A stretch of 32,000 nucleotides of DNA from NCBI GenBank assembly GCA_030167145.1, contig CP126532.1, forward strand, positions 3,780,001-3,812,000, read 5' to 3'. Every line of letters starts with the position of its first letter. The first letter of the stretch is position 1. The translations under genes and the position numbers were made by a program. Shown here in pieces: positions 1 to 32,000 of the stretch. The notes under the pieces were generated by a model, which was not told the origin of the DNA, ran no database searches, and saw only the letters and a list, made by a program, of their open reading frames with translations. The stretch is from Ktedonobacterales bacterium (lineage in GTDB: Bacteria; Chloroflexota; Ktedonobacteria; Ktedonobacterales; JADMIN01).

Positions 1-2186
1 GCGTTGCCAAGCTGAATCTCCTGCAGCAAGACGTTGGAGGCCAGGGTTGCGCCATCATCGGTCGCGCCAGAGTTGAGCACCAGCACGCGCAACTGCATGT
101 GCCCTGGCAGCGGGTTCTCCTCGTTGATGCGCTGCTGCGCCAGGAATACGCCTTGCAGCATGTCGTGCGCCTCATCGGCATCGCCGTAAGAGACTGCCGC
201 CACTACGGTTACATAGGGGTCTTTGGCCAGCAATATCCGCACATCCTCGGTATAGATGGCCGCTTCGGCGTCCGTTTGCACGAGCGCCATCGCGCTCTTG
301 AATGACTGATATGCCGTGTGGAGATCACCTGTCGCCAGCGCCTGCGCGCCTTTCTGCTTCAGCGCGTTATTCGCCAGGCCCGTATCGAAGATATATTCGC
401 CGCCACTCAGGCCGATGCCCTTATCCTGGTAGAGCTGGGCGATGCCGTTTGGCGTCGGCGTTGGCCCAATGGCCGCGCCGGCATTGGTATGGGGCAGAGC
501 GGCATAGAGCACGCCGCCGCCCACCAGCACGATCAGCGCGACAATCGCCGTGATGAGCACCAATGGATTTTGAAGTGGCCGCTGGCGCGCCAGGACTAGT
601 CGCCCACGCGCGTCACGCACGGGGGCCAGTCGCGCCGCACGCTCATCATCATCGAAGAGCAGATCTTCGGTCACATGAGTGAGGCGCTTATGCGAGAGGT
701 CTTCGAGGGCCGTGCGCATCTCTTGCGCCGTTTGGAAGCGCTGTGTCGAAGACAGGCGCAGACCGCGCCCAATCAGTTCTTCAAGCTCTAGTGAGACGTT
801 CGGATTCAGGTGGCGGGCTGGGGGGTGCATCGCGTTGGCGCGTGGCGCGGGCGCTGTGCCTGTGACCATGTGATGCAGCACCGCGCAGAGCGCATAGAGG
901 TCCGAGCGCGTATTGGCCTGTCCGCGTGCCTGCTCCGGCGCGGCATAGCCCAGCGCGCCGCCTGCCATGCCATGCTCCACGCGCCCTTCGGGGTAGAGCA
1001 GGAGCATGGGCGAGAATCCCACCAGCACTACCTGGCCGCTCGGCCGCAACAGAATGTTGGCGGGGCAGATATTGCCGTGTAAGAAGGGAGGCCGCTGGTG
1101 CTCAAAGACATCGAGCACGTCCAGCAATTGCAGCGTATAGGCGATGGCTTGCTTTTCATCCAGCGCCCCTCTGACGCGCTGCAAACGGTCGAGCAGGAAC
1201 TCGCCCGATGGCAACTCATAGACGAGGAAGTGGCGGCCCTGCTCGCCAAAAGCGTCTAGCAGGCGCGGAATGCAGTGCGACTCGGCGATGTCTTGCACAT
1301 GCCGCGCGACATTCCGCCGCCACTGCTCCGCATCCACGGGCCGTGTTCCCATGGGGAAGCTCAATTCCTGCACCAACACGCGCTCACTGCCCAGTTCCTG
1401 GTCGGTGGCGATCAGCAAGGGTGGTTCGTTGCCCTGCGAATGAAAGGCGTCGGCAGCATGCAGACGTTGCAGAATGTGATAGCGGCCGCCCTTGAGCGAC
1501 GTGCCTGGCAGCAGCGCGCGCACAACCGCGCCGCCCAGCGCACCCGGCACTGCTGGCAGCCCAGCGCCATCGGCGGGGGCCATGGGCGCCATGCCTCCAT
1601 AGGCGCTGCCCATCGGCTGCATGGGTGGCTGCATGGGCGATATTGGTGGCTGCATTGGCATCATCGGCGACATGGACATATCGGGCATTGACCATTGTCC
1701 ACCGGACGGCCCGCTGAAGCCGTCTAGCGCGGGGCCATAGCTCGCTGGGGCGTCCGGCTGGCTCGACAGATCGGGGCGCGCGCCGCGCCGCCCGCCCGGC
1801 CAGCGCGGCTGAATGCCGTTGGGCAGCGCTTCGGGTCCGGAATATGATGGCGCGGATGGCGGCGCGGATGGCGAGGGGGTGGGCGCTTGTGGTGGGAGTT
1901 GCGCGGATGGCGGGCCGCCAAAGCGGGGCAGCGGACCTGGCGCACCGCCTTGCAAAGCGTTCGTGAGCCAGGGGGGTCGTTCGCCCATGTCGTTGCCAGC
2001 GCTGTTGCCGTCTGCTCCGCCGATGGGAGCATCTTCACGCCACATGCCTTCAAGTGGCGGCATGCGCTGTCCCAGGTCAGGCGATGAACTGAGATCTGGG
2101 CGCACATCAACTTGCAATACCAATCCGCACTGCGCACAGCGCGACGCATAGCGGTCATTTTGGCGCCCACAGCGTGGACACAGCAT
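1..2186 (-). CDS. Membrane receptor with an N-terminal zinc ribbon, a Pro/Met/Gln-rich linker, a degenerate Ser/Thr-kinase-like (pseudokinase) domain, one TM helix and an extracytoplasmic type-1 periplasmic-binding-protein (LivK-like) domain. The 3' end runs off the window.
   Basis: It is not in the ORF track because it has no stop inside the window. Manual minus-strand translation starts at ATG 2186, with an in-frame upstream stop at 2226-2228. The order is: MLCPRCGRQNDRYASRCAQCG (CxxC..CxxC); a long low-complexity segment (..MSMSPMMPMQPPISPMQPPMQPMG..); a kinase-like core (RYHILQRL..HFLVYELPSGEFLLDRL..FLHGNICPANILL..VLVGFSP..LGYAAPEQ..SDLYALCAVLHHMVTG); a TM helix (LVLITAIVALIVLVGGGVLYAAL); and a PBP-like region (YVTVVAAVSYGDADEAHDMLQGVFLAQQRINEEN..LRVLVLNSG). 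Confidence 0.75.
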   Translation of the reverse strand, partial: MLCPRCGRQNDRYASRCAQCGLVLQVDVRPDLSSSPDLGQRMPPLEGMWREDAPIGGADGNSAGNDMGERPPWLTNALQGGAPGPLPRFGGPPSAQLPPQAPTPSPSAPPSAPSYSGPEALPNGIQPRWPGGRRGARPDLSSQPDAPASYGPALDGFSGPSGGQWSMPDMSMSPMMPMQPPISPMQPPMQPMGSAYGGMAPMAPADGAGLPAVPGALGGAVVRALLPGTSLKGGRYHILQRLHAADAFHSQGNEPPLLIATDQELGSERVLVQELSFPMGTRPVDAEQWRRNVARHVQDIAESHCIPRLLDAFGEQGRHFLVYELPSGEFLLDRLQRVRGALDEKQAIAYTLQLLDVLDVFEHQRPPFLHGNICPANILLRPSGQVVLVGFSPMLLLYPEGRVEHGMAGGALGYAAPEQARGQANTRSDLYALCAVLHHMVTGTAPAPRANAMHPPARHLNPNVSLELEELIGRGLRLSSTQRFQTAQEMRTALEDLSHKRLTHVTEDLLFDDDERAARLAPVRDARGRLVLARQRPLQNPLVLITAIVALIVLVGGGVLYAALPHTNAGAAIGPTPTPNGIAQLYQDKGIGLSGGEYIFDTGLANNALKQKGAQALATGDLHTAYQSFKSAMALVQTDAEAAIYTEDVRILLAKDPYVTVVAAVSYGDADEAHDMLQGVFLAQQRINEENPLPGHMQLRVLVLNSGATDDGATLASNVLLQEIQLGN

Positions 2187-2513
2187 GCGCACCCCCAGTA
2201 CCCAAGCGCCTAAGCCCCGAACTGCTCAGGCGAACCCTGCCCAATGATGATCACCGTGATGCCCGCGCATCATGCGGCCCGATGCTGAGAATTGCTCTAT
2301 CGTTCGTACATTTTACCTTATCGCAAGCATATGCACAGCCAGTATAGCAAATGCTGTATCACGGCGCTATCAATTGGCCCACGGGTACGGGGCTATGCGT
2401 TGTGTCTCACGTATCTCCTATCGGGCAGCCAGCCGTCAGCCTCGAACATCCCAGCGCCGTGGCGCGTAGTATAAAGAACGGGAGCATGCGAAGCGGAAGG
2501 GAGAACGAACGCG

Positions 2514-2792
2514 ATGAAGTACACGATTGAGCTACCTGACGATGTTGCGGCGCGCTTGCGCCAGCTCGCCGAGGAGCGCCACCAAACGCCGGAAGACATG
2601 ATCGCGGGATTGGTGGATCACGAAGTTGCGACTACGACTACCGCGCCTCAGGCCACCAGGGATAATCCTCTTGGCGTGAATCCACTCGCAAAATACGTTG
2701 GGCAGTTTACCGCCGATGTGCCAGACATCACGCAGCGACACGACTACTACATTGCCGAGGAAGCGATGGGAGCGCGTGATGACGGCCAATGA
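2514..2792 (+). CDS. Small ribbon-helix-helix (CopG/antitoxin-like) protein
   Basis: The 92-aa ORF has a GGGAGA RBS upstream of the ATG. The N-terminus MKYTIELPDDVAARLRQLAEERHQTPEDMIAGLV has a typical RHH strand-helix-helix pattern. The C-terminal tail (..DITQRHDYYIAEEAMG) resembles tails of small antitoxin-like proteins. The family call is from pattern only. Confidence 0.55.
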   Translation: MKYTIELPDDVAARLRQLAEERHQTPEDMIAGLVDHEVATTTTAPQATRDNPLGVNPLAKYVGQFTADVPDITQRHDYYIAEEAMGARDDGQ

Positions 2793-2875
2793 AAGCGACT
2801 GGACGCTCTAATTCCCTCCTGCCCTGGTCTGCTCCTAGTTGCACATCTTCCCAGCGCTATCCCCAGGAGATACGT

Positions 2876-3658
2876 ATGCCTGATAGCCCGCAAGCCGAGC
2901 CTGATGCGCTCGCGCTTTCCGCGCTTGGTCCAGCGGACGCACCTAACGCACAGCCACCTGAGTCTATTTCGTTGCTCGTGGTTCCGCGCAGCACGGTCGC
3001 CGATACGTGGGGCTGGCTCTGGAAAGATACGTTGATGCGCGTGCTGCCGTTCGCCGCCGCCGCTGGTGTCTATGCGCGGCTCTCCGGCGAGGGGATGCGC
3101 GCTCTGGGACTCACGCGCGCTGGCTGGCGGCGCGATGTGCTCATCGGAAACGCGGTGGGCATCCCTGCGACCGCCGCTGCCATTGCGTTCCGCCGGTGGG
3201 TCGCGCCGGGCTATCGTTTGCCCACGCCCGCCGATCAGACGCTTCAGACGGTGTTCTACCTCGGCCTCAACGCTCCCGCCGAAGAGTTCTTCTGGCGCGG
3301 TGGTGTGCAGACGCTGGCCATCGCTGGGCTGCTCCGCGTGCCGGTGCTGCGCCGCGCCGCCACGCTCCTCGGCTGGGCGGGCGCTACCGCCGCCTTCGGC
3401 GCATATCACCGCCTCGGCAACTGGAGCTGGCGATCTATCGCGGGCGTCACTGCCGCTGGTGGCCTCTTTGGCGCGGCGTATCTGCTTACTGGCCGCCGCA
3501 GGTCACTGCTGCCCGCGATCATCATCCATGGCTACATGACCGCTGGCTTTCTGAGTTGGGGGGACGCCGCGCTGCACCTGCTCGTCCGGTGGAGGGGTGT
3601 CACCGCCAGGTGGGCTGGCCGTAGCTCCCAATTTGCATCCCGCGCAGCTTCCAGTTGA
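2876..3658 (+). CDS. CPBP family (CAAX protease / Abi-type) intramembrane glutamic endopeptidase
   Basis: The three CPBP signature motifs occur in order within hydrophobic helices: NAPAEEFFWRG (EExxxR), FGAYH (FxxxH) and IIIHGYMTAG (HxxxN/D-like). The open frame begins at 2789, but ATG 2876 has a strong AGGAGA RBS at 2865-2870. The 3' end overlaps the convergent 3600-4664 gene by 59 nt. Confidence 0.8.
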   Translation: MPDSPQAEPDALALSALGPADAPNAQPPESISLLVVPRSTVADTWGWLWKDTLMRVLPFAAAAGVYARLSGEGMRALGLTRAGWRRDVLIGNAVGIPATAAAIAFRRWVAPGYRLPTPADQTLQTVFYLGLNAPAEEFFWRGGVQTLAIAGLLRVPVLRRAATLLGWAGATAAFGAYHRLGNWSWRSIAGVTAAGGLFGAAYLLTGRRRSLLPAIIIHGYMTAGFLSWGDAALHLLVRWRGVTARWAGRSSQFASRAASS

Positions 3659-4664
3659 GCAGCCGCGATCCCTGCACGGTCAGCGCCAGCACGTTGCCCA
3701 GACCTTCGACGCCGGTCATGAGGTCGAAGACGAAGTTGCCCAGACTGTAGACGATCAGCTTGCCGCGATACATCTCATAGGGCTGGATGACGTGCGGATG
3801 CGCGCCGACGACGAGGTCCGCGCCGGCGTCTATTGCCAGCCGCGCCATCGCCTGCTGGTGCGCCGTCTCGGCAAGTTGATATTCGATGCCCCAATGCGTG
3901 AAGGCGATGATGAAATCGGCTTGCGGGCGCAGCGCGGCGATATCCGCGCGAATCAGCGCGGGATCGAGCCAGGCGTGGCCAGGCGTGCTGGCGGTCGCGG
4001 CGAAGTTCTCCGGGCCGATCTCGCAGTAGGCCAGGAAGCCGATGCGCGTGCCATGCACGGTCTTGACGACGGGCTGATGCGCGGCGGTCAGGTTGGCGCC
4101 GCCACCCAGCGGCGTGATGCCGTAGCTGGGCAGATGAGTCAGCATATCGGTGAAGGCCGTCTTGCCGTAGTCGCCGCTGTGGTTGTTCGCCACCGACATG
4201 ACATCGAAGCCAGCCGTTTGCAGACGTGCGAAGGCGCGCGGGTTCGCCTCGAAGGTGAACTGCTTCGGCTGCGGCGCGCCGAGGGTCGAGACGACGCACT
4301 CCAGGTTGCCAACGGTGATGTCGAAGCCGCTCAGGTAATCGCCGGTGTAGTTGAAGGGAAAGCGGTCGCTCGATGCGAGCAGCGCGCTATTGACCGAGCG
4401 GGCCAGCATCACATCGCCGGTGATGACGATGGTGACGGGCCGGGCGTCGGGGGTTGCGGTGGGCCGTGTTGTGGCGGTGGCGGCGCTGGTGGGCGACGGG
4501 GTGGTGATGGAACGCCGCGCGGATGGCTGCCCGCAGGCCGCGAGCCATTCGGCCAGGGGGATGCTCGCCGCCGCGCCGAGGCTCGCCAGCCCCGCGCGCC
4601 GCAGCAGCGTCCGGCGGGTGGTGCGCGCCAGGGGCGCACTGGGTGCGTTAGGCTCGTCGTTCAT
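3600..4664 (-). CDS. CapA/PGA_cap-family metallophosphoesterase-like protein with a Tat-type signal and lipobox
   Basis: Motifs seen are ITGDVMLARSVN, GNLECVVS, FDVMSVANNHSGDYG and HWGIEY..VVGAHPHVIQP. The N-terminus TRRTLLRRAGLASLGAAA..LAACG carries a twin-arginine motif plus an L-A-A-C lipobox. ATG 4664 has a GGAG RBS. The track start 4706 adds 14 aa with no RBS. Confidence 0.8.
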   Translation of the reverse strand: MNDEPNAPSAPLARTTRRTLLRRAGLASLGAAASIPLAEWLAACGQPSARRSITTPSPTSAATATTRPTATPDARPVTIVITGDVMLARSVNSALLASSDRFPFNYTGDYLSGFDITVGNLECVVSTLGAPQPKQFTFEANPRAFARLQTAGFDVMSVANNHSGDYGKTAFTDMLTHLPSYGITPLGGGANLTAAHQPVVKTVHGTRIGFLAYCEIGPENFAATASTPGHAWLDPALIRADIAALRPQADFIIAFTHWGIEYQLAETAHQQAMARLAIDAGADLVVGAHPHVIQPYEMYRGKLIVYSLGNFVFDLMTGVEGLGNVLALTVQGSRLLNWKLRGMQIGSYGQPTWR

Positions 4665-4884
4665 ACGGTTGCTCCACGATGCGGCTGTGCTACGTCTCAC
4701 TGCCATTCATTGATGCACACGTGCGGCCGGTCCGCCGTGTCGCTGGTACTCCTGAGCGGAAGCCGCTGGTCGTGTCGCGGGGGAACGCGGTATCACGGGC
4801 GCGGGTGAGCAAGGCCCGCGATGCGGCATTTTTCGCCCAGTCAACGCAGGGCATTGACAGAATATCGTCTAGCCTGTTACACTG

Positions 4885-4900
4885 TAGAACGTGAGTTCTA
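4885..4900. promoter_or_regulatory. LexA operator (Cheo-box type, TAGAAC-GTGA-GTTCTA)
   Basis: This is a perfect palindrome containing GAAC-N4-GTTC, 31 nt upstream of the lexA ATG. It lies in the divergent capA-like/lexA intergenic region. Confidence 0.7.
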
Positions 4901-4930
4901 TGCTTGCTCTTACATGCCAGGAGGCGTCCC

Positions 4931-5545
4931 ATGGAAGCTGAGTTGAGTGATCCGCAAGCCCGGATCTACGCATTCATCAATGAGTATGTGCGGGAGCATG
5001 GCCGGCCACCCACGAACCGCGAAATCGGCGGCGCGGTGGATATCCAGTCTACGGGCCATGTAGACTATCATCTGACCATCCTCGAAAAGAAGGGCTACAT
5101 CCGGCGCGAGCGCAAGAAGAGCCGTGGCATCATCCTGATGCACAGCGAGCCGCGCGGCCTGCGTATCGAAGGCACCATCGCCGCTGGCGTGCCGCTGGAT
5201 ATTTATCCCGATGCGCGCGATACCCTGGACCTGGGCGAGCATACGCGCGAATATGTGCTACAGGTGCGCGGGCAGTCTATGATTGACGACCATATCGCCG
5301 ATGGGGATTATGTGCTGGTAGACCGCGACGCCGCGATCAACGACGGCGATATTGTGGTTGCCACGCATACGGTCGCCACTGCCGACGCGGGCGCCGCGAC
5401 GCTGAAGCGCATCTATAAAGAGCAGGACCGCATCCGCCTGCAACCCGCGAACTCGACGATGGACCCGATCTATGTCAGCAAGGCTGAATGGGACCACGAG
5501 TGGGAGGTTCAGGGCAAGGTGACGGCGGTCTACCGCCGCTTCTAA
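4931..5545 (+). CDS. lexA: LexA repressor (SOS regulator, S24 peptidase)
   Basis: It has a winged-HTH N-terminus (GRPPTNREIGGAVDIQSTGHVDYHLTILEKKGYIRRE) and an Ala-Gly cleavage site (IAAGVPL). The catalytic Ser is in VRGQSM and the Lys is in TLKRIY. An AGGAGG RBS at 4919-4924 supports ATG 4931 over the track start 4904. Confidence 0.92.
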   Translation: MEAELSDPQARIYAFINEYVREHGRPPTNREIGGAVDIQSTGHVDYHLTILEKKGYIRRERKKSRGIILMHSEPRGLRIEGTIAAGVPLDIYPDARDTLDLGEHTREYVLQVRGQSMIDDHIADGDYVLVDRDAAINDGDIVVATHTVATADAGAATLKRIYKEQDRIRLQPANSTMDPIYVSKAEWDHEWEVQGKVTAVYRRF

Positions 5546-5746
5546 ACGCATCTCGACGCATCTCGCGACCTTAACGGAAAGTCCCCGTTGGCTTGTCAGA
5601 CTGCCCGCCGCGTGGTAGGACAGTGGAAGCTGCGTGAAGCGCATCTATGTGCTGTGCGCCGCCATCACCAGTGGCGCGGCGCGCAACATGCGAGACGCAC
5701 TCACGCGGACCATCACGCCGACAAGCTACACCAAGGGAGAACGCCG

Positions 5747-6421
5747 TTGAGCGGTATAGAGCAGTCACTCTTTGAGTTGATACAGCATTGGTATCTCACC
5801 GCTGGATACATGGGCATCGTGCTGGCGATGGCCCTCGAAAGTTGTTGTATTCCGCTGCCCAGCGAGATCGTCATGCCGCTCGCTGGCTACATGGTCTACA
5901 AGTATCCCGAACAATTCTCGCTGCCGGGCGTCGCCATCGCGGGTGCGCTTGGCTGTGTTATCGGCTCTGCCGTCGCCTATGGTATCGGCGCGTCCGGTGG
6001 GCGTCCGTTGCTCCTCAAATATGGCCGCTATATCCTGATTTCCAAGGCGGATTCTGATCGTGCCGACCGCTGGTTCAATCGCCACGGCGCACCTGTGGCC
6101 TTTTTCTCGCGCCTGCTGCCCGTGGTCCGCACGTACATCTCGTTGCCTGCTGGTATCTCGCGCATGCCCTTCGGTACATTCATCCTCTTCACCTTGCTCG
6201 GCTCGCTGCCGTGGACTCTCGCTCTGGCGTTCGTGGGCTATAAGCTCGGCGATAAGATTGACCAGGCTTCCCAGCTTGGCACCATCTTTCATGGGCTGGA
6301 TGTGGTGATTGTGCTGCTGATTCTCGCGGGCATCGCCTACTATATCTATCGCCACATCAAGCACGACCGCCTTGCTCGCGAAGCTGAGGCGCTCGGCAAC
6401 CGTAGCGGCAGCATGCATTAG
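5747..6421 (+). CDS. DedA/SNARE-associated family inner-membrane protein
   Basis: Motifs seen are YMGIVLAMALESCCIPLPSEIVMPLAGY.., ..GRPLLLKYGRYI.., ..RWFNRHGAPVAFFSRLLPVVRTYISLPAGISRM. TTG 5747 is in frame with the track ORF 5588 and is preceded by GGGAGA at 5735-5740. The first 53 track residues are Arg/His-rich and non-membrane-like. Confidence 0.8.
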   Translation: MSGIEQSLFELIQHWYLTAGYMGIVLAMALESCCIPLPSEIVMPLAGYMVYKYPEQFSLPGVAIAGALGCVIGSAVAYGIGASGGRPLLLKYGRYILISKADSDRADRWFNRHGAPVAFFSRLLPVVRTYISLPAGISRMPFGTFILFTLLGSLPWTLALAFVGYKLGDKIDQASQLGTIFHGLDVVIVLLILAGIAYYIYRHIKHDRLAREAEALGNRSGSMH

Positions 6422-6438
6422 GCGAACCTAACCCCCGG

Positions 6439-6461
6439 CCCCTTCCCTCGTAGGGAAGGGG
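6439..6461. repeat. GC-rich hairpin CCCCTTCCC-tcgta-GGGAAGGGG
   Basis: This is a perfect 9-bp inverted repeat between the convergent dedA-like and 6611-7732 genes. Its sequence is related to the hairpin at 10155-10184. Confidence 0.5.
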
Positions 6462-6547
6462 ACCACAGAGATGTAACCCCGGCCATGACGGGCGTCCACC
6501 GGACGCCCCTACGAGGAATAGCAACCCTTGGAAGGGGTGAGCGAACG

Positions 6548-6586
6548 GTAGGGCGGAGAGGAATATCCGCCCTACTGCTATTTCTT
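6548..6586 (+). terminator. Rho-independent-type terminator downstream of the dedA-like gene
   Basis: The stem GTAGGGCGG (6548-6556) pairs with CCGCCCTAC (6567-6575). It is followed by the T-rich tail TGCTATTTCTT. Confidence 0.55.
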
Positions 6587-6610
6587 ACAGATGCCAGCGG
6601 CGCGTACCGT

Positions 6611-7732
6611 CTAGCGTACCGTGTGCGGGGTGGTTTGCGCGCGGAGCCTGCGGCGCTCGCGCAACATCAGCCACACCAGCACGCCGCCTATGAGCAGCAC
6701 TGGCGCAATCGCCAGCATTACCTGCGGTGTGCCCAGCGGCAGGCGCGGCAGCCAGCCGGGCAGCGTCCCCGCGCTCGACACGATAGCCATCGGCGATGTG
6801 CCGAAGCGCGCCAGTTTGATCACGCCGTCGGTGGTGACGCTCAGATCGTAGGTGACGGCATCATCTGGCGCGTCGAGTGAGAGGTATGTCAGCCAGCCAT
6901 CGGAGCGCACCCAACTCATATTTCTGTCGGTCGAAAGGTCATGGTAGAGCGTGGGGTTCATACGCTCCTGGAACGCGACTTTGAAGCCTGTCGCGCCAGG
7001 GACATCGGAGCCGACGGCAGATTGACCCGCCATCGCGGCCACTTCGCTGGTGTTTAGCGGCTGATCGGTCAGGAAGTAGAGGTCGGCGTGAACCTGCTGG
7101 CCGTCCAGCGCCAAGACTTCCAGCGGTACCCACGGATGCGCGGTCCGCATGGTAATCAGCACCGGCGCGCCGTCGCCCGATAGCTGTCCGCGCGCCTGCG
7201 CCGCCGCCGTATCGTACTTGGCCGCCATGAAGATTGGGCTGCCCTGCGCGTAGATCAGCAGATGCGCGCGGGTATCGCCATCCACCGCGAAACCGTTCTG
7301 CGCGCACCAATCGAGCACGGCCTGCCCGCTGCCGCGCAGCACGGTGATGTTGAGCGCCTCGACCTTCACCTGCTGCAATACCTGCGCGGCGCCCGCTGCT
7401 GACGGTACCGCTTCGAAGGCCACATTTCTAGGCAGCGGATGGGTTTCGTTGGCGAGCCGTTGCAGCGTCCATGCGCCGCCCTCTTCGATCTTCAGCGGCA
7501 CGGCGGGCAGCGGCACGATCCAGCCCAGGTTCTTCACGTCGCCCTGATAGGTGAAGCTGGTCATGTAGTGTTCGATGCCATCGTGCCAGGCGATCAGCGT
7601 GGCGGCTCGCGAGAGGCGCACCGACCCATTCGGGGCCACCAGCCCACCGCAGGCCAGCGCGGGCACAGACTGCAATACGAAGAGACACGCGACAACGGCG
7701 ATAGGCAACAACCGCAGACGAGAGATACGCAT
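6611..7732 (-). CDS. Secreted, C-terminally membrane-anchored protein, DUF2330-like
   Basis: A signal peptide (MRISRLRLLPIAVVACLFVLQSVPALA) is followed by CGGLVAPNGSV..IAWHDGIEHYMTSF..GWIVPLPAVP. A C-terminal TM helix (VMLAIAPVLLIGGVLVWLML) precedes an RERRR stop-transfer. ATG 7732 has a GGAA/AAAGG RBS, and the track start 7825 adds 31 polar residues. The family name is from memory. Confidence 0.6.
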   Translation of the reverse strand: MRISRLRLLPIAVVACLFVLQSVPALACGGLVAPNGSVRLSRAATLIAWHDGIEHYMTSFTYQGDVKNLGWIVPLPAVPLKIEEGGAWTLQRLANETHPLPRNVAFEAVPSAAGAAQVLQQVKVEALNITVLRGSGQAVLDWCAQNGFAVDGDTRAHLLIYAQGSPIFMAAKYDTAAAQARGQLSGDGAPVLITMRTAHPWVPLEVLALDGQQVHADLYFLTDQPLNTSEVAAMAGQSAVGSDVPGATGFKVAFQERMNPTLYHDLSTDRNMSWVRSDGWLTYLSLDAPDDAVTYDLSVTTDGVIKLARFGTSPMAIVSSAGTLPGWLPRLPLGTPQVMLAIAPVLLIGGVLVWLMLRERRRLRAQTTPHTVR

Positions 7733-7882
7733 CGTGATGGTTCCTTTCCCCTTCGGCTCGTTTGGAAGGTTCGCATCAACGACGCGCCTGCCATCGCGAA
7801 AGTTCCCCTTGTCTCTTTCGCGCATCGCATGCTAAACTGCAAGTACACAGCCGCACCCACAGCCATCCTGTATCGCTGCTAT

Positions 7883-7923
7883 CACTGGTGGGGCAGACAT
7901 TCTTGTCTGCATCGCTGGTGGGG
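7883..7923. repeat. Hairpin repeat copy A: CACTGGTGGGG-[GCAGACA ttct TGTCTGC]-at-CGCTGGTGGGG
   Basis: A perfect 7-bp stem (7893-7899 with 7904-7910) is flanked by direct repeats CACTGGTGGGG (7883-7893) and CGCTGGTGGGG (7913-7923). It lies in the 5' region of the TIR gene. Confidence 0.7.
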
Positions 7924-7958
7924 TGTTTGCTGCGAGATTCCCGTTCTTCGGAGACGAC

Positions 7959-10022
7959 ATGACCAGTATCTTCATCTCTTACCGCCGCGCCGACAGCGAA
8001 ACCATTGTTGGCCGCATCTATGACCACCTGAAGAATCGCTATGGCAAAGAGGCCATTTTCAAAGATGTGGACAACATTGATCCCGGTGAGGATTTCGAGC
8101 AAAAAATCCAGGCGATCATCCAGCAGTGCGCTGTGCAACTGGCCATCATCGGCCCGCGCTGGCTGGATATGCCCAGCGCGAAGACCCCAGGCCAGCGTCG
8201 TCTGGATGAACCCAAAGACCCCGTGCTGCTGGAAATCGAAGCCGCTATCAACGCGGGCATCGTCATCATTCCACTGCTGGTGGAGCGCGCCACCATGCCC
8301 GATATTGATCGCCTGCCCGATAGCATCAGTGCCCTCGCCGTCCGCAATGGCCGCCCCATCCGTAACGACCCCGACTTCGAGGACGACATCGGCAGCCTGT
8401 TCGCCGCGCTCGACCGCTACTTGCAGCATGTCCACGCGCCCGCCGATGCCACGCCCGCCACATTTGCGGGCAACCCGCAGGCGGCGCTCGTGCGCCAGAT
8501 GCTGCCCGACATGGAGCGCGCCTTTGCCGCCCACGATTGGCAGGTGCTGCTAGATAAAGCCGACTACCTCGCCCGCTATGCGCCCAACGCGCTGCCCGCC
8601 GCACGCTTCGTGACGTGGGGCAACACGCTGCTGGCGGAAAGCGACGTCTCCGGCGCGCGCATGCTGCTCGACGCCGCGCTCGGCCTGAACGCGAACGGCG
8701 TCGCCAGCCGCCCTTTCACGCCCGCTGATGTGCCCGCACTGCGGGTTGCCGCGCAGGTACACGATCAGAGCGGCGAACAGCCACTCGCCGCGACGCTACT
8801 CAAAGACGCCCTGGCCCTCGTCGCGGATTCCGACCAGCGACTCGCCATCCTGCGCGAGTATCTCCTCGTGCTGCAACAGACTGAGCAATGGAACGACCTG
8901 CTGCGCCGCACCGATGAGGCGTTGCGAATCGCGCCCGGCGACCCAACCATCGTGGCGCTGCGTGTTGATGCGCTCGCCAAATTACGGCGCACCGATGAAG
9001 CGCTCGCGTTTATTCGCGAGTTCGCCAACCGCCCCGATGCCACCACCGCCGGGCAGCTCGCCCTCGCTCGCGTCCTTGCCGAACAGAGCAACCCTGCGGA
9101 GGCGTGGACTATCTTGCAAGCCGCCATGCACAATCCCAATGCCCCGGCGAGCGTCGCCCAGGTCCGCGCCAAACTCTTCCCGCCGCCCAGCGTCGCCCCG
9201 CGATTGGCGCACCTTGGCTACACCGGCCACAATGTCGCCGGAGCGCAATTCCTCATCGCCCCGCTCTGCCAGGTGCCCGCCGGACTCTTCCGCATGGGTA
9301 GCGACCCACGCCAGGACCGCGACGCCCAGGCGAGCGAACAGCCCGATGTGCCGTTTACGACCCATCAGGACCGCGTAGCCCAGGCGAGCGCGCAACCCGC
9401 GCACGACGTGACCTTGCCCGCCTACTGGATTGGGCGCTACCCTGTCACCGTCGCCGAATACGCCTGCTTTGTCCGCTCTGGCCACACCCCTGGCGACTGG
9501 GCCAGCCAGCAGAGCAAACTCGACCATCCCGTCGTCGCCGTCTCCTGGCACGACGCCATCGCCTACGCCGCCTGGCTCGCCACACTCACTGGCCAGCCCT
9601 GGCGCCTGCCTACCGAGGCCGAATGGGAAAAAGCGGCCCGTTGGGATCCCCAGCGCCGCGCCAGCCGTCTCTATCCTTGGGGCGACACCTTCGACGAGTC
9701 CCGCGCCAACATCTACGTGGGCGGCAAGAACGGCACGACGCCGGTGGGCAGCTACCCCACCGGCGCCAGCCCCTGCGGCGCGCAGGATATGGCGGGCAAC
9801 GTCTGGGAATGGAATAGCTCGCTCTACAAACCCTACCCGTATTCTAGTACAGATGGGCGTGAGAATCCGGACAATTCCGTTGAAAATCGTGTGCTGCGCG
9901 GCGGCTCGTGGGGCGACCTCGCCCCCAAAGCGCGCGCGGCGTACCGCAACAACCTCTGGCCAGACTACGCCAACGGCTACGATGGTTTCCGCCTAGCTCT
10001 GTCTGCGGGGGCTGGTTCATAA
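7959..10022 (+). CDS. TIR domain / TPR-like helical repeat / FGE-sulfatase (SUMF1-like) domain fusion protein
   Basis: The N-terminus SIFISYRRADSETIVGRIYDHL..AIFKDVDNIDPGEDF..DPVLLEIEAAI is TIR_2-like. The middle region is Leu/Ala-rich helical repeats. The C-terminus carries FRMGSD..YWIGRYPVTVAEYACFV..HPVVAVSWHDAIAYAAWL..WRLPTEAEWEKAARW..YPWGD..DMAGNVWEWNSS..RVLRGGSWGD..GFRLA. ATG 7959 has a GGAGA RBS at 7950-7954, and the track start 7923 is 12 codons upstream. Confidence 0.85.
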   Translation: MTSIFISYRRADSETIVGRIYDHLKNRYGKEAIFKDVDNIDPGEDFEQKIQAIIQQCAVQLAIIGPRWLDMPSAKTPGQRRLDEPKDPVLLEIEAAINAGIVIIPLLVERATMPDIDRLPDSISALAVRNGRPIRNDPDFEDDIGSLFAALDRYLQHVHAPADATPATFAGNPQAALVRQMLPDMERAFAAHDWQVLLDKADYLARYAPNALPAARFVTWGNTLLAESDVSGARMLLDAALGLNANGVASRPFTPADVPALRVAAQVHDQSGEQPLAATLLKDALALVADSDQRLAILREYLLVLQQTEQWNDLLRRTDEALRIAPGDPTIVALRVDALAKLRRTDEALAFIREFANRPDATTAGQLALARVLAEQSNPAEAWTILQAAMHNPNAPASVAQVRAKLFPPPSVAPRLAHLGYTGHNVAGAQFLIAPLCQVPAGLFRMGSDPRQDRDAQASEQPDVPFTTHQDRVAQASAQPAHDVTLPAYWIGRYPVTVAEYACFVRSGHTPGDWASQQSKLDHPVVAVSWHDAIAYAAWLATLTGQPWRLPTEAEWEKAARWDPQRRASRLYPWGDTFDESRANIYVGGKNGTTPVGSYPTGASPCGAQDMAGNVWEWNSSLYKPYPYSSTDGRENPDNSVENRVLRGGSWGDLAPKARAAYRNNLWPDYANGYDGFRLALSAGAGS

Positions 10023-10087
10023 TGCGAGCGGGTGGTTGAAATCGCGCCTTTGTGGTGTGCGGCCGCGAAACCCGCCGTCGTGGGTTT

Positions 10088-10107
10088 GGGACAGACAGGT
10101 GTCCGCC
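10088..10107. repeat. Hairpin repeat copy B (GGGACAGACAGGTGTCCGCC)
   Basis: Its reverse complement GGCGGACAcctgTCTGTCCC matches copy D (GGCGGACAttgcTGTCTGCC) in pheT. It lies in the TIR-gene/pheT convergent intergenic region. It is preceded by an AAACCC..GGGTTT hairpin. Confidence 0.55.
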
Positions 10108-10154
10108 GTAAAAAGTAAAAGTACATGATGGCCGAGAGCTTGTCACGTCAAAAG

Positions 10155-10184
10155 GGCCCCCTCACCGCGAAGGGGAAGGGGGCC
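10155..10184. terminator. GC-rich hairpin at the convergent junction (candidate bidirectional terminator)
   Basis: GGCCCCCT (10155-10162) pairs with AGGGGGCC (10177-10184). It lies 17 nt beyond the pheT stop. The motif CCCCTxCC..GGGGAAGGGGG is related to 6439-6461. Confidence 0.5.
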
Positions 10185-10200
10185 AAAGATGGGGTACTCG

Positions 10201-12831
10201 CTACCCGCGTAGCGCCGCGCCAAGCTGCTGCTTCAGCGCGGCGATGATGGCCGATTGCGCTGCTTCGATCTCCGCGTCGGTCAGCGTGCGCTCGGTGGAC
10301 TGGTAGGTGAGCGTGTAGGCCAGGCTCTTCTTGCCTTCGGGGATGCCCTGTCCCGTGTAGACATCGAAGAGACTGACCTGGCGCAGCAGCGCGCCGCCGC
10401 TGGCGCGGATCACCCCAGCTACGTCGGCCTGCGGCGTTGCGGCGCCCACTACGACGGCCAGATCGCGTTGCGCGGCGGGATAGCGCGCAATCGGCGTGTA
10501 TGGCACGACTGCTGGCACCGCCGGGAACAGCCGCTCTAGATCGAGTTCCATCAGGTAGGTGCGTTTGGGCAGATCGAAGCGCTCCGCCACCTCCGGGTGG
10601 ACCTCGCCCAGCACCGCCGTCGCCACCCAGCGACGCGCATCATCCGCCGTCACTGCGCGGCCCCCTAGTATGGCGCTCCCGTCCGCTGGCGTCGCCACGG
10701 CCACCTCTAGCAGCGCGCAGCGCCCCGGATGGAATGTCGGCGTGCGCGTCGGCGTGAAGCGATAGTCGGAAACCTTCAGCGCGTGCAGCAGCGTTTCGGC
10801 TATGCCCTTCAGATCGAAGAAGTCGGCGTCGCGCTCCTCGCCCAGCCAGCCGCGCGCCAGCGGCCCGCTGATCGCTACGCCCAACGTGCGGCGCTCCTGC
10901 GGCAGCCCGTCGCCATCGGCGAGCGCGGGCGTGGGGATGTAGCGGCGGCCAATCTCGAAGAACCACAGCCCGGTATCTGTGTGCTTGGCGTTCTCGCGCA
11001 CTACTCCCAGCAAGCCCGACATCAGCGTCAGCCGCAGCGCTTCGAGGTCCACGCTCAGCGGATTCGCCAGGGTGATCGCGGGCAGCTTCGCCGCGATGGC
11101 TTCGATCTGCCGCCGTTCGCTGGTCCGGCTGCTTTCTGGTGTGGTGGGTTGCTCCTCGCTGACAGACAAGAATGTCTGTCCTACTGATAGTGGGGCGGAC
11201 ATTGCTGTCTGCCCGGCCACTGGCGCGGTCAGTAAGAGTTCTTCGCCCGGCTGGGTGCCGAGCAGCAGCTTCGCCATTGCCGCGCGGCTGGTCAATGTGT
11301 AGTTCACTGCCTCGGTCAGCCCGGCGCCCACCAGGATCTCACGCACGCGATGCTCGCGTTCCGGCCAGCTATCGCGGAGCGGCTCTGGCAGCGGCCCCAC
11401 GGGAATCGTGCTGGCGATGCGGTCGTAGCCGACAATGCGCGCCACCTCCTCGACGAGGTCCGCGCCCTCCTCCACATCGCCGCGCCATGTGGGCACGGTC
11501 ACGTCCAGCACGTCATCCGCGCCGTCCGGAGGCTCCGCCACGCCGAAGCCGAGCGCACGCAGGCTGGCGAGCACCTCGTTGCGCGTCACCGGCATTCCGG
11601 TGAGCCATTCGACCAGCGACGGCTTGAAGGCGATGCGCCGTTCAGCAATTGGGTTCGGGTAGAAGTCCACCCGCCCGCGCGCCACCGTGCCGCCCGCGAG
11701 TTCGGTGAGCAGTTGCGCTGAGCGGTCAATCGCCACCGCCGTCAGCTCGATGTCGGGATTCTTCTCGAAGCGCCCCGACGATTCGGTGCGCAGCGCCAGC
11801 GCCACTGATGTGCGCCGCACGTTCACTGGATTGAAGTGCGCGGCTTCCAATAGCACGCTCGTCGTGGCCGCCGAGACCTCCACGCGCTCGCCGCCGAAGA
11901 TGCCCGCGATCACGTTCGGCCCAGCAGGATCAGTGATGAGTTGCATCTCGCTAGTCAGGTGGCGCGTCACGCCGTCCAATGTGGTCAGCGTCTCGCCTGG
12001 CTCCGCGCGCCGCACGATGATCGTATGCTCGGCAACCTTGTCGTAGTCGAAGGCGTGCAGCGGCTGCCCAAGTTCCAGCATTACGTAGTTGGTGATGTCC
12101 ACGACGTTGTTGATGGGGCGCATGCCCGCCAGCGTGAGGCGATCCTGCATCCACTCCGGCGACGGCCCGATCTTCACGTCGCGCACCACACGCGCGGTGT
12201 AGCGTGGGCAGAGGTTGGCGTCGCGCACCTCCAGCTTCATCAGGTCGCTGGTTGGCGTGCCCTTCTCCTTCACCGCGATTTTCGGCGGGCGCAGCTTCTG
12301 TCCGGTGAACGCCGCTACTTCGCGCGCCACGCCGACTATGCAGAAGAGATCGCCCCGGTGCGCCTTGATGTCCAGGTCAATCACCGCCTCGCCGATTATT
12401 TTGCCCAGCGGCACGCCCAGCGGCGTCTCCGGCGGCAGAATCAGGATGCCCTGATGGTCGTCGCTGATGCCTAGCTCGCGCGGCGAGCAGAGCATGCCCT
12501 CGGAGAGTACGCCCATTGCCTTCTTCGGCTGGATGGTGATGTCGCCGACCTTCGCGCCAACCTTCGCCAGCGGGACGCGGTCGTGCAGCTTGATGTTCGG
12601 CGCGCCGCAGACCACGCTGAACTCTTCGGTTCCGGTGGTCACGCGGGTCGCGCTCAGGTGGTCCGAGCCTTTGACCTTTTGCAGCCAGACGATTTCCGCC
12701 GTCACGATGTCCGGCCAGCCGTAGTCTATCCGGTCCACTTCCAGCCCGTGCATCGTCAGTTCATGGGCCAGCTCTTCGGGACCAAGCTCCAGCTTCACGT
12801 AGTCTTTTAGCCACGAGTACGGTATTCGCAT
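10201..12831 (-). CDS. pheT: Phenylalanine--tRNA ligase beta subunit
   Basis: MRIPYSWLKDYV.. is the canonical PheT N-terminus. The tRNA-binding, B3/4, B5 and C-terminal anticodon-binding-like regions are recognisable. A GGAGGA RBS precedes ATG 12831. The gene lies downstream of pheS. Confidence 0.95.
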   Translation of the reverse strand: MRIPYSWLKDYVKLELGPEELAHELTMHGLEVDRIDYGWPDIVTAEIVWLQKVKGSDHLSATRVTTGTEEFSVVCGAPNIKLHDRVPLAKVGAKVGDITIQPKKAMGVLSEGMLCSPRELGISDDHQGILILPPETPLGVPLGKIIGEAVIDLDIKAHRGDLFCIVGVAREVAAFTGQKLRPPKIAVKEKGTPTSDLMKLEVRDANLCPRYTARVVRDVKIGPSPEWMQDRLTLAGMRPINNVVDITNYVMLELGQPLHAFDYDKVAEHTIIVRRAEPGETLTTLDGVTRHLTSEMQLITDPAGPNVIAGIFGGERVEVSAATTSVLLEAAHFNPVNVRRTSVALALRTESSGRFEKNPDIELTAVAIDRSAQLLTELAGGTVARGRVDFYPNPIAERRIAFKPSLVEWLTGMPVTRNEVLASLRALGFGVAEPPDGADDVLDVTVPTWRGDVEEGADLVEEVARIVGYDRIASTIPVGPLPEPLRDSWPEREHRVREILVGAGLTEAVNYTLTSRAAMAKLLLGTQPGEELLLTAPVAGQTAMSAPLSVGQTFLSVSEEQPTTPESSRTSERRQIEAIAAKLPAITLANPLSVDLEALRLTLMSGLLGVVRENAKHTDTGLWFFEIGRRYIPTPALADGDGLPQERRTLGVAISGPLARGWLGEERDADFFDLKGIAETLLHALKVSDYRFTPTRTPTFHPGRCALLEVAVATPADGSAILGGRAVTADDARRWVATAVLGEVHPEVAERFDLPKRTYLMELDLERLFPAVPAVVPYTPIARYPAAQRDLAVVVGAATPQADVAGVIRASGGALLRQVSLFDVYTGQGIPEGKKSLAYTLTYQSTERTLTDAEIEAAQSAIIAALKQQLGAALRG
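11136..11228. repeat. Hairpin repeat copies C and D embedded in frame in pheT
   Basis: Copy C is GACAGACA-agaa-TGTCTGTC (11161-11180), a perfect 8-bp stem. Copy D is GGCGGACA-ttgc-TGTCTGCC (11194-11213). They are flanked by CTGGTGTGGTGGG (11136-11148), CTGATAGTGGGG (11184-11195) and CCACTGGCGCGG (11217-11228). On the minus strand they encode ..VAGQTAMSAPLSVGQTFLSVSEEQ.. of PheT. Confidence 0.7.
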
Positions 12832-12845
12832 GATGTCATCCTCCT

Positions 12846-13883
12846 CTATACCGTCCAGCGCCCGCGCGCGATGTTTACCAGATCCGCGACGATGCCGAAG
12901 GCCGTCTGCCCCGGCCCGCCGTCGCCTTCGATCAGCGTGAGGTCGCGCATCGTATCCGTATGCAGCAGCAGCGCCGTTTCGCCGGGAACCAGCGTCGCGA
13001 AGACGTTGCTCAGCGGCAGCGCGGCCAGTTCGACGCGCGCACGCACCGCATCGCCGTCGCGTTCGACTACGGCGAGTTGCTTCAGCGCATGGCCCGGCGG
13101 TAGCGCCGCGTGCGCCTGGCGCATCGCCTCCGCGCCCAGTCCGTCGCGCACCACGTCGCCCGGCCGCAGGTCCGCGCCCATCAGCACATTGGCTACTACT
13201 GTCGCCTTCACCGCCGCGTCCCAGCCTTCCAGGTCGTTGCTAGGGTCCGCCTCGGCGATACCGATTTTCTGTGCGCCCGCGACCGCCTCTTCCAGCGATT
13301 CGCCGCGCGCCATGCGCCCCAATACGTAGTTGCTGGTGCCGTTCATCGGGCCGCGGAAGCCCTCGATGCGCGTGGCGGGCAGCGACGCCTCGGACATGCT
13401 GAAAATCGGCGTGCCATCCATCACCGTGGACTCGAAGCGCAGCGCCACGCCATGCTCTGCCGCCAGCGCCCGCAGTTCACGATAGGCGTAGGCAATCGGT
13501 CCCTTGTTGGCCGTGACGACATGCCGGCCAGCGTTCAGCGCGGCGCGCACGTGGTCTATCGCGGGCAGCCCCGACTGCGGATTCAGCGTGGTAATCTCGA
13601 TCAGCGCGTCCGCCGGGCAGGTGGCGGCGAAGGCGAGCGCGTCGCCCGCGAAGGGCTGCGCGCCCGCTGGCAGCGCGCCGCTCGTCGGCCATCCGCTGGC
13701 GGCCAGCGCCGCCGGGGTGATGCCCTCCGGCGCGGACCAGCCCCCGGCGGAGCGCGTAAACGCGCCGGTGTAGCAGACTTCCAGGTCATATCGCTCGCGC
13801 AGGTCGCGCTCTTTCTCGGCGAGCATCGTGACTAGCGCGCGGCCCACATTGCCGAAACCCAAACATGCCAGACGCAGGCGCAT
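12846..13883 (-). CDS. Homoserine dehydrogenase family protein (no ACT domain)
   Basis: MRLRLACLGFGNVGRAL is a Rossmann GxGxxG motif. VVTANKGP and GIAEADPSNDLEGWDAAVKATVVANV are characteristic Hom motifs. ATG 13883 has an AGGAGA RBS, and the track start 13946 is 21 codons upstream. The stop is 14 nt before the pheT start. Confidence 0.8.
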   Translation of the reverse strand: MRLRLACLGFGNVGRALVTMLAEKERDLRERYDLEVCYTGAFTRSAGGWSAPEGITPAALAASGWPTSGALPAGAQPFAGDALAFAATCPADALIEITTLNPQSGLPAIDHVRAALNAGRHVVTANKGPIAYAYRELRALAAEHGVALRFESTVMDGTPIFSMSEASLPATRIEGFRGPMNGTSNYVLGRMARGESLEEAVAGAQKIGIAEADPSNDLEGWDAAVKATVVANVLMGADLRPGDVVRDGLGAEAMRQAHAALPPGHALKQLAVVERDGDAVRARVELAALPLSNVFATLVPGETALLLHTDTMRDLTLIEGDGGPGQTAFGIVADLVNIARGRWTV

Positions 13884-13992
13884 GTTATTTCTCCTGAAAC
13901 CAACAGGGCGAACGCTCGTGTTTCGCCCAGCAATAGCCATTGCCAACCATGATTATCCCTGGCCTTCAGGCTGGGAAGAAACGATTACACGG

Positions 13993-15042
13993 CTAGGCGA
14001 ACTGGCGCAGGAAGCGCAGATCATTGCCAGAGAACAAGCGGATGTCGTCCACGCCGTAGCGCAGCATGGCGATGCGCTCGATGCCCAGCCCGAAGGCGAA
14101 GCCGCGATATGTCGCCGGATCGTAGCCGACGCCGCGCAGCACCTTCGGATGCACCATGCCGGAGCCGCCCATCTCCAGCCAGCCGCTATACTTGCAGACA
14201 CGGCAGCCCGCGCCATCGCAGTTGATGCAGTCCATATCGAACTCGGCGCTTGGCTCGGTGAAGGGGAAGTAACTGGGGCGGAAACGCACCTTGCGCTCCG
14301 CGCCGAACATCTCGCGGGCGAAGCGCTCGACCACGCCGCGCAGATCGGACATGGTGCAGGTCTCATCAATCAGCAGCCCCTCCACCTGGTGGAACGCCGC
14401 TTCATGGCTGGCGTCAATCGCCTCGTTGCGGTAGACGCGGCCCGGCACGATGGCGCGCACCGGCGGCTGCATCTGTTCCATGATGCGAATCTGGTTGTTC
14501 GAGGTCTGCGTGCGCAGTAGGATCTGCCCCGGCACGATCCAGAAGGTATCCTGCATATCGCGGGCGGGGTGGTCCTGCGGGATATTGAGCGCCTGGAAGT
14601 TGTAGTAATCGGTCTCTACTTCCGGCCCGTCGTAGACCTGGAAGCCCATCTGGCTGAAGATGCGCCCGATGTCGCGGATGGTCTGCGAGATGGGATGGAT
14701 GTGCCCGCGTGGCGTCATGCGCCCCGGCAGCGTCACGTCGAGCCGCTCGCGTTCCAACGCGCCGCTCTGCTCTGCCGCTTTCAGCGCGGCTTTGCGCTGT
14801 TCCAGCAGGCCTTCCAGTTCATTTTTGACGGTGTTCGCAGCCTGGCCGACGGCTTTGCGCTGCTCGCCAGGCAGCTTGCCCAGCCCCTTGAGGATACCGG
14901 TTAGCTCGCCGCGCTCGCGGCCCAGAAAGCGCGTGCGCCACTCGTCCAGCCCCTCCGCTGTTGCGATGGTCGCCAGTTCCGCAATCGCGCGCTCACGCAA
15001 TCCGGCGAGCGCCTGTTCTTCCTCGGTTCGCGCTGTCGCCAT
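13993..15042 (-). CDS. pheS: Phenylalanine--tRNA ligase alpha subunit
   Basis: Class II aaRS motifs are present: HPISQTIRDI, DHPARDMQDTFW, PGRVYRNE..DASHEAAFHQVEGL and GFAFGLGIERIAMLRYGVDDIRLF. ATG 15042 has a GGAGG RBS. The track start 15180 would read through the T-box terminator. Confidence 0.95.
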   Translation of the reverse strand: MATARTEEEQALAGLRERAIAELATIATAEGLDEWRTRFLGRERGELTGILKGLGKLPGEQRKAVGQAANTVKNELEGLLEQRKAALKAAEQSGALERERLDVTLPGRMTPRGHIHPISQTIRDIGRIFSQMGFQVYDGPEVETDYYNFQALNIPQDHPARDMQDTFWIVPGQILLRTQTSNNQIRIMEQMQPPVRAIVPGRVYRNEAIDASHEAAFHQVEGLLIDETCTMSDLRGVVERFAREMFGAERKVRFRPSYFPFTEPSAEFDMDCINCDGAGCRVCKYSGWLEMGGSGMVHPKVLRGVGYDPATYRGFAFGLGIERIAMLRYGVDDIRLFSGNDLRFLRQFA

Positions 15043-15074
15043 GACACGCCTCCAGTTCCCGATAGCCCGGTGAA

Positions 15075-15375
15075 AGACAAACAAAAACGGCAGCTTCATC
15101 AGGGACGAAGCTGCCGTATGACTCCGTGGTACCACCCACCTTGGCTGCGCCGCGACGCACTGGCCGCGCACACAACCCACTCGTGCGCCCCGCTAGCGGT
15201 GGGCCTCCGAGGCGCCTACACGCCGGACGCTGTTCGCCGTCCGGTTTCAGTCGCCGGCTCAGGAGTGAACTTCGGTCGGGTACGTCGCGCCTGGGGTCTC
15301 AGTCGGTGGCCCAGGCTCCCTGTGCGGTTCCCCGCCTACTCTCTCCATCATCGCCGAGTCGTCTTCGATTGTCTT
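15075..15375 (-). promoter_or_regulatory. T-box riboswitch leader, Phe (UUC) specifier, with intrinsic terminator
   Basis: Read on the minus strand, four elements appear in order. The GA/K-turn region is GGCGAUGAUGGAGAGAGUAGG (plus strand 15335-15352). The specifier loop is CGAAG-UUC-A, with the codon at 15267-15269. The T-box sequence is CCAAGGUGGGUGGUACCACGGAG (about 15124-15144). The terminator is ACGGCAGCUUC-guccctgau-GAAGCUGCCGU (15087-15117) followed by UUUUUGUUUG. Confidence 0.85.
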
Positions 15376-15481
15376 CTGCCAGGTCGCGCCGCTCATGCGT
15401 TCAGCGGCGCGGCATTGACGAACTGCCCTATAGCGTACCACATTTTTCCGCCCGCGTGTACTGGCCTGCCAGCACGAATGT

Positions 15482-17128
15482 TTATTGTTCGCCCTCTGTG
15501 GGTGAAGCGGGCAGTTCCGGCTTTGGTTTGCCGCGCAGGGTGAGCGCCGCGACCAGCGACGAGGCCAGCGCCAGCACCGACGCCAACAGCATCGCCACCC
15601 GGAAGCCACGCACATAAGCTGTGCCAATCGCCTGCGTCACCGCGCTCTGTGTGGTGGCGCTTAGTCCGCCGGGGAGTTGGATACCGGCAAGCTGCGTGCG
15701 CTGGCTTTCGAGCGCGTGATGGAGTGCGGGCGAGAGCGGCAGCGCAGCAAGCGCCTGGGTAAAGGCGTTGCTGAAGACGGCGACGACGATCAGCGTGAAC
15801 ACGGCAATCGCCAGCAGGCCGCCGACGCGCGAAACGGCGTTATTGATGCCGGAAGCCGTTCCTACCTGCGCGGGCGGCACGGCATTCATGACGGTCGTGG
15901 TCAGCGGCGCAATGACGATTGCCATGCCCAAACTCAGCACCACCGTCGCGGGAAAGTAGGTCGTCCAATAGCTTCCGCCGATGTATGGCACGGCGAAGAG
16001 GGCGAAGCCAATGGCGGCGATGAATGACCCCACGACCAGCGGTGGCCGCGCGCCATAGCGGTCTACTAAGCCACCAGCCCAGCGCGAAAGCACGAAGATG
16101 ATAATCGTCATCGGCAACAGCGCCGCGCCTGCCTCGACGGCGGAATAGCCCTGCACCTGTTGCAGATTGAAGGGCAGAAAATAGAGCGCGCCGCCGAGGC
16201 CCGCGTACAGCAGCAGCGTCATCAGGTTGACCCCGCTGAAGGTGCGCGAGCGGAACAGGCGCAGCGGCACCATCGGCGTGGTGGGTGGGGTGACATGCGT
16301 TTCGGCGAAGAAGAACGCAACGAGCGCGCCAACGCCAATGAGCAGGCTGACCAGCACCAGCGGCGCGCCCAACCCTACGACGCCCGCGTGAATCAGGCCG
16401 AAGACCAGCGCGCCGAGTCCCAGCGTGACGAGCGCCGCGCCGCGCCAATCGAGCGGTCCGGTGGCGGCGGGGTCGCGGCTTTCGGGGACGTGGCGGAGGG
16501 TAATGGCGACGGTGAGCAGCGCCAGAGGGAGATTGATGAAGAAGATCCAGCGCCACGAGGCAGTCTGAATCAGCCAGCCGCCGACGAGTGGACCAAGAGC
16601 GGAGGTGACGGTGGTGAAGCCCGCCCAGGTGCCGATGGCGCGTCCACGCCGTTGTTCATCAAAGGAGGCGCTGATGATCGCCAGGCTGCCGGGGATGAGC
16701 AGCGCCCCGCCGATGCCCTGGACGGCTCTGGCGAGGATCAGCACGAGCGGGTCAGGGGCGAGACCGCAGAGGACCGAGGCGGCGGTGAAGAGCGCGATGC
16801 CCGTGACGAATATGCGGCGGCGGCCCAGCCGATCACCCAGCGCGCCGCCGACCAGGATGAGCGCCGAAAGGAAGAGGCTATAGGCTTCGATCACCCATTG
16901 CACGTCGGCGGTGGTGGCGTGCAGGTCGCGTTGCAGGGCGGGCAGGGCGATATTGACGACGGTGCCATCAATGAACGCGAGGCTGGAGCCAAGGATCGTT
17001 GCCGCCAGCACCCACGGCGCGGCATTCGCTGTGCAGGGCGCTGTCGAGCGTGCCGAGCGAATCGCCACCTCGTCGCAGGGTGGCCGGACCACAGCAACCA
17101 TGCTAGCGCCATCCTCTCTTCTCGTCAT
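15482..17128 (-). CDS. MFS transporter, DHA2 (EmrB/QacA-like, 14-TMS) drug:H+ antiporter family
   Basis: The 548-aa product is highly hydrophobic. Motifs seen are LAFIDGTVVNIALPALQRDL, GALGDRLGRRRIF (MFS motif A) and LARAVQGIGGALLIP. An AGGTGA RBS overlaps the stop of the upstream gene. Confidence 0.85.
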   Translation of the reverse strand: MTRREDGASMVAVVRPPCDEVAIRSARSTAPCTANAAPWVLAATILGSSLAFIDGTVVNIALPALQRDLHATTADVQWVIEAYSLFLSALILVGGALGDRLGRRRIFVTGIALFTAASVLCGLAPDPLVLILARAVQGIGGALLIPGSLAIISASFDEQRRGRAIGTWAGFTTVTSALGPLVGGWLIQTASWRWIFFINLPLALLTVAITLRHVPESRDPAATGPLDWRGAALVTLGLGALVFGLIHAGVVGLGAPLVLVSLLIGVGALVAFFFAETHVTPPTTPMVPLRLFRSRTFSGVNLMTLLLYAGLGGALYFLPFNLQQVQGYSAVEAGAALLPMTIIIFVLSRWAGGLVDRYGARPPLVVGSFIAAIGFALFAVPYIGGSYWTTYFPATVVLSLGMAIVIAPLTTTVMNAVPPAQVGTASGINNAVSRVGGLLAIAVFTLIVVAVFSNAFTQALAALPLSPALHHALESQRTQLAGIQLPGGLSATTQSAVTQAIGTAYVRGFRVAMLLASVLALASSLVAALTLRGKPKPELPASPTEGEQ

Positions 17129-17134
17129 CGCGCG

Positions 17135-17992
17135 TCACCTGTGCGCATCCGTAACCTGTTCCGCCTCTACCGCGCGACGTTGACGCGCTGCCTCAAACAC
17201 TATCACACTCGCGGCCACTGCCGCATTGAGCGACTCGACCCGATTCCACATCGGAATGCTCACCTGGGCGGTCGCCAGCCGTAGCCCTTCGGCGGAGACG
17301 CCATGGGCCTCGTTGCCGATGAGCAGCGCGGTGCGTTGGGTCAAATCCAGGCTATCGTAGTGGGTGTGGCCGTCCGCAGTGGCTGCGAGCACCTGTTTGA
17401 CCGCTGGCGCACCACGCAGCGCATTCTGCACGTCCTTCCAGTCGCGCGCCTCACGCAGCGGCAGATGAAAGTGCGCCCCCGCGCCCGCGCGCACGACTTT
17501 GGGGTTCAGCGGATCGGCGCAGCCAGGCGTCAGCAGCAACTCATCCACATCCGCCGCCAGCGCCGAACGCAGAATCGTGCCGAGGTTGCCCGGATCGCTG
17601 ATGGCATCCAGCACGAGCAGCAAAGGGCGCATGCGTCCGCGCCGCCGCGCGCGCACCTTCTCCGCCGCGACCTCGCCAGCCGCGACCGCCGCCAGCACAC
17701 CCTGTGGCGAGCGCGTATCCGCGCCGCGCTCTATCGCGATGGGCGCCGCGTCGTAGACCTCCGCGCCCTGCGCGCGCGCATCTTCGATCTGGCCGAGCGT
17801 CTTACGTCCGTCGGCGTTGCGCGCAAGGTCCGCCGGGTCATAGATGATGAGGTGGGGCACGATGCCAGCGTGAAGCGCGGCTTCGAGCAGGTGTGGCCCT
17901 TCGAGCAGAAATGCGCCATGTTCGGCGCGTCCCCTGGGTGTATGCAGCGCGCGCAGCAGAGCGATGTGTTGATTCGACCCGCTGGTAATCAT
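17135..17992 (-). CDS. TrmH/SpoU-family RNA 2'-O-methyltransferase
   Basis: SpoU motifs are present: LLLVLDAISDPGNLGTILRSALAADV, LLIGNEAHGVS and IPMWNRVESLNAAVAASVIVFE. An AAGGAG RBS is present. The position between rplT and pheS matches the Firmicutes ysgA position. Confidence 0.85.
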   Translation of the reverse strand: MITSGSNQHIALLRALHTPRGRAEHGAFLLEGPHLLEAALHAGIVPHLIIYDPADLARNADGRKTLGQIEDARAQGAEVYDAAPIAIERGADTRSPQGVLAAVAAGEVAAEKVRARRRGRMRPLLLVLDAISDPGNLGTILRSALAADVDELLLTPGCADPLNPKVVRAGAGAHFHLPLREARDWKDVQNALRGAPAVKQVLAATADGHTHYDSLDLTQRTALLIGNEAHGVSAEGLRLATAQVSIPMWNRVESLNAAVAASVIVFEAARQRRAVEAEQVTDAHR

Positions 17993-18030
17993 CGTAGTCG
18001 CTCCTTACAGGTGTGCATAGCACAGAGGCG

Positions 18031-18071
18031 CATAGCAAAACGCCGCGCGATCTACGTGATCGGCGCGGCGT
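18031..18071 (-). terminator. Intrinsic terminator downstream of rplT
   Basis: On the minus strand, ACGCCGCGCCGAUC-acgua-GAUCGCGCGGCGU forms a 13-bp GC stem with one bulge. It is followed by UUUUGCUAUG. Confidence 0.6.
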
Positions 18072-18101
18072 GCATCTGGCGGGGTTCCGCGAAAGGACGG
18101 C

Positions 18102-18488
18102 TCAGGCGGTCTTCGCCTGCTTCGCCCGTGCCGTCGCCTGGGCTGCCTGGGCCTTCTTGACCAATTCGCCAAAGACGGCGAGGTCGGTGACGGCGAGGTC
18201 TGCCATAACCTTGCGGTCCACCTGCACGTTGGCCAGTGCCAGGCCGTGCATGAACTGGCTGTAGGACATACCGTAGAGGCGCGACGCGGCGTTGATGCGC
18301 GTGATCCACAGGGCGCGCATGTCGCGCTTGCGGGTGCGGCGGTCGCGGTAGGCATAGCGCAGCGCGTGCATCATGGATTCACGCGCCGTCTTGATCAGAC
18401 GGTGACGCGCGCCGTAATGGCCTTGTGTGCGGCTCAAAACTTTCTTATGCTTGGCGCGGGATGTCACACCCCGCTTGACTCGTGGCAT
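18102..18488 (-). CDS. rplT: 50S ribosomal protein L20
   Basis: The sequence MPRVKRGVTSRAKHKKVLSRTQGHYGARHRLIKTARE..RDRRTRKRDMRALWITRINAA is canonical L20. A GGAGGA RBS is present. Confidence 0.97.
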   Translation of the reverse strand: MPRVKRGVTSRAKHKKVLSRTQGHYGARHRLIKTARESMMHALRYAYRDRRTRKRDMRALWITRINAASRLYGMSYSQFMHGLALANVQVDRKVMADLAVTDLAVFGELVKKAQAAQATARAKQAKTA

Positions 18489-18555
18489 TGCTTTCCTCCA
18501 CCCCCGGACGACATGCTGCTCTCGCTACCGGGGAACCCGAAACACTGGCGAGCGA

Positions 18556-18759
18556 TTAGCCGTAGGGCAGAAGCTTCTTCATTTTGTGCGCGTCACCCAC
18601 CGCCATCACCATCGGCTTGCCGAGTGAACGGTTGCGGTTCGCGTCCTTCTTGCGGCGATACTTGGTCTTTGCGGATCGCATGTGCATATACTTGCCACCG
18701 CCCGTCACGGAGACCCGTTTCGCCGTGGCCTTATGCGTCTTGAGCTTGTACTTCTTCAT
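18556..18759 (-). CDS. rpmI: 50S ribosomal protein L35
   Basis: The sequence MKKYKLKTHKATAKRVSVTGGGKYMHMRSAKTKYRRKK is canonical L35. A GGAGA RBS is present. The gene lies directly upstream of rplT. Confidence 0.95.
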   Translation of the reverse strand: MKKYKLKTHKATAKRVSVTGGGKYMHMRSAKTKYRRKKDANRNRSLGKPMVMAVGDAHKMKKLLPYG

Positions 18760-18841
18760 TCATGTCTCCGGTCGGATATATGTCATCTTGGCGACCGGGC
18801 CGACACCCTGCACATACCGTCCCTTCGTCGCGCACCGAACT

Positions 18842-18871
18842 AGTATACCATAGGCCCATTTTGGCGCGCAA
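18842..18871 (-). promoter_or_regulatory. Sigma-70-type promoter for rpmI-rplT (TTGCGC-N18-TATACT)
   Basis: On the minus strand the -35 TTGCGC is at plus coordinates 18866-18871. The -10 TATACT is at plus coordinates 18842-18847. The -10 lies about 80 nt upstream of the rpmI ATG. The same hexamers occur upstream of rpmB at 28831-28859. Confidence 0.5.
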
Positions 18872-18908
18872 GCATCATTCCTGGTTTTTTCGCCGTCTCG
18901 TGCCATAT

Positions 18909-18967
18909 GGGCTATCCAGTGATGGGGCCGAGCGGCAATCCCGCGCATCTCATTCACTGGATAGCCC
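18909..18967 (-). terminator. Long inverted repeat (14-bp perfect arms) just after the stop of the 18974-19447 gene
   Basis: GGGCTATCCAGTGA (18909-18922) pairs with TCACTGGATAGCCC (18954-18967) across a 31-nt loop. It starts 7 nt after the stop codon. No clear U-tract follows. Confidence 0.45.
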
Positions 18968-18973
18968 CAGCGT

Positions 18974-19447
18974 CTAAAAGGGCTTGAACAACATCAGCCA
19001 GAGGAGAACCAGCAGACCAACGCCACCGGTAATCGCGCTCACCCACGGGCGAACGGTCGCCTGCGTGGCCGCTATCGCTGCGGTGGTGGCTGGTTCTTTC
19101 ACTTGCCCGCGCCCAGTGATGCCCACCGCGAGACGCAGCCGCCGCAGCACTGGTCCCGTCTGGGCCGACATCACGATCCAGACCGCGACCAGCACGCCCA
19201 GCGCGGCCCAGGGCCAGCCCATCGCCCACCAGTTGCCGACGAATGCGGCGCCGATTCCCGCCGCCAGTAGCACCAGCAACGAGATGAACGACGCCATTAG
19301 CGTATTGCCTGAGAGATTGAGCAGCGCACGCAACGCGGTGACATCTTGCTCGGTACGCACGCGAAAGACGACGGCTGCCGATACGCCATGCGCCAGCAGG
19401 AATCCGAAGACCCCCAGCACATGCGCGAAAACGAGCCATTGATACAT
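18974..19447 (-). CDS. Small integral membrane protein (4 predicted TM helices; DUF2269-like?)
   Basis: The product reads MYQWLVFAHVLGVFGFLLAHGVS.. with four hydrophobic segments. ATG 19447 is 8 nt downstream of a GGAGG that lies within the 5-codon extension of the track ORF (19462). The family name is tentative. Confidence 0.6.
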   Translation of the reverse strand: MYQWLVFAHVLGVFGFLLAHGVSAAVVFRVRTEQDVTALRALLNLSGNTLMASFISLLVLLAAGIGAAFVGNWWAMGWPWAALGVLVAVWIVMSAQTGPVLRRLRLAVGITGRGQVKEPATTAAIAATQATVRPWVSAITGGVGLLVLLWLMLFKPF

Positions 19448-19652
19448 CCTGGCTGCCTCCATATCACTGTGAAGTTTGGTACGATAAAGATATATCGCAA
19501 TATATCGAATAATTACGAATTCGCCATCTGTCCTTCTGGACAGTATTCTGAACGCGAGGAAAATAGTCGGAAGCGCACGAGTGTGGCGCTGGCAGAATCC
19601 CTGTTAGCGCCCAGGTTACATTCCCGGCGTTGAGCCAGCGTCGCGCTATGGA

Positions 19653-20954
19653 CTAGCCAAAGATGAGGTTCAGCAGCGCAGTGAAGGTGGGCAGCGCCCA
19701 GAGCGCGCCCGCCGCGAGCAGCCACAGCGCATTGCCGCGCCGCAGCACACGACCCACGGCTGGCAGGCAGTAGATCGCGGCAAGGGTGATGCCCAGAGTG
19801 ACGCGCGCAGAGGCGGTGAGGTCTACATAGGAACCCTGGTGCAGCAGCACGACGAAGAGGAGGATATGCGCCAGCAGATTCCAGATTTCCAGGCGGCGGC
19901 AGCCCTGCCAGACGGCCCAGAGCGCCACGCCAGCGCAGAGGAGCGCGGGGAGGACGACGGTTTCCACCTGCTGTAGCTGATCGTGGCCCCAGGGCCAATA
20001 GGCGAAGAGTCCCTGGAACGGGATGAGCACCGGGAGGTCGCTCGATGTGACACCTGATGAGCCAAGCCATGCCGACAAGAAGAGCTTGTAGAGGGCGAGC
20101 GGCACGACAGCCAGCGCCAGCAGCGCCGTCGCGCCGCGCCACGCGCGTGGCAGGGCGATGGTTCGGCGCATGGTCTGCGCTTCACGTGATATGTCGCCTG
20201 GGCGTAGCGCCCACGCCGCGCCGTAGAAGAGCGCGAAGAGCAACGTCGTTTCGCGGGTCAGCGCGGCAAGCCCGAAGCAGAGGCCCGCCCAGAGATAGCG
20301 CCGCGCGCCGCCAAAGTCATAGAGATAGACCGCCAGCGCCACGAGCGCATAGGCCAGCGGCTCGGTGAGATCGAACTGATAGGCGATGAACAGGCCACCG
20401 GCGAGGCCGTAGACCAGCGCATACCAGGGCGAGTAGCCTTTGCGCCGCAGCCACGCGGCGACAGCGAGCGTGCCGCCGCCGATGGCGAGCAGGTTGATCA
20501 GCAGCATCGTATAGGGCAGCAGATCTGGGCGGCCCAGGGCGAGCAGCCGCGCTAGCATCGGGTAGAGGATGCGGGTGTAGCGATAATTGGGCTTATCGAG
20601 ATAGGGGCTGGCATGGGAGGGGTCAGCGGCGATGAAGTAGGCGAACTGTCCGTCGTAGCCGGCGATGGGCGCGTAGTGGAAATCGGGCGGGAAGGTGATG
20701 ACCTGGCTGGTGTGGCTCTGGTGGGCGAAGCGCTGGCTAATATGCGCGAAGCTATAGATGTCGTTTCCGGCGTTCAGATAGAGCAGCGTCCACAGGCAGT
20801 AGAACGCCAGTGTCAGCGCGGCGACGCTCCACGGCGAGCGCCGCCAGGCGCGGCCATGCTTCGCCGCTATCATGGGCTGTGCGTCCGTGGCTTTTGTCCG
20901 GTTCGCCGCCTGATCCTCCACTCGCACCTTCTTTGCGTTTCGGTTGCTCTGCAT
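19653..20954 (-). CDS. Polytopic membrane protein, GT-C/DUF2029-like glycosyltransferase candidate
   Basis: The 433-aa product has 10 or more hydrophobic segments. It has a periplasmic-loop-like motif (YDGQFAYFIAADPSHASPYLD) and many aromatic or Arg-capped helices. The function is inferred only from this architecture. Confidence 0.5.
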   Translation of the reverse strand: MQSNRNAKKVRVEDQAANRTKATDAQPMIAAKHGRAWRRSPWSVAALTLAFYCLWTLLYLNAGNDIYSFAHISQRFAHQSHTSQVITFPPDFHYAPIAGYDGQFAYFIAADPSHASPYLDKPNYRYTRILYPMLARLLALGRPDLLPYTMLLINLLAIGGGTLAVAAWLRRKGYSPWYALVYGLAGGLFIAYQFDLTEPLAYALVALAVYLYDFGGARRYLWAGLCFGLAALTRETTLLFALFYGAAWALRPGDISREAQTMRRTIALPRAWRGATALLALAVVPLALYKLFLSAWLGSSGVTSSDLPVLIPFQGLFAYWPWGHDQLQQVETVVLPALLCAGVALWAVWQGCRRLEIWNLLAHILLFVVLLHQGSYVDLTASARVTLGITLAAIYCLPAVGRVLRRGNALWLLAAGALWALPTFTALLNLIFG

Positions 20955-21084
20955 GCTGGACGGCCTGCCTATATGGCCTGCCTCTACTATAGCGTGGGCA
21001 TGATACTATGAGGGCATCGCTTCTGAACAGTTCGGACTCGCTGAACAGGACCATCCATCTCCGCAGACGAGAGGAGCGCGCCGC

Positions 21085-21975
21085 ATGATTCCTACCGAAA
21101 TTGTTTCGATGATGGAGCGCAGGCGCATCGTCGCCGAGGTGCGAACGGCCACGGCAATTCAGGCGCTGGGTGTGGTAGATGCGCTGGCGGCGGCTGGTGT
21201 CAATGCTATTGAGGTCTCACTGACCATCCCCGGCGTGAACGAAATCTTGTCGCACATGGCCACGCGGCGCGATGTCTTCGTCGGCGCGGGGGCTGTGCTG
21301 GATGCACGCCAGGCGATGCTGGCGATCTCCAGCGGGGCGCGTTTTATCGCCTCACCGATTCTCGCCCCCGACCTCGTGCCGGTCTGCAACGATGCGAATG
21401 TCGCCTGCGTGCTGGGCGCGTTGACGCCGACCGAGATCATCGCTGCGCAGCACGCGGGCGCGCAGATGGTGAAGGTGTTCCCGGCTGAGGCGCTGGGCGG
21501 CCCGATGTATATTCGCGCGCTGCTGAGGCAGCTCACCCACGTCAGCCTGCAAGTCTCTGGCGGCTTCACGGCGCAGAATATGGGCGAATATCTGGCACTG
21601 CCGGTGAAGACGCTGGCGCTGGGCACGCTGCTGGTGCCGCGTCCGCTGGTGGAGCGCGGCAACTGGCAGGCGATCACCAATCGTGCGCGAGCCTTCGTCG
21701 AATTCGTGGCGAATCCGCATGCGAACGCGGCGCGCTTCCTGGCGATGATGGGTATCGCTCCACAGCCGCAAGCACCAGCACCGATGCCCATTGATCCGCG
21801 TATCGCGGCGATTGCGGGCATGCCCACCGTCAACGTGCCGCCAGAGATTGCGGCGGCGATGGCAGCGATGGTCAGCGGCTCAGGGCAGGCGGACCCCGGC
21901 GCGGTGAGTGGCAGCTTTCACCCGTGGGACTCGCGTCCGGTGGAGATGGGCGATGACGAGGATTGGCTGCGTTAA
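21085..21975 (+). CDS. KDPG/KHG aldolase (Eda) family protein with a ~100-aa low-complexity C-terminal extension
   Basis: Motifs seen are AIEVSLTIPG (Glu), VGAGAVLD and GAQMVKVFPAEALGG (Schiff-base Lys context). A GAGAGGAG RBS is present. The C-terminal tail is Pro/Ala/Met-rich and ends in DDEDWLR. Confidence 0.75.
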   Translation: MIPTEIVSMMERRRIVAEVRTATAIQALGVVDALAAAGVNAIEVSLTIPGVNEILSHMATRRDVFVGAGAVLDARQAMLAISSGARFIASPILAPDLVPVCNDANVACVLGALTPTEIIAAQHAGAQMVKVFPAEALGGPMYIRALLRQLTHVSLQVSGGFTAQNMGEYLALPVKTLALGTLLVPRPLVERGNWQAITNRARAFVEFVANPHANAARFLAMMGIAPQPQAPAPMPIDPRIAAIAGMPTVNVPPEIAAAMAAMVSGSGQADPGAVSGSFHPWDSRPVEMGDDEDWLR

Positions 21976-22138
21976 CGGGCGAGGTACTCAACGTCAACGG
22001 CGGCTGGCTCTTTGGCCGCTGAGACGAGACGCCCAAGTCTGGATGACCGGCAACCGCAAGCGATATAGTCTGGCAGAAGACCACTGACCACGAGACGCCA
22101 GCGCTTGTCTAGCACTTGCCACGATTCACGCACACCCA

Positions 22139-22774
22139 ATGGGAAAACCATCCATGCGACAAGATATCAGCCAGGATACCAGTCACGATACCAGCGTCGA
22201 AGCATCGGCGGCTCCAAGTGCGCCGCCCGCTGCGCCCCGGCGCAAGCGCCAGAGCCGCATCTGGCGGCGCACGACGATGCGCCGCGCCATCATCGAAGCG
22301 GTGCTGCTCTTCGCCGCCGGGCGGCTGATGGGCGCGGTACCGTTCGATGGATGGCCCGCCGCGATGGAGCCGCTGATCGTCATTCCGCTGGCGCGGCTCG
22401 TGCTGGCGTTCCTGCCGCCAATCTGGGCTGCCTCGCGCGTGGTCTCGACCAAGCGCGAGAAGATGAGCCGCCGCTTCTGGAAGCTGGGGCCGCTGCTGGC
22501 GGTGTATTGCACGCTGGCTGATACGGTGATTGCGCTGGCGCTGGGCGAAACGACTGGTTTTCTTGGCTGGCCGGACGCCTATGGGCCGGTCATTCAGCGC
22601 TTCGGGGCACATGGCGCGGCGGCGCTGGCGCCGGGTGACTTTGTCTTCGGCGCGCTCAAGATGTTGGTGACGCTGGGCATCTACTTCACTATCGCCGTTG
22701 TCTGTACGCGCCTCGCCAACGGCGGCTTTATGCGCTTCACCATGCCCGCGGGCAATGGCCGCGTGACGCTGTAA
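22139..22774 (+). CDS. Hypothetical membrane protein
   Basis: The 211-aa ORF has a polar, basic N-terminus (..RRKRQSRIWRR..) followed by about 5 hydrophobic segments. There is no recognisable family and no clear RBS at 22139. Internal ATG 22154 is an alternative start. Confidence 0.45.
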   Translation: MGKPSMRQDISQDTSHDTSVEASAAPSAPPAAPRRKRQSRIWRRTTMRRAIIEAVLLFAAGRLMGAVPFDGWPAAMEPLIVIPLARLVLAFLPPIWAASRVVSTKREKMSRRFWKLGPLLAVYCTLADTVIALALGETTGFLGWPDAYGPVIQRFGAHGAAALAPGDFVFGALKMLVTLGIYFTIAVVCTRLANGGFMRFTMPAGNGRVTL

Positions 22775-23347
22775 CTATTACTGCCAGCCGCCTCACAGAT
22801 ACTAACCGCACGCATTTTCTATCACAGTGCGATAAATCAAGCGAACGCCTATCGCGAAATTGGCGAATCCATCCTCCTGCCAATTGGGATCATCTGGGAT
22901 TTCTATTCCTTCACATAGCTGAAAAATCAAGCCTTAGCTAGCATGTCATCAAACGAACGATAACCACTGGACAGACCATGCCAGATGTTGTACAGTGTGC
23001 CTCACATCTCGTGTTCGGGCGCAATTCTCGTCATCTTTTGCATACAGGCGAGGCATATCCAGTCACATTGCGGTTTCTCGGTGTGTGGACATAGGGCTGT
23101 CAGCAATCTACGTGGGGAGGAGGTGGGCAGGTAGAGCATGCTGCGATATGCAAATTCGATGGCCCTCATGCATTTTGCCGAGCAAACGGGCCATTATGCG
23201 GCGCGGTCCGTTATGCAGATCCAGCATCAATAGCGCACCTGGCAGCACGCGCACCGAAGAGATAGGCGACTCTACAGGATTGTGGGTTCCATTCGGCTCT
23301 GCCGTGGTGGCGACATCTTGCCACCACGCTCAAAGGAGAGACACCGC

Positions 23348-24892
23348 ATGTCGGTACTTTCGCGCATCCAGTGGCGCACGCGCATGCCACTGGCGATCCT
23401 ACTGGCGGCCTTCTTGTCCCTTGTCTTCCCCGCCATGGCGTTTGCGAATGTCGGACTGACGCAGATCAGCAGTGACCCGTTCACTGCCGCAACTTGCACC
23501 GCATCCAATACCACGAATCACCATACCGAGGTCGAGCCAGACTCTTTCTCGAATGGTTCGACGATTGTGGCGGCCTTCCAGGTTGGGCGCATCTACGACG
23601 GCGGCGCCTGCGCCATTGGTTTCGCCACGTCTACCAACAATGGCGCAAGCTGGACCAACGGCCTGCTGCCAGGCGTCACCAAATATTACAGCGGGGGCGC
23701 TTACGACCGCGCCACCGATGCCGCCGTCGCCTACGACGCGCGCTTCAACGCCTGGCTGATCTCGTCACTGGTGCTCTCCGAGTCCGGTGGTCCACATGGC
23801 GTTGCCGTTTTGACAAGCCGCTCCACTGATGGCGGCCTGACCTGGGGTACGCCGGTGGTCACGGAAAATACCAGCAGCAGTCCCGATAAGAACTGGATCG
23901 TCTGCGACAACACTGCGACCAGCCCGTTCTACGGCAACTGCTACACCGAATGGGACGACAACGGTGCGGGCAATGTGCTGCAAATGAGCACCTCCACCGA
24001 TGGTGGTGTCACCTGGGGCGCGGTCAAGACCAACGGGCAGGGGGTCATCGGCGGCCAGCCCGTTGTACGTCCTGACGGCACGGTGATCGTGCCGACCGAC
24101 AATGCCAATGAGACGGCGGTCGGCGCGTTCAACTCGACCAATGGTGGCAGCACCTGGAGTACGATCACCACCATTGCCACCATCTCGCACCACACCGAAG
24201 CCGGGAGCCTTCGCTCCGGCGCGTTGCCCACCGCCGAGATAGATGGCGCTGGGACGGTCTATGTCGTCTGGTCGGACTGTCGCTTCCGACGCAGTTGCAA
24301 GGCCAACGATCTCGTCATCAGCCACTCGCTCAACAGCACCGGCACAAGCTGGTCATCGGTGAGCCGCATCCCGATTGACGCGACCACCAGCGGTATAGAC
24401 CATTTCATCCCTGGTTTGGCGGTCAATAAGAGCACCTCTGGCAGCAGCGCGCAGCTTGGGGTGACGTACTACTATTACCCCGTCTCAGCCTGTGGCACGA
24501 GCTGTGTGCTCGACGTGGGTTTTATCTCTTCGACCAACGGCGGCAGCACCTGGAGCGCAGCCACGCCGCTTGCTGGTCCGTTCAACGTTGGCTGGACGGC
24601 CACCACGAGCCAGGGGCGCATGGTCGGCGACTATATCTCGACCTCCTACGGCTCGGATAACCTGGCGCATGCCGTCTTCATGACCGCCACCGCGCCGACA
24701 TCGGGCACGACCTGTAGCGCAGTGCCGGATAATTGTAACGAGCCAGCGGACTCGCCAGCATCTGGCCTCGCCGTCTCTGGCGGCAGCGCATCTTCGGCAG
24801 GCGATCCGGTGCTCTTCGGCGGCAATGGCGGCGGCACCGCGAATAGCTTGTGGAACGTGGTGGATAACAACGGCAGCAAGCACCGCGACTAA
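23348..24892 (+). CDS. Secreted BNR/Asp-box repeat protein (sialidase-like beta-propeller)
   Basis: The signal peptide is MSVLSRIQWRTRMPLAILLAAFLSLVFPAMAFA. Five Asp-box (SxDxGxTW-type) repeats are present: STNNGASWT, STDGGLTWG, STDGGVTWG and STNGGSTWS twice. An AAGGAGAG RBS at 23333-23340 supports ATG 23348. The track start is GTG 23282. Confidence 0.8.
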   Translation: MSVLSRIQWRTRMPLAILLAAFLSLVFPAMAFANVGLTQISSDPFTAATCTASNTTNHHTEVEPDSFSNGSTIVAAFQVGRIYDGGACAIGFATSTNNGASWTNGLLPGVTKYYSGGAYDRATDAAVAYDARFNAWLISSLVLSESGGPHGVAVLTSRSTDGGLTWGTPVVTENTSSSPDKNWIVCDNTATSPFYGNCYTEWDDNGAGNVLQMSTSTDGGVTWGAVKTNGQGVIGGQPVVRPDGTVIVPTDNANETAVGAFNSTNGGSTWSTITTIATISHHTEAGSLRSGALPTAEIDGAGTVYVVWSDCRFRRSCKANDLVISHSLNSTGTSWSSVSRIPIDATTSGIDHFIPGLAVNKSTSGSSAQLGVTYYYYPVSACGTSCVLDVGFISSTNGGSTWSAATPLAGPFNVGWTATTSQGRMVGDYISTSYGSDNLAHAVFMTATAPTSGTTCSAVPDNCNEPADSPASGLAVSGGSASSAGDPVLFGGNGGGTANSLWNVVDNNGSKHRD

Positions 24893-24925
24893 CGCCAGAT
24901 AACTGTTTCGTAGCGCGGACTCTAT

Positions 24926-24960
24926 GTCAGATCGCCATCCTCCTGGGGTGGTGATCTGAC
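24926..24960 (+). terminator. Stem-loop downstream of the BNR gene (terminator-like, no U-tract)
   Basis: GTCAGATCGCCA pairs with TGGTGATCTGAC as a 12-bp stem with one G-T pair. It is followed downstream by the palindrome AGCGGCGCCGCT. Confidence 0.4.
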
Positions 24961-25026
24961 GGCGCATTGCTGGATATCATCTGTAGCGGGGCAGCGGCGC
25001 CGCTATCGGTCAGTTCGGCCAGACCG

Positions 25027-25431
25027 CTAGAACGTTTCTATCGGCTGGCGGCCTGAAAAGCCGCTATCCGTCGGGTGCCACCAGCCAATGCCATTTTCGC
25101 CGAGTCGCCAGCAGAGATACACCTCACCTCCGTGGCGCAGCGTGGGAAAGTCAATCAGCCCCATATCGAGGTCTTTCACCAGAATGCCCAGCGTGTTGAT
25201 TTCGGCCAGAATCTCATCCATGCGCTCTGCCGTCTCGGTGATGGCCTCGCGCTCCTGTACAACTTCCGCCGGTGGCAGGTGGCCGTTGCCCATTACCTTT
25301 TCTTGGAAGGCGGCGAGGCTGGTCTCGTGTTCGAGGAAGACTGCTCGCAGCCGTTGCAGTTCCTCTAGCAACGGCTCAACGCGCGGCAGCAGCGCCTCGG
25401 CCTCTTCACGAGTGAAGTATTTGACGGCCAT
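25027..25431 (-). CDS. DUF2203-like protein
   Basis: Motifs seen are MAVKYFTREEAEALLPRVEPLLEELQ.., ..GILVKDLDMGLIDFP.. and ..GEVYLCWRLGENGIGWWH. A GAGAGGAG RBS is present. The family name is from memory of this N-terminal and C-terminal pattern. Confidence 0.7.
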   Translation of the reverse strand: MAVKYFTREEAEALLPRVEPLLEELQRLRAVFLEHETSLAAFQEKVMGNGHLPPAEVVQEREAITETAERMDEILAEINTLGILVKDLDMGLIDFPTLRHGGEVYLCWRLGENGIGWWHPTDSGFSGRQPIETF

Positions 25432-25494
25432 GCGCTGCTCCTCTCAGTTCCATCCATAACAGCCGGTAGGCGCAATCCGCACCGGCTATGCCTT

Positions 25495-26337
25495 TCATGC
25501 TTTGGTGATGGCGATGATTGCCCCCGCGCCCGGACCGGCATGCGTGCCAACGACGGGGCCAAGGTTGAATTGCTCGATGGGGCCGTTCCAGAACGTGCGC
25601 GCGACGGTGACCAACTGCTGGCCCGCCGCATCGTCGGCCTGGGCCACAGCTACGGCGTCCAGCGCGCCTAGCTCTGCCACCATCTGTCCAACGCGCTCCA
25701 GCGCCTTGGCTTTGGTGCGCGGCTGCTCGATGGGCACCACTTTGGAATCGCGCACGCCGAGAATCGGCTTGACGTTCAGCAGCCCACCGACAAACGCCTT
25801 GCCCGCGCCGATGCGCCCGCCGCGTTTGAGATATTCCAGCGTATCCAGCACGGCGATCAAATGGACTCGTGAGAACATGCTTTCGGCATGCGCCTTGAGT
25901 TGCTCCATGCTGGCGCCGTCGCGCGACTCGCGCGCCAGAATCTCGGCTGGCAGCCCGAAGCCCGCGCTCACCGTGCCGGAGTCTAGCACGACGATGGGCA
26001 CACCGGTATCCCCGGTCACCATCTGCGCGGCGGTGGTCGAAACCGACAAGGTTGCGCTGAGTCCGCTGCCGATGTGCATCGCCAGAATACCGGTCGCGCC
26101 ATCGCGCACCATCTGGCGGTACTGCTCCTCAAAGAGTCCTGGCGGTGGGGTAGAGGTGGTCGGCGGCTGCGCGCTCTCTTTCAGGCGGCGGTAGAAGGTT
26201 GCGCCATCCATATCCACGCCGTCGCGGAACGATTCGTTGCCGAACTCGACCGTCAGCGGAACCACGGTGATTCCAAGGTCGCGCGCGCGCTCCGGCGGGA
26301 TGTCTGCCGTGCTATCCACGAGTATATGCACCGTCAC
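25495..26337 (-). CDS. DegV family (FakB-like fatty-acid-binding) protein
   Basis: Motifs seen are HILVDSTADIPPERARDLGITVVPLTVEFGNESFRDGVDM.. and ..ILAMHIGSGLSATL. It has a GTG start at 26337 with a GAGGA RBS. Confidence 0.9.
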   Translation of the reverse strand: MTVHILVDSTADIPPERARDLGITVVPLTVEFGNESFRDGVDMDGATFYRRLKESAQPPTTSTPPPGLFEEQYRQMVRDGATGILAMHIGSGLSATLSVSTTAAQMVTGDTGVPIVVLDSGTVSAGFGLPAEILARESRDGASMEQLKAHAESMFSRVHLIAVLDTLEYLKRGGRIGAGKAFVGGLLNVKPILGVRDSKVVPIEQPRTKAKALERVGQMVAELGALDAVAVAQADDAAGQQLVTVARTFWNGPIEQFNLGPVVGTHAGPGAGAIIAITKA

Positions 26338-26404
26338 GTTGTACCGTCCTCATCTGCTCTGGTCTACACGGAGCGCATGCCGCTCCGGTGGAGCCACGTT
26401 GCTC

Positions 26405-28195
26405 TCATTCAGCGGAGATGATGTAGGCGTAGAACGGCTGGCCGCCCTCGACTACCTCGATCTCCTGGGCGGGGAACTGCTCTTTGATGCGCTGCGCCAT
26501 CTGTTCCGCCATTTCAGCGGTCACATCGGCGCCGTAATACACGGTGATGATTTCGTATTTCTCGGCCTGCATCCGCGCCAGTGTATCATGTACGACGGCG
26601 TTCATCTCCGTGCCCGCATGCACCAGCCGGTCATTTACCAGGCCGATGATGTCGCCTTCGGTGACGTTAATGCCGTCTATTTGCACCGTCCGCACCGCCC
26701 GCGTGATCTCAGCCGTTTGCACGTTCTGCACCGCGTGTTCCATCGTCGCGCAGTTCGTTGCGAAGTCCGCGTCGTAGTTGAAGGAGAGCAGCGCGCCGAT
26801 CCCCTGCGGCATGGACTTCGTCGGGATGACGCAGATCTGCTTCTTCGTCAGTTGCTCCACCTGCCGCGCGCTCATGATGACGTTGCCGTTGTTGGGCAGG
26901 ATGATGATTTTTTCGGCGGGGCACGCCTCCACAGCTTCTAGCAAATCCTGGGTGCTGGGGTTCATCGTTTGCCCGCCGGGGACGATCCGCGAGACGTTCA
27001 GGCTCTCGAAGACCTGCACCCAGCCGGGGCCGGCTGCCACTGCTACCGTGCCGATCTCGCTGAGCGGCTCGGCGGGCGTCAACATGCTCGGCGGCTCCGC
27101 GACCGCTGTGGCGCTTGTGGCTGCGCCGCTGCCCATGTGGGCGCCATTGACGCTGGCGACGACGCCGCGCTCACGCGCGCTCTCGGCGGCATAGCGCAGG
27201 CTCTGCTCTTGCAGGTTTTCGATGTTGATGTCTTGCAGGCTGCCCAGGCCCACGCCGTAGTCCAGAATCTTGCCAGGGGTTGGGGTATGGGTATGCACTT
27301 TGAGGAGCTTGTTATCGCCGGCGACCACGGTGGACACGCCGCCCATTGCGGTGATGGTGTCGCGGATCTCCTCCAGGTTCAAATCTTCGCCGTGCAGCAG
27401 GAAGACGACCTCATAGCCGAACTCTTCTTCGATGGTCACGTTGCCTTTGTGGACTTCCGCGAACTCGTCTACCTGCGCTTTCTGCGAGACTTCCAGCGAT
27501 TCACCACGCGCGTAGCGCCACATGCCTTCGAGGAACATCGTCAATCCCTGGCCGCCCGCATCCACCACTCCCGCCTGCTTGAGCGTGGGCAGCAGATCAG
27601 GCGTTTTAGCGACCGCCGCTTTCGCCGCTGCCACGGTGTCGCCAAGCATGATGGCGATGTCGCTGCCGCGCTCGGCGCTGGCCACCGACGCCTCGGAGCA
27701 TTCGCGGATGACGGTGAGGATCGTGCCTTCGACTGGCTTGATGACCGCACGATAGGCCAGCTTCGCCGACGATTGCAGCGCGGCGGCCAGATCTTTGGCG
27801 GTGAAGGTGGTTTTCTGGTCGAGTCCCTGACTCATGCCGCGCAGAATCTGCGAAAGGATTACGCCGGAGTTGCCGCGCGCGCCCATCAGCGCCCCGCGCG
27901 AGAGCTTTTCGGCGATGATGTAGGCGGCGGTTTCGTCGGAGTTGGCGATTTCTTTGGTGGCAGCGCGCATCGTCAGCGACATATTCGTGCCCGTATCGCC
28001 GTCGGGCACAGGGAAGACATTGAGCGCGTTGATTGCCTCGCGATGCTGTTCGAGCCAGGCGTGGCCGGCCATGACCGCCCTCTTGAGGTCTTGTCCGTCA
28101 AACACGCTCGCCTGCCTGGGGCGAGTACGCGAAAAGCGCGAGAAGAAGTTTCGTGCCATAGGTTCCGCGGGGACTCTAACCCCTCCGCCCTCCAT
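26405..28195 (-). CDS. DAK2 domain-containing protein (YloV/FakA-like fatty acid kinase subunit)
   Basis: Motifs seen are LNVFPVPDGDTGTNMSLTM, GARGNSGVILSQILRG and DAGGQGL, with a C-terminal DegV-like/uncharacterised half. ATG 28159 (MARNFF..) is an alternative start. Neither candidate start has a strong RBS. Confidence 0.9.
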   Translation of the reverse strand: MEGGGVRVPAEPMARNFFSRFSRTRPRQASVFDGQDLKRAVMAGHAWLEQHREAINALNVFPVPDGDTGTNMSLTMRAATKEIANSDETAAYIIAEKLSRGALMGARGNSGVILSQILRGMSQGLDQKTTFTAKDLAAALQSSAKLAYRAVIKPVEGTILTVIRECSEASVASAERGSDIAIMLGDTVAAAKAAVAKTPDLLPTLKQAGVVDAGGQGLTMFLEGMWRYARGESLEVSQKAQVDEFAEVHKGNVTIEEEFGYEVVFLLHGEDLNLEEIRDTITAMGGVSTVVAGDNKLLKVHTHTPTPGKILDYGVGLGSLQDINIENLQEQSLRYAAESARERGVVASVNGAHMGSGAATSATAVAEPPSMLTPAEPLSEIGTVAVAAGPGWVQVFESLNVSRIVPGGQTMNPSTQDLLEAVEACPAEKIIILPNNGNVIMSARQVEQLTKKQICVIPTKSMPQGIGALLSFNYDADFATNCATMEHAVQNVQTAEITRAVRTVQIDGINVTEGDIIGLVNDRLVHAGTEMNAVVHDTLARMQAEKYEIITVYYGADVTAEMAEQMAQRIKEQFPAQEIEVVEGGQPFYAYIISAE

Positions 28196-28286
28196 AGGTA
28201 AGTCTGGTGACGACGATCACACGCTGATAATGGTGTTGTATCCCCGTATACACTGGTATACGCTGGGAACATTGGATGCGCATGAA

Positions 28287-28715
28287 CTAACGTTCCGGTT
28301 CTGGGTTGACGCGCAGTGCCTGCACGTTCACGTTGACCTGCACGACCCGCATCCCCAGCGCTTTCTCGACCGCGAACTTGACGCCTTCCATGATGTTGTG
28401 CGCGATTTCGCTGATGCGCAGGCCGTGTTCCAGGACGACATACACTTCGATGGTGATGTGGTCGTTGGCGAACCGCACCTCCACGCCCCGGTTGTAATGC
28501 TCCGGCGCTAGCATCTCCACCGCGCCCAGGCGCGTGCGGCGCGCGGCAATGCCGACGACACCGTAGCATTCCGCGACTGCCCGCCCGGCAATCGTAGCGA
28601 TGGCGCGCGGCGCGACTTCGATTTTGCCGCGCTGCATGAGCCAGCTATCCGCTGCCAGATCACCAGACGGCGCTTGCCTGACTCCCGCGACCGTGCCACT
28701 TGCGCTTCCCACCAT
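28287..28715 (-). CDS. Asp23/Gls24 family envelope stress protein (YloU-like)
   Basis: Motifs seen are IEVAPRAIATIAGRAVAECYGVVGI.. and ..ITIEVYVVLEHGLRISEIAHNIMEGVKFAVEKALGMRVVQVNVNVQAL. A GGAGG RBS lies within a tandem TAACGGAGG repeat. Confidence 0.85.
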   Translation of the reverse strand: MVGSASGTVAGVRQAPSGDLAADSWLMQRGKIEVAPRAIATIAGRAVAECYGVVGIAARRTRLGAVEMLAPEHYNRGVEVRFANDHITIEVYVVLEHGLRISEIAHNIMEGVKFAVEKALGMRVVQVNVNVQALRVNPEPER

Positions 28716-28830
28716 GCGGCGCCTCCGTTATCCTCCGTTATGACGTGCGTACTTCCCCTCGCTCCAAAGGCCGAGACGCGCCACGACCCCTTATTGCAGC
28801 CCATTGTAGCACGCTATCAAGGGGGTATGC

Positions 28831-28859
28831 TTGCGCGGGAATGGGCGTCATGTTATACT
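28831..28859 (+). promoter_or_regulatory. Sigma-70-type promoter (TTGCGC-N17-TATACT) facing rpmB
   Basis: The -35 is at 28831-28836 and the -10 is at 28854-28859. This places the -10 about 310 nt upstream of the rpmB ATG. The hexamers are identical to those of the putative rpmI promoter. Confidence 0.45.
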
Positions 28860-29169
28860 ATCTTGGCGCCATCAAACAGGGGCATGATGCGCCCTGCCCG
28901 CATCAGAATGCCTCCGAGGCAGATGCCATGATGGTGTTGTGGGCCAAGAGGCGCGTTGCCCATGCGGGACGTATGACGCCTGTAGTGTGATGGTAACATT
29001 GCCCACACTGGCGGTCAATCGGGAAGTTGGCCGGTTAAGAAAACCTGCTGGCACTGTGCCAAGGTGCGCGGCTACGCGGGAACTTCCGAGAGATGCGCGA
29101 GAGATACCAGCCAGTGCGCCGCTGACATCGGGCGGTCGCCGCATAGATGTGAAGATGAGGTGAAGACGT

Positions 29170-29364
29170 ATGACCGGGCGTTGTGATGTGTGCAGCCGTG
29201 GGCCGCAGTATGGCCACAACGTGAGCCACTCGAACCGCAAGACCAATCGCCGCTTTCTGGTGAATGTGCAGCATCGCCGTGTGGTGATGGATGGCCGCGT
29301 GCGCAATCTGTATATCTGCACGCGCTGCCTGCGCAACATGGTGAAGGTGCCGAAGGCGCGCTAA
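29170..29364 (+). CDS. rpmB: 50S ribosomal protein L28 (Cys-containing, zinc-ribbon form)
   Basis: The sequence MTGRCDVCSRGPQYGHNVSHSNRKTNRRFLVNVQ..ICTRCLR is canonical L28 with CxxC..CxxC. A GAGGTGA RBS is present. Confidence 0.93.
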   Translation: MTGRCDVCSRGPQYGHNVSHSNRKTNRRFLVNVQHRRVVMDGRVRNLYICTRCLRNMVKVPKAR

Positions 29365-29400
29365 GCCTGGCGCTACCAGCCACGCGCACTGATCGAATCG

Positions 29401-29442
29401 AACGGGCCGGGGATGTTCCCCAGCCCGTTATTGTGTTTCATT
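29401..29442 (+). terminator. Rho-independent terminator of rpmB
   Basis: AACGGGCCGGGGA-tgt-TCCCCAGCCCGTT pairs at 12 of 13 positions. It is followed by ATTGTGTTTCATT. Confidence 0.7.
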
Positions 29443-29464
29443 CAATCTTCACAAGAAAGCTGTG

Positions 29465-29683
29465 TCACCCCCATGAATCACGCTCTACATCTATGTAGGC
29501 TTGCACATCCACATCTTTCCAGATGTCTTTGCCCAATCCCTCAAGTTCGAGAATGCTATGTTGGGCTGGCGATGTTATGTGGCTGCGAACCATATTCGCA
29601 AGGTCAGAGAGGAGCCGTAACTGGTCCGCTGGGTCGAGTTGTTGCGCGCGGCTGAGTATCTCATCGTAGGTGGATGCGGACAT
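29465..29683 (-). CDS. Small antitoxin-like protein (no adjacent toxin gene)
   Basis: The 72-aa product has a strong GAGAGGAGA RBS immediately after the rlmN stop. MSASTYDEILSRAQQLDPADQLRLLSDLANMV..SILELEGLGKDIWKDVDVQAYIDVERDSWG resembles small proteins that I recall preceding PIN-domain toxins. The gene is visibly less GC-rich than its neighbours. Confidence 0.55.
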   Translation of the reverse strand: MSASTYDEILSRAQQLDPADQLRLLSDLANMVRSHITSPAQHSILELEGLGKDIWKDVDVQAYIDVERDSWG

Positions 29684-29695
29684 AGATTTCTCCTC

Positions 29696-30877
<1,182 letters not shown>

Positions 30878-30895
30878 ACATCCTGATCGTTGTAG

Positions 30896-31876
30896 TCATG
30901 TGCCAAACGTGGCGTCCGCGAGCGCGGGATGGCCGCGCAGCACGTCCGCGCTGGGCAGGGCGCGGCGGCCCTCCAATTGTACCACGTCGAGCGCGAGCGC
31001 CCCCTCGCCACAGGCGCAGGCGAGCGCGCCGTTTGGCAGCAGAAAGCACGTCCCTGGCGTGCGCTCACCAGCCACCTCAGCAACGGCATGCGCTGCCAGC
31101 AGCTTCACCTGATGTCCATTCCACGTGGTGAACGCGCCGGGCCAGGGCGTATACGCGCGCACCTGACGTGCGAGCGCGCTGGCGGGCTGGCCCCAGTCAA
31201 TGCGGCCATCCTCTTTCTTCAGCGGACGGGTCATCGTCGCCAGCGCCTCATCCTGGGCGCGCGGGATGATCTCGCCCGCCAGCCAGCGCGGCAGCGTGCG
31301 CAGCAGCAGATCTGCTCCTAACGTGGCGAGCCGGTCGAAAAGCTGTCCGACGTTCTCATCGGCGCCGATGGCTGTGCGCGCGTCGGTGAGCATCGGGCCG
31401 GTGTCGAGTCCTTCATCCATCAGCATGATTGTGACTCCGGTCTCAGCGTCGCCTGCGAGGATCGCCGCGTTGATCGGCGACGCGCCCCGCCAGCGCGGCA
31501 GCAGCGAGGCATGGACGTTCAGGCAGCCGTGGCGCGGCAGGCGCAGCACCTCTGACGGCAATATCTGGCCGAAGGCGGCGACGACGATGAGATCGGGCGC
31601 GAGCGATTGCAGCAGCGCGAATGCCTCTGGCTTGCGCAACGGACCCGGCTGGTAGACCGGCAGCACTGCTTCCAGCGCGAACTGCTTGACTGGCGCATAC
31701 GCCACCTGCCGACCGCGTCCGGCGGGCTTATCGGGGCGCGTCACCACGCCCACGATGTCCATGCCGCTGGGGAGCAGCGCGCCAGGCGCAGCACACTCAG
31801 CCAGCGCGCGCAGCGCTGGCACGGCGAAATCAGGCGTTCCCATGAAGAGTACGCGCATCGGTTCAGTTGCTGTCAT
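30896..31876 (-). CDS. fmt: Methionyl-tRNA formyltransferase
   Basis: Motifs seen are MRVLFMGTPDFAVPALRAL, NVHASLLPRWRGASPINAAIL (HxSLLPxxRG) and GVTIMLMDEGLDTGPML. ATG 31876 has a GAGGGGG RBS. The track start 31990 adds 38 non-conserved residues. Confidence 0.9.
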   Translation of the reverse strand: MTATEPMRVLFMGTPDFAVPALRALAECAAPGALLPSGMDIVGVVTRPDKPAGRGRQVAYAPVKQFALEAVLPVYQPGPLRKPEAFALLQSLAPDLIVVAAFGQILPSEVLRLPRHGCLNVHASLLPRWRGASPINAAILAGDAETGVTIMLMDEGLDTGPMLTDARTAIGADENVGQLFDRLATLGADLLLRTLPRWLAGEIIPRAQDEALATMTRPLKKEDGRIDWGQPASALARQVRAYTPWPGAFTTWNGHQVKLLAAHAVAEVAGERTPGTCFLLPNGALACACGEGALALDVVQLEGRRALPSADVLRGHPALADATFGT

Positions 31877-32000
31877 CGTTGTCTTACCCCCTCTAGGCGC
31901 CTCGTTCGCGCACCTGCCCGCCCACAGAGTATACTCATAGTCCGCAGGCGCATGCGGGCAAGCGCCGCTGGATGCGCGGGAGGACAACACTATGGCAAAG

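Follow-up and report, generated by a model that had tools for sequence, protein, structure and literature searches.

Rickettsia palindromic elements (RPEs) are not known outside Rickettsia, and in their classic forms they exceed the length of the 24-nt units considered below. REPINs, attributed to Bertels and Rainey in 2011, are said to be inverted REP doublets lying a few to tens of nucleotides apart that fold into one long hairpin, and were reportedly defined in Pseudomonas by their excess over singlets. GTAG-tagged REPs constitute a superfamily described together with RAYTs (Di Nocera, De Gregorio & Rocco 2013, PMC3733652; Nunvar et al. 2010, PMC2817692). According to the text of PMC3733652, these REPs are short palindromes whose 6-13-bp stem encloses a short loop; one end bears an unpaired GTAG tag, replaced at times by GTGG, as in the GTAG-20 family of Opitutus terrae. 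The same text reports complementary stem changes, G-T pairs, an organization in singles, inverted dimers or clusters, and 'REPtrons' formed with RAYTs, and it already describes REPs lying in frame within genes, tRNA synthetase genes among them. It also equates RPE-4 and RPE-6 with CGTC-tagged repeats, and gives MITEs as elements of 70-300 bp with 15-30-bp terminal inverted repeats and a non-coding core. Finally, the abstracts on RAYT-driven transposition of REPs still present it as a hypothesis, even for E. coli.

Here, we analysed a window of 32,000 nt from a Ktedonobacterales genome. It carries four copies (A, C, D and E) of a GTRG-tagged REP, two of them inside pheT, and we consider it probable that these units were mobilized by a RAYT and that one dimer was inserted into a tolerant loop of PheT. 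The features discussed are the following.

6546..6577, minus strand: REP copy E; the minus strand reads GTAGGGCGGATATTCCTCTCCGCCCT; covariance model 26.9 bits, E 1.8e-4.
7888..7911, plus strand: REP copy A; GTGG tag followed by GGCAGACA, TTCT and TGTCTGCA; covariance model 38.5 bits, E 4.4e-7.
7915..7923, plus strand: second CTGGTGGGG, 3 nt past copy A; tag and first stem bases without the hairpin, a half-copy or remnant.
10088..10107, no strand assigned: copy B, at most a badly decayed copy; covariance model 7.5 bits, E 4.4.
10201..12831, minus strand: pheT, phenylalanine--tRNA ligase beta subunit, 876 aa, with all five Pfam domains intact.
11122..11217, minus strand: DNA for the hypervariable centre of the PheT insertion, residues 539-570, from alignment and residue mapping.
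11161..11184, minus strand: REP copy C; the pheT sense strand GTAGGACAGACATTCTTGTCTGTC is read as VGQTFLSV, PheT residues 550-557; 43.2 bits, E 4e-8.
11190..11213, plus strand: REP copy D; GTGGGGCGGACATTGCTGTCTGCC, antisense to pheT, where it is read as GQTAMSAPL, residues 540-548; 36.6 bits, E 1.2e-6.

The core pattern RGACA-N4-TGTCY occurs 3 times in the window, where shuffled sequences predict 0.06 matches. To score the copies, a covariance model was derived from unrelated metagenomic examples of the 24-nt GTRG-tagged hairpin, whose tag strand is GTGGGGCAGACATTCCTGTCTGCC. Aligned to this model, copies A, C, D and E fall in one register of tag, stem and loop, with an 8-bp stem, a 4-nt TTCY loop and an unpaired 5' tag that is GTGG in copies A and D and GTAG in copies C and E. 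Copy C has the best score in the window, copy D contains one G-T wobble, located on the tag strand, and copy E is palindromic through both tags (GTAG...CTAC). Copies C and D form an inverted dimer in which the tags face each other across a 5-nt spacer, TGATA, and C matches the reverse complement of D at 18 of 24 positions. The model detects no further copies beyond these four in 39.5 kb of the source genome, including none in the 7.5 kb to the left of the window, and no Rfam family reaches its gathering score in the window.

Of the four copies, two are intragenic, one is flanked by convergent genes and one by divergent genes. Copy E is found between a VTT-domain gene (5810-6421, plus strand) and a DUF2330 gene (6611-7825, minus strand), which converge, whereas copy A occupies a divergent intergenic region, 48-71 nt 5' of the ATG of the TIR-TPR-FGE-sulfatase gene. 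It is worth noting that, for REPs, two intragenic copies out of four and one between divergent genes is an atypical distribution. A first-pass annotation of the window had listed four related palindromic units, A to D. Their sequences and coordinates are as it gave them, and the relationship holds for A, C and D (E 4e-8 to 1e-6) but not for B, so that the repeat cannot be said to bracket the TIR gene, as had been proposed. The CTGGTGGGG-like flanks that it had noted are mostly the element's own GTGG or GTAG tag followed by the first stem bases; the other echoes are weak, CTGGTGGGG with one mismatch giving 18 matches against 8.5 expected.

The same hairpin is widespread outside this genome. Among the matches listed, 295 copies were collected from 239 loci, and their stem and loop follow the consensus GRCRGACA-TTCY-TGTCYGYC, with a GTGG tag in 185 copies and GTAG in 110. 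Over the 295 copies, Watson-Crick pairing is kept at the two variable stem pairs in 94% and 96% of cases, while independence of the two sides would give ~50% and ~70%, and 27 G-T wobbles on the tag strand compare with 4 A-C mismatches. Selection therefore acts on the hairpin structure. At the free loop positions, 279 of the 295 copies have CC or CT. Inverted dimers are frequent (L010, L017, L019, L047, L103, L112, L120, L128, L145 and L163, for example), L159 has an alternating array, and half-copies resembling 7915..7923 adjoin full copies in L010, L013, L035 and L107. For 244 of the 295 copies, the element is not spanned by a frame that stays open for 80 or more codons on both sides, this count being based on stop-free spans and not on gene calls. 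In the loci, Rfam gave only sub-threshold, microRNA-like matches to long doublet hairpins, and an all-against-all BLASTP of the ORFs of the first 120 loci revealed no recurrent neighbour protein.

Scans of metagenome and genome collections with a 23-mer of the element, whose figures all hold among the matches listed, placed it in MAGs labelled as more than 10 phyla, including Planctomycetota, Acidobacteriota, Latescibacterota and Chloroflexota, on contigs of 38-70% GC. Several MAGs have matches on 3-6 contigs each, and in one Ktedonobacteria MAG, 4 contigs together contain at least 6 exact copies. In 2.9 million viral contigs scanned, the motif was found in only 12 stretches from 11 contigs, none of these stretches containing a RAYT, which indicates that phages are not an obvious vector.

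In other genomes, the element is linked to RAYT genes. Starting from a Pfam match inside an ORF of L064 and a phmmer search, we found a RAYT gene directly flanked by this REP in six loci, corresponding to five distinct genes. The REP lies within 100 nt of the RAYT homologue on both sides in L107, where the gene occupies 2759-3280, and in L159; in L064, one copy is 21 nt upstream and a full copy 266 nt downstream; and it is present on one side in L005 and in L105, whose protein is the same as that of L231. The flanked RAYTs have a D/E-H-x-H motif, and with the NCBIfam model NF047646 'REP-associated tyrosine transposase', for which the cut-off is 80 bits, the scores are 100, 93, 79 and 71 bits. 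A PDB sequence search with one RAYT gave weak matches, to ISDra2 TnpA (E 0.004) and E. coli TnpA-REP (4er8, E 0.06). The transposase of L100, picked up by a regular-expression match to NHxH, was set aside as unrelated, being flanked by terminal inverted repeats of its own. No RAYT gene is present in the 39.5 kb of the source genome that the analysis covered, and RAYT-driven mobility in this genome is putative.

Concerning PheT, its length of 876 aa is confirmed, and an independent short-read assembly encodes the identical protein. The first-pass annotation had noted a low-complexity stretch of ~45 aa as a possible lineage-specific insertion. A comparison with solved PheT structures indeed shows that residues 517-582 stand in for ~10 residues, but by residue mapping only residues 540-557, GQTAMSAPLSVGQTFLSV, are hairpin-encoded. 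Moreover, the alignment that it suggested shows the insertion, with conserved flanks, in 120 of the 120 homologues listed, which are 62-75% identical and, where named, labelled Ktedonobacterales or Chloroflexota. The ~55-aa insertion predates the divergence of all the homologues listed, and it is only its hypervariable centre, of about 18-30 aa, that is REP-derived. This centre measures 32 aa here, against a median of 22 aa and a range of 6-44 aa in the 120 orthologues listed, and the hairpin-encoded peptide, which would have pointed to an ancestral linker had it recurred in orthologues without the palindromes, is present in 0 of the 119 other homologues listed. AlphaFold2 gives a pLDDT below 50 and coil for residues 540-566, which are thus predicted to be disordered. 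The loop is permissive: in orthologue P0025, it contains a simple tandem peptide repeat, and in two of three orthologues checked (P0083 and P0050), the same spot carries other palindromes, perfect, of 10-12 bp and unrelated to this REP. The closest orthologue checked has no match to the covariance model, and even the nearest orthologue reaches just 74% identity. Counterparts of the 55-nt C-D composite, at 81-83% identity, occur as intergenic composites of a Ktedonobacteria MAG, which is consistent with a putative insertion event in pheT, as judged from sequence comparison.

PheT is not the only protein in which the element is read in frame. Copies with Pfam domains on both sides occur in two Lhr helicases, a DnaE and a type ISP restriction enzyme, and in a ThiD2-TMP-TENI fusion the copy is inside the ThiD2 span. 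The peptides GQTFLS and QTGMSAP recur where the REP falls in the stop-free spans of many unrelated loci, the Pfam-verified Lhr helicase and DnaE genes among them. All six frames of the GTGG form of the element are free of stop codons, and the GTAG form has one in a single frame.

These observations can be assembled into a mechanism. The unit is a non-autonomous element of ~24 nt, in which an 8-bp stem closed by a TTCY loop is preceded on its 5' side by an unpaired tag, GTAG or GTGG. Once exposed in single-stranded DNA, the tagged hairpin would be the substrate of the RAYT, an HUH/Y1 'REP-associated tyrosine transposase', presumed to act on REPs in trans by cutting and rejoining them, so that they spread as singles or inverted dimers. 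Copies A and E are ordinary intergenic copies, and one dimer, C and D, would have landed in the pheT DNA for a lineage-specific disordered surface loop, where it would be read as GQTAMSAPL-S-VGQTFLSV. Since such a loop tolerates nearly any sequence and length, and since the REP forms are nearly stop-free, PheT would stay functional with the dimer carried along. We assume that the hairpin segment is translated, and its presence would be neutral. The proposal of the first-pass annotation, a REP-like mobile hairpin family able to sit in frame in coding sequence, agrees with the anatomy, the spread, the RAYT flanking and the other in-frame genes; this idea was right in kind. The analogies that accompanied it do not extend to identity. 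A single 24-nt hairpin is not a MITE-like element of 70-300 bp, nor is a 24-nt unit with a GTRG tag in a Ktedonobacterales-type host a Rickettsia palindromic element itself.

It could be argued that the hairpins are co-opted RNA structures (terminators, 3'-end stabilisers or translation pause sites) whose spread is secondary, a reading compatible with a REP origin that we nevertheless consider unlikely. Copy E is its best case, as a 12-bp hairpin followed by a T-rich tail, CTATTTCTTA, situated 125 nt past a gene end and between convergent genes, and this copy may also act as a terminator or mRNA-end hairpin. The enrichment of G-T wobbles on one strand (27 versus 4) is in favour of it too, the same one-strand pattern being taken as a sign of RNA-level function in the text of PMC3733652. 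However, copies A, C and D are without a T-run, a terminator scan found overall 1 site versus 3.2 in shuffles, and the G+C-rich hairpin followed by a T-run that characterizes intrinsic terminators is seen in copy E only and is not a property of the family. The opposite orientations of copies C and D, both well inside an essential gene, leave no single RNA-level role that would suit the two, and the unpaired tag and the loop, which generic RNA hairpins do not need, are kept across many phyla. A CsrA-type GGA-loop site on the complementary strand (ACA-GGAA-UGU) was also envisaged and dropped, because the whole 12-nt arm and the tag are conserved and such a site needs neither.

We find it highly improbable that the palindromes are operators (CAGACA-N4-TGTCTG) through which a dimeric transcription factor controls pheT and the TIR gene. 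A perfect inverted repeat does make up the core, and copy A is ~50 nt 5' of the TIR start codon, as an operator might be, but the stem positions covary instead of being conserved, indicating that it is pairing and not the duplex sequence that is kept. Furthermore, the asymmetric GTRG tag and the strand-biased wobbles are unlike a symmetric duplex site, two copies are deep in a coding region, and the element flanks RAYT genes and occurs thousands of kilobases apart, in many phyla and beside unrelated genes. Hardly more credible is a local origin of the PheT segment, in which a low-complexity linker would have changed by slippage or drift and the likeness of the segment to the REP would be due to chance or convergence. 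Such an origin would fit the hypervariability of the loop and the tandem peptide repeat of P0025. It would have to account, however, for the top family-model score in the window falling on copy C (E 4e-8), for the identity of 81-83% between the 55-nt dimer and intergenic composites of another Ktedonobacteria genome, and for the recurrence of GQTFLS and QTGMSAP in unrelated loci, including Lhr helicase and DnaE genes. Insertion of a RAYT-mobilized REP dimer into a tolerant loop is the reading that we retain.

Two extensions of this reading, which we put forward jointly and tentatively, seem to us rather doubtful. One is that all the copies belong to a single REP-RAYT lineage, its 24-nt hairpin near-unchanged across more than 10 phyla and 38-70% GC. 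If true, this lineage would be far broader than the usual species- to order-level REP families, implying either repeated inter-phylum transfer of the transposase and repeat pair or a host-independent constraint on the hairpin. The other is that the disordered PheT loop of Ktedonobacterales may be a recurrent sink, capturing palindromic repeats of different families in different lineages.

On the retained reading, the 18-residue stretch of PheT would be neither a functional motif nor an intein, nor the result of misassembly, but a translated REP dimer in a tolerant loop. The current understanding of REP function is unchanged, in-frame REP insertion being an already known kind of event. A well-defined family and its cognate RAYT clade would be added to the catalogue of GTAG-tagged REPs, and the wide taxonomic spread, together with the in-frame copies in PheT, DnaE and Lhr, makes this family a convenient case for studying REP movement between genomes as well as the way in which disordered loops absorb mobile DNA. 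The consensus of the hairpin appears in no searchable paper, and its 16-mers and 12-mers, as well as GQTFLS and QTGMSAP, retrieved nothing relevant from the literature. This family may nevertheless be one of the 24 families of PMC3733652, the comparison being with the text of that paper; the family peptides are absent from part 1 of 3 of its table of intragenic REPs.

Like the GTAG-tagged REPs, the units described here combine 24 nt, an 8-bp stem, a GTRG tag, inverted dimers, a position flanking RAYT genes (in other genomes) and in-frame copies. GTAG-tagged REPs usually exceed 100 copies per genome and are mostly extragenic, typically after gene ends, between convergent or same-direction genes. 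In 39.5 kb of the source genome, we count four copies, distributed over one convergent, one divergent and two intragenic sites. The near-invariant 24-mer differs from usual REP families in its spread, occurring among the matches listed in MAGs whose labels cover more than 10 phyla. As in REPINs, copies C and D form an inverted pair, and such doublets are common in this family, but the C-D pair differs by a spacer of only 5 nt and imperfect arms. With MITEs, the units have in common that they are small, non-autonomous, multi-copy and hairpin-capable, although a single 24-nt hairpin with an asymmetric tag does not have the structure that defines a MITE. Finally, Rickettsia palindromic elements are likewise palindromic repeats lying in frame in functional genes, usually in surface-exposed tolerant regions, from which the present units are distinguished by their 24-nt length, their GTRG tag and their link to RAYTs.

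Palindromic units A, C, D and E of the window belong to the GTAG-tagged superfamily of REPs, and two of them, C and D, form a dimer that lies in frame within a tolerant loop of PheT, the PheRS beta subunit. The sequences reported for four units, A to D, in the first-pass annotation were confirmed exactly on re-reading the window, where RGACA-N4-TGTCY is matched three times in 32 kb against 0.06 expected from dinucleotide-preserving shuffles. In one register, A, C and D have a common anatomy, an 8-bp stem closed by a 4-nt loop and preceded by an unpaired GTRG tag. The 'CTGGTGGGG flank' said to echo around them is present, but it is largely the tag and first stem bases of the hairpin unit and not a separate flank. 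All units were scored with a covariance model trained on 86 copies from unrelated metagenomic and genomic contigs.

Palindromic units of the window and their covariance model scores
6546-6577, minus strand: copy E, 26.9 bits, E 1.8e-4, between convergent VTT-domain and DUF2330 genes
7888-7911, plus strand: copy A, GTGG-GGCAGACA-TTCT-TGTCTGCA, 38.5 bits, E 4.4e-7, divergent intergenic region, 48-71 nt upstream of the ATG of the TIR-TPR-FGE-sulfatase (TIR) gene
10088-10107: proposed copy B, 7.5 bits, E 4.4
11161-11184, minus strand: copy C, GTAG-GACAGACA-TTCT-TGTCTGTC, 43.2 bits, E 4e-8, inside pheT
11190-11213, plus strand: copy D, GTGG-GGCGGACA-TTGC-TGTCTGCC, 36.6 bits, E 1.2e-6, inside pheT

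Therefore, four good copies lie within 4.7 kb, including copy E, which the first pass had overlooked. Copy B is unsupported as a family member, and the TIR gene, described as bracketed by repeats, therefore does not have one on both sides. The model found no copy in a further 7.5 kb of the source genome to the left of the window. The TIR gene itself (7959-10022) encodes an unusual fusion with a TIR domain at the N terminus, TPR repeats, and an FGE-sulfatase (SUMF1-like) domain at the C terminus, and a bare CTGGTGGGG stands at 7915-7923, 3 nt after copy A. Among the loci fetched from other sources, half-copies made of the tag and 5' arm, sometimes with the loop, directly adjoin full copies in L010, L013, L035 and L107; these could be a trace of copy making or of decay.

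Palindromes of other families occur nearby. The window has members of a second family (CCCCTTCCC...GGGAAGGGG or CCCCTCCCC...GGGGAGGGG) at 6439-6461 and about 10150-10185, both between convergent genes; outside the window this family occurs in L199 (925-970) and the pheT loops of homologues P0083 (L242) and P0050 (L243); in other Ktedonobacterales it lies in frame in the PheT loop, giving peptides such as SPFPARGEGGQGVR. A hairpin that also bears a GTAG tag but differs from this REP, GTAG-GGGCGTCC-ggt-GGACGCCC, is located at 6490-6513 (minus strand), 33 nt from copy E. Three palindromic elements therefore follow one another in that intergenic region as a BIME-like cluster.

Metagenome and genome collections were scanned with the pattern GTRGGRCRGACATTNNTGTCYGY, which matched at least 120 and at least 119 stretches, respectively, the former without the source contig and the latter all from MAGs among the matches listed. 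The MAG labels include Planctomycetota, Acidobacteriota, Latescibacterota, Hydrogenedentes, Calditrichota, KSB1, Gemmatimonadota, Ignavibacteria, Chitinophagaceae, Xenobia and Chloroflexota. At least six exact copies, over four contigs, come from one Ktedonobacteria MAG, and GC content of the listed host contigs ranges from 38% to 70%. These matches are not due to chance, given that 279 of the 295 listed copies have CC or CT at the free loop positions and that the two stem pairs left free by the pattern are Watson-Crick in 277 and 282 of them, against about 50% and 70% expected under independence. At these pairs, G-T mismatches, which wobble on the tag strand, number 27 and A-C mismatches 4. 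Covariation of the stem pairs and the excess of G-T over A-C therefore indicate selection for pairing, acting on the tagged strand. Among the listed loci, copies commonly form inverted dimers, 5-70 nt apart, and tandem arrays are also present. Rfam has no family for the element, and neither its sequence nor its peptides were found in the searchable literature. The REP also occurs inside longer tandem units in L028 (8242-8736) and L055 (37-233), repeated four times each at periods of 157 nt and 58 nt, and a putative viral contig (L247) has seven exact copies in 10 kb.

In pheT (10201-12831, minus strand, 876 aa), C and D lie with their tags inside and facing (...TGTCTGTC-CTAC-tgata-GTGG-GGCGGACA...) and encode residues 540-557, GQTAMSAPLSVGQTFLSV. 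PheT is encoded on a 5.07-Mb contig of JGI metagenome 3300045419, and an identical protein is encoded in an independent short-read assembly; the best homologues are 62-75% identical, those with names being labelled Ktedonobacterales or Chloroflexota. The segment had been put forward as a candidate lineage-specific insertion, and residues 517-582 do stand where solved PheT structures have about ten; that large insertion is, however, common to all 120 homologues listed, and is ancestral to them. The homologues conserve both flanks of the insertion (MAKLL.G..PGEE.LL.APV and RA.ERRQIEAIAERLPAITL); its centre, where the REP dimer lies, is hypervariable (32 aa here versus a median of 22, range 6-44). 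An AlphaFold2 model (49-sequence alignment, mean pLDDT 81.9) has coil with pLDDT <50 at residues 540-566, between helices 530-535 and 569-582. A second low-confidence segment, residues 716-731 (about 10639-10686; ATPADGSAILGGRAVTADDARRW), is absent from E. coli-type PheT, and no palindrome was seen in it. In the stretch 12846-15099 a homoserine dehydrogenase gene separates pheS and pheT, an arrangement shared beside pheT by related contigs L242 and L244.

The peptide might have been an old linker shared by orthologues, but it is absent from all other homologues listed. Intergenic composites in the Ktedonobacteria MAG match the 55-nt C-D composite at 81-83% identity. This likeness, with a peptide unique to this PheT among those listed, argues for the insertion of a pre-formed dimer and not for its origin in place. 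The pheT locus of the closest homologue, P0002 (L244), gave no covariance-model match; its variable loop contains ...GGGCAGGCAGCCGCCAAAGGTGGGGCAGCGGTGAGC..., resembling the tag and 5' arm (GGTGGGGCAG) with the rest deleted; the resemblance may be coincidental or mark what is left of the same insertion after decay. At the same spot, perfect palindromes are present in P0083 (12 bp, of another family) and in P0050 (11 bp and 10 bp); palindromic DNA would therefore have entered the PheT loop on more than one occasion.

The GTGG form of the REP is stop-free in all six frames and the GTAG form has one stop codon, in a single frame. In the fetched loci, 51 of the 295 listed copies lie in stop-free spans of at least 80 codons per side. 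Pfam domains were found on both sides of the repeat in four of the nine longest (two Lhr helicases, a type ISP restriction enzyme, and a DnaE, whose repeat falls inside the HHH_6 region); a fifth span, from a ThiD2-TMP-TENI fusion, has it within the ThiD2 span. Di Nocera et al. 2013 (PMC3733652) already list dozens of in-frame REPs, many in replication and repair genes and some in tRNA synthetase genes. Only two points go beyond routine: how widely this nearly invariant hairpin is spread across taxa, and the apparent repeated uptake of palindromes into the PheT loop.

The proposal of a REP- or MITE-like mobile hairpin, comparable to Rickettsia palindromic elements (RPEs) and present in frame, was right in kind, a REP dimer being in frame in PheT; MITE or RPE identity is rejected in favour of GTAG-tagged REPs. 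A Pfam scan of long ORFs spanning the repeat identified a Y1_Tnp stretch adjoining a REP copy in L064. With this protein as query, phmmer found homologues in eight of the fetched loci searched, and in six of these eight, model-confirmed REP copies stand immediately beside the RAYT-like (REP-associated tyrosine transposase) gene. The six contain five distinct genes, because L231 repeats L105.

REP copies beside RAYT-like genes
L107: three upstream (plus) and two downstream (minus), 26 and 11 nt from the gene
L159 (Chitinophagaceae MAG): 16 nt and 85 nt from the two gene ends, plus an alternating array
L064: three upstream, the nearest at 21 nt; downstream, a half-copy at the gene end and a full copy 266 nt off
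L105 (same protein as L231, Terriglobia MAG): on the 5' side only
L005: one overlapping the 3' end of the gene

RAYT-like proteins carry the HUH and tyrosine motifs and score 100, 93, 79 and 71 bits with NCBIfam NF047646 'REP-associated tyrosine transposase' (cut-off 80). In L064 (contig 38% GC), within 3439-4432, a complete RAYT-like coding stretch shares the open frame of a type ISP restriction-modification ORF of 1331 aa, whose C-terminal domain it splits; near residue 200 this ORF has tandem in-frame REP copies (KQTFLSDPINLSDND, twice). In L100 (950-1967) a RAYT-like gene lies between its own 23-nt terminal inverted repeats and is not flanked by REPs, with composite double hairpins including the REP ~300 nt downstream; this corresponds to the 'TIRYT' arrangement of PMC3733652. 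The REP-flanked RAYT-like genes correspond to the 'REPtron' arrangement, the defining trait of REP-RAYT systems (PMC3733652; PMC2817692).
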